A DNA stretch of 64,000 bases. It comes from an uncultured Acidobacteriota bacterium (lineage in GTDB: Bacteria; Acidobacteriota; UBA6911). The stretch is taken from the NCBI GenBank assembly GCA_963827655.1, contig CAWHCF010000032.1:32001-96000 (forward strand). The letters are read 5' to 3'. The position numbers and the translations under genes are program-made. Within the stretch, counting starts at the first letter, position 1; each line of letters opens with the position of its first letter. A model generated the notes under the pieces. It saw only the letters and a program-made list of their open reading frames with translations. It was not told the DNA's origin and made no database searches. This document shows, piece by piece, positions 1 to 64,000 of the stretch.

Positions 1-1005
1 CGAATAGTAGTCGCGCGTCGGAATCGGGTCGTACTTGTGATCATGGCACTGCGCGCATCCCACGGTCAGCCCCAGAAACGCCTTGGTCGTGACATCTACC
101 TGATCGTTGGCATTGCCCCCCAGAGCCTGGAATCCGAGCCCCGCCATCAGCTCCTTCCGCTGGTCCTCCGGCATCAGGTCCGCCGCGATTTGCGCCTTCA
201 CGAAGCGGTCGTACGGCAAGTCCTTGTTAAACGCCTCGACCACCCAATCCCGATACCGGTACGCATTCGGCATCGGCGTATCAACTCCCGCCGCCAGCAA
301 TCCGTCGGAGTATCGAGCCAGGTCCAGCCAGTGCCGCGCCCACCGTTCCCCGTAATGCGGCGATTCGAGCAGCCGGTCCACGACGTTCGTGTAAGCCTCG
401 GGCGAGCTGTCCTTCAAAAACGCATCCACCTCTTCCGGCGTGGGTGGGAGTCCGGTCAGGTCGAGCGTTACGCGTCGCAGCCAGGTCCGGCGATCGGCTG
501 CTTTCACGGGAGCCATTCCCTTCGACTCGAGCTTGGCGAGCACGAAGGCATCCACGGGCGTCCTTACCCAGGCTTTTTTCTTCACCTGAGGGACAATCGG
601 CTTGTTCACTCTCTGAAACGCCCAGAACCGGAGCTGGTCGGCCGGCGCGTTGTGAGCCGCTGTCTCGCCCCATGGCACGCCTCGCTTCACCCACTCGATC
701 AGCGCGTCTACGTCGGCTGCCGCAAGCGGTCCGGTAGGCGGCATTTTCAACCTGGCGTGCGTGCGGCGCACGGCCTGAATCAGGACGCTCTCTTCCGGCT
801 TTCCCGGTATCACCACCGGGCCCGACTTTCCACCTTTCAGCACGGCTTCCAGCGAATCCAGCCGCAATTCACCCATCGCCGTGTCGGTGTGGCAGGTGTA
901 GCAGTTGGCCGCCAGAATCGGCCGGACCTTGGACTCGAAGAACTCCGCGTCCGTCGCCCAGGCTGGCAGAACGACGATAAGTGCGAGACAGCAACGCCAG
1001 ATCAT
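1..1005 (-). CDS. Planctomycete-type cytochrome c / DUF1549 (PSCyt2)-DUF1553 family secreted protein, 5' part; runs off window start
   Basis: Manual translation from ATG at 1005 (absent from ORF track because no stop in window): MIWRCCLALIVVLPAWA signal, FFESKVRPILAANCYTCH (CxxCH), MPP, WAF, YGERWARHWLDLARYSD, GLTVGCAQCHDHKYDPI. Confidence 0.9.
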   Translation of the reverse strand, partial: MIWRCCLALIVVLPAWATDAEFFESKVRPILAANCYTCHTDTAMGELRLDSLEAVLKGGKSGPVVIPGKPEESVLIQAVRRTHARLKMPPTGPLAAADVDALIEWVKRGVPWGETAAHNAPADQLRFWAFQRVNKPIVPQVKKKAWVRTPVDAFVLAKLESKGMAPVKAADRRTWLRRVTLDLTGLPPTPEEVDAFLKDSSPEAYTNVVDRLLESPHYGERWARHWLDLARYSDGLLAAGVDTPMPNAYRYRDWVVEAFNKDLPYDRFVKAQIAADLMPEDQRKELMAGLGFQALGGNANDQVDVTTKAFLGLTVGCAQCHDHKYDPIPTRDYYS

Positions 1006-1532
1006 GTTGGAGACATTCTATATCGGGGAGCGAGGGAGCAATCAAAAAAATCTGCAGCCCGCCTATGAGCGCGCTGCCAAGTTCGGGAGTCGAGTTTGTT
1101 ACGTCGACTTCCGCACCTTTCGCAATGCGATTGCGTCGGTGACGGGCACATTCTAACACCCCTGGATCCTATGTTCCGTGGGATTCTCGACGTCCGTCGT
1201 GGGATTCGAATTGTGGTTGCCGCCCGTCCTTGTTGCGCCTTTTGTATCGTCCAAGGTTTGATTCTCACGAGCTTGTGGCCGATGGCCCGCTCAGCAACCT
1301 CAGTATCGTATGCGGCTTGAGCGCGCAGCCAATACCCGTTGGACAGACCCAAGAAACGGCAAAGCCGCAAATCAGTGTCTGCAGTAACCGAACGCTTTCC
1401 AGCCACGATATCTCCAATCCGCTGGGCAGGAACGCCGATCTCTTTGGCCAGGCGGTACCGACTGATGCCCATGGGTTTCAGGAACTCCTCCAGAAGGAGC
1501 TCGCCAGGAGTAACCGGCTTGAGCTTGTTCAT
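1002..1532 (-). CDS. higA: HigA family addiction-module antitoxin (XRE HTH); real protein probably ~100 aa with a read-through tail
   Basis: PVTPGELLLEEFLKPMGISRYRLAKEIGVPAQRIGDIVAGKRSVTADTDLRLCRFLGLSNGYWLRAQAAYD is a canonical HigA; a higB remnant lies directly upstream. Confidence 0.9.
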   Translation of the reverse strand: MNKLKPVTPGELLLEEFLKPMGISRYRLAKEIGVPAQRIGDIVAGKRSVTADTDLRLCRFLGLSNGYWLRAQAAYDTEVAERAIGHKLVRIKPWTIQKAQQGRAATTIRIPRRTSRIPRNIGSRGVRMCPSPTQSHCERCGSRRNKLDSRTWQRAHRRAADFFDCSLAPRYRMSPT

Positions 1533-1544
1533 ACTTACCTCTCG

Positions 1545-1619
1545 TCAGTGGTAGTCGATGATCTCTACATCCTCGGCACCCGCTTTCGTCCAGCGAAAGC
1601 AGACGCGCCACTGATCATT
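1545..1619 (-). pseudogene. higB: C-terminal remnant of HigB (RelE/ParE) toxin
   Basis: Translates as NDQWRVCFRWTKAGAEDVEIIDYH*, the hallmark HigB C-terminus, 12 bp before the higA ATG; N-terminal two-thirds absent. Confidence 0.85.
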
Positions 1620-1670
1620 ACTAACCGGGCAAGGGCTGCGCCCTTGATATCCCGCCAAAAGCAGCGGGAT

Positions 1671-1704
1671 AGAAGCCAGGAGTCAGAAGCCAGAAGCCAG
1701 AATC
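1671..1704. repeat. Degenerate 7-bp tandem repeats (AGAAGCC) at the 3' end of the four-helix-bundle gene
   Basis: agaagcc aggagtc agaagcc agaagcc agaatc. Confidence 0.8.
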
Positions 1705-2059
1705 GCTTTTGCATATGCATTCTGCAGGCGGCTCACTTCCTCCAGGAGATTCATCCTTCCTTCTTGAGGTCTGCCGTAACCCAGGTCGTGTGCCATGCTC
1801 AGGTAGTAGCGGCTCTCTTCAAGCGAACCCTCGGCAATGTTCATGAATCGCGCTTTGTCGGCCTTGCCTCGCCGCTTTAAACCTTCTGCAATGTTCGCCG
1901 GTACGGACACGGCGGCCTTTCGCATTTGCTGCACCAAGGCATAGATCTCGCGCTGCGGGAACGATTCCGTGTAACGACATACTTCGAGCACAAATTCATG
2001 AGCTTTCTGCCATACCAGTAGATCGCGAACGTCTTTGCGCTTGGCCGCTGTGCTTGCAT
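1683..2059 (-). CDS. Four helix bundle protein (23S rRNA IVS protein / Avd-like); 1-bp frameshift near 2025
   Basis: MQAQRPSAKTF then DLLVWQKAHEFVLEVCRYTESFPQREIYALVQQMRKAAVSVPANIAEG...FMNIAEGSLEESRYYL..AHDLGY; span is 377 bp, one short of a codon multiple. Confidence 0.9.
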
Positions 2060-2461
2060 GATATCACCCCATCTCGTGATGTTATCCTTTTCAGGTAGTG
2101 CCAACCAAGTCTGGCGCGACTCCCTGAATCGCGCTTCTAACGTGAACACAATTCTTGATCCGACAATCTGACTCTCCGGCATTCAAGCCGACCCGTCCAA
2201 AGTCGAACGTTCTTCCGGTGCTGACATTTCAGCACTCTGCCGACTCGTCGTCAGCATCACAGCCCTCAATCCCTAAAAGATCCAGGGCTCTTGATCTCGG
2301 ATCGGTGATGTAAGACTTTCAGATCAAATAACATAGACCCATCACCCGAAAATTCCGTCTGGGTGGCAAAGTAATTGCACTGATCCAATGGGTGTTGCAG
2401 GAGCGTCAAATATGCTGGCGTTCAAGACACTCAAGATGGGCTTGAGCCCAAGGAGCAGATT

Positions 2462-3184
2462 ATGTTAAGGCTTTGGAAATTCACTTCATTTCTTACAGCG
2501 TTCGCTATCGCTACTCTCCTGGCCGTGGCAGGGGTTGCGGCCGGACGTGACGATCGGAAGCAGGCTCAGGTTGAGATACCGCTCGATCTGGCGATTCTCA
2601 TTCAGGATGACCTTGTCTCTCACGTCGGCAATGAGTTGGATGTCACCCGCGACTTCATTCTATCGTTGCCCGAAGGATCACGGGTGATGGTCGGTTACAT
2701 CAGGAGCGGGAGTCTCCAGGTGCGCCAGCGATTTACCAGCGATCTCGGCGAAGCGGCCCGCGCGTTGCGCGTCCCTGTGTCGTCCACTTCCGCCTCCCCT
2801 TTCAATCCTTATGTTGAAGTGCTCGAGGGATTGCGTAGCTTCGATTCGGAGGGAAGGAACCCTAAGGCGCTACTTTTGATTTCTGATGGTCTCGACACGT
2901 CGCGCGGTTTTGATGCCGCATCAGTTCTTCATTCGATTGATCTGGAGCGAGCGATAAAGGAAGCAAATCGGCGCAAGGTCACGATTTACTCTTTTTATGC
3001 TCCGTCGGTCGGACTGACGAGGCGAAATCGTCTGGCAGCCAGCTATGGCCAGAGTTCGCTCAATCGTCTGTCGGATGAGACTGGAGGCAAGGCATTCTTT
3101 GAAGGGACGAATGACTTTGTGACCTTCAATTCCCATTTTGCGCGTTTGGTAGGGGCGCTCAACGAGCGATATTCCGAGTACTGA
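2462..3184 (+). CDS. Secreted vWA-like domain protein
   Basis: Signal peptide, LAILIQDD, KALLLISDGLD, LNRLSDETGGKAF motifs; AGGAG RBS upstream. Confidence 0.7.
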   Translation: MLRLWKFTSFLTAFAIATLLAVAGVAAGRDDRKQAQVEIPLDLAILIQDDLVSHVGNELDVTRDFILSLPEGSRVMVGYIRSGSLQVRQRFTSDLGEAARALRVPVSSTSASPFNPYVEVLEGLRSFDSEGRNPKALLLISDGLDTSRGFDAASVLHSIDLERAIKEANRRKVTIYSFYAPSVGLTRRNRLAASYGQSSLNRLSDETGGKAFFEGTNDFVTFNSHFARLVGALNERYSEY

Positions 3185-3231
3185 CGTTCAAAAAATCCGA
3201 AACCATCATCTGAAGGTTCGGTCTGACGTCT

Positions 3232-3266
3232 GCGGAGCGGGCTTCTCGAGAGGAGCGCCGCTCCGC
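3232..3266. terminator. GC-rich hairpin between convergent genes
   Basis: GCGGAGCGG...CCGCTCCGC 9-bp outer stem plus inner stem; no strong U tract. Confidence 0.4.
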
Positions 3267-3332
3267 GTGCAATCCCAGCATGAAAACCATGTCGAAACTG
3301 GCGATCACAACCTGTGCTAAGGCGATCTCCGT

Positions 3333-6300
3333 CTATCTAGGCACCAGGTGGGTGCGCGCAATGAAATCGGGGATTCCCCTCTCCGGGTTGGCGACGGAGA
3401 ATATCGCGGCGATTAGAGCGACGGCGCCTGGAAGAATCGAGAACGGAAGACTTGTGAGCGACAGATTCAAGCGGGGAATGCCTGGGATAAGAGGGAGCAG
3501 CGCGCATAGCGTAAAGAAGAACCACGCCACGAGGGCTCGCGCGAGGCAGCGCCATCGGCTTGCCGGCCTGCCGTCCGCAGTCTGCACAGTTATCCCAAAG
3601 ACATAGAGCAACGCGCCTCCACGCAGCACGACAGCGCACATAATTGCCGGTATCGATAGGAGAGCCAGCGTCATGGTCACGAGAACGGGAGTGAAGGATC
3701 CTGCCTTGGAGCCCGGCCGCGGGGCGATCACATGTCTGGCGGCGCCAAGATCCGAGTCCCGGGGAGAAGCGTCGAAGCGCCAGGCCCTTATCCCTGCGAT
3801 CACCTCTCTGGCAGCGGCAACATCCGAGGCAGCAGAAGAAGGGTAGTCTCGAAATGCCGATTCGATTGCCTTTTCGGTCTCAGGGTCCCATCTCAATTGC
3901 GTCACAAGCTGACGGGCCGTGTGGCGAGGCCCGGACCTTCGCATAGCTGGCGGCCAGAATGATGCGAATGGCCTCCCGTCTGTCGCGGCGTTTCCTTGGT
4001 ATCAGGTTCCCGCTCGATTCCTCTCAGAACGACCACATAATAGCGAGCCTTCGTAAGATCTTCCATCGACGCCGGGATGAGTAACGGCGCGATAAACGCC
4101 ATCGCAACCACGAGGAGAATGGGTAGCGCGATCAGGAGTTGGGGGCCTGCGCGCATTCCCCGTGTGACCTGCGCAGGTCTGTGAACGACATCCGTCAACT
4201 GGGTCAAAAAGGCGTCCGGAGACGCGGGTTCCTTCCCTTCGCGGCATAACTCAACTATCACGGATCGAACGGACGCGGGGAGCGGTACGGCGGGAATCAT
4301 TGAGTCCAGATGCTCGACCCGCAGGATCTTTCCCTGAAGCCCGAACAGTGTGATCTGGTGCATGAAGGATTTCCAGCCTTCACAGGCCGTCGACTGAAAT
4401 ACCGCCTGGTCGCTTCCCAAGGCGGTCACCGGAAAATCCAAGAGCCGCGCCTGGCCGTAGGCATCGACCCAGATCTGGTGTATGGACCTTTTTCGATGTG
4501 AATTCTCCTTCTCGCTGAGCTGCGACCGGAGTTCTGTCGCGATGTCCAGAAGGACTTGGCGAATTTCGAGCCAGGACAATCTTCCTTTAGTCTCGACCCA
4601 ACGCCATAGGCTCGTTCCCAACGGAGCCTCGTAAGCGTCCCAGCAGTTTCCGGGCTGACGAGATCCATTCAGCCAGTGGAGCCGGCCACGGCGGACCGGC
4701 GCCAGCTGTGAGAACGGTGGGGCCTGAGAGTCTTCTTTGAAACGGTGTATCCAGACGTTTCTCCGTAGGATGTCGTCGTAAGCTACAAGCAAGGATTCTG
4801 AGTCGGTATCCCAGACTGTCAGAACAGCGCGATAGGGTCCGAAATGCCTGGGCGCAGCGAGCTGAACCCCACCCAGGCGCTCTTCAGGGACAACGATGAC
4901 GTCTTTGGCCCGTACAGAGTTGACTCGCGTGCCGCTCAGAACCTCGTGGAGCCCGGCATAGCCGTTGCGCCGGCGCATGGTCCCGAGAAGGGCGGCCTGA
5001 CATCCCAGATTCAGGACGTTGGTCTGCCAGGTCCCCCAGGGCAGGTCGGGTAGCGCGAGAGGGATCAGACCCGGCATCAGCATGGCGCAATAGAAAACAG
5101 CTGTTCTCAGAAGTGCCTGTCGGGTTGTAATGGCTGATCCGGTCGACGTCGTAACCCGCAAGCCAAGAAGAAACTTACCGAGCGTTCGCCCCCAGTATCT
5201 CTCACCCAGAAAGAAATACAGAAACTGCACAAGTGACACCATCACGGAAACGAATATCATCTCCCGCGTGCTTCCTTCCATCAGCCGAAACGCATTCCAG
5301 ATATTGAAAGAAAAGAAAGGAGCCAGATCGATCAGGAGTGCGGCAAATCTCCTTGCCAGGCTGCCTGCGGTCAACCCCTGGGCGGAGAAGGGGAGCAGCG
5401 CGGCGCGAAGAGCCGCGTAGGTGGAATAGCGCTTTTCCCTGTCCTTGGCCAGTGTCCGGAGAATGACTCGCTGCAAGCCTTTCGGAACGTCCACTCGATG
5501 GCGCGAAAAGGGCGTGGGCTCCTCTGACAGAATCCTGGCCAGTACCTCTCCGGTTTGCTTCGCTACGAATGGGGGTGCGCCGGTCAACAGGGCATAGAGG
5601 GTCGCACCGACGGAATAGATGTCGGAGCGGAAGTCTATCTCCCGTCCGCGCACCTGCTCCGGAGAAGCGTACGACGGTGTTCCGATGAAAGCTCCGCTGA
5701 TGGTGACGTTACTGTCGAGCTCGAGGGTCTTCGAAAGACCAAAGTCCCCGATTTTGGCTTTCCCGTTTTCATCCAGGAAGCAGTTGGAAGGTTTCACATC
5801 CCGATGCAGGATACCTGCATTGTTGGCCGCCTCCAGGCCTTCGATGACATCAAGAATGAAATCGACGGCTTCCTTCGCAGGCAATCGTCCCCGCTGGCGA
5901 AGGAGGTCCTGCAGGGTACCTCCAGGCATCAGCTCCATCGTGATGACCGGGTAGCCGTCCACCTCCTCGGCGCCAAAGACATAAACACAGTTCGGATGGT
6001 TGAGCGAAGCCGCGAGGCGCCCTTCCCGCTCGAAGCGCTGGAGGACTTCCGGTGAAGCAGCCTGGGTTTCGGTGATTACCTTCAAGGCCAGCCTCCGAGC
6101 GGTCTCCAGGCTCTCGGCCTCCCAGACACGGCCGAAACCGCCCCGCCCGAGCTCGCGGATCAGGCGGTACGACCCAAACGTCCGCCCAGCCTCGGGAGCT
6201 GGGCCGCGTGGAGAGAGCTTCAAGTGAAAATCATGGGTGGTCGATGGGTGAGAAGCCGTAGGGATGTCAGGTCCGGAAGTTAATCGTTCGGGATCTTTCC

Positions 6301-6340
6301 GCTTGTTCTCACCGAAGTCCCCGAATGAGTCCTTCTTCAT
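3333..6340 (-). CDS. Hanks-type Ser/Thr kinase with RDD membrane domains; frameshift near 3950-3990
   Basis: LGRGGFGRV, ALK, HRDVKPSN, DFG, GTPSYASPE; RDD (RRFAALLID...GRTLGKFLLGLRV...GLHEVLSGTRV); ORF 3333-3944 carries a second RDD (RCLARAL...RGIPDFIARTHLV). Confidence 0.85.
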
Positions 6341-6631
6341 AGAAGTCGATGGCCACCGAAGCGGTGGGGCTGATTGAAAGGGGCGATGATCTCTTAGAAT
6401 TCACGAAGGATATTGATTTTGCTCGGGTTTTGCAATACGAAAGCCAATCGAGAGGTGGCAATGCGAGAGCTGCCGTCCGGGTTTCTCAGCTACATTGGAC
6501 TACGAGGCCGATCGCGCGACGATCGTACGGTACCTTCGCCGAGATCGGCGGCGGCCAGGAGGTCGCCCCGGTGAGCAGCATCTGCCTGATAGTGCCGTCC
6601 GCAAACACCAATTCCATTGCGAGGAAGACCC

Positions 6632-7039
6632 ATGAAGATAGCGAAGATCACAATCGACCCCGACCCGTACGAGCCCTTCCGCCTCGCCCAGGGCTATCGC
6701 GTCGGCGAGCTTCTGTTCATATCGGGTCAGGCAGCAATCGACGGCGAGGGAAACCTCGTGGGCATCGGAAACTTCGATGCCCAAGCCGACCAGGTCTTCG
6801 CGAACCTCGAGCGGGTTCTCCAGGCCGGCGGCTCAAGTCTTGCAAACGTCATCAAAGTCACGATTTTTCTCCGGGACATGTCCAATTTTTCGAAGATCGT
6901 CGAGCTTCGAGGTCGCTATTTCACGCCTCCGTATCCGGCCGACACGATTGACGTCGAGGTCACCTCCCTTTACTCCCCTCAAGCGCTGATCGAGATCGAG
7001 GCGATCGCCGTCGTCAACGAGGCGGTGGAGCGGACGTGA
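6632..7039 (+). CDS. RidA/YjgF family protein
   Basis: LLFISGQ, AQADQVFANLERVLQAGGSSLANVIKVTIFL, LIEIEAIA. Confidence 0.9.
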   Translation: MKIAKITIDPDPYEPFRLAQGYRVGELLFISGQAAIDGEGNLVGIGNFDAQADQVFANLERVLQAGGSSLANVIKVTIFLRDMSNFSKIVELRGRYFTPPYPADTIDVEVTSLYSPQALIEIEAIAVVNEAVERT

Positions 7040-7074
7040 AGGCGAAAGGGAAAAATGAGCCGCAGGGCCAGAAG

Positions 7075-7398
7075 CTATCTGGTCAGTACATCCGTGGCTC
7101 GATGCCCTGGTGATACACCATCGGCGAAAATCACGTCGCCCTCGGAGTTGTTTGTGCGCAGCGGCAGGATCTCCTGATACGCGGCGGATTCGTACCACAT
7201 GCGGGCTTGCTCGCGATCCGGAAACTCGATAACAACCAGGTGTCCCGGCCAGGTCCCTTCTCGTACCTCTACCGCACCGCCATGCACCAGGAACCTGCCC
7301 CGGAACGGTTCCAGCGTCGCATCGATCCGCTGGAGATACTCGGCGATCGCAGGGCCCAGCGTGACCTTGCGCAAATGAGCAACAGCGTATGCGGGCAT
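7075..7398 (-). CDS. DUF1330 domain protein
   Basis: GRFLVHGG..EVREGTW...VVIEFPDREQARMWYESAAYQEILPLR. Confidence 0.9.
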   Translation of the reverse strand: MPAYAVAHLRKVTLGPAIAEYLQRIDATLEPFRGRFLVHGGAVEVREGTWPGHLVVIEFPDREQARMWYESAAYQEILPLRTNNSEGDVIFADGVSPGHRATDVLTR

Positions 7399-7817
7399 GA
7401 TTCCTCCAAAGATTTGTGTGAAGCGACCGAGAATCGCACGACTGTCAGACGCAGCCGTCGTTCGAGCCTCGCGCGAAACTTCCAGTGACGTTGCTACTGG
7501 CTGCTGTTCGGCGTCAAGTCTTTTCCCGACCTCGACTCACACGCTGCCGCACAACCTCCGGGGCAATGGGTCACAAGTCCGACATGACGACTACGTCAGG
7601 AATCACACATCCGGCATCGTGTCGCCTGCGGGAACGCAGGCGCGTTTTGGCCATTTCGCGGGCGCGGCAGCAAGCTGCCGCAGGACAAGGCGCACTCCAA
7701 AGGCGGTCCTTGCAGCGCTTGCTTTCCCCACAGACGCCGCTACCCGGCAAATCACCGGCGCTTGCACAGTCATCTATCTCTTGACGAACGTCACGTAGTG
7801 AGTTTCTTATTGATCTC

Positions 7818-8756
7818 ATGAACGCCACCGGTCGTTTGCAGCGATTTAAGGCAGCGATTCAAAAAACGGGCGTGAATTTCTTCGTGGAGGTGCCGGCGCG
7901 AGTGAGTTCTTCGATGCGTTCTTTCGCGCACTCGGGAAGAATTCGTGTTGCCGGCCAATTGAACCAGACACCGATGCAGGGCACGTTGATCCCGGTTGCA
8001 GGCGGCCGGCATCGCCTGTTTGTAAATGGCGGGACGCGCAGCGCCGCGAAAGTTGGACTCGGCGACGTGGTGTCGATTGAATTGAGGCCGACGAAACCGA
8101 ATGAAGTCGTCGCGCCGGAAGACTTGACCGCCGGACTCCACCGCGTTCCGGGCGCTCTGGATGCATTCAACGCTCAACCGGTCTCGCGGCGGAGGGAGCT
8201 TATCCGCTACGTCGACGACGCACGCACGCCGCAGTCGCGAGAACGCAGGATCGCAAAGACGGCGGACCATATTCTGGGCAAAGAGGCGCCTCCCGCGGAG
8301 CGACTCGCCGCAATCCGTGAGCGTCCGCTCTGGACGTGCCCCAGGTGCGGCAATCAGTTCGTCAACAAGAACGGGTTTCACTCCTGCCGCCGATGGAGTC
8401 TCGACGAAGCCTTCAAGGGCAGACCCGCATTCGTTCGCGAACTATTCCAACACGTTCGCGCATTGATCGAGACCTGTGGACCGGTCAGGATGGTGCCCTA
8501 CCGAGACCGAGTCGGTTTTATGGTGCGGGTACGTTTCGCCGGGGCAACGCCGAAGCGCGACTGCCTCGAAATCGGTTTCTGGCTTCCCCACCGAATCGCG
8601 AGCGAGCGGTTTCACAAGGTCGAAACGATATACCCGAACGCCCACATTCACGTGCTGCGGATCCGCCAGCCGGAGGAGCTGGATTCGGAAGTTGTCGGAT
8701 GGATCAAAGAGGCTTATGCCGTCGGCTGTCAGCAACACCTACTTCGGAGCGGATAG
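7818..8756 (+). CDS. DUF1905 + YdeI/OmpD-associated (OmdA) + DUF5655-like fusion protein
   Basis: IRVAGQLN...GDVVSIEL; APEDL...RRELIRYVDDARTPQSRERRIAK; WTCPRCGNQF...HSC followed by a DUF5655-like domain ending WIKEAY. Confidence 0.75.
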   Translation: MNATGRLQRFKAAIQKTGVNFFVEVPARVSSSMRSFAHSGRIRVAGQLNQTPMQGTLIPVAGGRHRLFVNGGTRSAAKVGLGDVVSIELRPTKPNEVVAPEDLTAGLHRVPGALDAFNAQPVSRRRELIRYVDDARTPQSRERRIAKTADHILGKEAPPAERLAAIRERPLWTCPRCGNQFVNKNGFHSCRRWSLDEAFKGRPAFVRELFQHVRALIETCGPVRMVPYRDRVGFMVRVRFAGATPKRDCLEIGFWLPHRIASERFHKVETIYPNAHIHVLRIRQPEELDSEVVGWIKEAYAVGCQQHLLRSG

Positions 8757-8956
8757 ATTCTTTATCGGCTCGGTATACTCTAAAATCATGAAATTTCTAG
8801 CGAGTTTTTTTCAGATAGAGTCTCGGCGCCGGGATCAGCCAGACCACGCCTTTCGAATTCACTGACGCGGAGCCGGAAAGTCGCGGTCGGGATCGGACTG
8901 GACGGCACGAGACGAAGCCCGGCCTGTGGTCCACGAAGAGAACGCGATGCGCTCAA

Positions 8957-10615
8957 GTGGCCCTGGCAGCTCTTCTTGTGACGGGAGCGTGGAGCATTTC
9001 CCTCCGCGCCGCCAGCGGGAATGCCCGTGCAGTGCCTACTTTCGAGTCTCTCGGACTTTACTACGACCGCGCCGCCGCACAGGATGGTTGCCGGGTACGA
9101 TACCGGATATCCGGCGCAAGCGAGTGGCGCGAGGGATACCCGCTGGTCTACGACCAACGCGAGCGCCAGTACCGGGGTTCGCTGGTGGGGCTCAAGCCGG
9201 GCACGGGCTACGAGATTCGGCTCGAGGCGGATCGAGAGAACGTAGAACTCAACGCTCGCACCATGAGCGAGGAGTTCCCCGTTGGCAAGACGACCCATCT
9301 GCCGGGCGGAAACATGGACAAGACACTCTACGTCCGCGAGGGAGGAACCGAGGAGGGGTGGCACCTGATCGCGCCGGCTCCAGGGACCAAAGTTGTCAGC
9401 GATGTGTTCAACCTGTCCGACTACAACGTCGTGGTAGAAGCGGATTACGTCATCATCCGGGGCCTGGAGCTCAGGAACGCCGGCATTCACGGCGTCATGA
9501 TTCGGGAAGGCGTGCAGCACGTCATCGTGGAAGACTGCCACATCACCGGATGGGGGCGCATGGGCGGCGCACGAGTCTGGGGTGTGACCGGCGGCAGCGA
9601 CAGCGCTATCTATGCCGGAAACGACGCCGGTCATCTCGTGATCCAGCGCAACCTGATCGAGTATCCCCGGGGCGGCGCCAACGACTGGGAAAGCGGGCAT
9701 CCGTCGGGACCGCAGGCAGTCAGTCTGATCGATTCGCGCGGCGGCAATATTATCCGCTATAACACCATCCGTTCCACCGATGACCATGGATTCAACGACG
9801 GAATCGGCGGCGGCTCCAACTACAGCTTCAAGGGAAGTCCGAACCGTGACTCGGACATCTACGGCAATATCATCTCGAATTGCTGGGATGATGCCATAGA
9901 AAGCGAAGGCGCGAACATGAACGTTCGTATCTGGAGCAATTACATTCACCACACGTTCGTGCACGTGGCTACGGCCGCCACGGCGATGGGCCCGCTCTAT
10001 GTTTTCCGCAACGTTTTCGGCGAGAGCCGGGTTTCTCACCAGGATCGGTCGGGAGGGATGATGATCAAAACGGGGATGAACCACATGAACATAAACGGCG
10101 AGCGCGTCAGCACCGGTCTGGGATATCGGTTCATCTTCCACAACACGGCGTTGCAGCCCAACGGCGGGCTCGATGTATTCAGCAGCCACGAACTGCACAA
10201 CGCGGTGAGCCGGAACAATATTTTTTACTCCCGCGGCCGCAGCTATCCCAGGGATTCAGGCGAACCGCGCAATGATTTCCAGAATGACTTGACGGGAGGT
10301 TACCTCGGGGGAGGCTTCATCCGGTCGATGTTTCTGCCGAGCGAGGGCCTGGAGTGGTATCTTGCGCCCACGATGAACCGCATCCAATGGGGCCGCGTGC
10401 AGTATACGCGCGATGGGCGCGACTTCACGATCACGGACCCGATGGAGCCGGTAAAGAATCCGGCCATCGACGCCGGGGTTCGCCTGCCGGGATTCAACGA
10501 CGAGTTCAGCGGAAAGGCGCCGGACATCGGCGCGTTCGAGAACGGCCTCGCTCCATTGCGTTTCGGCCGCGGAATGGCGCCTGGGTTTTCACGCGCGCCG
10601 TGGGAGTTACACTAG
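8957..10615 (+). CDS. Secreted right-handed parallel beta-helix protein (polysaccharide lyase-like)
   Basis: Signal peptide, FN3-like N-terminus, repeated IxGNxI/IRYNTI beta-helix turns, DDAIESEG, PAIDAG...PDIGAFE C-terminus; start uncertain. Confidence 0.75.
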   Translation: MALAALLVTGAWSISLRAASGNARAVPTFESLGLYYDRAAAQDGCRVRYRISGASEWREGYPLVYDQRERQYRGSLVGLKPGTGYEIRLEADRENVELNARTMSEEFPVGKTTHLPGGNMDKTLYVREGGTEEGWHLIAPAPGTKVVSDVFNLSDYNVVVEADYVIIRGLELRNAGIHGVMIREGVQHVIVEDCHITGWGRMGGARVWGVTGGSDSAIYAGNDAGHLVIQRNLIEYPRGGANDWESGHPSGPQAVSLIDSRGGNIIRYNTIRSTDDHGFNDGIGGGSNYSFKGSPNRDSDIYGNIISNCWDDAIESEGANMNVRIWSNYIHHTFVHVATAATAMGPLYVFRNVFGESRVSHQDRSGGMMIKTGMNHMNINGERVSTGLGYRFIFHNTALQPNGGLDVFSSHELHNAVSRNNIFYSRGRSYPRDSGEPRNDFQNDLTGGYLGGGFIRSMFLPSEGLEWYLAPTMNRIQWGRVQYTRDGRDFTITDPMEPVKNPAIDAGVRLPGFNDEFSGKAPDIGAFENGLAPLRFGRGMAPGFSRAPWELH

Positions 10616-10649
10616 ACTGTCCGTAGACGCGGGTGTGCCGCACTGAACT

Positions 10650-11664
10650 TCACCGACCGGCCGTCTTTTCTTCGAAAAGATCCGAAGCCGGATGTCGGAT
10701 TTCGAAACTTACCGCCGCGCGAAAGGTTTGAGCGCTGTGCGTGGTCAACCAGCCTTCGGCGACGTAATTACCCGGAGGAAGCGGCGCGCCGGAGCTGGAT
10801 TCCGATAGCCGCAGTCTGATCACATTGTTCCTCTCACCGACAATCTCGAGGACCTGTTCGGCTTGCGTGAATACCTGTCCTTCCGACCAGCGATACAAGG
10901 TCTCGCCCCGGTCATTCCGGATGGTCAGATCGAAGGTCTGTCCGGTAGGGAATTGTATCCTGAGCGGATCGACGTGATCGTTGCGAACGGTCAGCCGGGC
11001 CGTCATCACATTTCCGGTTGCGCCGGGCTCGTTTGGTTTGAGTTCGTAAATGCTGCGGTCTAGCGCCAGACTGAAGCTGATGTGCGGTTCCGAAAGATAG
11101 GTGCGACCGCCGATGCGCGCGTAAATCAGGTCAAACGAAGTCGGGCCCGCAATGGTCAGGTAGGCGCGATGAACGAGGCCGACGCCCGGCAGATAGTACT
11201 CCCCGTTCAATCCAGCATCGGCACAGGCGTTCGGCCCATATTTCACGAGAACTGCATTGCCGAAGTTCCCGATCGGGCCCCAGTAGCGGGTCTCGTAGGA
11301 CACGATTTTTCCAAAGGCGGTGCAGGGGTCAGCCACGGAGGGGAATTCCACATCTTCGGGGACGCCGAAGTCAACCCAGACATGCTCCCTCCTGAGTTCG
11401 GCGCTCCAGGCCAGCAGCTTTCCGTCCGGCGCTTCGCGCAGCCAGATCGTTCCCCAGGGAAAGCCTTCCAGACGCGTGTAGCGCCTGTCCATCGAATTCA
11501 TCCACCGCCTTTGCCTCGACCGTCCAGATCGTGGAGTGCCGGGCTTGATTGCTTCTGTAAATCCACTGGTTTCCAATTTGTAACGGGTATTCGATTGACT
11601 GCGCATTGACACTTCGGGCGAACAAAAGACACAAGTACACCAAGGCGACGTTCCTGCTGAACAT
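10650..11664 (-). CDS. Secreted protein with C-terminal BsuPI (intracellular proteinase inhibitor)-like domain; frameshift near 11510
   Basis: Signal peptide and YPLQIGNQWIY in ORF 11371-11664; FPTGQTFDLTIRNDRGETLYRWSEGQVFTQA in ORF 10650-11612. Confidence 0.7.
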
Positions 11665-11998
11665 GATCGGCCAACCCCTCCGTTATGGACATCGTGACAT
11701 CCCCATTAGATGACAGAGTCCAGTAAGCGGTTCAGTTGGCGCGACACGAGTTCCTGCAAGGCCTTCAGTCTGATCGGCTCCTGTGACTGCCTTCCTGTAC
11801 AGCGTCCCACGGCGCCAAGAGCAGCCGTGCCTGCAAAATGTCCAAACTCCAAGCCCCTGTTGGTTGTGAGACCCAAATCCTCGAACATCTCAACAGCCGT
11901 CCACGAGCACGTGATCGGTTTTTTGCACGGTCCGCGGTCAGACTAGGCTTGCCAGCCGCTTCGCGTCTGGGCCTTCGATCCCTGGTTAACGGTGTGTG

Positions 11999-13220
11999 TC
12001 AGCGGGCGGCAGTGTTGGAATCGAAAAGCAGGGTCCGTTCGTCGGTGTAGATGGCGGTAAACTTGCCGTCGGCGATCTCGAGGGCGGAAGGGCGTCCGCC
12101 GGGGAAAAAGCTCGTCAGCATCCCGGTGTCGATGAGAAATACGCGGCCGTCGAAGCGCGATCGCATCCGGCCTCCAGTCTGGACGGTGTGGCCCACGATG
12201 AACCGAACATCGCCGTACGCCTTGACCAGAGCCGCGTATTTGCTGGGCTCCCTCCGAATCGCTCCACTGGGAAAAGCCTCGAAACCACAAAGGACCATCA
12301 GGGTTAATCGCCAGCCAACCCTGGAAGCCGGCGAAGGTTTCGAGCATCTGAAGGCGTTGCCTCATGTCGCTTTCAGATGAGAGCGCCATGCTCCCGCTCT
12401 TTACAGCATCGATTGCCGGCTGAACGACAGCGAGGAGCTCTTCAATCGTGAAGAACGGGAGTGCCAGCCTCCATTCCACCAGTTGCCTGACGGTTGAATC
12501 GAACGTCTGGATTTCATTTTTCACCCGGCTGTTGATCTGGGACACCTTGACGGCCGCCACCGCCGGGCTGATGCCTCCATGCAGGAAGATCGATCCCCCC
12601 TCCTGGAAAATCGCCGCCCGGCTGCGGATCCAGCGGCCGTACTTGCCATCCGGCGCCAACGCGGCGCGGTGCTCGACGAAACCGGGGGGATGCGCCGCCA
12701 TCCACTGATTTTCCATCTCCGGGGTAAACGCCGGTGTCGGTTGCCGAAGCAGCGCGGCCCGCCGGCGCAAGACTTCCATGTGGGCGCGGTATGCGTCCTG
12801 GCGTCGTTTCTCCGACTTTTCGTCAACGAAGGCGGCATAATCCTGCGCCACAACGTAGCGCAGGTCCCCGTAAAGGATCATCAGCTCGTGGTTGCCGAGC
12901 AAGGCGACGACGCGCCCTTTCTGCTGTGACGCTTCCTTCTCGAGGTTCATTACCAGATCCATCACCGCGCGCGACTTTGGACCCCGGTCCACCAGGTCCC
13001 CGGTCTGAACCAGAACCGAATTCCCTCCGGTCCAGTGGTGTTCCGCATCGATCAGGCCGGCGCTTTGCAGGATCGAAACCATCTCATCCAACCCTCCATG
13101 GACGTCTCCGACGGCCACGAGTCGCGCACCGGCAGGACCTCCCTGCGAGGGATCCGATCCGGCGCAGAGTAGCAGCGCCAGGGTGAGCCCGAGGAAAGAG
13201 AATCGCTTGAGTCGAATCAT
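11999..13220 (-). CDS. Secreted calcineurin-like metallophosphoesterase; frameshift(s) near 12230-12300
   Basis: GDVHG, GDLVDRG, GNHE, HGG, GPLWFRG; IVGHT and LIDTGM are in the downstream frame. Confidence 0.85.
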
Positions 13221-13257
13221 GGCTGGTATCTCCGCGTTTCTTTGGTCAGCAACAGGA

Positions 13258-14076
13258 TCAGTCTTGCTTCTTCTTCCTGGACTCCTCATACCGCTTTCGA
13301 TTGGCCTCGTTCAGCGGGTAGACACCATAGATCGATTCGCCTTTCAGGAGAAGGTCGCGCTGAAACTCCTCCTGCTCGTCGTGCTCGAGGGCCTTCTCGG
13401 CTATCTTTTCGGCGATCTCCGCCGGGATTACGAGAATGCCGTGAGTTTCACCGACCAGGATGTCGCCCGGGATGACGGTGACCTCACCGATTCGAACCGG
13501 CACCTGGTAGTCAACACTCATCTGGATCGGGCTGACGCTGGCGGCGTGCCCGCGCCGCATGTATACCTGCAGGTGCATCGCCTCGAGCTCGGGCACGTCG
13601 CGCATCGCGCCGTCAACCACCAGGCCGGCGCCCCCGCGGAAAAGGAAACGCGCAGTCGTGACTCCTCCTGAAACAGCCGAGCGGATCTCGCCGCCAGCAT
13701 CAAAGACCAGGATATCTCCGGGCTGCGCTTCCTCGGCTGACTTGTAGTTAAGCTGCGGGCCGGCGGAGTAGAGCTTGGCGCGTACGTCCTTGCGATTGGG
13801 CAAGTATCGGATGGTCCGGGCGCGCCCCACCATCCGGTGATTGGGCTTTAGCGGGGTCAGCTCGTTGATGAAGCATTGCGGATACCCTTCGGCCGTCACG
13901 AGAGCCCAGGCCGATTCCAGTCCGACGCGCATCAGCTTGCCGAACAGGGCCCGGTCCTTGGGATCCAATCGTTCCTGGATGTACGCGGGCATCTCGCGCA
14001 CGGTCGGGTTCAATTTGAGCGGGGCGTTCTGAGCCCAGGCCAAACAGGGAAGTAACAATAAAGCAGCGTATCGCAT
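13258..14076 (-). CDS. RraA-like / HMG aldolase family protein with signal peptide
   Basis: MVGRARTIRYLP, PGDILVFDAGG, GLVVDGAMRD, VIPGDILVG. Confidence 0.85.
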   Translation of the reverse strand: MRYAALLLLPCLAWAQNAPLKLNPTVREMPAYIQERLDPKDRALFGKLMRVGLESAWALVTAEGYPQCFINELTPLKPNHRMVGRARTIRYLPNRKDVRAKLYSAGPQLNYKSAEEAQPGDILVFDAGGEIRSAVSGGVTTARFLFRGGAGLVVDGAMRDVPELEAMHLQVYMRRGHAASVSPIQMSVDYQVPVRIGEVTVIPGDILVGETHGILVIPAEIAEKIAEKALEHDEQEEFQRDLLLKGESIYGVYPLNEANRKRYEESRKKKQD

Positions 14077-14546
14077 CGGAGACCCTCCGTGGAGTGACTG
14101 GAGCGGATTCTATATCGGGGACGGACGGAAAGCAGCTAGAAACCAGGCGCGTAGGCCATGGTATCGCGTCAGCACAAGCGCGACTAGCTTTCGACTGGCT
14201 TGCGAACTCGAGAATGACCTGGGTGCTCGCGTCACGCCAGCTCGGCTTCGGGACCCAGCAACCCACTGTGCCAGGAGCGACATTCCGTGGCAACCGGACC
14301 ACGGTCCATGTATCGGCAGAGGTATTCTCGAAACCCGGAAGAGCGACACCTGGCTACCATGCTACCCCGCGGTGCGACTGGGCAGCGCTCCTCGCTGGAT
14401 CGGGGATGGCGTCTGGCCGTTCATAGTGTAGGTGGTCCTGGTCCGAAACGACCGGCGGCTATACCAACGTCGGTCGGACGTGGAGCACAACGCCTGCGGA
14501 GGAGGCTGCATAGCTTTTTAGGTCTTCGGATGGCATACTACGATTC

Positions 14547-14746
14547 ATGAGCGTCAAGGCACGATACACGAACGGGGTCTTCGAACCCCTCGAAGAAGTC
14601 CGGGATGCGCGACCGGGGAAGGTCTACCGGGTTTTCTCCGAGGAGGAACTGCGCAGCCTTGCCGAAGGACTTACCTGGCTGAAGGCTCTGAGAAGAGCTT
14701 CGAATTCTGGAGCAACGAGGAGGATGCCGTCTACGACAAGCTATAG
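14547..14746 (+). CDS. DUF104/AF2212-like antitoxin; 1-bp frameshift near 14687 fuses it to the toxin in the ORF track
   Basis: MSVKARYTNGVFEPLE N-terminus; the shifted frame gives EKSFEFWSNEEDAVYDKL*, overlapping the toxin start. Confidence 0.7.
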
Positions 14747-15074
14747 GCAAGGCGACATCGTTCTCGTGTCTTTTCCTTTTACTGACCTGAGCTCCACAAA
14801 ACGCCGACCAGCCGTCGTCGTTTCTCCTGATTCCTTTAACGCCCGCAAACAGGATCTAGTCCTTGTTGCGATCACTTCACAGATCGGAGACGATCCTCAG
14901 ATCGTCCTTCTAGAAGATGGCGATTTCAGGGAAGGCAGATTGCCCAGAAGATCCGTCGTCAAGCTGACCAAGCTCTTCACCATGCACTCCTCCCTGATCG
15001 TCAAGAGAATCTGCACCCTCAAGCATGAAAAGATGGACGAAATCCTGAAAGATCTCCGAGATTTCCTTTCGTAG
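14724..15074 (+). CDS. mazF: PemK/MazF family endoribonuclease toxin
   Basis: GDIVLVSFPFTDLSSTKRRPAVVVS...LVAITS; GAGGAGG just upstream. Confidence 0.9.
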   Translation: MPSTTSYRQGDIVLVSFPFTDLSSTKRRPAVVVSPDSFNARKQDLVLVAITSQIGDDPQIVLLEDGDFREGRLPRRSVVKLTKLFTMHSSLIVKRICTLKHEKMDEILKDLRDFLS

Positions 15075-15169
15075 TCTGATTCGGCGCATTTTGCAGGGCG
15101 TATCTGGCGACCTTGCGTCCGCCGCCTGAGCAGGTGCAAGGCGCTGTCTGGAAGCCACTTTGGTTCAAC

Positions 15170-15198
15170 TTGACAAGGTTGTTGGATCGGCCTAGCAT
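15170..15198 (+). promoter_or_regulatory. Sigma70-type promoter upstream of the TonB-dependent receptor
   Basis: TTGACA-17 bp-TAGCAT, followed by TTGGCCAA and GTCTGACCA (possible operator). Confidence 0.55.
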
Positions 15199-15461
15199 CG
15201 GCTTGGCCAATTTCCCAGTCTGACCACGATAATTCCCAAATTGAGATCGCCGTGCCTCCAAAAGCAAAGGCGCCTCATGAGCCAACCCCACACTCGACAG
15301 CCCAAGTTCTTGCATCAGCTCCCCCGATTCATCAGTTGACTCAGGAGCGAACTCCTTCCGAGCAGTCTGCCGCCCGCCGGCCGGCGATTCGGAAAGCGGC
15401 CAGAACGTAAATGTCGATCCGGTTCTGTCGAGGAAAACTGTCTCTGAAAGGAGAGTGGGGG

Positions 15462-18400
15462 ATGAGAATGGGTATCGCAGTAGTCGCCCTGGCGGCGCTC
15501 GTGCTGATCACGGCCTTGCCGTGCCCGGCGCAAACCACATACGGCAGGATCGTAGGCAATGCCCGCGATGCCAGCGATAGCGTCGTTCCCGCCGTCAAGG
15601 TTACCGTCGTCAACGAAGCCACCCGAGAGAGCTATACCCAGCTTACCAACGAGCTGGGCGCCTATGCCTTCAATACCCTGATTCCGGGGACCTATACAAT
15701 CCAGGCCGAAGTGACGGGGTTCCGACCGATTCAGATCCAGAACATCACGCTGCAGGTCAACCAGACGGCGAGGTTCGACCTGAAACTGGAGCTGGGGCAG
15801 GTTTCGGAGAGTGTGAGCGTGACCGCATCGGCGCCGGTACTGTCTACGGACACGTCGGACGTGGGACAGGTGATCACAACCCAGCAAATAGTCGATCTTC
15901 CGCTGAACGGACGAAACTTCCTGCAATTAGCCGCGCTCACGAACGGCGTGATCCTTTCAGGAACCACCGAGAGCGGAGGTCCGAACTTTCTGAGCGAAGG
16001 GGGCCGTCCGACGCAAAACAGTTTTCTCGTGGACGGCGTTGAAACCCGTATCCAGCGAGAGGGGGGCTATGGCCTGAACCTCTCGGTCGATGCCATCGAA
16101 GAGTTCAAGATCATGCAGAACGCCTTTTCGGCCGAGTATGGACGGGCCACGACGATCGTGAATGCGGCCATCCGATCCGGGACGAATTCGTTTCACGGCA
16201 CGGCATTCGAGTTCCTGCGCAATGACGTCCTGGATGCTCGCAACGCGTTCGACCTGACCGGGACAATTCCGCCCTTGCGCATGAACCAATTTGGAGGCAG
16301 CGTGGGAGGCCCGGTCCGTCGCGACAAGCTTTTTTTCTTCGTTAACTACGAAGGCCAGAGAATTCGGCGGGGCGCAACGCGCTTCACGAGTGTGCCGACG
16401 CCGGCGATGTTGAGCGGCGATCTTTCCGGGATGCGCGTGGCTACCGACCCGCTGACCGGCTCGCCCTTTCCCGACAACCGTGTCCCGGCCAGCCGGTTCT
16501 CGCAATTCGCCAGAGCGGCCATCCCGTACTTTCCTGCGCCGACCGGTTCCGCGCTCGTCAATCAGAACTATCAGGCCGTGCTTAGCAATCCGACGGACAT
16601 GGACCAGGTTACTACGCGCGCTGATTACGTCCTCAGCACAAGGGATCGAGTGAGCGGTCATTTCAGCGCGTTCGATTACGGAAACGTGCAGATTGGCACG
16701 CTTCCCTTCAGCGGCACCCAGCGCTTCTCGAAGGCCAAGAACCTTGCGATCGAGCACGTTCACAGCTTCAGTCCCACGCTGCTCAACACGTTCCGCTTTG
16801 GTTACGGCTACACCGACACGTATACGGGTCCCGACCAGTTGCTGGACCAGGATGTAACGCAGGAGTTCGGTCTCAAGAATCTGTCCCCGGAACCTCAAGC
16901 GTACGCTCCTCCGGGGATCAGCATCCAGGGCTTCGGCTACATCGGGGCGCCCCAGTGGATTCCGAACGGGGCCATCGATTCAAACCGCCAGTTCGTCGAG
17001 CAGCTGACCTATAACCGAGGGCGCCATTCGATCAAAACCGGAGCCGACATTCGTCTCCTGCGCTATGACGATCTCGGATACGCGATCCAGAACGGCGCTT
17101 ATACTTTCGCCAACCAGTACACCGGCAACGCGATGGCCGACTTTCTCCTGGGCATTCCTCAGTCCGCCTTCGCTCACCGTTCCGGCGGACAGGGGTTCTC
17201 GTTCAAGACCACTAACGGCGAGTATTCCTTTTACGTGCAGGACGACATCAAGTTGACGCGGAATCTCACGATCAATGCCGGGCTGCGCTACGAGTTCGTT
17301 CAGTGGCCTCATGAGGAAAACGATGAACTTGCGGTGTGGAATTTCGAGAGAGGAAGTCTCGACTTCGCCGGACAGGAGCTGCCGAGAAGAATCGCTCCGG
17401 CCGACCGGAACAACTGGGGACCGCGGCTGGGGCTGGCTTACAATCCGTTCAGTAAAACGGTAATCCGCGCGGGCGGGGGAATCGCCCACGGAAACTTCCG
17501 CCAGTGGGAAGTGGCTCTCTTCCACTTCAGCCCCCCCTTCGTATATGAGAACCTGGACTCCAACGACTTCCCGAATCCCCGGTTCACCACGTCGACGCTG
17601 TGGCCAGCGCCCGAGCCGCTCGACCGGATCGACTTCAGGACGGTCACCGTAAATTACCAGAGCCCGGACAAGGTTCTGCCGACGATGTACCAGTGGACCT
17701 TCGGCATCCAGCAGGAGCTATTGCCGAATCTTCTTTTCGAGTTGGCCTACGTGGGGAATCGCGCGGTCAACCAGCCGAACCGATGGGACGCGAATCCGGC
17801 GGCCCAGGACCCAGACCTCTCTCGCCCCACGGCAATCCAGACCCGACGGCCGTACCAGAACGTGGGGTTCGTGAGCGGCAACACCTCCCAGGCCTGGGCC
17901 AATTACAATGCGCTCAACGTTCGTGTGGAGCGGCGCTACTCCGGAGGGTTGTCGCTGCTTGGGGTTTACACCTGGTCGAAGGCCATGGCGATTCGACCGT
18001 TCGACAACTGGACCGTGATGGATATCAATAACATCCGCATGAACTACGGTCCGATCAATGACTTCACTCACAACGCCGTCATCAGCTATATCTACGATCT
18101 GCCATTTGGTGCCGGCAGAAGATTCCTCGGCGACGCCCGGGGAGTCGTGAACCAGCTCCTCGGGGGCTGGCAGGTGAACGGGATTACGAGCTTCCGGTCG
18201 GGCGCCGCACTGTCGTTGACCTCTCCGGTTTCCAACAATCGCGGCAATCGCGCCGGCAACCGGCCGGACCGGATCGGCGACGGGAACCTTGCCTCCGGCG
18301 AGCAAAACGTCGAGCGCTGGTTCGACATGACGGCGTTCAAGGACCCCGTCCTGGGGACTTACGGCAACTCCGGCGATGGCGTCATCCGCGGGCCCGGTCT

Positions 18401-18602
18401 GGCCAACTGGGATGTTTCGGTCTTCAAGAATTTCCGGTTCCGGGAGGCCATGACACTCCAATTCCGCTGGGAAATGTTCAACGCATTCAACCAGGTGAAC
18501 CTGGGCAACCCTTCAGTCAACACCGGCGATGCACGATTCGGGCGTATCAGCAGCGCGATGACCGCAAGGGAGATGCAAGCGGGGTTGAAGCTGATATTCT
18601 GA
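15462..18602 (+). CDS. TonB-dependent receptor, acidobacterial type with N-terminal carboxypeptidase regulatory-like domain
   Basis: Signal peptide, LPLNGRNFLQLAAL, FSAEYGR, GTNSFHG..FEFLRND.LDARN, C-terminal REMQAGLKLIF. Confidence 0.92.
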   Translation: MRMGIAVVALAALVLITALPCPAQTTYGRIVGNARDASDSVVPAVKVTVVNEATRESYTQLTNELGAYAFNTLIPGTYTIQAEVTGFRPIQIQNITLQVNQTARFDLKLELGQVSESVSVTASAPVLSTDTSDVGQVITTQQIVDLPLNGRNFLQLAALTNGVILSGTTESGGPNFLSEGGRPTQNSFLVDGVETRIQREGGYGLNLSVDAIEEFKIMQNAFSAEYGRATTIVNAAIRSGTNSFHGTAFEFLRNDVLDARNAFDLTGTIPPLRMNQFGGSVGGPVRRDKLFFFVNYEGQRIRRGATRFTSVPTPAMLSGDLSGMRVATDPLTGSPFPDNRVPASRFSQFARAAIPYFPAPTGSALVNQNYQAVLSNPTDMDQVTTRADYVLSTRDRVSGHFSAFDYGNVQIGTLPFSGTQRFSKAKNLAIEHVHSFSPTLLNTFRFGYGYTDTYTGPDQLLDQDVTQEFGLKNLSPEPQAYAPPGISIQGFGYIGAPQWIPNGAIDSNRQFVEQLTYNRGRHSIKTGADIRLLRYDDLGYAIQNGAYTFANQYTGNAMADFLLGIPQSAFAHRSGGQGFSFKTTNGEYSFYVQDDIKLTRNLTINAGLRYEFVQWPHEENDELAVWNFERGSLDFAGQELPRRIAPADRNNWGPRLGLAYNPFSKTVIRAGGGIAHGNFRQWEVALFHFSPPFVYENLDSNDFPNPRFTTSTLWPAPEPLDRIDFRTVTVNYQSPDKVLPTMYQWTFGIQQELLPNLLFELAYVGNRAVNQPNRWDANPAAQDPDLSRPTAIQTRRPYQNVGFVSGNTSQAWANYNALNVRVERRYSGGLSLLGVYTWSKAMAIRPFDNWTVMDINNIRMNYGPINDFTHNAVISYIYDLPFGAGRRFLGDARGVVNQLLGGWQVNGITSFRSGAALSLTSPVSNNRGNRAGNRPDRIGDGNLASGEQNVERWFDMTAFKDPVLGTYGNSGDGVIRGPGLANWDVSVFKNFRFREAMTLQFRWEMFNAFNQVNLGNPSVNTGDARFGRISSAMTAREMQAGLKLIF

Positions 18603-18615
18603 TTGGCAGATTTTT

Positions 18616-18680
18616 TTCTTCGCGTCCTCGTGTCCTGGTGATAGCTTTTTCCTTCCACCTGGATACGAAGACGCGAGGAA
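18616..18680. repeat. 8-bp-periodic palindromic repeat, copy D
   Basis: ttcttcgcgtcctcgtgtcctggtg ... cacctggatacgaagacgcgaggaa. Confidence 0.7.
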
Positions 18681-18685
18681 ACCGC

Positions 18686-20122
18686 ATGCGAATCAGCAAA
18701 GGATTGGGCCGGCGCGGAGCGGTTCGTGCCATCGCCGCATTTTTCGCACTCTCACGCGCGATCGCCTGGCAGCAGGATACTCCTCTCCCAACCCAGCGGC
18801 TGGACCCGTTGATCCAGAAGATCGTTTCGGAAGTGTCGCAGGAGCGCATCGCAGACATTCTGAAAAAGCTTGAAAGCTTTGAGACGCGCAACACACTCTC
18901 CGATCCCAGCCAGGCGAACCGCGGAATTGGCGCAGCCCGCCAATGGATCTTCGATCAGTTCAAGAGCTACAGTCCGCGCCTGGAGGTCAGTTTCGATACT
19001 CACATCATCCCGAAAAGGGGGCGCGTGTGGAAGGAGGTCGAGCTGCGCAATGTGGTGGCAATCCTGCCGGGTAAGATGCCGCAAGCCCGCGAACGCTGGA
19101 TTCTCGTGGGCGGACATTACGATTCCTTGAACCTGCGAGTGCCGCAGGAACTTCGCGGCGATCCGGCAAAAGCAGCCGAGTTGCCTGCTCCCGGCGTCAC
19201 CGACGACGGCAGCGGAACCGCCTGTGCAATGGAGTGCGCGCGGGTGTTGAGTCGATACGAATTCGACGCGACGCTCGTTTTCATTGCTTTCGCCGGTGAG
19301 GAACAGGGACTGATCGGCGCTCGGGCGCTGGCCCGGCGGCTGAAGGAGAAGAACCAGGAAGTTCAAGCACTTCTTAACAACGACATCATAGGAAGTGAAG
19401 TCAGCGGAAACGGAGTCATCGACAATCGGCGCGTTCTCGTCTTTTCTGAAGACCCGAACGACTCCGCGTCGCGGCAGCTGGCGCGATTCATCAGGCGGAT
19501 CGCCGGCCTTTATTACCCGGAAACGATCGTCGACATGGTGTTCCGGCACGACCGGTTCGGACGCGGCGGCGATCACACGGCGTTCAACCAGCAGGGGTTC
19601 CCGGGGGTCCGATTCACGACCCCGAGCGAAAATTTCACCAATCAACACAGTGCCACCGACACGTTCGCCCATACCTCGCCGAGCTACACGGCGAAGGTAG
19701 TGCGCATCAACGCTGCGACTGCGGCGGCGCTGGCGCTGGCTCCGCGATCTCCTGTGACCATTCGCCCCGCTGCGCCAGCGCCGGTTCCGACGGCGTCGCT
19801 TGCCGGTGATCCCGCGGAGAGTGAGTCCGGCAGTCAAGCGCGCGCACAGGGACCAGGTCTGGGCCGAGGCTCAGGCTACGACGCCGTGCTGCGCTGGGAG
19901 CATCCTGATCCGGAACCGGACCTGGCGGGCTACATCGTGGTAGTGCGAACTACAACCGAGCCCGATTGGCAACGCGAGATATGGGTCGGTAACGTTCGAG
20001 AATTTACTCTGAAGAATACGCCGATCGACCAGCTTGTGTTCGGCGTGAAATCGGTGGATCGGGACGGGCATGAGAGCCCGGTCTCGGCCTACTGGACGCA
20101 GCCCTACCCGCCAGATCAGTAG
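18686..20122 (+). CDS. Secreted M28 family metallopeptidase with C-terminal FN3-like domain
   Basis: GGHYDS, APGVTDDGSG, GEEQGL, NNDIIG, GGDH, NQH metal ligands. Confidence 0.9.
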   Translation: MRISKGLGRRGAVRAIAAFFALSRAIAWQQDTPLPTQRLDPLIQKIVSEVSQERIADILKKLESFETRNTLSDPSQANRGIGAARQWIFDQFKSYSPRLEVSFDTHIIPKRGRVWKEVELRNVVAILPGKMPQARERWILVGGHYDSLNLRVPQELRGDPAKAAELPAPGVTDDGSGTACAMECARVLSRYEFDATLVFIAFAGEEQGLIGARALARRLKEKNQEVQALLNNDIIGSEVSGNGVIDNRRVLVFSEDPNDSASRQLARFIRRIAGLYYPETIVDMVFRHDRFGRGGDHTAFNQQGFPGVRFTTPSENFTNQHSATDTFAHTSPSYTAKVVRINAATAAALALAPRSPVTIRPAAPAPVPTASLAGDPAESESGSQARAQGPGLGRGSGYDAVLRWEHPDPEPDLAGYIVVVRTTTEPDWQREIWVGNVREFTLKNTPIDQLVFGVKSVDRDGHESPVSAYWTQPYPPDQ

Positions 20123-20133
20123 ATCTCCGGACG

Positions 20134-20271
20134 ATTCTTGGTGTTTCTTCGCGTCTTTGAGTCTTAGTGGTATTTGTTAGACAGCTCTAACCACGAAGAC
20201 ACGAAGACCCGAAGAAACGCTGAGCACTTCCGTTGCTGCCTCAGGGTTGCTTCGCGTCTTTGCGGTGGTTT
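20134..20271. repeat. 8-bp-periodic palindromic repeat, copy A
   Basis: attcttggtgtttcttcgcgtctttgagtcttagtggt-atttgttagacagctcta-accacgaagacacgaagacccgaagaaac; nearly identical to 55833-56004. Confidence 0.85.
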
Positions 20272-20284
20272 TCCTGGGAAAAAG

Positions 20285-23119
20285 CTATGGACTCGAAGCT
20301 TTAACATTCACCCAGATGGGTGACGACCAGGCCAGCTGGCCATCCGCTTGCTGGACCCGGATGTAGTACCAGTTGCTACCCGCTGGGACTTTGGAATCCT
20401 CGTAGCTGATGTCCACGTTCTGCTTGCCTGGTTCGAAGGTGGTCAGATTTTCGTCGTTTCGACGTACGTCAATGCGTGCCACGTTACCGGTGCCGCGAAC
20501 CCGGATCGTCAGCCGCGGCTTTTCGCGGCTCTCGAACTCGTCGCCCATGAAATGCTCGCCGATGCGGAAATCGAGAACGATATTGTCGGTGGCGCCGTAG
20601 GTATGGCGCTTGCGAATGCCTTCCAGGACACCTTCCCGGCTGTTCTCCTTTACGTAAACCATGGCGTAAGAGATATGGGTCGACCCGTGATCGCTGGAAG
20701 TGATGGTCCCGAGACGATACCCCTTCTTCCAGGCGTTATTGACGAACCCGGCAGCCTCGTACCCGGCGCGGGTGTTGAGTTGCGCGTCTCTTTCAGCATC
20801 CGCAGCGCGGGGCGCGCCCACATACTCGTAGCTCGACCGGGCTCCTTGAAAGATTTCCACCACCGGCTCGAGCTGAGGATCATTGTCGCGCCAGTCGGTG
20901 CCCATGCGCGTTGCGCTGGTGTGAGAGATGGCGATCCCGCCGCTGCGTCTCAAGACTTCGTAGAGCAGCCTGGTGTCATCTTCGAGCAGCGCCCCGGTCC
21001 CAACTCCCGGACGTTCGCCCATCAAGCTCGCGCGGGTGAAGAAGGCTACGACCGGAATTCCGCGTCTGGCGTGAAAGATGTTTCGATGTCCGTTGGGATA
21101 GACCGCGCTGCGCTCGTAACCATAGAGCGAGACATACCGGTCCGGAAGGTGAAACATGTCCGTGGTTTTTTGCGTGTACCAGTAGGAGTAAAGATGGTCT
21201 CCCCCCGCGTTGTGATCCGTCACGGCGCCGAAATCCATTGCAGCGGCGTCGATCATGTATCGGTAAAAATCAAGGATAGAGCTATCCGTGGTTCCACCGT
21301 TGTCCCAGGAAAGCTCCGTATGCCGGTGCAGATCGCCTCGAACGACGCGTAACTCGTCGGCTCCGAGCCGGACGCGGGCTGCGCGCATGGCCTCGAGGTC
21401 CCCTTTTTCATCGGCATGCCCGCCGGCCAGCGCCGGCGCCGTTTCCGGGACCGGGTCGACCAGGCTCGGCTCTCGTGCCTGATTGAGCGGCTTGATAAAT
21501 CCCGCGTAGACTTGATTCACCACCGGTATATGAGAGTTTCCCCACCAGCGCCGGTTGTCTGTGGACCAGGCCAGCCAGATAGTTCCGGCTGCTCCTGCGG
21601 TGATGCTGGAGTGGCTGCTGACCCGGCCGAAACTGTCGGGGAGCTCCTGGGCGGGAGTCCAGCGATCTCCGTCATACTGCGTCACGTAACCCTGCCACAG
21701 CGATCGAGGCTGCGCGGCGCCTTCGATCCGGCGTTCCACGCGCCGCCGGAAGTGCGCCCAGATTCGCCCGTCCCGGTCCGAAGCCAGCTTCGGCCACTGC
21801 AAGAACTGTCGTTCGGCGGCCGGGAGCGCCTCTTCGATTCTAGCCGCAGGCTGCCGGACCTGATCTGCCACGTAACACCGCACCCGGACTTCTCGAGGGC
21901 CTCCCAGGACCGTTCCCGATTGGTTGCCGCGGATCGTGTATCCCTGGTCCTTTCCCCAGTGAGCCCCGCCTCGCTCCCACGCCACCCAGATTCTCCCGCC
22001 CTTGTCGAACGCGACGCTGGCATGAGCTTCAAAATAGGGGGACGCGGACACGGTGACTTCGTTCTTCCAGGTCCCTCTTTCGGCCTGGCGCAGGAATACG
22101 TCATAGTCGCCATTCCGATAGCTGTCCCACACGACCGCCACTCGTCCTTTCCCATCGGAGGCGACGGCAGGTTCCCAGTCATTGCCCCTGGATTCCGTTA
22201 CCGTGGAGGTTGCCTGCCAGCTTCCATTTTTCAGCGAACGAAGATAAATATTGAAGTCGCCGTCACGGTAGCCCTGCCAGGCCACGTGGATCTCGCCGGC
22301 GCTGTCGCCGGTCAGATGATGGTTGATGTCCGGGCCCGGCGCCTCGGTGAGCCGAACTCTTGGCGTCCAGGATTCTCCGTCGAGTGAGCGCGCGTACAGA
22401 TCCCAGTTGCCGCCGATCTGCTCCGACCATACCACCCAGACGCGGGACTTCCCGTCAACGGCGACTTGCGGTTTCCAGACATCTCCTTCTACTCCGGGCA
22501 CAGGAGTGAATGTCGCCCACCGGCCGTTCTGATAGCGGCGGATTCGAATCTCATCCATCTTGCCGCTGAAAGACGGCCAGACCGCCCAGGCGGTACCGTC
22601 CGCAGCTTCCGCGATCGACGGGAAATCTTCTTCGCGGGCATCACTGGTCAGTTTCGTGGAATCGGGAAGTCTTGTGATCTCGACGGCGCCGTCGAGTCTC
22701 TCGAGCCTGGAAGACGAGCGCAGCTCCGCTAGAGTAAAATCGAAGTTTCCGCGCAGAGTGGTGACTCGGAATCGCGATTGATCAGAGCCCAAACCGTAAA
22801 CCGTAATGCCGTTAGGAAGCCTGTCAGCGGACGCGGCTGGCGCGCTGGTGATCTTCCAACCGCCAACCCCTGCTGAATCTTGTTCCAGAAGGCGCAAGCC
22901 GTTTAAGGTGTCGATCCGGCCGTTCTCGATGCCAAGCGAGCCGTCCCAACTCGTCGGAGCCTGGTCTTTGTGTCCGAACGTGATGCGAAACGTGAAAGGA
23001 GCCGACGAACCCGCGCCGGCTTCCTGAGCTTTGATCAGTCCAGGACGAAACTCCCGCCAGAAGGAGATTCCCGCCAGGAAGGTAAGCAGAGGAAGAATCC
23101 AGAGAGACGATTTACGCAT
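20285..23119 (-). CDS. Secreted beta-propeller + PHP-like (DUF3604/CehA-like) metallohydrolase
   Basis: Repeated P.VA.D..G.VWVVW blades; GDLHRHTELS, TDH, GYE, GH, SH, SSDH, YGATDNI. Confidence 0.8.
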   Translation of the reverse strand: MRKSSLWILPLLTFLAGISFWREFRPGLIKAQEAGAGSSAPFTFRITFGHKDQAPTSWDGSLGIENGRIDTLNGLRLLEQDSAGVGGWKITSAPAASADRLPNGITVYGLGSDQSRFRVTTLRGNFDFTLAELRSSSRLERLDGAVEITRLPDSTKLTSDAREEDFPSIAEAADGTAWAVWPSFSGKMDEIRIRRYQNGRWATFTPVPGVEGDVWKPQVAVDGKSRVWVVWSEQIGGNWDLYARSLDGESWTPRVRLTEAPGPDINHHLTGDSAGEIHVAWQGYRDGDFNIYLRSLKNGSWQATSTVTESRGNDWEPAVASDGKGRVAVVWDSYRNGDYDVFLRQAERGTWKNEVTVSASPYFEAHASVAFDKGGRIWVAWERGGAHWGKDQGYTIRGNQSGTVLGGPREVRVRCYVADQVRQPAARIEEALPAAERQFLQWPKLASDRDGRIWAHFRRRVERRIEGAAQPRSLWQGYVTQYDGDRWTPAQELPDSFGRVSSHSSITAGAAGTIWLAWSTDNRRWWGNSHIPVVNQVYAGFIKPLNQAREPSLVDPVPETAPALAGGHADEKGDLEAMRAARVRLGADELRVVRGDLHRHTELSWDNGGTTDSSILDFYRYMIDAAAMDFGAVTDHNAGGDHLYSYWYTQKTTDMFHLPDRYVSLYGYERSAVYPNGHRNIFHARRGIPVVAFFTRASLMGERPGVGTGALLEDDTRLLYEVLRRSGGIAISHTSATRMGTDWRDNDPQLEPVVEIFQGARSSYEYVGAPRAADAERDAQLNTRAGYEAAGFVNNAWKKGYRLGTITSSDHGSTHISYAMVYVKENSREGVLEGIRKRHTYGATDNIVLDFRIGEHFMGDEFESREKPRLTIRVRGTGNVARIDVRRNDENLTTFEPGKQNVDISYEDSKVPAGSNWYYIRVQQADGQLAWSSPIWVNVKASSP

Positions 23120-23284
23120 GCCATTCGCTCCGCAGGCCGGGACAAAAGCCAGGGCTGAGTTTGAGGCGCATGTTAGTCGCAGGTTCTCCTCAGGACAAGT
23201 CTTGATTTCATGGCCACCGTCTCGGGGCTTGCCAGGGCGCCGACGAAAGAGACACCAAGAACCCGGACGATTTTGCTTTTGGAC

Positions 23285-23302
23285 AAATTGCATTGTACAA
23301 TT
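23285..23302. promoter_or_regulatory. Putative TA autorepression operator
   Basis: TTGTACAA perfect palindrome within aaattgcattgtacaatt, a few bp upstream of the antitoxin ATG. Confidence 0.5.
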
Positions 23303-23307
23303 CGCCC

Positions 23308-23617
23308 ATGCCCAGGAAAGAAATCAATTTCAGCCAGGCACGTGAGCAGTTTCGTGCGCTCGTCGAGGACGTGAAGCGCTCGGGACGCCCCGTCACCATC
23401 CTGCGTCGCGGCAAGCCCCAGGCGGTCTTGATCAGTTATGACCAGTTCCAGGAGAAGTTTTCAAAAAAGAAGAAGTCGCCATGGCGCCTCGCCGGCACCC
23501 TGCAAGTCAGTCCCCACGTCGACATCGACGAGGCAATCCGACGAGGTCCGAAAATCCGGCGGGGATTATTTGCAGGAGCGGATACGAAGCTACATTCGAG
23601 ACCTGAGTGAAGATTGA
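23308..23617 (+). CDS. Phd/YefM family antitoxin (probable C-terminal frameshift)
   Basis: INFSQAREQFRALVEDV...PVTILRRGKPQAVLIS; an alternate frame ends in TGATG coupled to the toxin ATG. Confidence 0.85.
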
Positions 23618-24009
23618 TGTATGTTACCGACACGCACGGTTTGGTATATCACAGTCGCGGTAAAGCTTCACAGCTTGGCATAAGAGCACGCCGTCTTTTC
23701 CAAAAAGCGGACTCCGGCAACTCTCTGATTTACGTTCCTACGATCGCCTTATGGGAAATTGCCGTGTTGGTCGCTCGCCGGTATCTGGATCTACCATATC
23801 ACTTCGATCATTGGTGTCGTAGCATTGAAAACAGCGCGGGCTTTGCCATTATGCCGCTGGACTGGTTGGACGTCGAGGAAGCGAGAAAGCTCCCCTTTGC
23901 AGATCCGTACGACTGCTTGATCGCAGGTACGGCGATCAGGCTGAATATGCCTCTGATCACCAGGGATCACGTCATAGTCGATTCCAAGCTGGTCGAGACG
24001 GTCTGGTAA
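23617..24009 (+). CDS. vapC: PIN-domain VapC toxin
   Basis: YVTDTH, PTIALWEI, DPYDCLIAGTA, LITRD acidic catalytic set. Confidence 0.9.
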   Translation: MYVTDTHGLVYHSRGKASQLGIRARRLFQKADSGNSLIYVPTIALWEIAVLVARRYLDLPYHFDHWCRSIENSAGFAIMPLDWLDVEEARKLPFADPYDCLIAGTAIRLNMPLITRDHVIVDSKLVETVW

Positions 24010-24022
24010 GCTCCCATGGCGT

Positions 24023-24069
24023 CAAGCTACCGCACTCCAGGGGCGCGCTTTGGAGTGCGCAAGCTTGCT
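24023..24069. repeat. REP-like hairpin (GCACTCCA/TGGAGTGC family)
   Basis: caagctaccgcactcca...tggagtgcgcaagcttgct; the right arm is the exact 22-bp reverse complement of 61718-61739; related sequence at 7665-7703. Confidence 0.75.
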
Positions 24070-24281
24070 GCCGCGGTCGCCGACGGGACAGAAGGCCGTC
24101 GGCAGCATGACGCTCGGGAGCGCGAAACCACGCTGGATGTGGCAGAGCTGAATTTCGAGACAGTCTCTGATTACCGCGTGCCCGTTTTTATTGGTGCGGG
24201 CGAGCCGGAGGATCTCGAGTAACAGGAGCGCTCATTTTGTCTAAACAAGGCAGCTGTCACGGATTATTGTCGGGAGCCTGA

Positions 24282-25544
24282 ATGAAGACCATCCTGGTGT
24301 TGTTTCCGAATGATTGGGACCGGGCTGAATTCGGCCGGAGTAAGTACGAGGGAAAGTACAGGTTCGTCTTTTATGGAGACGACCTTTTCAAGTTACCCGG
24401 CGTCCTGAAACTCCTCAGTCTGAATATCCACGCGGTCATCGATGAGATTGTCTTGAAGTGCAGGAACGAAAGAATCGACGGCGTTCTTTCGACGGACGAG
24501 TATATCGGCGTGATTCTGGCGGCAGTGGTGGCGAAGCGACTGGGACTTCCGGGCCCCGAGCCGAAGAGAATTCTTGTCGCTCAGCATAAGTTCTACGCCC
24601 GGAAGATTCAGAGGCGCGTGGTTCCTTCGGCGACGCCCCGTTTCACGCTGATACCCCATCATACGAAGATCAACCTGCCTCTTTCTTTTCCCATTTTTGT
24701 GAAGCCGGTCAAGGGAACCTACTCTATCCTGGCGCGGCGTGTGGAGGACTTCGACGATCTGCGAAGTTATCTCCGGATCGGGCTGCTCGAGAGATTTCTG
24801 TACAGGAAGGTGACTCGCCCCTTTAATGACCTCTTGCGCTCATACACTTCATGCCAGACCGACGCGAATCATTTCCTGGGCGAAGAGGTCATCGCCGGCA
24901 TGCAGGTTACTGTCGACGGCTATGCCTATCGGGGAAAGATTGAGATCCTGGGGATCGTAGATTCCGTCATGTACCCCAGGACCGGCGCTTTCGAGAGATT
25001 CGAATATCCTTCCAGGCTGGGCTCCGGGGTTCAAGAACGGCTTGCCGCCCTGGCTCGATCCTTCATCAGAGGAATGAAATTCGAATACGGGTTGTTCAAC
25101 ATAGAGATGTTCTATAACCCGGAAACGGGCGACGCCAAGATCATCGAAATCAATCCGCGCATTTCCTACCAGTTCGCAGACTTGTATGAAAAAGTCGACG
25201 GGTTCAACATGTACGACCTTTTGATCTCGCTGGCCCTGGGCGAAAGTCCCTCGTTCAGAAGAGGCAAGGGGGACTATCGAAATTCAGCAAGTTTTGTCTT
25301 GAGGACATTCCGGGGCAGGAGGCTCCAGGCCAGTCCCGATCGAGAACACGTTCAGCGGCTGCGCCGGCAGTTTGAGGATGCCAGATTGATGCTTTACGGG
25401 CAAAGGGGGTGCAGCTTCGCCCGTGAGATGCGCATGGTGGGTAGCTTCAGGTACGCTGTCATAAACATGGGCGCCGCGAGCCCTCAGGATCTTTTTCGTC
25501 GATTCAAATCCGCCCGCGACCAGCTTCCGTTCCACTTTGTCTGA
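24282..25544 (+). CDS. ATP-grasp domain protein
   Basis: FPIFVKPVKG, EEVIAG.QVTVDG, FNIEMF, IIEINPR. Confidence 0.88.
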   Translation: MKTILVLFPNDWDRAEFGRSKYEGKYRFVFYGDDLFKLPGVLKLLSLNIHAVIDEIVLKCRNERIDGVLSTDEYIGVILAAVVAKRLGLPGPEPKRILVAQHKFYARKIQRRVVPSATPRFTLIPHHTKINLPLSFPIFVKPVKGTYSILARRVEDFDDLRSYLRIGLLERFLYRKVTRPFNDLLRSYTSCQTDANHFLGEEVIAGMQVTVDGYAYRGKIEILGIVDSVMYPRTGAFERFEYPSRLGSGVQERLAALARSFIRGMKFEYGLFNIEMFYNPETGDAKIIEINPRISYQFADLYEKVDGFNMYDLLISLALGESPSFRRGKGDYRNSASFVLRTFRGRRLQASPDREHVQRLRRQFEDARLMLYGQRGCSFAREMRMVGSFRYAVINMGAASPQDLFRRFKSARDQLPFHFV

Positions 25545-25613
25545 AAAGAGGGAGGTCCCACACGTTCACCTGATTTCACGCGGACGGAGGGTAATGCTTT
25601 TCCTGGAGGATCA

Positions 25614-26109
25614 GTGAGAGAGCTTGAAAGAATCGGAGATCAACTCAGACGATCGTTCGACGGAGACGCGTTCTATGGGCCTTCGCTCTGGGAGCTGGTC
25701 AGAGATATCACGGCTGAGAAAGCTGCCGCCAGTCCGCTGGCCGGCACGCACAGCATTTGGGAAATCATTCTTCACGTCGCGGCGTGGGAAGGCGCCGTGC
25801 GATCGAGAATCGAGGGGGGACGGGTCGAACTTCCCGCAGAGGGAGATTGGCCTGCGATCGCCGACTCCAGTAGCGCGGAATGGAGCAAGAGCCTGGCTGC
25901 CCTTGAGCTCGGTCACAAGAGACTGCTTCAAGCTGTCGCAAGAACTCACTGATGACCGGCTGGACGAGCTTCTCGGAACTGAGCGGGATCGGCCTACCGG
26001 CGCGGGCGTATCCGTCTATGTCACGCTGCATGGCATCGCGCAGCATAATGTCTACCATAGCGGCCAGATTGCGCTCCTTCGCAGTCGCGCGGAGCTCGCG
26101 CATGAGTAG
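25614..26109 (+). CDS. DinB family protein; frameshift near 25945
   Basis: HSIWEIILHVAAWE in the first frame; LHGIAQHNVYHSGQIALLR in the second. Confidence 0.85.
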
Positions 26110-27214
26110 CTTTCGTCCTGTGAGCGGCCCGCCTCCGAAGATCTTCCTCAGCTATCGGCGAGACGATGCCGGCGCCCTCGCCCGAGTCTTCTACGAAGCG
26201 CTCGACCAGCGGTTCCCGGGGCGTGTCTTCCTCGACGTCGCCGAGGTCGAGCCCGGTGTCGACTTCGTCTCCGCAATCGACACCTCGATGCGCGAGTCGG
26301 GCGCGTGCGTCGCCTTGATCGGGCCGAAGTGGATGGCGGTTGACGCTACGGGCCGCGCGCGCCTGCAGGACGAACGCGACTACGTCCGGCGCGAGATCGC
26401 GGCCGCCCTCGAACGGAAGATCCTGATAATCCCGGTCGAGCTGCCGGGAGCGACGATGCCGCGCGCGAGCGATCTTCCTGCCGACATCGCGGGGCTGGCG
26501 AGGCTCAACGCGTTAGAGATATTCGAATCCAAATTCGCGGACGGCGTTCAGGGGCTGGTGGAGCTGATCGAGCGCCACTTCGGAGAAGACCGGGATCGAG
26601 TGCGGCTCTCCGGCATGCTCTCGAACCAGGGTTGGACCGTATACATCGACATCCAGGACCTCGACGTGCAAGAGATCGCCTACCGCGTCGACGGCAAGGG
26701 AACGTTCCGGAGCACGGGGTTCGAGACCACTCGCGATCGCGCCACCGGTCGAGCGCAGGCCCGCCGCCATTTCTCGCTCCCGGCGTCCGCTCGTCGTCAC
26801 GACGTGGAAATCCGATACACCGACCTGCGCGGTCGCGAGCACGGGCCGTTTGTGGTTGGGTTCGACGCGCAAGCGGAGCTGGTGCGCTCGACGCGCTCGA
26901 TTCTGGAGATGACGCCGCAGTGGATTTCGTTCGCCGAGGGCGGCGAGGAGGGCAAGGTGGTCGTCTACTTTTCACACCTGCTGTCCTACAAGGCCGCGCT
27001 GCAGGAGATCCGCTTCTCCGTCGACGATGATGCGCTCGACCGAACGCTGCGGTTCGTCCGCAGCACCGAGGACCCGACGCACGGGATCGACCAGGCCGAT
27101 GAGATGATGGTCGAGGTCCCGAGAGGGACGAGAAGTGTCTGGGTCCGCCTGACCTACGCCGACGGCACACGCAGCGAGGCCGTCGAGTTCGAGCTGCCGA
27201 CGAAGCCGAACTGA
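26102..27214 (+). CDS. TIR-domain protein with two C-terminal beta-sandwich-like repeats
   Basis: KIFLSYRRDD, VFLDV, PGVDF, LIGPKW, DYVRREIAAAL (catalytic Glu position), IIPV; ATG overlaps the DinB 3' end. Confidence 0.88.
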   Translation: MSSFRPVSGPPPKIFLSYRRDDAGALARVFYEALDQRFPGRVFLDVAEVEPGVDFVSAIDTSMRESGACVALIGPKWMAVDATGRARLQDERDYVRREIAAALERKILIIPVELPGATMPRASDLPADIAGLARLNALEIFESKFADGVQGLVELIERHFGEDRDRVRLSGMLSNQGWTVYIDIQDLDVQEIAYRVDGKGTFRSTGFETTRDRATGRAQARRHFSLPASARRHDVEIRYTDLRGREHGPFVVGFDAQAELVRSTRSILEMTPQWISFAEGGEEGKVVVYFSHLLSYKAALQEIRFSVDDDALDRTLRFVRSTEDPTHGIDQADEMMVEVPRGTRSVWVRLTYADGTRSEAVEFELPTKPN

Positions 27215-27306
27215 GACTCGGCATCCTCGTTCGCGGCGGCGACTCCGCCATCGCTGGCCGGTCGCGAAAACCTCAACTCGTACTTGCGGTTGCTATCGGA
27301 GTGAAA

Positions 27307-27615
27307 TCACCTTCCTATAACTTCCACTTTTTCTGCTCCGATACCCGACAATTCATCTTTCGAAAGCCAACCCTCCGATACTAACCGAGAGAAGACCCAC
27401 ATTAATACGGAGTAGCGATAGTCGTACTTCTGATCGATCTTGCGTCGTTTCTCGGACAAAAAGTCGTGCAGCTGCCAAACCGCGCGATCCTCTCGCGAGT
27501 TCTGCAAGATAGCTTCAGCTTCTTGCCTTATCGATTTCATTTCGCGAGCGAGCGCAAGATCAAACGCAGCGCGGGCAGCTTTTTTCTCGGCTGGCGACCA
27601 AGTGAATTCACGCAT
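27307..27615 (-). CDS. Fluorescence recovery protein-like (FRP-like) protein
   Basis: WS.AEK..A...F..A..RE and WQLHDFLSEKRRKIDQKYDYRYSVL..VF..L..EG match the cyanobacterial FRP pattern as I recall it (W.LHDFLS.KR..ID.KYD.R.S). Confidence 0.8.
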   Translation of the reverse strand: MREFTWSPAEKKAARAAFDLALAREMKSIRQEAEAILQNSREDRAVWQLHDFLSEKRRKIDQKYDYRYSVLMWVFSRLVSEGWLSKDELSGIGAEKVEVIGR

Positions 27616-27863
27616 AAGACAATACCTGCTCTTTCTTCTGGGGCAACAGTTAACGATTGAATCGTCTAACGCTCGGCATCAGCGGCGGCGCGGTGGGCCG
27701 TCCTCGTGAACCAGCCGCCAGAGCGATTCTGTGGCGACAGTAGTGTCGGTTGCGAACCTGAAGAACCTCGCACCGTTCGAGGAAAGACGGGGAGTATCAG
27801 CCACGCCGGTAGACTACTGGCAGCAGGAAATGTACAACGAAGTATTTCTAAATTGTAAAGGAT

Positions 27864-30500
27864 TCACTCCGCGCGCAGGGCGCTCATGGGATCGATCGAG
27901 GCCGCGCGCCGCGCCGGCAGGTAGCAGGCGAGCCAGGCGGTGGCGGCCAGGACCAGCGAGACGCCCGCGAACGTGAGCGGATCGGTCGGCTCGACCCCGT
28001 ACAGCAGGCCGCGCAGCATGTGGGTCACGGCCAGCGATCCGGCCACCCCCAGTGCGAGGCCCGCCGCCACGCGGGTCATGCCCTGCACGATGACCATGCG
28101 CAGCACGCGGGCCGGCGTGGCTCCCAGAGCTATGCGAATCCCGATTTCCTGCGTGCGCTGGTTGACTACGAGTGCCATCACACCTGCGATACCGGCTGCC
28201 GTGATGACCAGAGCGACGCCGGCGAACAATCCGATGAGCACGGTCGTGAGCCGCTTGGGGGCGAGCGACTCGGTGCGCAGGCGCTCCAGAGTCTGCAGGT
28301 CGAAGACCGCCTGTTCGGGGTCGACTGAATAGACTGCCTGGCGCACATCGCGCGCCAGGCTCAGCGGATCTGCGCTTGTGCGCACCAGCAGGTGAGAAAT
28401 ACCCGGGTTCTGGGCGAACGGGAGGTAGACCTCGTCCCTGGGCTCGGTATCGAGTCCATACTGCCGGACGTCCCCGGCCACGCCGACGATGGTAAACCAC
28501 GTGCGCCCCCCGTCGCGCGTGATGCGCCGGCCGATGGGATCCTCGTCACCCCAGAAGTGCCGGGCCATTCGCTGGTTGATGATGGCCGCGGGCGGCGCCT
28601 CGGACCGGTCGGATTCGGCGAACGGGCGTCCGCGCGCCATGGGTTGGCCGATGGTCTCGAAGTAGTCGGTGCTGACAATGCGCGAATCCACGCGGGGCGC
28701 GGGCTGGCCGGGCGGGAGGAGGCGGCCTTCGATCTGGACCGGTCCCCCGAAGCCGAATGTGTTCTGCAGCGGAATGCGCACCGCCAGTGCGGCAGAGGTG
28801 ACGCCCGGCATAGTCCGGAGCCTTTGGAGCAGCGCCTGGCCGAAGTTCAAGCGGCGCTGCTGGTCACCGTAGCGCGAAAAATTCAGGTTGATGCGCATCG
28901 TCAGGACCCGGTCAGCGTTGAAGCCCGGGTGGACCCGGCTGAGCGCAAGCAGGCTGCGCACCATCAGCCCCGCTCCGATCACCAACACGAACGAGATCGC
29001 CACCTGAGCCACAACCAGAACGCTGCGCGCGCGGGCGCTGCCGGCGCTGGAGCCCGCTCGCGAGCTCCCCTGGCCCAGCGCGATCGCGAGGTCTCGCCGG
29101 GTCGAAAGCGCAGGAATGATGCCGAAGGCCAGCCCGGTTACCACCGACGCAATCAGTGTGAACCAAAGCACGGATGAATCGATAGCTACCTCCGCTGCGC
29201 GCGGAGTGAAGCGCGCGGCGAACTTCACCAGCAGGTTCAAAGAGCCCGCGGCCAGGAGCAAGCCGGCCGCGCCGCCGGCGAGAGCCAGTATCATGCTCTC
29301 CGTCACCATCTGCCGGATCAGCCGGCCGCGGCTCGCGCCTATCGCGGCGCGCACCGCCATTTCCCGCTCGCGCGCCAGCACTCGCGCCAGCATCAGGTTG
29401 GCCACGTTGGCGCAGGCGATCAGCAGCACCAGGCCCGCCGTTCCCAGCAGGATCAGAAAGGTGAGGCGGGCGTTTTGCGTCAGCTCTTCCTTCAGCGGCG
29501 TAGCGCGAATGGCGAAGCCGCCGCCGGCCGGATAGGCTTCGGGGTATTGCGCCGCCATGCGCGCCGCCGCGGTCGAAAGGTCCGCCTGTGCCTGCGGGAG
29601 TTGCGCTTCGGGGCGCAGGCGACCGAAGACGCTGACCAGCCGGAAAGTTCGTTGCTCGATGTTGCGCGGATTCGACCGGAACGGGCAGGCCGGTACCGCC
29701 ATATACACGTCGTTTTCCTGCGGGAACTGCGGCACCGGCGGCAGGACGCCGATAACCATGTGGCTGCGATCGTTCATCTTGAAAACGCGGCCGACGATGT
29801 TCCGGTCGCCGCCGTGGCTGCGCTGCCAGTAGTCGTAGCTCAGCACGAGGACCGGCTCTGCGCCCGTATGTTCCTCGTGGGGAAGGAAGGTTCTGCCTAG
29901 CAGCGGTTTGACCCCCAGCACATCGAAGAAGTTCGCCGAAACCACACCGGTCTGGACCTGCTCGGGTTCGTCACGCCCCAGAAGAATGAAAGACATCGAG
30001 TGATATTCCACCAGGTCGCTGAGGGTCTGGTTCTGCCGGCGGTAGTCTGCCAGCTCGTTGGGCGAGAATCCCAGAGAATCGATGCCGGCCTTCGGCGCCT
30101 GCTGCCGGAGAAAAACCAGCTGCCGGTCGTTAGCGTAAGGGAGTGGTTGCAGCAAGGCGCCGTTGACCAGGCTGAAAACGGCCGTGTTAGCCCCGATGCC
30201 GAACGCCAGAACCAGGGCGGCGACGGACGTGAAGGCCGGGTTGCGGCGCATCATGCGCACGGCATAGCCGGCGTCCTGGCGCAACATGTCCCAGTGCTCG
30301 CGCGGTCCGATGCGGAGCGCGCCCGCCAGCGTGGAACCCCATAGCCGGAGCAAACCGATTTTTCCTTTGAGCTCGGCTTCGCGCCGCTGGTCGCGGAAGA
30401 CTTCCTCCATTTCGGAGCCGAAGTCGCCGCGGAAGTCGGCGGGAAAGAGGCTGAGCAGCGCCCGGTAGAGCCGGTCTGAAAAGGGGAATCTAGGGGGCAT
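27864..30500 (-). CDS. Duplicated MacB/FtsX-type ABC permease (acidobacterial ADOP family)
   Basis: QDAGYAVR...GIGANTAVFS, LLIACANVANL, R.REMAVR.AIGA, QRTQEIGIRIALGA, PARRAASIDPM.ALRAE. Confidence 0.92.
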   Translation of the reverse strand: MPPRFPFSDRLYRALLSLFPADFRGDFGSEMEEVFRDQRREAELKGKIGLLRLWGSTLAGALRIGPREHWDMLRQDAGYAVRMMRRNPAFTSVAALVLAFGIGANTAVFSLVNGALLQPLPYANDRQLVFLRQQAPKAGIDSLGFSPNELADYRRQNQTLSDLVEYHSMSFILLGRDEPEQVQTGVVSANFFDVLGVKPLLGRTFLPHEEHTGAEPVLVLSYDYWQRSHGGDRNIVGRVFKMNDRSHMVIGVLPPVPQFPQENDVYMAVPACPFRSNPRNIEQRTFRLVSVFGRLRPEAQLPQAQADLSTAAARMAAQYPEAYPAGGGFAIRATPLKEELTQNARLTFLILLGTAGLVLLIACANVANLMLARVLAREREMAVRAAIGASRGRLIRQMVTESMILALAGGAAGLLLAAGSLNLLVKFAARFTPRAAEVAIDSSVLWFTLIASVVTGLAFGIIPALSTRRDLAIALGQGSSRAGSSAGSARARSVLVVAQVAISFVLVIGAGLMVRSLLALSRVHPGFNADRVLTMRINLNFSRYGDQQRRLNFGQALLQRLRTMPGVTSAALAVRIPLQNTFGFGGPVQIEGRLLPPGQPAPRVDSRIVSTDYFETIGQPMARGRPFAESDRSEAPPAAIINQRMARHFWGDEDPIGRRITRDGGRTWFTIVGVAGDVRQYGLDTEPRDEVYLPFAQNPGISHLLVRTSADPLSLARDVRQAVYSVDPEQAVFDLQTLERLRTESLAPKRLTTVLIGLFAGVALVITAAGIAGVMALVVNQRTQEIGIRIALGATPARVLRMVIVQGMTRVAAGLALGVAGSLAVTHMLRGLLYGVEPTDPLTFAGVSLVLAATAWLACYLPARRAASIDPMSALRAE

Positions 30501-30516
30501 GGAAGTCTCCGTTCTC

Positions 30517-30882
30517 TCAGGCGGTGCGCGGGCTCAGAAGCCGCTTCTGCCGCGCCACCGCGACCACTGCCGCCACGCGCTCGGCTTCGGCGCGGGCCAC
30601 GTCGCGGCCGAATGAGGTTAGCCGGTAATAACGCCGCCGCTCGTCGTCCAGGGCACGAGCCGGCCGGCGGCCGGATTCTTCGATCAGTCCATCGGCCAGC
30701 AGGCGCTTGACGATCCCGTAGAGCGTTCCGGTGCTGAGCCGGACTTTGCCGTCCGTCAGATGCTCGACCTCCTTGATGACCGCGTAGCCGTGTTTTTCGC
30801 CATCCACCAGCGCCAGCAGGGTATGGAACATTGCCGGGGTGAGCGGCAGGAGAATGTGCGGGTCGCGCCTTGCCGTTGTCAT
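30517..30882 (-). CDS. PadR family transcriptional regulator
   Basis: LLALVDGEKHGYAV, GTLYG...RL, RRRYYRLT..GR; directly upstream of the ADOP permease. Confidence 0.92.
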   Translation of the reverse strand: MTTARRDPHILLPLTPAMFHTLLALVDGEKHGYAVIKEVEHLTDGKVRLSTGTLYGIVKRLLADGLIEESGRRPARALDDERRRYYRLTSFGRDVARAEAERVAAVVAVARQKRLLSPRTA

Positions 30883-30926
30883 TGTTGCCTCCTGAACCGG
30901 GCCCATTGAGTCGCGCGGCGAGCCTC

Positions 30927-30967
30927 TATCGCGAGTCACAATACATCGCGTCACGACTTATTGTCAA
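30927..30967 (-). promoter_or_regulatory. padR promoter with overlapping imperfect palindromes (putative PadR operators)
   Basis: Minus strand TTGACA-18 bp-TATTGT; palindromes ATAagTCGtGACgCGAtgTAT and TATtGtGACTCgCgATA. Confidence 0.55.
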
Positions 30968-30990
30968 GATCACCGGTTGCCCGCGGGTTT

Positions 30991-31106
30991 GGAGGGGCGG
31001 GAAGCGCTCGCTGGACAAGCCGGCGGGCTGTGCAAGCCCCGTCAAGCTCGGCAGAGCCGCGTAGGTAACAGGGCCTAAGGCCCGGCAGGGAATAGCCCCG
31101 CCCTCA
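30991..31106 (+). ncRNA. Putative structured RNA, family not recognised
   Basis: Closing stem GAGGGGCGGG/CCCGCCCTC encloses hairpins GGGCT-GTGCA-AGCCC, GCTC-GGCA-GAGC (GNRA loop) and GGGCC-TAA-GGCCC. Confidence 0.4.
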
Positions 31107-31131
31107 CGATACGTAACTACCATCATTACCG

Positions 31132-32203
31132 TCACCGCTGCCGGGATTCTTCCAGCAGCGCCGCCAGATGCTGCTGCCAGAGCTGGGGCCAGGAATGGGT
31201 GCCGTGACCGCGCGTCTGATCGCTGATGGGGATCAGGACGAACCGCCCGCGCGTTCACTCGTTTGATTTCCCGCTCGACAATACCCAATTCGGGCGGATT
31301 GACCTGATCGTCGGCGGAATTGATGGCCACGAGCGGGGCCTGAATCTTCTCCAGGTTCGGCGCCGGATCGTAGTCGCGCGATGCGTCAAAGTAGTAGAGC
31401 ATGTCGTTGGCATCGGTTCGCGCCAGCTGCGCGCGCACCTGGTCGTCAAACAACCGGTCCGCCGCCAGGCGCGTCGGCGCCTGCTTCTGCAGTTGCAGCG
31501 GGCTGCTGGTCATGAAGGTCAAGGCATAGACGGCCGCGGTGAGACCTCGCGGCTGCGTCTGGTATTCCCCGTTGTTCCATTCCGGATCGTCGCGGATGGA
31601 ATCGAGGATCATCCGCCGAATCATCCGGTTTCGGCCCGAGATCTGAATGGGCAGGCAGGCCAAGGGCATGAGGGCATCCATGAACTCAGGATACTTTTGA
31701 CCCCAGAGCCATGTGTGCATACCGCCCATCGAAGTGCCCATCACCAACCTCAGATGATTGACGCCGAGCCCTTCGGTCAAAAGCCGGTGCTGCGCCACGA
31801 CCATGTCGTTGTAGTTGTAGTGGGGAAACCGGGCGCGAAGGCCGTCGCTGGGCTTGCTCGACTGGCCGTGCCCAACGTTGTCGGGAAGGATGATGAAGTG
31901 CCTGGCCGCGTCCAGGAGCTGCCCGGGACCAAAGAGGACACCGCCAAACTGCGCGGAGAGAAAGCCGCGTCCGCTGCCCCCGGTGCCGTGGAGGATCAGT
32001 ACTGCATTCCGCACTACCCCTCCCGCATCCCGGCGCGGCGTCCCGAGCGTGCGGTAATGAAGCTTCAATTCGGGCAGTTCCTCACCGCTCTCAAAGCGAA
32101 AGCCGCGAATTGTGAAATCTCCTTCGACGGGAATTGGCTCCTGCGGCGCGGTGGCGAAGGCGCGCGCGCTCAGCAGAACTAACAGCGACACCAGTGTTTT
32201 CAT
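31132..32203 (-). CDS. Secreted alpha/beta hydrolase (homoserine acetyltransferase-like); frameshift near 31250
   Basis: FRFESGE.LPEL.LHYRTLG, HGTGG, GTSMGG nucleophile elbow, SADD; RGHGTHS is in the shifted frame. Confidence 0.85.
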
Positions 32204-32688
32204 GATCGAATACCCACGCTCAGTTACCATTTTTGGCACTCATTGTTGGATGAACCGTTCCCCGCGAATCGCAGGCCTAACAGAATTTGCTCATCAGGGT
32301 ATTGCGAAGCCTCCTGTGGCGGCGGGTCATCAGACCCGTCGCAAGTAACGTAATGCGGGAGGATTTAGCTTTAAAAGTTCATTTGTGCCACTGGGGGGCC
32401 GGACGGGCTTGATAGCCCGTCCGCACATGTATCGAGTCGTCTTGCGACAGCCTCTGATGACCCGCGCCACAGACTCAATTCTTCCACAGCTTGTGAGGTC
32501 GAAGAACAACAAACGCAGACCCTGAGCGCCGTGGGCGCGCCTTCGCCTCCCGGAACAACGGGGTCGCGCTATCATTCGCTCTGGGCTCAATCCAAGATGC
32601 ATGTAAGATTCAGATGCTAGTATCGAGATGTTTCAATGACAAGCCTTAGCTCGGACTTTGACTCGACGTTGTCGAAAGGGAGGTGCGC

Positions 32689-33141
32689 ATGCGCTCAATG
32701 GCGAAGGCGGCGGCGAACAGCCGAATCGTCTGGATGTCGATCGGATTCGGATTGGCCCTGACTCTGGGGCTGATAGCCCAGTCGGTCACGGAAGGAACGC
32801 GGTACATCAGCAGCGGCGGCACGCAGCTCCGCCTGTTGCTCGATGCGGCCAGCCTCGGCGGGACAGAAGTTGAACTGGGCGAGATAACTTTCCCTCCCGG
32901 CACTAACACGGAAGAGCATGTTCACGGCGCGGTTGAAATCTTCTACGTCTTGTCGGGAGAGCTCGAGCATGAGGTCAACGGCAAGACCCATGTACTGAAG
33001 CAGGGGATGGCCGGTTTTGTCCGTCCTCCTGATAAGGTGCGCCATCGCGTTCGTGCGGACAGTCCCGCGAAGGCGCTCGTTATCTGGGCTCCGGGCGGCG
33101 AAGCAGCCCGTATCACGAGCCGGTGGCGCCGCGCAGAATGA
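32689..33141 (+). CDS. Secreted cupin domain protein
   Basis: HVHGAVEIFYVLSGE ... PPDKVRH cupin motifs; N-terminal hydrophobic segment. Confidence 0.85.
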   Translation: MRSMAKAAANSRIVWMSIGFGLALTLGLIAQSVTEGTRYISSGGTQLRLLLDAASLGGTEVELGEITFPPGTNTEEHVHGAVEIFYVLSGELEHEVNGKTHVLKQGMAGFVRPPDKVRHRVRADSPAKALVIWAPGGEAARITSRWRRAE

Positions 33142-33478
33142 CGCTTTGCGGCTGCTCGAGGCGGTTTGGACGGACTCGCGGGCCGTCGTTCTGAAAGCCG
33201 TCTCTATTGCTTTGCAATGATCAGGTCTTTGATCTTGTCGTGGGTGGCCTGAGAAATGACCTTCCTGCCGGTCGGGTCGCCTTGCGCCTGTAGGGGCGGT
33301 GCTTGATGATCGCATCGGCATACGCCGTAAAAACCTTTGCGCTCTAAGGCACCGCCGCGATAAAAAGGCGTATAACCATTTGCAGCGGGAGAATCGGAAT
33401 TCTGGCCGCTACCCGTCCGCGGCTGCCTCGGGTGGCGCCCAACCGCTTGCTGTTCAAAAACCCGGAGGAAGTCCTTTG

Positions 33479-36400
33479 ATGCTTAAACGGTCGCTTCACG
33501 CCGCGCTTCTGGCTGCGGCAGTCGTCACTGCGCCGGGCCTCGCCTCGGCCCAGACCAAGCTGCTGCACTTTCCCGACATCCACGGCGACAAGGCCGTCTT
33601 TACCTACGGCGGCGATTTGTGGATTGCTCCCGCCTCAGGCGGGACCGCGATCCGATTGACCGCTCATCCCGGGGTTGAGGTCTTCGGCAGGTTTTCGCCT
33701 GACGGAAAGTGGATCGCTTTCACCGGGCAATACGACGGCGACGAGCAGGTCTACGTCATACCCGCGACCGGGGGTGAGCCGAAGCAGCTCACGTTCTACC
33801 CGGCGCGCGGTCCGCTTACGCCGCGCTGGGGTTATGACAATCAGGTGTACGGATGGACCAACGACGGCAAGGCCGTCATCTTTCGCTCGCTGCGAGATTC
33901 GTGGGCGCTGCCGATCGCGCGGCTTTACACCGTGGCCGCAACCGGTGGCCCGGCCGAGCCCCTCCCGATGCCTGAAGCGGGCTCGGGCGCCTTTTCACCG
34001 GATGGCTCGAAGATCGTCTATTCGCCTCAATCGCGCGACTTCAGATCCGAGAAGCGCTACGCCGGCGGGCAGGCAAACCAGCTCTACATCTTCGATCTCA
34101 AGACGCTGGAAACGAAACGCATCAGCGACAGCCCGCATCCCAGCCGCGACCCCATGTGGATCGGCAACACGATCTACTTCAACTCGGATCGCGACGGCCG
34201 CTTCAATCTTTACGCCTACGATGTCGCGGGCGGCAAAACCACGCCGGTAACCCGGCACGACCCCTGGGATGTCCGGTGGCCGAGCGCCGGCCCGGACGGC
34301 CGTATTATTTACGAGCTCGACGGCGAACTTCACGTATTCGACACCAGGACCAGGAAGGACGCGGCGATCTCCATTGCCGTTCCCGACGACGGGCTGGCGC
34401 GCAGGGCGAGCCGCATTTCAGTCGTCGAATTTCATGGAGGATTTTTCACTGAGCCCGAAGGGCGAGCGGGTCCTCTTCTGTGCTCGCGGCGAGATCTTTA
34501 CTGCGCCGGTCGAAAAGGGCCCGACCCGTAACCTCACGCACTCATCGGGCGCGCACGACAAGTGGCCGCGCTGGTCGCCCGATGGTTCGCGAATCGCTTT
34601 CATTTCAGACAAGAGCGGGGAAGAAGAGGTCTGGGTGGTCGCCCAGGACGGATCGACCCCTCCCGAACAGTTGACCAGCGGCGGCAAGGCGATGCGCTAC
34701 GCTCCCGAGTGGGCGCCTGATGGCAAGCGCATAGCCTTCGGCGACAAGGACGGAAAGGTGCTTGTCCTGACCGTGGCCGAGCGCACGCCCATCGAGATTG
34801 TCGATTCTCCCCGGGGCCAGATTCGCGACTACGCGTGGTCGCCGCGCGGCAACCACCTGGCATTCAGCATGGCCGAACGATACCGGCTTCCGTTCGATCT
34901 ACATCTGGAGCGCGGGCGATGGCCAGCTTCGCAGAGTAACCGATGAACTGTTCAATGCCGGCAATCCGGCCTGGGACCCGCAGGGGAATTATCTCTACTA
35001 CTTGAGCGACCGCGAGTACGCGCCGCAGATTTCATCGATCGAGTTCAACTATGCGTTGAACCGATCGACCGGCATCTTTGCGCTTGCGCTGCGCCGGGAC
35101 GTCAAGAGTCCCTTTCCGCCGGAGAGCGATGAGGTGACCGTGACCAAGGACGACTCGGACCCGCCCAAGGAGCCGGAGAAGAAGGAACCCGCGCCCAAGC
35201 CGGGCGCGGACCTGGCGATCGATTTCGACGGCCTGGGCTCGCGAGTGGCCCGAGTTCCGCTCGAAGCAAGCAACTATGGCGGCCTTGCGGTGAAGAACGG
35301 GCATCTTCTGTACGGAGTCAGGCCTGCGTTCTACTACGGACGGCAAGGCGAACGGCCGCAGTCGCTGCGCATTTACGCGATCAAGGAGCGCAAGGAGACC
35401 ACGCTCGCCGAAGACGTCAGCGGATTCGCGCTTTCACACGACGGCTCGAAGGTGCTGGTCGCGGGTAGGGAGAGGAGCTTCAGCATATACGAAGCCACGC
35501 CCCAGGGGGAACGGACCAAGAAGCCGGTTTCGACCGCGGGACTCGCCATTGACCGCGTGCCCGCCGAAGAATGGAACCAGATTTTCAACGAGGTATGGCG
35601 GCGTTATCGCGACTTTTTCTACGTTGCCAACATGCACGGCTACGACTGGGAGGCCTTGCGCGAGCAGTATCGTCCGCAGCTCAAGCACGTCGCACACCGT
35701 TCGGACCTGAACTACGTCATTGCCGAGATGATCTCGGAGCTGACTGTGCAGCACGCCTACGTCGAAGGGGGTGACTTCCAGATTCCACCGCGTCCCCGCG
35801 TGGCCCTGCCCGGCGCCAGGTTCGAGCTCGATCGGAAAGCCGGCCGCTTCAAGATAAAGAAGATCTTCGAAGGACAGAACGAAGAAGAGATCTATCGCTC
35901 GCCGCTCACCGAGATCGGGGTGGATGTGGCAGCCGGCGACTATGTGCTCGCCATCAACGGCGAAGAACTGACCGCGAACGACGACCCTTATCGATTGCTC
36001 AGAAACCGCGCCGACGGTCCGGTTCAGTTGACCGTAAACAAACAGCCGGACCCGACCGGCGCGCGGACCGTGTCTTACCGGCCGATCACGGACGAAACCA
36101 GCCTGATCTATCTGGACTGGGTGAATCGCAACCGCCGGAAGGTTGCGGAGATGACCGGCGGACGCGTCGGCTACATCCATATCCCGGACATGGGAGCGGC
36201 AGGCCTGCGTGAGTTCATCAAGTGCGTATTACGGTCAGATCACCAGGGAAGGCCTGGTCGTCGATGTGCGGGCAAACGGCGGCGGGAATGTCTCGCAAAT
36301 GCTGATCGAGCGTCTGCGGCGGAAGGTGCTCGCGCTCAACTATTCCCGTAACGTGGACGAAGCGAATACCTATCCGGGCGGTGTCTTCGTCGGACCGATG

Positions 36401-36793
36401 GCGGCGATCCTCAACCAGAATTCCGCATCGGACGGCGATATCTTCCCGGCCATGTTTCGCGAAGCCGGTCTCGGGCCGCTGATCGGGAAGCGTTCGTGGG
36501 GCGGCGTCATCGGCATCGGCAATCGCGGCACGCTCATCGACGGCGGAAACATCTTCGTGCCCGAGTCAGCGTTCGCAAATGCCAGGGGAGAGTGGATCAT
36601 CGAAGGTTATGGCGTCGATCCCGACATCGAGGTCGAGAATGATCCGAAGTCCGAGATCGAAGGGCGGGACCCGCAGCTCGAACGGGCGGTCGCCGAGGTG
36701 ATGAAGAAGCTGAAGGAGAAACCGGTGAAGCTGCCGCCTCGCCCGGCAGCGCCGGTGAAAACCCCTGATACCAGGATGCGCAATTCTCACTGA
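33479..36793 (+). CDS. Tricorn protease-like S41 peptidase (PD40 propellers, PDZ); frameshifts near 34425, 34875 and 36225
   Basis: [10 protein letters not shown] repeats, [51 protein letters not shown] spread over four consecutive ORFs. Confidence 0.9.
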
Positions 36794-37225
36794 GGCTGAG
36801 CAGAAGCGCTGAGCTACCAACAGTCGAGGTCGGCGGGTCATGCCTTACAATTTCACAACACCTCGTGTCGACCTTAAGCGGTCGAGAATGTATCCAACGG
36901 GATAGCCCGACTATCTGATCGGACAGAACCCGGCCGGTCCCGAGCGCAAGAGGCCAGCGCGCGGCAATAAATCTCTATTCGAGGCCATCTCTTGTCTGGC
37001 CGGCAGTTCCGGCGAATGAGTACCCGGCTGTACGTTCGAGGCTTGCGTGCTGGCGCAGCGATTGCATTCTCCGGAGTAGCTCAACGCTTTTCAAAACTGT
37101 TGAGCCGGATTGAACCTGAGTAGAGGGTGGGGGGAGTGGCCAATTGATCGCCAGACAAATTCCACCAAACTAACACCGTCAACCCGCGAGCTCCCTCGGG
37201 CTAACGACGCCTGGGGAGGGTTTCG

Positions 37226-38299
37226 ATGCCCGGCATCTTCATCAGCTATCGGCGGGAAGACAGCGCAGGTCACGCGGGCCGCCTGTTCGACCGGCTGGGC
37301 GCGAAGTTCGGTCGTGAACGTGTCTTCATGGATGTCAGCGCGATCGAAGTAGGCCTGGACTTCGTCGATACCATCGAGCGCGCGATCGGATCGTGCGACG
37401 TCCTGCTCGCCGTCATCGGCCGAGAGTGGGCGACCTGCAAGGACCAGTCGGGACGCCGCCGCCTCGACGATCCCAACGACTTCATCCGTCTCGAGATCGC
37501 CACCGCGTTGAGTCGCAACGTCCGGGTTATTCCCGTCCTCGTCCAGGGCACACCGGTACCGGACGCCGACACGCTGCCGCCCGACTTGAAGCGCCTGACG
37601 CGGCGGCAAACCGCCGAACTGCGCGACACCCGATGGGGCGCCGACGTCGACAACCTCATCGTCGCCCTGGAGCCCACGCTTGCCGTACCGCCTCACGTGC
37701 CCGCTGGCGTCCCCTCGGAACGATCGACAGGTCAACCGGCGCCAGTGTTCTCGGAATCGCCCTTTCCGTTAGATTTACAGGTTCCAAGACGATCCACGCG
37801 TCGATGGCCGCTGGCGGGAGGCGCCATCGTGCTTCTGTCTACAGCAGCACTGCTACGGTTCGGTACCGGCACCCTTGAGATCGCTTCTTCGGGCCCAACG
37901 GCGACACAAATCCCGGTTTCGGCAGCTACGCCAACGGCGGACCCGGCGCCCGGCACGGTCGTTCGGCAGGCACCCGCCACGGGGGCCGAGCTCCGCGCTG
38001 ACTCGCGGCCCGTCGCGATCGTCTTGGCTGAAAGACCCACTCCACCGGCCGACACCAGGGTCGCCGTGCCGAGGGTCGTGGGTAAGCCGCTCGACCGGGC
38101 GTTCGAGGAAATCCGCAAGGCGGGTCTCGCCATTGGCTTGCAGCAAGCCAAGTCGAAGCGGGGAGCGGCTCGATTCGAAGTCCTCAGCCAGACGCCGTCC
38201 GGTGGCACTCGAGCTGCTCGAGGGACTCGGATCGACGTCGTCTACGCCCGGCCCGCGGCCAAAGGATTCGCCCGGTGGTTCGGTCGATTGGGAGGGTGA
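37226..38299 (+). CDS. TIR - transmembrane - PASTA domain protein
   Basis: IFISYRRED...DFIRLEIATAL TIR; hydrophobic WPLAGGAIVLLSTAALL; PASTA VAVPRVVGKPL..A...IRKAGL...VLSQTPSGGT..ARGT.IDVV. Confidence 0.85.
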   Translation: MPGIFISYRREDSAGHAGRLFDRLGAKFGRERVFMDVSAIEVGLDFVDTIERAIGSCDVLLAVIGREWATCKDQSGRRRLDDPNDFIRLEIATALSRNVRVIPVLVQGTPVPDADTLPPDLKRLTRRQTAELRDTRWGADVDNLIVALEPTLAVPPHVPAGVPSERSTGQPAPVFSESPFPLDLQVPRRSTRRWPLAGGAIVLLSTAALLRFGTGTLEIASSGPTATQIPVSAATPTADPAPGTVVRQAPATGAELRADSRPVAIVLAERPTPPADTRVAVPRVVGKPLDRAFEEIRKAGLAIGLQQAKSKRGAARFEVLSQTPSGGTRAARGTRIDVVYARPAAKGFARWFGRLGG

Positions 38300-38426
38300 A
38301 CAAGGTCTCCTTTTCCGCACACTTCCCCTTCAGTGCAAGAAGAGGCCGTAGTTGCTCCTGGAGTCTCCCTCCTGGGAAGGCAATTCCGACTGAGCGTGAT
38401 GAGGAGCCTGAACTCCAGCGTGGATG

Positions 38427-40107
38427 TTACCAGCCCAAAGCGCACCCATCTTTGCGGGGGTCCGATCCTCCGAACAAGGCTCCGGTCCTGGGATCGATCA
38501 TGATCGCCTGATAGCCGCCGAACATCCCGGGCGAGGAAACCATGCGATGGCCTTTGGCTTCCAGCCCGCGCAGCACGTCTTGCCCGATAGACGATTCCAG
38601 TGCGAGCCCGCTTTCGAAATGCCGGAAGCGCGGCTGCTCACCCGCGCGCTGCACGTCCATTCCGTAATCGATGAGGTTGAGCAGAACCTGCACGTGGCCC
38701 TGGGTCTGCATATCGCCGCCCATAACGCCAAAAGTTACCCAGGGCTTGCCGTCGCGAAAGACCATCGCAGGCACCAGCGTGTGGAATGGGCGTTTGCCGC
38801 CTTCGAGCCGGTTGGGATGGTTGGGGTCGAAGGAAAAGCCGGCGCCTCGATTGTGCAGCACGATGCCCGTGTCCCCGGCTACCAGGCCGGATCCGAAAGC
38901 GCTGAAGATGCTTTGAATGAACGAAACCACGTTACGGTCCTTGTCCACGACCGTCAGGTAGACAGTGTCTTCGCCGCCCCGCGGACCCGATGTGGATTCG
39001 CCAACCGTTCGGCTTCGATCAATCCGTTTGCGCAATCCGGCTGCGTACTCTTTCGAGAGCAGCTGAGCAAGAGGCGCCTGGTAGAAAGCCGGGTCCGCGA
39101 TGTGTCGCGCGCGATCGGCGAAAGCCAGCTTTTTGGCTTCGACCAGAAGGTGCAAGTATTCGGTCGAGTTGTGGCCGAGTACACGCACGTCAAAGCCTTC
39201 CAGAAGGTTGAGCCAGAGCAGCGCGGTCAGCCCCTGGGTATTGGGCGGCATTTCATAAACCACGTTGCCGCGATAGGTAGTGCTGATGGGCTCGACCCAG
39301 TTGGAGCTGTGTTCGGCAAAATCGCCCATCGCGTGAAACCCGCCCTGACTCCTGGCAAACTTCACTATCTTTTCTGCAATCTCCCCCTGGTAGAAAACGT
39401 CGCGCCCGCCGGCGGCGATCTTCTTGAGCGTCTCAGCCAGATTCTTGTTGGTGAAGATCTCTCCGGGGCCGGGTGGCTGACCCTTGGGCTTGAAGGTCCT
39501 GGCAAAATCGGTGTCATCGGGGAGCATTTGCACCAGCTTCCAGTCATGACGCGATGACATCCGTGACCGGGAAACCACGTTCGGCATATTCAATTGCAGG
39601 CTGCAATACCTGTGCCAGCGTCATGGTGCCGAAGCGTTCCATCAGTTTCGCCCAGCCATCCACAGCGCCCGGCACCGTGACGGCGTGAATGCCACTCTCC
39701 GGCATCCGATCGAAGCTGCGCTTTTTCAACTCATCGATGCTTGCGGCTTTGGGCGCGCGTCCGCTGGCGTTCAGGGCTTTCAGCTCTTTTTTCTTCGCAT
39801 CCCATATCATCGCGAACAGATCGCCGCCGGGACTCACCATCATCGGCTCGACCACGCACAGCACCGCCGCCGCCGCCACTGCGGCATCAATCGCGTTGCC
39901 GCCCTGCTGCAAGATGCGCAGACCGGCGGCCGATGCCAGGGGCTGGCTGGTTGCGATCATCCCGTTCATCGCGCGCACGGCAGAACGGGTTCGGCCGCCG
40001 CCGGGACCGGGTTTATCACCGACAGGTTGTTGTGATTCGACAGGAAGTGCGGACGAGAGGATCATCGAGATTGTCAAAGAGGCAAGTGTGAGTTTTGCGT
40101 CTGGCAT
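38427..40107 (-). CDS. ggt: Gamma-glutamyltransferase; frameshift near 39553
   Basis: GGNAIDAAVAAAA, EPMM..PGGD, DTVYL nucleophile Thr, GKRPFHTLVP, GVMGGDMQ, GGSDPRKDG. Confidence 0.92.
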
Positions 40108-40182
40108 CGTTTTTTATCTGATCCCATTGGCGAAGCGATCACGACACGGTAGGCTGAACCAAGGCTGCGCCGCCCACGCCGG

Positions 40183-41078
40183 CTAGCGGGGCGAAAACTT
40201 CTGGGCGCGCCAGTTCTTGATCTCGGCCACGTAAATGCTGCCGCTGCGGCCCACCGTGAGATGGTGCGCGTAATCCAATTGACCGGGCAGCCTGCCGGGT
40301 TCCGCGACCGAGCCCAGGATCTGACCTTCAGGATTCAGCTTGAGAATCCGGTTGTTGTACCCATCGCACATGAAAATCGATTGGTCGTCGGTGATGTAGA
40401 GGCCCCAGGGCGAGCCGACGTGCTTCCACTGATTGAGGAATTTGCCCTCGGCGTCGAAGATCTGGATGCGGCGGTTTTCGCGATCCCCCACGTAAACACG
40501 CCCCTGCTTGTCGACGGCCACCGAGTGGACCAGGTTGAATTCACCCTCGCCGGTTCCTTTCTTGCCCCAGGCCTTGAGGAACTTCCCGTCTTTGGAAAAC
40601 TTCACCACCCGGGAGTTCCCGTAGCCGTCGGAGACGTAGAAATCTCCGTTAGCTGCAAACGCGATGTCGGTGGGCCGGTTGAAAGTATCCGGGGTTTCGC
40701 CGGGGAGCTCTTCCGACCGAGCACCATGCGAACGCGGCCTGCGGAATCCATCTTGACCACGAAGTGGCCGCCGTCATCGATGGCCCAGAGGTTTCCTTCA
40801 GGGTCGAAGCGGACCCCGTGCGGCCGCACAAAAACACGCTCGCCGAAAGAGCGGATCATCTTGCCATCACGATCGAATTCGATGATGGCGTGCTCGCCCC
40901 GGCTGAACACGAACACGTGCTCGTTGCGGTCCGCAGCAATACCGGGAGTCTCCTGAAGGATCCAGCCGGCAGGCAGCTGGGGCCAGTTGGGATCGACCTT
41001 GAAGTTCAGCGTGGGGATGGACTGGGCCAGTGCGCAGGAGGCAAACATGGCAAACAGACACAACGTACGCGATCGCAT
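40183..41078 (-). CDS. Secreted NHL-repeat (PAL-like) beta-propeller; frameshift near 40700
   Basis: VDPNWPQLP, PHGVRFDPEGNLW, SDGYGNSR, GEFNLVHSVAVD, VGDRENRRIQIFD. Confidence 0.85.
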
Positions 41079-41187
41079 CAGATTCTCCTCAACGGGCGGT
41101 TTCGCAAGAATACCACTTTCGCCTGGAGACCCATGCAACCCCGACCGGCAATCGGACAGTATCCCGCAAACGTTAGAACGTGAGCGA

Positions 41188-42888
41188 TCACTTTGCCGCG
41201 GGCCCTTGCGCGCTGGATTGTTCCGGCGGAGCGCCGGGAGCCGCAATACCAAGCGCCCAGCAGATGCCGTTGAGCAGGAGCTTTCGAAACGCGGCGTTGC
41301 CGAAATCGTCGGGATGTCCAAACGAAGTATAGAAGACACGCGACTGGCCGCTGCGCGGTGAATTCGTCCATGCCACCGGCTCCGGTTCCTGGCCGGAGAT
41401 CGACCCGATGAGAAGCGGTGTCGTGGAACCTGCAAGAGGAGTGACCCGGTAAAGCGACCCGTTGCCCGCGAGCTGCCTCAAGTCCAACCCCCGCAGGATC
41501 GGGTGCTTCTCTGCTCCGGGGGCGGCAGCCGTCGTGACCTTGGGCCCGCCGCCGTGATGACCGATGTAGTGTCCGCCCAGCACTTCCGGATCGAAGGCCG
41601 GCCAGGTGGCCGCGCCGCTTGGGAGGGGTGCGCTCCCGTCTCGCAAGGCAAAGGCGTGACTCGCGGTGCGGATGCCGACGAGCGGTTTGCCCGCGGCCAG
41701 ATGCGCGCGGATTGCATCGAGCTGTTCCTTCGGCGGCGTGCGACGCCGGATGCTGATGAGCACGAGATCGGCGCGAGCCACCGCCTGGGCCAGACCGGGA
41801 AAGGTATTTTTGTCGGACGGATCGGCCTGCACGAAACGAACCTGGAAGCCGTGTGGCTCCAGCTGCTGCCGGGCAAACACGGGCAGCGTGACGTCGGTCT
41901 TGTACTCGTCCTCACCGATCACCATCAGGATCGAACGCCGGTCGTTCTTGAATTGAAACGGGTCGCCACCGAGAAAATCGACGCTGGTAATGGTCGGGCA
42001 GACAAACTTCTCGATGTGCTCGACGATCAGGTCAGTGCCGGCGAAGTGGGTCACGTACGGCCAGCGTTCGGGATTGTACATGGTATCGGTCATGTCGCGC
42101 ATGAGCACTACGTTCTTGCCGTTCTTGGCCATCTGCCGCAGGCCGAACGGGCGACCGAGCACGCACATGTTGGTGTGTACGCCCAGGAGGATCACGTTCT
42201 TGATACGCCGGTGTTCGAGCAGGTTCCAGATCTCGACGCCCGAGTCGCTGATTGCGTCCTGGTCGTGAATCTTCAAAAGATCAATCTGGGCCTTCCACGG
42301 TGATTTCGGATTGCGTCCCATGCCGGCCAGCCGCTGGTGCCACTGCTCGTGCTCGACCAAATCGTCATCCTCTCCGCCGTCCGACTGGTCGATCGGATAT
42401 TTCCCCTTTTCCTCCGATGGGATCTGCCGGCACCACTCGCCGATGTCCGCGGGCAGGTTCGCGGCGCGCGGGGCCTCCTGCGCCCTCTTGCGCCCCGGGT
42501 GGTCCTTGTACGGATCCATGCAACTCGACGGCGCGTGTACGATAAGCACACCCCGGCTGCGGGCGTTCTCCAGCACCTGGTTCATGCGCGGGCCCATTTC
42601 TTCGGCGCGGCGCACGGCATTCAAGCAGTGATGAGCGTCCCACATGTCACATACGATGATGGCCGTTTCACTTGGGTTCCACTGCTCGGCCTTCTCGCGG
42701 ATCGTGTAGGCGCCCTGGGGCGTCGCCTCGCGAAAGCGCTTGTGAATCGTGACCGGGGCTCCACTGCTCGATTGGGCACGAACGAAGTCATACACGATCG
42801 CCAATGTTAATACGGCAGAACACCCTGCGGCGCAAAGTATTCGCCTTACCGGAAGCCCTGACAGAAAACGAGGAGAGGTGAAAATCAT
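41188..42888 (-). CDS. Isochorismatase-like + ThuA-like fusion protein
   Basis: IIVCDMWD, GVHTNMCV; GKPLVGIRTASHAF, EPVAWT, RVFYTSFGH. Confidence 0.85.
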   Translation of the reverse strand: MIFTSPRFLSGLPVRRILCAAGCSAVLTLAIVYDFVRAQSSSGAPVTIHKRFREATPQGAYTIREKAEQWNPSETAIIVCDMWDAHHCLNAVRRAEEMGPRMNQVLENARSRGVLIVHAPSSCMDPYKDHPGRKRAQEAPRAANLPADIGEWCRQIPSEEKGKYPIDQSDGGEDDDLVEHEQWHQRLAGMGRNPKSPWKAQIDLLKIHDQDAISDSGVEIWNLLEHRRIKNVILLGVHTNMCVLGRPFGLRQMAKNGKNVVLMRDMTDTMYNPERWPYVTHFAGTDLIVEHIEKFVCPTITSVDFLGGDPFQFKNDRRSILMVIGEDEYKTDVTLPVFARQQLEPHGFQVRFVQADPSDKNTFPGLAQAVARADLVLISIRRRTPPKEQLDAIRAHLAAGKPLVGIRTASHAFALRDGSAPLPSGAATWPAFDPEVLGGHYIGHHGGGPKVTTAAAPGAEKHPILRGLDLRQLAGNGSLYRVTPLAGSTTPLLIGSISGQEPEPVAWTNSPRSGQSRVFYTSFGHPDDFGNAAFRKLLLNGICWALGIAAPGAPPEQSSAQGPAAK

Positions 42889-43024
42889 GTCGGTCGCTCC
42901 TTTTGAGAAAGCACCAGGTGGAACGCCTGGAACTTGGCTAAAACCGGAGTTTCCACCCTTCGATGCCCAAGGGCAACTGTTTTCTGTTCGAAGAATCAGG
43001 TTCTCGGTGTTTCTTCGAGTCTTA

Positions 43025-43255
43025 GGGCTCGCGCAAAAATAACTTCACATTCTGGCGCGCGAGTCGGTGGTCAATCATGAATCGATTTTATTAGCTACGC
43101 ACGCTGGGATCGCGCCCCTTCGGGCTGCGGCCCGCAGGCCCGCTGGCTTTGTTGCTCGCTCCTCACGTACCGCACCGGGTACGCATCGTCGCTCGCGCCT
43201 CGCCAGCGGGTCTGGGGGCCTGCAGCAGAATGCGAACTTATTTCTGCGCGAACCC
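43025..43255 (+). mobile_element. MITE copy 1 (231 bp)
   Basis: TIRs GGGCTCGCGCAAAAATAACTTCACATTCTG / CAGAATGCGAACTTATTTCTGCGCGAACCC; TTA on both sides. Confidence 0.9.
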
Positions 43256-43355
43256 TTAGTGTCCTGGAGGTTGGTTTTTGTTCGCCGCACTAACCGCAAT
43301 TGCGAAATGCTGCAGCTTTCCCTTAGAATGCCGGTTCCGGCTGGAGGGGACAGTC

Positions 43356-45299
43356 ATGCGGAAAGCAATCCTGTCAGTTGCTCTGCTGTGCGTGGTAGCG
43401 GGTTGGGCGCGAGCGGCCGTGGTGCGGGTCGACGCGAAAGAGGAGCCCGCCGGGCCTTACACAAAGATCACGGGCAAGGTTTACTTCGCGGTCGATGCCA
43501 GGCTAGCGGCCAACCGCATCATCACCGACATCGATTATGGTCCGCGAAACGAGAAGGGACTGGTGGAGTTCTCGGCGGATCTCTACATGCTCCGGCCCGC
43601 CAAACACAACGGCACGATTTTCTTCGAAGTGTCAAACCGCGGGCGGAAGGGGATGTTGGGGACCTTCAACCTGAGAGACGCCGGGGCCTCTTCGGATCCG
43701 CGGACGGCGGCTGAGTTCGGAGACAACTTTCTACTGGAGCAGGGATTCACGCTGCTGTGGCTGGGATGGCAGTGGGATGTCCCGCCGGACCCGCCCGGGC
43801 TGATGCGGTTTTACGCGCCCTCTGCCAAGGGCATCAAGGGCGTGGTGCGATCCGATTACGTCCCTGACGAGAAGATCAACCGGTTCTACGTGGCGGACCG
43901 GACCCATATTGCCTACCCGGTGGCCGACCCGGCGAGCGTCCGGATGACCGTGCGTGATCGCGCCGACGGCCCGCGCCGCGAGATTCCGCCCAGCCAGTGG
44001 CGGCTCGAAGAAGATCGCACTCATATCTATATGGAGAGCGGGTTTGAGCCGGGCCGGATCTACGAAGTGACCTACACCGGACAAGACCCTGCGCTGGCCG
44101 GCCTGGGTCCCGCGGGCATTCGGGACTACATCTCGTACCTGAAGGACAAGGAAGGGTACCAGCATGCCATTGCGATCGGTTCCTCGCAGAGCGGGCGATT
44201 TCTGCGCAAGTTCCTCTACGACGGATTCAACGCCAGCGAGCAGGGCAAGAAGGTGTTTGACGGAATCTGGGCGCACGTCTCGGGCGGCGGGCGCGGCAGC
44301 TTCAATCACCGGTTCGCGCAGCCCTCGCGTGACGCGCGCCCCTTCTTCAATTTTCTCTATCCTACCGACATCTTTCCTTTCACGCTTCAGACGCAGACCG
44401 ATCCCGAGACCGGCCTGACGGATGGTCTGCTGATCCGCGCCGAGAAGGCCGGCGTCGTGCCCAGGATGTTCTTCAGCCACTCGTCGTACGAGTACTATGG
44501 TCGGTCCGCGTCGCTGATTCACACGACCATCGACGGCAAGCGCGACCTGCCGCCGCCGCCGAACGCGCGGATCTACTTTATCGCCGGGGCGCAGCACGGG
44601 CCCGGCCAGTTCCCGCCGCGTCGCAACGGGACGCAGAATCCGGCCAACGCAAACGACTTCCGCTGGGCGATGCGGGCGCTTCTGGTCGCGATGCACCGGT
44701 GGGTAGCGGCCGGCGTCGAGCCGCCGGCCTCGCAGTACCCGCAGATCGCCGACAAAAAACTGGTCCCGCTCGCTGCCCTGCAGTTTCCCAAGATCCCGGG
44801 AGTGGCATTTCCCATCCGGATGCACAAGGCGTACCGCGTGGATTACGGGCCGGAATTTCTCGGCAAAGGAATTATCGCGAACGAGCCGCCCAAGGTCGGC
44901 AACGCGTTCCCGATGTTCGTGCCGCAGGTGAACGCCGAGGACGGCAACGAAACCTCAGGAATCCGGCTGCCGGTCATTCAGGCGCCGCTTGGGACATACA
45001 TGGGATGGAATCTCCGCGATCCCAAGATCGGGGCGCCGGACGAACTTTTCAGCATGGTGGGGTCGTACCTCCAGTTCCCGGGCACCAGAGCCGAGAGGCA
45101 GAAGAGCGGCGATCCTCGGAAGTCGATCGAGGAGTTGTATCAGAACCGCGACGACTACCTTCAGAAAATCACGGCGTCGGCGCGGAGCCTGGCGAAGAGC
45201 GGGTATGTACTGGAGCGGGATATCCCGAAGATCGTCGAAAAGGCGGCGGCGCAGTGGGACCACACGATGGGCACGGCCGGCCGCACGGCAGCCCGGTAG
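43356..45299 (+). CDS. Secreted alpha/beta-hydrolase-fold protein (GxSQSG family)
   Basis: Signal peptide, EVSNRG, GWQWD, GSSQSGRFLR, GAQH, DGNE.SGIRLP. Confidence 0.8.
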   Translation: MRKAILSVALLCVVAGWARAAVVRVDAKEEPAGPYTKITGKVYFAVDARLAANRIITDIDYGPRNEKGLVEFSADLYMLRPAKHNGTIFFEVSNRGRKGMLGTFNLRDAGASSDPRTAAEFGDNFLLEQGFTLLWLGWQWDVPPDPPGLMRFYAPSAKGIKGVVRSDYVPDEKINRFYVADRTHIAYPVADPASVRMTVRDRADGPRREIPPSQWRLEEDRTHIYMESGFEPGRIYEVTYTGQDPALAGLGPAGIRDYISYLKDKEGYQHAIAIGSSQSGRFLRKFLYDGFNASEQGKKVFDGIWAHVSGGGRGSFNHRFAQPSRDARPFFNFLYPTDIFPFTLQTQTDPETGLTDGLLIRAEKAGVVPRMFFSHSSYEYYGRSASLIHTTIDGKRDLPPPPNARIYFIAGAQHGPGQFPPRRNGTQNPANANDFRWAMRALLVAMHRWVAAGVEPPASQYPQIADKKLVPLAALQFPKIPGVAFPIRMHKAYRVDYGPEFLGKGIIANEPPKVGNAFPMFVPQVNAEDGNETSGIRLPVIQAPLGTYMGWNLRDPKIGAPDELFSMVGSYLQFPGTRAERQKSGDPRKSIEELYQNRDDYLQKITASARSLAKSGYVLERDIPKIVEKAAAQWDHTMGTAGRTAAR

Positions 45300-45384
45300 C
45301 CGTGACGGACCCCAAATCAACCTCTAAGACACGAAGACACGAAGAAACTCTACGAAGCTTGAACGCCAGCAGGTGCGCAGACCA

Positions 45385-46606
45385 TCAGCGAGACAGGAGT
45401 TCTGCAATTTTGTTGGTCAACTCGGTCAATTGAGACCAGCCGTCGCGATTGGCCATGACCGCCACGGCTACGCCTGATTGAGGCAGCGACATGAGGAGCG
45501 TGCTCGTGCCGTTCTGCCCGCCCCCATGCGATAGCATCTGCTTTCCGTTCAGCGTGCCGACGCTGATGCCCATTCCGTAGTAGTTCGCGCCCGTGTCAGG
45601 TCCGGGCTGACCAAGCAAGGATAGGCCGCGCAATCATTTGATTGCGTGTCTCCGCTCTCACGATCTTGCCATCGTTGAATGCCAGCACGAAGCGGACGAG
45701 GTCGGCTGCCGTGGACAGGTGGCCGCCGGCCGGCAGGTTCTCGCTGACGTCGCGGAACGGCGTGCGCATCAACTTGCCATTGGGATCCTTGCTGTAGCCG
45801 GCGGTTCTGTGAGGAGTGATCGCGAATGCATCGTCCTCGGTGATGTCCTGCATGTGCGCGGGTCGAAAGACCAGGTTTCGCATGAGCTCGCGATACGGGA
45901 CTCCCGCCGCGCCTTGCAGCACACAACCCAATAGCCGGTAACCGTGCGATGTGTAGTTGAATCGAGCGCCGGGCTGAAAGAGCAATGGATCGTCTTTGAA
46001 CGTGTCCAGCGGCTTGATCACGTCCGTGTAGCGAATGACCTGTCCCGCCGCCTCGCGACGCCTGGCCTCTTCGAGCTTGCGGCGCTCGGCGTCCGTGCTC
46101 GGATTCTCGCGATTCGCGCCATGATAGTGGCGGACTCCACCAAGGTGGCTGAGCAGGTGACGCGACGCAAGCGGCCACTGTTTTTCGGGATACTGCGGAC
46201 AGTAGCGCTGCACCGGCGCATCCAGGTCAAGCTTGCCATCCTCGACCAGCCGCAGGGCAGCCGATGCGGTGAGCCACTTCGAGATCGATGCAGTCCGGTA
46301 CAGGGTTTCGGCCGTCGCCGGGACATTGTTCTCCACGTCCGCCAGACCGTATCCATCGCTCCAAACCAGCTTTCCAGCTTTGGCGACCGCGACCGAGACT
46401 CCCCCCACAACGTCCTTGGACATTGCCGAAGTCACCAGAGCGTTAATGGCCTCGATCTGTTGCTCCGACAATCCTTCCTGCGTCTGCGCGCGAGGTTGCG
46501 CGGCAAGGGTGATGGTCAGAAAGAGCAGCACCAGCCGCGCCGCCAGCCGGACAGGCGCGCGCGTCGATCTCGTAACACTCGATGAAATGGCATTTCGGCG
46601 TGTCAT
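45385..46606 (-). CDS. Serine hydrolase (beta-lactamase class C / PBP-like); frameshift near 45630
   Basis: ASISK (SxxK), LLSHLGG, FNYTSHGY, PAGG; HGGG is in the downstream frame. Confidence 0.88.
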
Positions 46607-46801
46607 CTTCTTGCCTCCGTTCGTAGCTTGGTGCCTGCCCTTCTCTTTGAGTGTTAAATCCAACAGGTTGGCCATACTATAGCGACGAATCTAACAATGA
46701 TATACCCCGGAGCTGCGTGACCCCTCATCATCTCTACACGCGGCCCGGCGAAACCCAGTCGCTCGGCCGCGAAAGCAAACGCGCGACTGTCGAGGAGAAC
46801 C

Positions 46802-47206
46802 GTGCCCAAGACGCATGTCAATCCCAATACGCTTTTCCCCAGCCTCCCACACGGCTTTTCCCAGATTGTTACATCGCAGGGCGGGAAAACAGTTTACCTC
46901 TCCGGCCAGACCGCCTGGGATGCCGAAAAGCGAATCGTCGGGGGCCGGGATCTAGCCGCCCAGGCAAGGCAGGCATTGCGAAACGTTCAGGCTGCCATGG
47001 AAGCCGTGCGGGGTGGAATTGAAGATGTCGTTTCCCTCCGCATCTACCTGGTGAATTATAAGCCTGCAGATGCGGCGGCAATCAGCGCCGTACTGAAGGA
47101 GTTCTTTCCTTCGGAGAGGGCGCCGGCCAGCACCTGGATTGGAGTGTCATCGCTGGCAGTCGCCGATTTTCTGATAGAGATAGAGGCGATTGCGGTGGTG
47201 GAATGA
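46802..47206 (+). CDS. RidA/YjgF family protein
   Basis: VYLSGQ, QARQALRN, PASTWIGVSSL...LIEIEAIA. Confidence 0.9.
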   Translation: MPKTHVNPNTLFPSLPHGFSQIVTSQGGKTVYLSGQTAWDAEKRIVGGRDLAAQARQALRNVQAAMEAVRGGIEDVVSLRIYLVNYKPADAAAISAVLKEFFPSERAPASTWIGVSSLAVADFLIEIEAIAVVE

Positions 47207-47342
47207 TACGAAGTCTCTCGACCGCGCCGGGCCCTTGAGGCATCATCGTCAACCGTCGAGACGCCGATGCTCCGTTTCATCTCGAGCAGCTAGCCTGATC
47301 CTGCTCGAAAACATGCAACCTGATTCGTTCTGAAGGAAAGCT

Positions 47343-48126
47343 ATGGAATGGCTTGCGGATCCTAAGATCTGGATTGCACTCCTGACCCTGACCGTGCTGG
47401 AAATCGTTCTGGGTGTGGATAACATCATCTTCATATCAATCCTGGCCGGAAAGCTTCGCGCCGACCAGCAGCGTCCGGGCACGCCGGCTGGGGCTGGCGC
47501 TCGCGATGTTCATGCGCATCGCCCTCCTGGCTTCGATTGCGTGGATCGTCCGGCTGACGGCGCCACTTTTTGAAGTTCTCGGCCAGGAGATATCGGGCCG
47601 CGACCTTATCCTGATCCTGGGGGGCCTCTTCCTGATCGCCAAGAGCACGCACGAGATTCATGACAAGCTCGAAGGCGAAGAGGGGCACTCGTCGGCCACG
47701 GTACGAAGTTCCTTCACGGGCGTCATCGTGCAGATTCTTCTCCTGGACATCGTCTTCTCGCTCGATTCGGTCATCACGGCAATCGGAATGGCTGAAGACC
47801 TCTGGGTCATGATCGCGGCCGTGGTGATTGCCGTCGGCGTAATGATGCTCTCCGCGGGAACTATCGGCGACTTCGTCGAACGACATCCGACGGTCAAGGT
47901 CCTTGCTCTCAGTTTCCTGCTTCTGATCGGGCTGGCACTGCTGGCCGACGGATTCGACCGGCACATACCCAAGGGGTACATTTATTTTGCGATGGGATTT
48001 TCGGTCTTCGTCGAGATGATCAACTTGAAGATGCACAGCCGGAAGCCCAAACCCGTTCACCTGCGCAGCGCCTACGTGGAGGAGGAAAATGCATCCGGTG
48101 AAGCCGAGGGCGATACTTGCGCATGA
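47343..48126 (+). CDS. TerC family membrane protein; frameshift near 47475
   Basis: [53 protein letters not shown]. Confidence 0.92.
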
Positions 48127-48172
48127 AACCAGCGGTTGACCTCACGAGCATGGCGGAACACCCCGCGCCTTA

Positions 48173-48405
48173 GGGCTCGCGCAGAAATAACTTCACATTC
48201 TGGCGCGAAAGCCGGCGGTCAATCATGAACCGGTTTCTGTTCGCTAAGCACGCTGAGGATCGCGCCCCTTCGGGCTGCGGCCCGCAGGCCCGCTGGCTTT
48301 GTTGCTCGCTCCTCACGTACCGCACCGGGTACGCATCGTCGCTCGCGCCTCGCCAGCAGGCCTGGGGGCCTGCAGCAGAACGCGAACTTATTTCTGCGCG
48401 AACCC
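48173..48405 (+). mobile_element. MITE copy 2 (233 bp)
   Basis: Same TIRs and internal sequence as copy 1; TTA on both sides. Confidence 0.9.
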
Positions 48406-48446
48406 TTAGGTCGCTCTCCGCGGCTCGAGGCTCCTGTGCGCGAGTC

Positions 48447-50390
48447 TTACGCGGAAGCCTTCTCCTGCGCTGTCAGCTGCTGCAGATTGTCGGGAATCCA
48501 GAAGGTGAAGACCGTCCCTCTTCCGAGCTCGCTTTCAACCTGGATATCCCCTCGGTGGCTCTGCAGGATGTAGTAGCTGGCAAAGAGGCCGGTAGTCATC
48601 CTCACGCTTGGGCCTGCCGTGGTAAATCCGGGATCGAACAGACGGCTCATACTCTCGGGAGGAATTCCTTTCCCGTCGTCGGAAATCCGGATGTAGACCC
48701 GGCCGTCGCGGGCATAGGTCTGGATCTCGATGCATCCCTCTTCGCGGACTGCCTGTGCCGCATTCTTCACCAGATTCATGAAGACCTGGTTCAACTCGCC
48801 GGGATAGCAATAGACGTCAGGGATCGCTCCATAGTCCTCGACGACCTTCACACCCCTCTTAAGCTCATGCTGCAGCAGGGCCAGAGTGCTCTCCATGTCC
48901 TCGTTGAGATTTGCCAGCTGAAGCGCCGCCCCGTCGAGGCGTACGAACTTTTTTATACCCTGGATGATGGTTTCGAGACGTCCGGCCCCCGCCGCAAGAG
49001 TGAGATTCGTGTTCTTCAGTATTTGCAGGGGCCCCTCCAGCTCTCCCCTGCCCCCCAAGCTCTCCGGCAGCGAAGCGGAATCCAGGATTCCCAGGACCTT
49101 TTCGATCCCGCGGTTCAGCAGGTCCGCAGAGCTCTTGATCGCGCCCAGGGGGGTGTTGATTTCGTGGACGATGCCAGCGACGAGGTCGCCGAGCGCGCTC
49201 ATCTTTCCGGCCTGGATCAACTGAGCTTGCGTGACGTTGAGGTTCTTGAGAGCTTCCTCGAGATCCGCGTTCTTTGCCCGCAGCTCCACATTGGTGAGCC
49301 GGAAGATCTCGGCTTCGCGCCGGGAGACCTCGACCTGGTACAGAGACTGCAGGTTTTTGAGCTGTTTGTCAGTGTCCTCGTGGAAAACCTCACTCTCAAC
49401 CCGGTGAAACTCCTCGAGATGAAACAGAGCGCGCTCGAACTCCCCGAGACGCTTGTAGATGTTGGAGAGAAGATGGTGGGCGCGGCAGACCTTGGGCTTG
49501 GCGAGGATCTGGGTGGATAGCTGGAGGGCACGCTCGGCCGCCGCCCGAGCCTCCTCATGCCGGTTCTGCTTGAGCCAGAGATCGGCCAGGTCGAGGAGCG
49601 TCGTAGTCTCGCCCGGAACGTATCCCGCATCTCTTCGCAGCGCGAGGCTCTGATCATAATATCGGGCCGCTTCGTCGAACCGGGCAAGGCTTTGATAGAT
49701 GCGCCCGATGTCGTTGATAGTCTTGGCTTCCCCGAGACGGTCGCCCGTCGAGCGGTGGATCGCCAGGCTGGCGAACTCGAACTCGAGCGCCCCTTCCCAG
49801 TCGTTCAGGGCGTTGAGGGCATTGCCGATGCCGTTGAGGGCGCGGGCTTCCCCCTCTCGGTCCCCGAGGCCTCGGAACAGGTCTCGGGCCTTGAGGAAGC
49901 ACTCCTGCGACTCGCGGTAATCCTTCCAGTCGTAGTGGAACGTGCCGAGGGTATGCAGGGCCCAGGCCTTTCCTTCCTCGTCCGGGATCGCTTCGAAGCC
50001 GGCCAGCGTTTTCAAGGCGAGATCCAGCCCACGCTTGAAATCGCCGAATCCCCAGTAGATGTGAGCGAGGGCCAGGTTGACGATGGCTTCGCCCCTTCGG
50101 TCGTCGTGCGCCTCGAACCACGCGAGCGCTTCCAGTTGCAAGCGCATCGCCTGCTCCACCTCCGATCGCATGTAGTGGAGCAGGCCGAGGTTCTTGCGCG
50201 CGTGGGCGAGGCCGCCGCCGTATTCGAGTTCCTCGGCGTCGGCGAGGCTCTCGCGCGTTAGCTCACCGGCGCGCGCAGGGTTGGTGGCCCAGATCTCCCA
50301 GGCGATTTGGTTGAGAAGATCGATCCTCTCCCTGGATTTTTCAGGCGCTGCCTCCAGCCGAGCCTCCAGGGTTGCCAGCTTGTCGGTCAT
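48447..50390 (-). CDS. Cytoplasmic TPR-repeat sensor histidine kinase (orphan)
   Basis: About 7 TPRs; H-box GIVHEINTP, N-box NQVFMNLVKNA, G1 DDGKGI, FDPGFTT, G2 degenerate (TTGLF). Confidence 0.9.
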   Translation of the reverse strand: MTDKLATLEARLEAAPEKSRERIDLLNQIAWEIWATNPARAGELTRESLADAEELEYGGGLAHARKNLGLLHYMRSEVEQAMRLQLEALAWFEAHDDRRGEAIVNLALAHIYWGFGDFKRGLDLALKTLAGFEAIPDEEGKAWALHTLGTFHYDWKDYRESQECFLKARDLFRGLGDREGEARALNGIGNALNALNDWEGALEFEFASLAIHRSTGDRLGEAKTINDIGRIYQSLARFDEAARYYDQSLALRRDAGYVPGETTTLLDLADLWLKQNRHEEARAAAERALQLSTQILAKPKVCRAHHLLSNIYKRLGEFERALFHLEEFHRVESEVFHEDTDKQLKNLQSLYQVEVSRREAEIFRLTNVELRAKNADLEEALKNLNVTQAQLIQAGKMSALGDLVAGIVHEINTPLGAIKSSADLLNRGIEKVLGILDSASLPESLGGRGELEGPLQILKNTNLTLAAGAGRLETIIQGIKKFVRLDGAALQLANLNEDMESTLALLQHELKRGVKVVEDYGAIPDVYCYPGELNQVFMNLVKNAAQAVREEGCIEIQTYARDGRVYIRISDDGKGIPPESMSRLFDPGFTTAGPSVRMTTGLFASYYILQSHRGDIQVESELGRGTVFTFWIPDNLQQLTAQEKASA

Positions 50391-50602
50391 ATGCTATTTC
50401 CCTGCGGCAAGAGTGGGATGGACGTTTCTCTCCGGCGATTTGGCCTGCGGACCGGCGTCCACGAAACCTGGACGGGACTCACCCGAGGTGGCGGCCGGGG
50501 CCGAATTGCTCAAAGATTGAAGTTCAGTAGAGATTCGGACCAGACGAATTTCGAACCGAGGCGCTATCGGCTTGACTCGCCTGCTTCCGGAGATTGCGCT
50601 TA

Positions 50603-50835
50603 GGGTTCGCGCAGAAATAAGTTCGCATTCTGCTGCAGGCCCCCAGGCCTGCTGGCGAGGCGCGAGCGACGATGCGTACCCGGTGCGGTACGTGAGGAGC
50701 GAGCAACAAAGCCAGCGGGCCTGCGGGCCGCAGCCCGAAGGGGCGCGATCCTCAGCCTGCTTAGCGAACAGCAACCGGTTCATGATTGACTACCGACTCT
50801 CGCGCCAGAATGTGAAGTTATTTCTGCGCGAGCCC
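50603..50835 (-). mobile_element. MITE copy 3 (233 bp, inverted)
   Basis: Reverse complement of copy 2 with a few substitutions; TTA on both sides. Confidence 0.9.
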
Positions 50836-50992
50836 TTAGGTCAACCGCACTAACCACTCCGAAGCCCCCCGTTTCTATGAATCATACACCAGGCGCTGCG
50901 CCGGGGCAGAATTCGCTGAGGACCCGTGATACCGGTGGCTTGGAAATGCCCGGATGGGGCCGCAGTTTCGAGTGCCGGCCGATCGTAGACGG

Positions 50993-51871
50993 TCAGTGAG
51001 GCTGCCGTGGTCTCGGTTGCCCCACGGATTTTGCGGCCGGTTTCCTGGCAATGACCAGGAGGATGTCGAAGAGGTTGAGATAAATGGGAAAGTCCAGGCG
51101 CCCGCCGAGTGTCGCGAGCTGGTAGAGCCATCGAGTCTTCTTGTCCGGCAGCGCAAAGAGTCCGTACATCATGGCCCGAAAGCCGCGGGAGTATCCGGCG
51201 CAGGAAACGCTTTCAACCTGAAGACCTGCTTGCGCCAGAGCCTTGCCCAGCGTCGCCGCGGAGAAATAATAGAGATGCGTGGGTGGATGGATCTGGCGCC
51301 AGCGCTCCCCGCGGAGCCGGGCGAGCCGGCTTTCAATGTCCCCGGTTGTCAGGAGAAGCACTCCGCCCGGCTTGAGCCAGGTCGCCGCCTTCTGGAGGGT
51401 CAGGATGGGATGGGGAAGATGCTCGATCGTGTCCCACAAGCAGATCACGTCCCAGCTCTCAGGCTCGTCAGGCAACGTGAGGAAGTCCTCCCGGAGAGCG
51501 TTCACGCCGATGACCTGTCGGGCATGATGGACGCCGGCGGCGGTGACGTCGATCCCTTTGACCTCCCAGTATTCTCTTGCCAGCTCCAGGAAGAAGCCGT
51601 AGGCGCACCCGAGCTCGAGCAAGCGGCCGGACGGCGCCAGGCGATGAAGTAGTTTGATATGTCTCCGGAAATTCCGCTGAATGATCTTCTTGTCACCGCG
51701 GTAGTCCAGGTACTCACCACCGGAGAAGTATTCATCGCTGTAGAGATCGGCCGGCGGAGTGTTGCCCTCATAGAACACGAGCCCGCAGCCGGGACATTTG
51801 ACGATGTCTTTGCCGGGGAACCAGCGGAGCATCGGTGAGGCATGTCCGCACAGGGCACAGGCGGGCTTCAA
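50993..51871 (-). CDS. Class I SAM-dependent methyltransferase with N-terminal Zn-binding motif
   Basis: CALC...CPGC; LLELGCAYG; WDTIEHL; LKPGG. Confidence 0.88.
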   Translation of the reverse strand: MKPACALCGHASPMLRWFPGKDIVKCPGCGLVFYEGNTPPADLYSDEYFSGGEYLDYRGDKKIIQRNFRRHIKLLHRLAPSGRLLELGCAYGFFLELAREYWEVKGIDVTAAGVHHARQVIGVNALREDFLTLPDEPESWDVICLWDTIEHLPHPILTLQKAATWLKPGGVLLLTTGDIESRLARLRGERWRQIHPPTHLYYFSAATLGKALAQAGLQVESVSCAGYSRGFRAMMYGLFALPDKKTRWLYQLATLGGRLDFPIYLNLFDILLVIARKPAAKSVGQPRPRQPH

Positions 51872-52845
51872 GATTTGGCCGACTCAGAAAACGGCACTCT
51901 CGCCGGGCGGCCCTCCGTGTTCCCGAGGCCGAGAGTGTCCCGAATCAGGTAGAGAGGACGCTGCTTTGTCTCCTCGTAGATCTTCCCGATGTAGACGCCG
52001 ATAATGCCCATGATGATGAGCTGGATCCCGCCGACGAAAGACACAAGGATTATCAGAGAAGTCCAGCCTGGAACCACGTTGCCGGTGACGAGCCGCGCGT
52101 AGAGAACATAGAACATGTACACGCAGCCGAGCAGAGCCATCAAGGCGCCGACGTATATGGCCATGTACAAAGGCGTCGCGGAGAAGGAGACGAGCCCGTC
52201 AATCGCAAAGCGCATCATGCGGCGCGCGCTGTATTTGGATGTCCCGCTGTGCCGTGCCGGCGCCTCGTAAGGTACGGCGATGGAACGAAAACCTGCCCAG
52301 CCCACGAGACCGCGGAGAAATCGCGTTCTTTCCCGGATCTGACGAAAGGCCTCAACAACCCTGCGGTCCAGGAGACGGAAGTCGGCGGAGTTGGCCGGGA
52401 CGTCGATTCCGCTCAAGGCACTAAATACTCGGTAGAAAAACTTCGCAGACCATCGCTTCAGCGTTGTCGCGTCTTGCGTGTCTTTGCGAATCGTGTAGAC
52501 GACTTCGTAACCGTTCTTCCAGTGACCGAGAAATTCTCTGATCAGAGCCGGCGGATGCTGCAGGTCAGCATCCATCGCGATGACGGCGTCGCCCTGGGCA
52601 TGGTCCATTCCGGCGGTCAGAGCTGTCTGGTGGCCGAAGTTTCGGGAGAGGGAGAGCAGTTTGACGCGGGGGTCGAAACGGTGAAGCGAGGCGATTTGAT
52701 CGACCGAGGAATCCGTGCTGCCGTCGTCCACGAAAATAATCTCGAAGCCGCACGGCACGGATTCGAGTTCCGCAGCGACCCGCTGGTAGACCTCCCGGAT
52801 GTTTGTTTCTTCATTGAAGACTGGAATGACAACCGAAAGCTCCAT
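51868..52845 (-). CDS. GT2 polyprenol-phosphate glycosyltransferase (GtrB/YkcC-like)
   Basis: SVVIPVFNE, VDDGSTD, SRNFGHQ, MDADLQHPP, two C-terminal TM helices, KQRPLY. Confidence 0.92.
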   Translation of the reverse strand: MELSVVIPVFNEETNIREVYQRVAAELESVPCGFEIIFVDDGSTDSSVDQIASLHRFDPRVKLLSLSRNFGHQTALTAGMDHAQGDAVIAMDADLQHPPALIREFLGHWKNGYEVVYTIRKDTQDATTLKRWSAKFFYRVFSALSGIDVPANSADFRLLDRRVVEAFRQIRERTRFLRGLVGWAGFRSIAVPYEAPARHSGTSKYSARRMMRFAIDGLVSFSATPLYMAIYVGALMALLGCVYMFYVLYARLVTGNVVPGWTSLIILVSFVGGIQLIIMGIIGVYIGKIYEETKQRPLYLIRDTLGLGNTEGRPARVPFSESAKS

Positions 52846-52897
52846 AGGTCCGGAAGTTCAGTCTATTACTTTTAGTTGGCCGAATAGACGAAACAAA

Positions 52898-52992
52898 ATT
52901 CTTGGTGTTTCTTCGTGTCTTTGCGTCCTCGTGGTATTGTTTTGCAGTCTAACTAGACCACGAAGACATCAAAGACGCTAAGAGACGCGAAG
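52898..52992. repeat. 8-bp-periodic palindromic repeat, copy C; overlaps the YfhO stop codon
   Basis: attcttggtgtttcttcgtgtctttgcgtcctcgtggt ... accacgaagacatcaaagacgctaagagacgcgaag. Confidence 0.8.
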
Positions 52993-55734
52993 TAATCGGC
53001 GGCTCGGCGAAGGCCTTGTCATCACCATTGCGATTCCGAGGGCGGCGAGTGACAAGAGACTCACCGCGAGGCCCCACTGAAAGGTCTTCGACCGATAACG
53101 GAACTCGACCGTGTGTTTTCCGGCGGGGACGGGAACGGTTCTCAGGACATGATCTCCCCTGAGTATCGGCGCGGCTTTGCCGTCGATGAACGCTTCCCAT
53201 CCTGGGTAGAAGACCTCACTCAACACTACGAAGGAGGGGCGCGCGAGTTCTACCGCGACTGTCACCCTGTGAGGCTCGTGCAACATTATCGTGGCAGTGC
53301 CGGCGGGCGGCTCGCCTGGGCCCGGGGTCAGCCGGGCGATCCGGAGCGAATCTATGTTTGCGCTGCACGCCTCGGTCTTGCTGATCGAGAGACGGTATTC
53401 CTCGGGCGCGAGCGGGCCCAGATCGACAGCAGCCCGGCGCGGCAACTCCGTTTCGCGTGCGAGGTCCAGCGCTCCTGGCAGCTCCACCTTGATCTCCGAT
53501 GCCTCGCGCGGGCTCTCGAGCGCGAGCGCGAGGCGCGAGCTGTCAGGGCCGGTGGGATAGTAATCGAAGATGACGAAGCAGTGCTCCAGCCGTGTCTCCG
53601 GCCGCAAAGAAATCGACAACTCATCCCCAACGCTCCAGCCCCACGGAGCCTCGCGTCCGAATTGCTCCAGGCGCTCATTCTCGTCGCGCGCAGTTTGTGC
53701 CTTCTTCTGCGAGATCGTCCGGTGCGATCGAATGCGCACCTGTATTCCGTCATCTTCGTTGCGAACGCCTTCGAGCCAAGAGGGCGGGAGCCGGCTGGCT
53801 TCTTCCTCGGTCAGCAAGACGGTTTCGCGCGGATTCAATAGCGGGCTCTTGAGCCACTCGAGCAACTCCGGTCCGGACCGGAACGCGCGATATTGCGAAA
53901 CCACGAATGCTCTGGGAACGGCTCGGACATTGCGATAGATCGGCTGCTCCCCGTCCAGCACCTTGCTCATTCCGGGCACGGGAACGCGGCTCACAACATA
54001 ACGGACGTTCAGAAGGGCCGACGCGTTCGACGCCGGAGCCCACCCGGTACCGCGAAAATCGAAATAATCCACGAGGCCGGTTGCGCCGTACCCCATGGTG
54101 GCGTCGAGTCGAAGGACGTCTCCGTAGTTCCGCGGGAAATTGACATCAGGGTCGTCCACCCGGAAGAATTCCTGGTTTCGCAGCGCTCGGAGGTGCTCCA
54201 TCGCGGGAGTCTTCTTCCAGACAAACCGGATGTCGGCGTCTTCCCACCTGGATGGGCGGTTCTTCTCCGCGGCGCTCCGGGAGATCTGCGACGAAAGATC
54301 CAGGCAGACGGCGGCGATCATCAGCCCTCGAAAGAGAGGCGCCTGGATTCTACCGGTATGCAGCATGAAGAGGGCCAGTCCCAGCACAAACAGGAAGGTG
54401 GCAAGCCCCGCGCACGCCGTTACGTACGGATGATCGAAACTCACGTCTTTGAGGAAACGGAGCCCAGCCAGGACGCCCGCCGAGCCTGCGACCAGGACCG
54501 AGATTCCCCAACCCGCTCGCCGGACGAATTCTCCGACACCGGCGTCCCGGTCTCCCGTATACGCCGCCACCAGGTGATCGAGCCCCCAACCTGCCAGCAA
54601 CGCGATGCAAGCCTGGAACAGGACCAGGTAATAGTGGACTTCACGCGCGAACCAGAGGCCTGGGAGGAACGTGTTCACCCAGCCGTGGAGCGCCGAGAAC
54701 TGACCCCAGCTCAGAAAGAAGTAAGCGATGGCCGCAAACGTGAAGAATTGCGCCTCGCGCTGGCGTACGAAAAGGATCCCCAGCAGCGCCAGGAAGACGA
54801 CCACACAACCAGTGTACATGTTGGCGCCAGTGCTGAGGTATGGGAATACCAGCGAAAGCATATCCTGTGGGAGGATGTTCGGCGCGCGCTGGAGTCTCGA
54901 GTAGGGAATCCTGTCACCCAATCGGACCGGGTCCCCTTCACCGACCCAGCGATAGACGTGCCGCGCCCATTCGGCCGACGGGAGCCATTGCAAGGCGGTG
55001 ATTAAAGCCGCGATGATTCCGACCGAACCGAGGATGACGAGTGGCCCGATCCAGCTTTTCCTGGCGGATCCTCTCCAGTCCCGAATCACCACGAAGACGG
55101 CATAGCCCGCCAGTAGCAATGCCGTGTGCACCGCCGGGACGTGATGGCCGGGAAGGAAAGTAAGCGCCAGACACGATCCGCTCGCGAGTGTCCAGCGGCA
55201 GCGACGCTTCCAGGGAGCGCTGGTCAGCGCCTTATGAAAACAGAGTAATACGAGCGGCATCCACACGAAACCGCTGAACGCATTGACATATCCGCCGAGC
55301 TGAGCTGTGTACCCCCCCAGCGCGAAGCTGATTCCGGCAAGCGCCGCTCCATATGGGCTCAGCGCGAGCGAGCGCGCGAGCAGATAAAAGAAATAGGCGG
55401 CAAGCAGATAGTCCAGGATTAACAGTGCCTGCAGTCCGTCGAGGTTGATTCCTCCGCTTCGGGCAGGCAGAAGCATGAAAACCCAATTGAGGGGGTAGAA
55501 TATTCCCGGCTGGGGTTCCCCCATGAAAGACTTGCCCGCGTAAACATACGGATCCCACAGGAGGAAAACACCCTTCTTGAGCCAGTACGCCGAAACGTCG
55601 AACCACGGGAAATACAGCGAGTTCATGTCGCCGCCGGCCAGGAGTGTGAAGTCGCCGTGAAAGATCACTTTCCAGAAGGCGAGGAGCACCACCGCAATGA
55701 AAAACAGGAGAGGATAGATCGGTCGAAGACTCAT
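52978..55734 (-). CDS. YfhO family multipass membrane protein (GT-C-like)
   Basis: LWDPY..AG, FYPLN, many TM helices, C-terminal LSEVFYPGWEAFIDG...VPVPAGKHTVEFRY. Confidence 0.88.
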   Translation of the reverse strand: MSLRPIYPLLFFIAVVLLAFWKVIFHGDFTLLAGGDMNSLYFPWFDVSAYWLKKGVFLLWDPYVYAGKSFMGEPQPGIFYPLNWVFMLLPARSGGINLDGLQALLILDYLLAAYFFYLLARSLALSPYGAALAGISFALGGYTAQLGGYVNAFSGFVWMPLVLLCFHKALTSAPWKRRCRWTLASGSCLALTFLPGHHVPAVHTALLLAGYAVFVVIRDWRGSARKSWIGPLVILGSVGIIAALITALQWLPSAEWARHVYRWVGEGDPVRLGDRIPYSRLQRAPNILPQDMLSLVFPYLSTGANMYTGCVVVFLALLGILFVRQREAQFFTFAAIAYFFLSWGQFSALHGWVNTFLPGLWFAREVHYYLVLFQACIALLAGWGLDHLVAAYTGDRDAGVGEFVRRAGWGISVLVAGSAGVLAGLRFLKDVSFDHPYVTACAGLATFLFVLGLALFMLHTGRIQAPLFRGLMIAAVCLDLSSQISRSAAEKNRPSRWEDADIRFVWKKTPAMEHLRALRNQEFFRVDDPDVNFPRNYGDVLRLDATMGYGATGLVDYFDFRGTGWAPASNASALLNVRYVVSRVPVPGMSKVLDGEQPIYRNVRAVPRAFVVSQYRAFRSGPELLEWLKSPLLNPRETVLLTEEEASRLPPSWLEGVRNEDDGIQVRIRSHRTISQKKAQTARDENERLEQFGREAPWGWSVGDELSISLRPETRLEHCFVIFDYYPTGPDSSRLALALESPREASEIKVELPGALDLARETELPRRAAVDLGPLAPEEYRLSISKTEACSANIDSLRIARLTPGPGEPPAGTATIMLHEPHRVTVAVELARPSFVVLSEVFYPGWEAFIDGKAAPILRGDHVLRTVPVPAGKHTVEFRYRSKTFQWGLAVSLLSLAALGIAMVMTRPSPSRRLLRVS

Positions 55735-55832
55735 CCGCGGCGGGCTTCAGAGGGAAGAATCATGATGGGGTCGAAACTAGGTCTTCGTGCCCTTTGCATT
55801 ACTACGCCGTAACTTCTTGCTTTTTTGGCAAG

Positions 55833-56004
55833 ATTCTTGGTGTTTCTTCGTGTCTTTGAGTCTTCGTGGTATTTGTTAGACAGCTCTAACCACAAAGACA
55901 CGAAGACACAAAGAAACACTAAGAGCACTTCGGTTGCGGCCTCATGGCCGCTTGAGTCTTAGTGGTTTGGTTTGTTCGACCGCACTAACCACTAAGACGC
56001 GAAG
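55833..56004. repeat. 8-bp-periodic palindromic repeat, copy B (longest)
   Basis: Near-identical to 20134-20271, including the loop atttgttagacagctcta; second hairpin contains ccgcactaacc. Confidence 0.85.
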
Positions 56005-56042
56005 CGCGGCGGGCGCTACATCGGCGGATCCCGGAAACGGAA

Positions 56043-59000
56043 TCAGAAATACACCTTTACTGCAAGCTGGATGATCCGCGGGTCGCGCGCGCCGTTGTAT
56101 TCACCGAAGTACGTTCCGAGCACCGCGGTGCTACCGGACGGGCGCGTGTTATTGGTGACCGACAGTTTGGTGTAGTCGTTGAAGATGTTCGCGCCGGTTG
56201 CGCCTGCCGAGTTGGTAACATTGGTGGTCCGGTTCACGCCCGAGAACTGGGTGTGGTTCAGGAAGTTGAACATCTCGAGACGCAGCTGCACGAACCGTTT
56301 CTCATCCCCCTTGAGCGGGAAGTTCTTCAGAATCGAAAGATCGTGGACGTTGAATCCCGGGTTACGCAGGTACATCCGCGGGAATGGACCTTTGTCTCCG
56401 ATTCCAGGGACGGTAAACGCCGCCGAGTTGATCTCGTTGGGGGCGCCCTGCGGGTTCCCGGTCACGTAGAAGCGGGGCTGCTGGCCCGACAGGTTGCCGG
56501 TGCTGTAAGCCCCGAGGATGCGGTTGCCGGTGTCCTGACCGGTTACCGTAAGGCCGAGCTCTGCCGGGTTTCCGGAAGCGATCGACGAGACCCCGGAGAT
56601 CACCCAGTTGTCACCCACAGCGCGAGAAAGCCAGTTGTCGCCCAGGAACCCGCTCCCCGGCGGCAGATTCCAGACGTAGTTGGCCGCGAAGTAGTGCGGG
56701 CGGTCGAAGCCGGCAAGGGCGTAGTCGTAGCCCCGCGGGTCGGTCGCGTGGGTGAACGTGGTTTCGTCCGAGATCGTAGTCTTGGTCCTCGAAAACGTAT
56801 ACGCTACGCCGAGGCTCAGGCGTCGAGCGAAGCGCCGCTGCAGCGAAACCTGCAGAGAGTCGTAGGTCGAATTGGCGTCGAAGGAGTTGTAGGTGATGTC
56901 GCTATAGCCCTGGTAGGGCCGCAGGAAGTCGGCCGGAAGCGCGAACTGGCCGCTGAATGCCAGGCCGGCAGCCTGGTGGGCTGCGGGCAGGTTCGGTTCC
57001 GCGGACGGTATCACGCCGCCGGAGAACCTGGTGGGGTCCTGCCCCCCCGCCAGGAACGTCGTCCCGTAGGATATGGAGTTCAGGTTTCTCCTGCGCGGAA
57101 GGTGACGAGCCTGGGTTCCCACGTATGCCACATCGAGGACGGTATCCTTGAACAGCTCCTGCTGTATGCCAATGCTGTAGCTGTAGGTGACGGGCCAGTC
57201 TCCGACCTGGTCGACGCCGAAGATCGCCGAAGGAGAGAGCGCGCCACTTCCGCCGCTCTGGATCTCCTGCAGATAGCCAAAATTCAGGGTCGGGTTAAAG
57301 ACATAGGGGGGGTTCGCGGCACCGCCGCCGTTGACGTCGCTGCGGTACCGATCATAGAAGGAGCCAAAGCCTCCCCGAACGACTGTCTTCCCGTTCCCGG
57401 AGGGGTTCCAGGCCACCCCCACCCTCGGCTGCCACAGAATCCCTTGACTATCGAGGCCGCCAGGCGGATAGCCGGCCGTCGTCTGGCCGAGACCGTTGGT
57501 GAGGTCTCCGGAGCTCGGTACCAGTTTTCCGACAAGGTATCCTGGCTGCGTGTTGGCAAGCGTGGGCGGGCCGGCGACGGCCGGGTCCAACGCCCGGTAC
57601 GCCGCCTGCCCTGATGCGCAGGTGGCTGCGCCGACGCAGGCAGGACGAAAGATGCGAGGGGCCTTGTTGGGATCGAACAGACCGGAGTTGAAGATGCTCT
57701 CCGGGCCCACGATGTTGTGATACGGCTCGTAGTACGAGAACCGCATTCCAAGATCGAGCGTCACCCGCGGACTGAGCTTCCACGTGTCCTGGATGTATCC
57801 TGAGATGTCCTGATAGAAGTAGCTCTGGAGCACTTTTCGTGCTGGCCTGGGTGTACGAACTGTAGATGCCCAGGAGGGCGTTCGAGAACGGGTAGCCCGT
57901 GTTGAGCGGGTTGGAGGCGTTGTTCGAGAAGTCGATGTCGCTCTGGACGCGGTTCTGGGAGTTGCTCGCGTTCGAAGCGCGTTGATAGAAGAACCCGAAC
58001 TTCCACGTGTGGTTTCCCCTCACCTTCGTGAGGTTGTCGAGGAAATTATTGATGACAAACCGCTGGTCGAACGTCCCGAACACCATGGTGTTTCCGACGG
58101 TTGCAACGCTGGCGATACCTCCCAGCATGATGCTTGGGATCAGATTGGGGGTATTGGCGTCGGGGTAGAGGAGCGGCGTATTGATCCCGGTCGTCGTGCG
58201 GGTCGCCCTGTCGTCGGCCGGCGCGATGGTCACACCCCCGCGGCCGGTTCCGAAGACGAACTCGTTGACCAGCGTCGGATTGAAGCTGTGGGTGAGAGTG
58301 AAGGACAGAACGTTCCCCGGTCCGTTCTTGCGATCCGTCACGGTCAGCGGCCAGTTCCACGACGCAGTCGTGGTCCCGTATGCAAACTGCTGGTCGTCGT
58401 AGTTGTAGACCCAGCGTCCGCTCAAGCGGGTCGCAGCCGCGATCTGCCAGTCAATCCGAAGAATGTTCTCCCGGCGCGGGTAGGAGCTGGGCACCTGCGA
58501 GGTGTAGTTGTAGACATTACCGCCCGCGGTGGTGTTCGGGTCGGGGAAGAGCCGGAGGATCGCCTGGCCTGGGCCGTACAGCCGGCTGGAGGGAATGACG
58601 TTGCCCGGGAACGCCTGGCCGGTCTGCGGATCGACTATCGTGATCGCCCGACCGCTGCCGTCGACGGAGCCGGCGAAGTTTCCGGCGCGTTCAGCCGGAG
58701 TCGGCACGCGGATGTTCATCGACGCGAGCTGAGGAACCAGCTGGTCGTAGTATTCCTGGTTGATGAAGAAGAACAATTTCCCCTTGCCGACCAGCGGGAC
58801 CGGGCCGCCGAAGTCCCAACCGTAGAAGTTGTAGCGATACAGCGGGCGCGGGACATTGCGCGCGTTGTTGAAGAAGTTGTTGGCGTTGAGGCTGTCGTGG
58901 CGGCGGAAGTAACGCCCGGACCCATGGTACTCGTTGCTCCCGGAGCGGGTCGTGAGCGCGATGAACCCTCCAGCCGAGCGGCCGTATTCCGCCGAGTAGT

Positions 59001-59697
59001 TCGAGGTCAGGATACGGACCTCTTCGAGCGCGTCGGGGTTGACGGAGACCAGCGCCCCGGTGTTGTTGCCGAGGTTGTAGTTGGTCACGCCGTCGACGGT
59101 ATATTCGTGCATCGTATTGCGCGTGCCGTTGACGGTGAAACTCCCGGTGATGTTCGTAACGGTGGAGGCTCCGCTGCCCGAGGCGGCGCCACCGGAGATC
59201 ACTCCCGGAACCAGCTTTGCCAGATCGATTACGTTGCGGCCATTGAGCCCGATGTTGCGGAGCTGTTTCCCGGTAAGGAGGTCCGATCGCTCGCCCGACT
59301 CGGACTGAATCTGGAGCCGCCCCGTGTCGGCCTCGACCGTCACGGTTTCGCTCACGTTCCCGACCGCGAGAACGAAGTCACCGACGTTAACCTTCGCCGC
59401 GCTCGGGAGAATGACGTCGCTCTTCTCTGTCTTCTTGAAACCCGGCAGCTCGACCGAGATCGTGTACGTTCCCGGCGGAAGCTGCGGGAAGACGAAGACT
59501 CCGTCCGGATTGGTCAGCGCGGTCTGACTGATCGCCTGCCCGGGATTGACGAGGATAACGGTCGCTCCGGGCAGGACGGCGTCGCTACTGTCCTTGACTG
59601 TGCCGGTAATCGTGCTTGCGCTCTGCGCGAGAGCAGCGGCGGCCATAGAGACCATCAACAAGATCGTCGCAATTCCAACCCTCAGAGTTCCGGTCAT
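56043..59697 (-). CDS. TonB-dependent receptor, acidobacterial type; frameshift near 57830
   Basis: Signal peptide, GLNGRN, YSAEYGRSAGG, RHDSLNANNFFNN, C-terminal PRIIQLAVKVYF. Confidence 0.9.
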
Positions 59698-59850
59698 AGA
59701 CTCCTCCTTCTTCGCCCCATTCTGAGCTCTTCTCACCGTGTCGAACTTGAATCTGAATACTGACAGCTAAGCACGCTTGAGTTTCGCGAGTCAAAAGGAA
59801 AAACGAAATCTATAATATTGTGCCGTGGTTCGGCTGAAGGACCCAGGTCG

Positions 59851-59985
59851 TGGTCATTGGTCATTATTTTTCATTAGTCATTTGTCATTTCATGGATTCT
59901 TCATTCGTCGCCGCATGTGATGGTCCAATCAACGGGAAACCCCAAAATGACAAATGTACAAATGACCAATGACCAATGACCAATG
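59851..59985. repeat. Inverted arrays of 7-bp repeats (GGTCATT / AATGACC)
   Basis: tggtcat tggtcat ... tcattag tcatttg tcatt, then aatgaca aatgtac aaatgac caatgac caatgac caatg. Confidence 0.85.
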
Positions 59986-60065
59986 CCTTGGTCGATCCGG
60001 TCGCGGTGCTGCGGCAGGATTGAACGGGCGTCTATTCGATGTTGTGAATAAGGAAGGCTCCGCGG

Positions 60066-61250
60066 TTATCCGACAGCGGAAATGAACGCCTGGGCGAGCT
60101 CCTCGGGCGGGCGCCTATTGAGCGTTTCATTGACGTTCATCAGGATCATCTTTCCGGAGGGCTGCGGATCGCGAATAAATATGTTCGCGTCCGCCAGTTT
60201 CTTCTGCGCCGCCTTGAGATCATTCACCTGAAAGTGGAGTGCGAACACGTTGCTCCCCGAAGGAATTCGCTCCACACGGAAGCGCGGATGCTCGGAGAGC
60301 TTGCGCAGCATGACTTCGGATGCCTGAACCGCGTTTTTGAACCGATGGTCGAATCCCTTCGCGAAATGAAGGGCCACGGCGGCGTACTGCCACGCCTGGA
60401 ACATTCCACCGCCGAACTGCCGGCGCGTGAAAGCCATGTTTTCCAGAAGACTGCGCGGACCCGCCAGAATCGCGCCGGCTCCGGCGTTGAAGTACTTGTA
60501 TAGAGAGACGTACACCGTGTCGAACAGCGCGGAGTATTCCGCAGGCGAGATCCCGGTATAGGCTGAAGCCAGGAACAGTCGCGCTCCGTCCAGATGAAGG
60601 CCGATCTTCCTGGTGCGCGCGAAGGCCGAGATCTTCTTCATCTCGGCGAAATCAAAAACCTCGCCCGATTTGCGCCGCACCGGGCTCTCGATGGAAATCG
60701 CCCCGACGGGTACGGGAAGCGGCCCCCCGTCGAAACCGCGCATCTCCGCCTCAACCTCTTGAAGGGAAAACGTCGATCTGTCGGCGGCCAGGGGTACGAG
60801 GGTGAGGCCGCTAAGCAGCTGCGCGAAGTCCCCCTCGTCCTTGTAAAGGTGGCTCTCCCTCTGGACCAGCACCCGCCGGCGTTCGCCGGCCAGGAGCCGA
60901 ATGGCGAGATTGTTGGCCAGTGTTCCGGTTGGAAGAAACACGGCGTGTTCCTTTCCCAGCACGCTCGCCATGTGCTTTTCCAGCTCGGCCACCGGTCCCC
61001 CTTCGCAGTAGACATCTCGCTGCAGTTTCTGCTCGTCGCACAGCCGCGCAAGCAATTGCGCATACTCCGCGGCAGTGAGGCCCAGGCCATCCCCTGAGAA
61101 AACGACGCGCGGCTTTGAGCTGCCTTCCGGTGATTCCCAGCCCGACCCGAGGCTCTCATCGGCAGCGCAGACTGCGAGCGGAGCAGCCGGAATGGCGATC
61201 GTCGAGAGCAATCCCGTAGAAAGAAATTGACGGCGGTTCAGGCTTTGCAT
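60066..61250 (-). CDS. Threonine aldolase-family PLP enzyme with Tat signal peptide
   Basis: LNRRQFL; FLPTGTLAN, HLDGARL, SLYK (PLP lysine). Confidence 0.88.
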   Translation of the reverse strand: MQSLNRRQFLSTGLLSTIAIPAAPLAVCAADESLGSGWESPEGSSKPRVVFSGDGLGLTAAEYAQLLARLCDEQKLQRDVYCEGGPVAELEKHMASVLGKEHAVFLPTGTLANNLAIRLLAGERRRVLVQRESHLYKDEGDFAQLLSGLTLVPLAADRSTFSLQEVEAEMRGFDGGPLPVPVGAISIESPVRRKSGEVFDFAEMKKISAFARTRKIGLHLDGARLFLASAYTGISPAEYSALFDTVYVSLYKYFNAGAGAILAGPRSLLENMAFTRRQFGGGMFQAWQYAAVALHFAKGFDHRFKNAVQASEVMLRKLSEHPRFRVERIPSGSNVFALHFQVNDLKAAQKKLADANIFIRDPQPSGKMILMNVNETLNRRPPEELAQAFISAVG

Positions 61251-61457
61251 GTCGGATCCTCCCTGAAGTCTGTCCTGGAGAAATAATTCGGGGACAGTCA
61301 CCGAATAAGCGCAAGAATACTAGGGGGGAGCCGGGTCCAACAAGGGAATTCGGGTACGCCAGGAAACGTTGTGGGAGTCGCGAAGCGCGCGATGGCTCTG
61401 AATCCATACACGCATCTTGGTATTGGTCCAGACACGAAACTGGTTACGCAAAACTCG

Positions 61458-61680
61458 CGCCCTGAAAGGGCGATGGAAATTAGCCGGGGGCAAGCGGAGC
61501 GCTGCCCCCGGGTCAGCACACGACCAAAGAGACCCGCCCCGGAGGGGCGCTGGACGCTGCCCCTCAAGGGTCCTGCGGCCCTCAGCGGCGCGCTAGACTA
61601 TAAACCGCCACAGGATGCTCCCGGGCTAAGCGCACTCGCTTGCCCCGCGGCTAAGTTTGCGATCGCCCCCTCCGGATGCC
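61458..61680. repeat. Nested palindromic non-coding element (REP/PATE-like)
   Basis: cgccctgaaagggcg and cgccccggaggggcg hairpins; long arms ttagccgggggcaagcggagcgc / gcgcactcgcttgccccgcggctaa. Confidence 0.65.
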
Positions 61681-61987
61681 AAGTCGCCGAGAGCGATGAG
61701 ATGCGTGTAAAGTTAAGAGCAAGCTTGCGCACTCCAAAGAGACGAACAAGGGATAATTTTCCGGCAGAGTGTCGATTCGGGCGCTCGCCGTTCGACGTAC
61801 GGATGGAGGCCGCATCTTAAAATGCGCGACGTATCCCACGTCGAGAAGCGCTTCATTCCGCGTCAGGTCCCGCGCAAAAGCCGGCGGTCGCTGCTTTGAG
61901 GTAATGCCGGTCTTCCTTCATCCACGATAACTGCCGGCCTGCGGAACGTTCGCTGCCCGCCGTCTGGTAACATATGGGCAACGCGCC

Positions 61988-64000
61988 ATGATCGACAAGG
62001 TGCTGGGCCATTACCGGATCATTTCGAAGCTCGGAGAAGGGGGCATGGGAATGGTCTACCGCGCGCAAGACCAGGTGCTGCAGCGCGACGTAGCGTTGAA
62101 ATTCCTCGGCGAGGCGCTCGGCCTGGAAGCCCGGCAATTCTTGCTGCGGGAGGCGCGCGCGGCGTCCGCTCTCTCCCACCCGAATATCTGCACGGTGCAT
62201 GAAGTCGGTGAAGCCGAGGGCGAGTTCTACATCGTGATGGAACTGATCGAAGGCAAGCCGCTGAGCGACTCGATCGGCACCGGAGGGCTGCCGTATGAAT
62301 CGGTGATGCGATACGGCGCCCAGATAGCCGGGGCGCTGACCCATGCCCACGGGCGCAACATCGTTCATCGAGACCTGAAAAGCGCCAACATAATCGTGAC
62401 GCCGGAAGGCCTGGTCAAAGTTCTGGATTTCGGCCTGGCGCGGCGTCTGGCAGCGGCGCAGGATGAAGGGACGCAGACCTTAGACACGCTGGCAACCGCT
62501 GTCACGACCGGCGGCACGCTGTCTTACATGTCGCCGGAAGTGCTGTGCGGCGAGCCGGGAGATTACCGCAGCGACTTGTGGGCGCTCGGAGTGGTGCTCT
62601 ATGAGGCCCTGGCGGGTCAGGTGCCATTTCACGGGCGGACGACTTTCGAGGCCAGCTCCGCCATCCTGCATGAGCCGCCGCCACCTCTGCCCGCCTGGAT
62701 ACCGCCCGGCCTGGCGGCCATCGTTCAACGCTGCCTGGCGAAAGAGCCCGCGCTGCGCTATCAGCGCGCGAGCGAAGTACAGGCGGCGCTCGAGGCAATT
62801 CAATCGGCCAGCGCCGCGCCGCAGCCTCCGAGCGATCAGCGCGGGCCCATTACCACGGTGCACCGCGGGATCAAGCACCTCCAGGTCAGGAACGGCGATG
62901 TCCTGTTACTGGTCGGTACAACGAAGGGAGTCTTTCTGCTGCGGTCCGCGGCGCAGCGCGCGCGCTGGGATGTCGCCGGACCGTACTTCCATGGGCAAGC
63001 CACGTATGCGTTGGCCTATGACAGCCGGGAAGGACGGCACCGCTTGTGGGCTTCGACTTTCAGCATGCTGTGGGGCGCGTTCTTGCGCTCGAGCGACGAT
63101 TACGGGAGGACCTGGACTAACCCGCAGGAGGCCCCGATTCGCTTTCCAACCGATTCGGGCGCCACCCTCAAGAACATCTGGCAGATTTGCCTTGGAAGGC
63201 CGGAGGAGCCGAACGTGATCTATTGCGGCGTGGAGCCGGCGGCGCTTTACGAATCGCGTGATGACGGCCAAACATGGTCGCTGGTGCGGGGCTTGTTCAA
63301 CCATCCGCACCGCCCGCGCTGGATGCCGGGGTTGGGCGGCCTGGCCCTGCACACGATCCTGCTCGACTCGCAGAATCCGGAGCGGATGTATATCGCCATT
63401 TCGGCCGGCGGCGTTTACGCCACCGAAGACGGCGGGCGCACGTGGCAGGCGCGCAATCGCGGTATCCGCATGGTGCACATGCCGGAGAAGTATCCGGAGT
63501 TCGGCCAGTGTGTGCACAAGATCGTCATGCACCCCTCGCGGCCGGAACGCCTTTTTCTGCAGAACCATTGGGGTTTGTACCGCTCCGACAATCAGGGCGA
63601 AAGCTGGCAGGACATCGCCCATGGTGTGCCGTCGGACTTTGGTTACGCGATGGTCGTCCACCCGCACAATCCCGACTGCGTCTATATCCTGCCGATGGAG
63701 TCCGACGAGTTCCGCTGTGCTCCCGAGGGCTGCCTGCGTGTCTATCGCACCCGAAATGCCGGCGAATCGTGGGAACCGCTTGCGCGCGGCCTGCCCCGAA
63801 AAGGAGCCTATGAAACCGTGCTGCGCGATGCCATGGCAGCGGACTCGCTGAACCCGGTGGGCATCTACTTCGGCACGCGTAGCGGACAGCTCTACGGGTC
63901 GTCCGACGAAGGGAAAACCTGGAAGAAGATTCTCGAGGGTTTGCCTCCGGTAGTTTGTGTGAAGAGCGCCGTGGTGGGCGAGCGCCGGGTCAGCGGCGCT
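61988..64000 (+). CDS. Ser/Thr protein kinase fused to a BNR/Asp-box beta-propeller; runs off window end
   Basis: Manual translation, 671 codons with no stop: LGEGGMG, HRDLKSAN, DFG, YMSPE; then LLVGTTKG, SDDYGRTW, SRDDGQTW, TEDGGRTW, GQCVHK, SDNQGESW, SSDEGKTW, LPPVVCVK. Confidence 0.9.
   Translation, partial: MIDKVLGHYRIISKLGEGGMGMVYRAQDQVLQRDVALKFLGEALGLEARQFLLREARAASALSHPNICTVHEVGEAEGEFYIVMELIEGKPLSDSIGTGGLPYESVMRYGAQIAGALTHAHGRNIVHRDLKSANIIVTPEGLVKVLDFGLARRLAAAQDEGTQTLDTLATAVTTGGTLSYMSPEVLCGEPGDYRSDLWALGVVLYEALAGQVPFHGRTTFEASSAILHEPPPPLPAWIPPGLAAIVQRCLAKEPALRYQRASEVQAALEAIQSASAAPQPPSDQRGPITTVHRGIKHLQVRNGDVLLLVGTTKGVFLLRSAAQRARWDVAGPYFHGQATYALAYDSREGRHRLWASTFSMLWGAFLRSSDDYGRTWTNPQEAPIRFPTDSGATLKNIWQICLGRPEEPNVIYCGVEPAALYESRDDGQTWSLVRGLFNHPHRPRWMPGLGGLALHTILLDSQNPERMYIAISAGGVYATEDGGRTWQARNRGIRMVHMPEKYPEFGQCVHKIVMHPSRPERLFLQNHWGLYRSDNQGESWQDIAHGVPSDFGYAMVVHPHNPDCVYILPMESDEFRCAPEGCLRVYRTRNAGESWEPLARGLPRKGAYETVLRDAMAADSLNPVGIYFGTRSGQLYGSSDEGKTWKKILEGLPPVVCVKSAVVGERRVSGA

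What the first reader, a model, noticed from the sequence alone, without database searches (positions are those of the whole stretch)
37226..38299. TIR-TM-PASTA: a Toll-like-receptor topology coupling cell-wall sensing to a putative NADase
Seen: an N-terminal TIR keeping the Glu at the catalytic position (IRLEI), a Pro-rich linker, one hydrophobic helix and a C-terminal PASTA domain. Established: PASTA domains bind muropeptides/lipid II in PknB-type kinases, and bacterial TIR domains hydrolyse NAD+ when oligomerised. Inference: a PknB-like receptor with TIR in place of the kinase, possibly turning envelope damage or phage entry into NAD+ depletion or a cyclic-ADPR-type signal. The gene stands alone between unrelated genes, with no effector nearby.
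Basis: partly seen in the sequence, partly recalled or inferred. Interest (0 to 1): 0.72.

Follow-up and report, generated by a model that had tools for sequence, protein, structure and literature searches.

The report
Membrane TIR enzyme with cell-wall sensor
This soil-type bacterium encodes a single-pass membrane protein that joins an immune-type, NAD-cleaving TIR domain inside the cell to a cell-wall-binding PASTA domain outside it; the design is common in public sequence data but has never been tested, and this copy is a short, solitary version of it.

Summary
ORF 37226-38299 (+, 357 aa) scores above Pfam's cut-offs for TIR_2 (residues 4-143) and PASTA (279-340). Between them lie a Pro-rich disordered linker and one hydrophobic segment (194-212). 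Glu90 (IRLEI) aligns with the catalytic Glu of SARM1, the closest solved structure by sequence and by fold.

It is not a one-off. 107 of the 120 best database hits share the order TIR, hydrophobic segment, 1-4 PASTA, across several phyla including cultured Geobacter, and all 107 keep the Glu. My literature searches found no experimental or explicit description.

The same TIR subtype is fused, after a membrane helix, to many other outside domains (PG_binding_1, FGE-sulfatase, Sel1, TPR), much like the sensor repertoire recalled for bacterial Ser/Thr kinases.

In 11 of 15 related loci with flanks, the TIR-PASTA gene lies beside other TIR proteins, caspase-like proteases, patatin, TPR-S or STAND NTPases. 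This points to a conflict or immunity role.

In this window the gene is solitary, has one complete PASTA plus a remnant, and has the weakest membrane segment of the 18 aligned relatives.

Best reading (about 0.5): an envelope-cued TIR NADase receptor. Function is inferred, not shown.

The parts
37226..38299 (+). Whole gene: TIR - linker - membrane segment - PASTA remnant - PASTA - short tail (357 aa)
   Evidence: ORF. Homologues of the same architecture, 107 of 120. Closest hit is 80% identical and 358 aa.
37208..37215 (+). Shine-Dalgarno-like GGGGAGGG ahead of the ATG; a 430-nt intergenic region lies upstream, so the gene is probably transcribed on its own
   Evidence: Sequence read. No sigma-70-like site was found on the + strand.
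37235..37654 (+). Cytoplasmic TIR domain (residues 4-143; fold extends to about 153), SARM1-like, with Glu90 at codon 37493-37495
   Evidence: Pfam TIR_2. phmmer to SARM1 TIR, E 1.5e-5. Foldseek to SARM1 TIR, E 1.6e-9, TM-score 0.82-0.84 on the target. pLDDT mostly 70-95.
37673..37804 (+). Pro-rich disordered linker (residues 150-193) ending in RRSTRR
   Evidence: 10 Pro in 44 residues. pLDDT below 50. Variable in relatives.
37805..37861 (+). Single hydrophobic, probable membrane-spanning segment (residues 194-212), N-in
   Evidence: KD19 of 1.57. A hydrophobic segment lies between the TIR and the first PASTA in 107 of 107 family members. More K/R before than after in 15 of 18, with 3 ties.
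37946..38035 (+). Remnant of a first PASTA (residues 241-270; only the C-terminal half is left)
   Evidence: Aligns with the second half of the first PASTA of relatives; the same deletion is in the 80%-identical P0002. Pfam reports 2 PASTA stretches. Two strands at pLDDT of about 80.
38060..38245 (+). Complete periplasmic PASTA domain (residues 279-340)
   Evidence: Pfam PASTA. pLDDT 93-97. Foldseek to StkP PASTA4 (5nod) and S. aureus Stk1 PASTA (3m9g, rmsd 1.4 A over 63 columns).
38249..38296 (+). 16-residue C-terminal tail (RPAAKGFARWFGRLGG), shared only with the closest relative
   Evidence: 14 of 16 residues identical to P0002. Absent from the other 16 aligned relatives. Function unknown.

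Best explanation
The gene encodes a type-II (N-in, C-out) single-pass inner-membrane protein. A periplasmic PASTA module, the fold that binds peptidoglycan precursors and fragments in PknB-type kinases and PBP2x-type enzymes (established knowledge, recalled), is wired through one helix and a flexible Pro-rich linker to a cytoplasmic SARM1-type TIR domain with an intact catalytic Glu.

Proposed mechanism, all inferred:
1. A change in the cell wall, such as exposed or released muropeptide or lipid-II-like ligand from wall damage or a breach during phage entry or lysis, changes how the PASTA ectodomains cluster.
2. Clustering brings the cytoplasmic TIR domains together.
3. The assembled TIRs form composite active sites and cleave NAD+. 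This either depletes it (growth arrest or abortive infection) or makes an ADPR-type signal.

Shown here: the domain content and order, the conserved Glu, the SARM1-like fold, the family-wide conservation of the architecture, and the conflict-type gene neighbourhoods of relatives.

Not shown: membrane insertion, ligand, oligomerisation, enzyme activity, and any phenotype.
For: - Domains score above curated cut-offs.
- The closest solved relatives of the TIR, by sequence and by fold, are all SARM1, a proven NADase. Glu90 aligns to its catalytic Glu.
- Glu is kept in 107 of 107 TIR-PASTA proteins.
- The TIR is far more conserved than the rest of the protein. Against the 80%-identical P0002: 142 of 153 identical in the TIR, 27 of 40 in the linker, 47 of 63 in the PASTA.
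- TIR first, then a hydrophobic segment, then 1-4 PASTA in 107 of 107.
- Positive-inside bias in 15 of 18, with 3 ties.
- The same TIR subtype is followed by a strong hydrophobic segment in 63 of 80 genome loci. Among the outside domains are other wall binders: PASTA 10, PG_binding_1 3, Sel1 1.
- Of 15 TIR-PASTA loci with flanks, 11 have another TIR gene (8), a CHAT, C14 or C11 caspase-like protease (6), TPR-S (5), a STAND NTPase (2) or patatin (2) within three ORFs, several in tight same-strand arrays.
- Patchy distribution: no full-length match in 40 related genomes. TIR domains are nearly identical across phyla. I read both as typical of mobile defence genes.
Against: - No experiment exists for any member that I could find.
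- This copy has no partner or effector within about 17 kb on either side by Pfam or PADLOC.
- It is reduced to one complete PASTA plus a half.
- Its hydrophobic segment is the weakest of 18 (KD19 of 1.57, under the 1.6 rule of thumb).
- AlphaFold gives the helix low confidence.
- A 95-99% identical variant in run X2 differs by 5 non-synonymous changes (including D73N and R100W at columns invariant in the family) against 2 synonymous ones, which looks unconstrained. These are single low-depth contigs and may contain errors.
- Three neighbouring genes are split into pieces, so either the assembly carries errors or the region is decaying.
- PASTA domains do not all bind ligand (recalled); some serve in localisation.
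- In relatives the usual presence of further TIR and protease genes suggests the protein may not act alone.
Confidence: 0.5

Rival explanations
1. Receptor that signals through other TIR proteins. The membrane TIR-PASTA protein acts mainly as a nucleating receptor. When clustered, it recruits cytosolic TIR-containing proteins (TIR-STAND-TPR, patatin-TIR, CHAT-TIR) by TIR-TIR contacts, and those carry the killing activities. In this genome the partners would be encoded elsewhere, among 29 other TIR ORFs.
For: - A second TIR gene lies within three ORFs in 8 of 15 TIR-PASTA loci with flanks, often directly adjacent on the same strand. Example L125: patatin > TIR > Peptidase_C11 > TIR-PASTA > TIR-NACHT-TPR.
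- Three of the ten neighbouring TIR proteins tested carry the same SARM1-like TIR subtype, and one of these has Asp in place of the catalytic Glu (L121), as expected for a scaffold.
- The own genome holds 30 TIR ORFs, including SIR2-TIR (4) and Macro-TIR.
Against: - The window's copy has no adjacent TIR gene; the nearest is 10 kb away and of another subtype (38% identity).
- The catalytic Glu is kept in 107 of 107 TIR-PASTA proteins, so the TIR is probably an enzyme itself.
- The loci are not independent: L004 and L005 share synteny, and L125 and L151 share genes.
- No TIR-TIR contact was tested.
Confidence: 0.2
2. A housekeeping cell-wall or growth-state signal, not immunity. Like PknB or PrkC, the protein reads muropeptides to couple wall synthesis or dormancy to metabolism, using NAD+ cleavage as a brake.
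For: - The PASTA fold is closest to those of the wall-sensing kinases StkP and Stk1.
- No PASTA kinase was found in this 90%-complete genome. The only other PASTA place is a class B penicillin-binding protein beside MurE.
- The flanking genes are ordinary metabolic or periplasmic genes.
Against: - No full-length match in 40 related genomes, which is unlike a core regulator.
- Relatives sit among caspase-like, patatin, STAND and TIR genes rather than wall-synthesis genes.
- There are signs of transfer between phyla.
Confidence: 0.12
3. PASTA as an anchor, not a sensor. The outside domain only places the TIR at the wall or septum, and activation comes from a cytoplasmic cue or a partner.
For: - Kaur et al. 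2020 (PMC7159879; passages and section 20 read) describe PASTA, OmpA, PEGA and Sel1 preceded by a membrane segment as 'peptidoglycan-associating' domains of conflict systems that work close to the membrane.
- The number of PASTA repeats varies freely from 1 to 4.
- This copy has lost half of one repeat.
Against: The outside domains of this TIR subtype are very diverse (FGE-sulfatase, TPR, Kelch, Ig and many unknown). That fits variable ligand sensors better than a common anchor.
Confidence: 0.1
4. A decaying remnant in this genome. The family is functional, but this copy is on its way out.
For: - It is the shortest architecture in the family, with a half-deleted PASTA and the weakest membrane segment.
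- A closely related variant carries 5 non-synonymous against 2 synonymous changes, two of them at invariant columns.
- Adjacent genes are split into pieces.
Against: - The frame is intact with a good ribosome-binding site.
- The 80%-identical P0002, on a different contig, keeps the same reduced architecture, with the TIR 93% identical and the linker 68%.
- The only indel in the variant is in frame.
- One 156-nt contig of a metatranscriptome library matches the PASTA region. This is weak, because DNA carry-over is not excluded.
Confidence: 0.08

Closest known systems
SARM1 TIR domain (animal NAD+ hydrolase)
   Same: It is the best match among solved structures both by sequence (E 1.5e-5) and by fold (E 1.6e-9). 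It shares the FISYRR start, the D-aromatic-x-x-x-E motif and the catalytic Glu.
   Different: There are no ARM or SAM domains, so no octameric ring and no NMN/NAD+ allosteric control. Here the TIR is at the N-terminus of a membrane protein with an outside domain.
PknB / StkP / PrkC / Stk1 PASTA Ser/Thr kinases (NCBIfam NF033483)
   Same: The same layout: cytoplasmic catalytic domain, linker, one membrane helix, extracytoplasmic PASTA repeats. The PASTA fold is closest to those of StkP and Stk1. The family's other ectodomains (FGE-sulfatase, PG_binding_1, TPR, Kelch, Sel1) resemble the kinase sensor repertoire as I recall it.
   Different: There is no kinase domain. It scores 34 bits against a cut-off of 450, and only over the PASTA end. 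The output would be NAD+ cleavage, not phosphorylation.
Bacterial TIR defence proteins (Thoeris ThsB, TIR-STING, SPARTA, AbTir-type NADases)
   Same: A TIR with the catalytic Glu. There are partial matches to ThsB-type models (PADLOC ThsB1 E 2.8e-7; NCBIfam ThcB4 E 1.5e-9). Relatives lie in conflict-type gene clusters.
   Different: Those sensors are, as I recall, cytoplasmic. Here the predicted sensor is outside the membrane. The window has no ThsA-type effector next door. Scores are far below the family cut-offs (37 bits against 220). The systematic Thoeris survey (10.64898/2025.12.03.692087; passages found by term search) mentions neither PASTA nor peptidoglycan.
Receptor-like subtype of 'TIR-ParA' systems (bioRxiv 10.64898/2026.10.19.760177)
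   Same: A type-II single-pass protein with a C-terminal PASTA or other peptidoglycan-binding ectodomain, functionally tied to an active TIR, and predicted to sense a breach of peptidoglycan (section 25 read).
   Different: There the cytoplasmic domain is a ParA NTPase and the TIR is a separate upstream gene. Here the TIR is fused directly, and no ParA was seen in the protein or in the scanned neighbours.
Animal Toll-like receptors
   Same: The logic of an outside sensor, one membrane helix and an inside TIR.
   Different: The orientation is opposite: a TLR is type I with a C-terminal TIR (recalled), while here the TIR is N-terminal and the protein is type II. TLR TIRs are scaffolds without the catalytic Glu (recalled). 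The ectodomain fold is unrelated.

Membership tests
Pfam TIR_2 (PF13676) | Score above the curated gathering cut-off | tested here: met
   48.2 bits against 28, residues 4-143
Catalytic (NADase-type) TIR domains | Conserved catalytic Glu at the SARM1 E642 position | tested here: met
   Glu90 aligns to that Glu. It is invariant in 18 of 18 and kept in 107 of 107.
Catalytic (NADase-type) TIR domains | NAD+ cleavage on self-association | not testable with these tools
   Needs an enzyme assay. The homodimer prediction gave no verdict (see Tried and rejected).
Pfam PASTA (PF03793) | Score above the curated cut-off, and the PASTA fold | tested here: met
   44.8 bits against 23.2. Foldseek to 5nod and 3m9g.
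Pfam PASTA (PF03793) | Binding of muropeptide, lipid II or beta-lactam | not testable with these tools
   No ligand-binding test is available.
Bitopic N-in membrane receptor | One membrane-spanning helix between the two domains, with positive-inside bias | tested here: inconclusive
   KD19 of 1.57, borderline. Relatives score 1.70-2.79 at the same place. K/R is 4 before and 0 after. The model's helix 201-210 has low confidence. No dedicated topology predictor was available.
PknB/Stk1 PASTA kinases (NF033483) | Hanks-type kinase domain | tested here: not met
   No kinase family among the Pfam hits. 34 bits against a cut-off of 450, PASTA end only.
Thoeris (ThsB with an adjacent effector) | TIR gene in an operon with a signal-activated effector | tested here: not met
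   No defence-family hit in the 21 neighbouring ORFs apart from a distant TIR gene and a TPR kinase. ThcB4 scores 37 bits against 220.
SARM1 family | ARM-SAM-SAM-TIR architecture | tested here: not met
   Only TIR_2 and PASTA were found.
TIR-ParA receptor-like systems | ParA NTPase as the cytoplasmic domain, with an upstream TIR gene | tested here: not met
   No ParA-type hit in the protein or its neighbours.
TIR-TM-PASTA family (unnamed) | N-terminal SARM1-like TIR, hydrophobic segment, at least one PASTA, full-length similarity | tested here: met
   Full-length hits at 40-80% identity. 107 of 120 share the architecture.

The most novel reading that the evidence does not exclude
Bacteria possess true receptor-to-adaptor TIR signalling. 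A large family of type-II membrane proteins with a constant SARM1-like cytoplasmic TIR and interchangeable outside sensors (PASTA, PG_binding_1, FGE-sulfatase, Sel1 and many unknown) detects events at the envelope. By TIR-TIR co-assembly it nucleates the co-encoded cytosolic TIR-STAND, patatin-TIR and CHAT/caspase-TIR proteins. That would be a prokaryotic counterpart, and a possible forerunner, of the Toll-like-receptor/adaptor logic, with PASTA members reporting a breach of peptidoglycan.
Probability: 0.2. Interest if true: 0.85.

Novelty: new variant of a known kind. Interest (0 to 1): 0.55.

Why it matters
As far as I recall, the known bacterial TIR defence proteins sense infection inside the cell. 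A TIR enzyme wired to a peptidoglycan-binding domain outside the membrane would mean that bacteria can trigger NAD+-based arrest or signalling from the envelope, at the moment the wall is breached.

The family is large and spans several phyla. It includes cultured, genetically tractable Geobacter, and it is part of a wider set of 'TIR - membrane helix - variable ectodomain' proteins. A single assay could therefore open a whole class.

It also bears on where the SARM1-type TIR and the receptor-plus-TIR logic of animal immunity came from.

The window's own copy is a reduced, solitary member and not the best one to test.

Tried and rejected
1. Complex prediction on two copies of the TIR (residues 1-155, with alignment A1) returned 'no answer', score 0.20 against a mark of 0.42. 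It says nothing either way.

2. Synteny or empty-site test. I searched the tricorn C-terminal piece in 24 relatives and looked for GGT or TIR-PASTA downstream in 5 loci. There is no shared synteny, so no insertion site could be defined.

3. dN/dS against the closest relative P0002. Its DNA was not among the 37 loci returned by the one metagenome scan, so this was not done.

4. Expression. One 156-nt contig of a rhizosphere metatranscriptome library lies on 38087-38242 at 95-99% likeness, with a word share of 0.05. This is too little, and DNA carry-over is not excluded. I draw no habitat claim from it.

5. Literature.
- 'TIR domain' + 'PASTA domain': 1 paper, not on this fusion.
- TIR + PASTA + NADase: 3 papers, 1 relevant in concept.
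- SARM1 / PASTA / bacterial TIR: none of the 12 papers listed, of 111 holding at least two of the three terms, contains 'PASTA'.
- Two searches for 'TPR-S' found nothing useful, and the term is absent from PMC7159879.
- The wide Thoeris/TIR/transmembrane search led only to the Thoeris survey preprint.

6. Earlier notes of this scan by place and by sequence: nothing.

7. A careful maximum-likelihood tree did not finish in the time allowed. Only the quick tree was used, so its groupings are provisional.

8. Rejected: that the ORF is a chance frame or an assembly chimera. There are full-length homologues on independent contigs.

9. Rejected: that the short length is a C-terminal truncation by frameshift. 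The convergent GGT gene ends 128 nt downstream, and P0002 has the same length.
Full report
**What is there**

ORF 37226..38299 (+) encodes 357 residues. It starts MPGIFISYRRED, as its relatives do. A GGAGG motif lies 6 nt upstream and a 430-nt intergenic region precedes it. The next gene converges on it, so it is most likely a single-gene unit.

Pfam finds TIR_2 at residues 4-143 (48.2 bits, cut-off 28) and PASTA at 279-340 (44.8 bits, cut-off 23.2). NCBIfam and PADLOC give only partial, sub-threshold matches: to ThsB-type TIR models, and to the PASTA end of kinases.

**The TIR**

Against all PDB sequences, the ten best of 13 hits are SARM1 TIR chains (E 1.5e-5). In that alignment the query's DDPNDFIRLEIATALS lies over SARM1's HDCKDWVHKEIVTALS, which puts Glu90 on the catalytic Glu. 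The number E642 is my count from chain 7ld0_A.

An AlphaFold2 model built with 18 relatives is confident for residues 1-153 and 241-345, and poor for 158-237. Foldseek ranks SARM1 TIR structures first (E 1.6e-9, TM-score 0.82-0.84 on the target). Plant TIRs, SPARTA, Cat1 and AbTir follow. The PASTA part matches StkP PASTA4 and S. aureus Stk1 PASTA.

**Linker and membrane segment**

Residues 150-193 hold 10 Pro in 44 and are predicted disordered.

The only hydrophobic stretch after the TIR is 194-212. Its 19-residue Kyte-Doolittle maximum is 1.57, which is borderline, and the lowest of 18 aligned relatives (1.70-2.79). RRSTRR precedes it, and there is no K/R in the 15 residues after the 19-residue window of highest hydropathy (196-214).

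I had no dedicated topology predictor. The call 'membrane-spanning, N-in' therefore rests on hydropathy, the positive-inside bias (15 of 18, with 3 ties) and the family-wide position of the segment.

**PASTA**

Residues 279-340 form a complete, confidently modelled PASTA. Residues 241-270 align with the C-terminal half of the first PASTA of longer relatives. The N-terminal half is missing here and in the closest relative.

The convergent gene downstream ends 128 nt after the stop codon, so there is no room for lost repeats.

**A large, uncharacterised family**

In the word-indexed search, 4448 proteins passed E 1e-3 among the 8000 candidates scored. Of the 120 listed, 107 carry both PF13676 and PF03793. 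My own HMMs give the same 107.

All 107 have the TIR first and a hydrophobic segment (KD19 of at least 1.5) before the first PASTA. They carry 1 PASTA (13 proteins), 2 (32), 3 (48) or 4 (14). All keep the Glu: 103 match the full motif, and the other 4 differ only at the aromatic residue.

Source names include Geobacter metallireducens, G. hydrogenophilus, Acidobacteriota, Thermoanaerobaculia, Methylomirabilota, Chloroflexota and Desulfuromonadales, labelled merely 'PASTA domain-containing protein' or 'TIR domain/PASTA domain'.

The exhaustive search found 35,937 representatives at E 1e-3 and 9,249 at 1e-30. Most of these must be the TIR subtype with other tails.

**The wider TIR subtype**

A scan of one genome per species returned at least 578 loci, of which 80 were kept. 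Pfam on their 80 proteins gave these C-terminal domains:
- PASTA: 10
- FGE-sulfatase: 7
- PG_binding_1: 3
- TPR: 3
- Sel1, FHA, Kelch, DUF4440, Ig-like alone, DUF4190: 1 each
- no known C-terminal domain: 51

63 of the 80 have a strong hydrophobic segment (KD19 of at least 1.9) after the TIR.

This is therefore a family of 'constant TIR, membrane helix, variable ectodomain' proteins. The ectodomain list resembles that of bacterial Ser/Thr kinases as I recall it.

On a quick tree of the 81 TIR domains, the 11 PASTA rows all fall in one half of the tree, in at least three groups. They need 7 label changes, of which starred branches force 3, and 0 of 500 shuffles did as well. The window groups with an Acidobacteriota protein (L001, 73% identity). 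TIRs from different phyla are nearly identical in two groups. The careful tree did not finish.

**Neighbourhoods**

In the window, Pfam on 20 ORFs and PADLOC on 21 ORFs between 20.3 and 55.7 kb show ordinary genes. These include a tricorn protease, gamma-glutamyltranspeptidase, an NHL protein, a ThuA/isochorismatase fusion, hydrolases, a MacB-type permease, TerC and a TPR histidine kinase. The only defence-like hit is another TIR gene at 25952-27214.

Relatives differ. I examined 16 TIR-PASTA loci, 10 from genomes and 6 from metagenomes, and 15 of them have flanking ORFs. I Pfam-scanned 50 ORFs around them, nearly all from the 75 flanking ORFs. Examples:
- L125: patatin > TIR > Peptidase_C11 > TIR-PASTA > TIR-NACHT-TPR, all on one strand with short gaps
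- L151: Peptidase_C11 > TIR-PASTA > TIR-TPR
- L051: TIR-PASTA > TIR-TPR
- L120: a 1958-aa DUF7379-CHAT-TPR-S-TIR protein ending 19 nt before the TIR-PASTA gene
- L121: a two-TIR protein just upstream
- L004 and L005: TPR-S, (patatin-)TIR, TIR-PASTA, then a 1780-aa CHAT protein
- L009: caspase and CHAT downstream
- L001: a divergent TIR gene, three nSTAND1-WD40 genes and a SIR2-TIR gene
- L002 and L042: TPR-S proteins

Counts over the 15 loci with flanks: another TIR gene within three ORFs in 8, a caspase-like protease in 6, TPR-S in 5, a STAND NTPase in 2, patatin in 2, and any of these in 11.

Four loci have none of them: L011 (a GH25 lysozyme-like gene), L029, L038 (PLD and TPR) and L123 (unknown genes).

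The loci are not independent. L004 and L005 are syntenic, and L125 and L151 share genes.

Three of the ten neighbouring TIR proteins tested belong to the same SARM1-like subtype. One of them (L121) has Asp at the Glu position.

**The host**

The closest relatives of the neighbouring tricorn gene are mostly Blastocatellia and other Acidobacteriota MAGs, at 62-79% identity.

The genome (8.18 Mb, 53 contigs, 90% complete) has 31 TIR_2 places in 30 ORFs. The 21 that I scanned include four SIR2-TIR, Macro-TIR, TIR-NACHT-WD40, TIR-WD40, TIR-Lcl_C and TIR-DUF4384.

It has only two PASTA places: this gene, and a class B penicillin-binding protein next to MurE. I found no PASTA kinase.

None of 40 related genomes has a full-length match at E 1e-20. 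One has a TIR-only match.

**Evidence on constraint is mixed**

Against P0002 (80% identity, on a different contig) the TIR is 142 of 153 identical, the linker 27 of 40, and the PASTA 47 of 63. This fits selection on the TIR.

But contigs of run X2, at 95-99% likeness, differ from the ORF by 5 non-synonymous changes (D73N, R100W, L184S, R211Q, K311R) and 2 synonymous ones, plus an in-frame 3-nt gap at codon 208. Depth is under 5, and the tool warns that such differences may be errors.

Three adjacent genes are split into 4, 2 and 2 ORFs, while relatives carry tricorn as one frame of about 1100 aa. The junctions are not at long homopolymers.

**Literature**

Kaur et al. 2020 (PMC7159879; passages and section 20 read) list PASTA among membrane-preceded 'peptidoglycan-associating' domains of iSTAND conflict systems, attached to a vWA component, not to a TIR.

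A 2026 preprint (10.64898/2026.10.19.760177; passages and section 25 read) describes ParA-TM-PASTA receptors paired with a TIR gene, and predicts that they sense a breach of peptidoglycan.

The systematic Thoeris survey (10.64898/2025.12.03.692087; term search only) has no occurrence of 'PASTA' or 'peptidoglycan'.

I found no paper on a direct TIR-TM-PASTA fusion. Supplements of the preprints were not seen and may list such architectures.

**Verdict**

The protein is a member of a widespread but untested family that combines two well-known modules in a receptor layout.

The most likely mechanism is envelope-cued clustering of a SARM1-type TIR NADase (confidence about 0.5). A TIR-adaptor-recruiting receptor is the most interesting alternative.

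This particular copy is a minimal, solitary and possibly weakly constrained member.

Noticed in passing
window 33299-36793 (+), 38427-40107 (-), 40183-41435 (-): Three adjacent genes are each split into overlapping ORFs: tricorn protease in 4, gamma-glutamyltranspeptidase in 2, and an NHL-repeat protein probably in 2. For the NHL gene only the 40183-40608 piece has Pfam hits, so its split is a guess. Relatives carry tricorn as one frame of about 1100 aa. The junctions are not at long homopolymers. The cause is either assembly frameshifts or real decay.
   Followed up: partly
window 25952-27214 (+), beside 24282-25544 (+): A second TIR protein (420 aa, TIR_2 at 64-191, no hydrophobic segment, C-terminal half without any Pfam family) lies just after an ATP-grasp gene. 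It is 38% identical to the finding's TIR.
   Followed up: partly
own genome G000 (e.g. C50:180798-182357, C23:221678-223057, C35:96580-97965, C43:2297-4309, C25:102620-103717): The genome has 30 TIR ORFs. The 21 scanned include four SIR2-TIR fusions, a Macro-TIR, TIR-NACHT-WD40, TIR-WD40, TIR-Lcl_C and TIR-DUF4384. That is a very large TIR repertoire for one bacterium.
   Followed up: partly
L125:1988-10683 (+): A tight five-gene same-strand array: patatin, TIR, Peptidase_C11, TIR-PASTA, TIR-NACHT-TPR. L151 and L051 carry parts of it. It looks like a multi-TIR conflict operon and is the best place to test the family.
   Followed up: partly
L121:124-1674 (+): A two-TIR protein lies directly upstream of a TIR-PASTA gene. 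Its first TIR is of the same SARM1-like subtype but reads FISSRR and DMIRQDI, with Asp in place of the catalytic Glu. It is possibly a non-catalytic partner.
   Followed up: no
L009 vs L011; L002 vs L004 and L005: The TIR domains of TIR-PASTA proteins are almost identical between MAGs labelled as different phyla: Pseudomonadota against Phycisphaerae, and Chloroflexota against Sulfuricella and Gammaproteobacteria. This means recent transfer or mis-binning.
   Followed up: no
L004:11035-16377, L005:10778-16138, L120:106-5982: Giant proteins of 1780-1958 aa combine two DUF7379/alpha-beta-hydrolase regions, CHAT and TPR-S, and in L120 a C-terminal TIR as well. They lie next to TIR-PASTA genes.
   Followed up: no
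window 20285-23293 (-): A 1002-aa ORF with no Pfam hit at E 1e-5 and no PADLOC hit.
   Followed up: no
window 41188-42888 (-): A 566-aa protein combines an isochorismatase-like region with a ThuA domain, behind an N-terminal hydrophobic stretch.
   Followed up: no
window 37848 and 37442-38197: Run X2 (kind not on record) holds a 95-99% variant of the gene with an in-frame 3-nt gap at codon 208 and 5 non-synonymous against 2 synonymous differences.
   Followed up: partly
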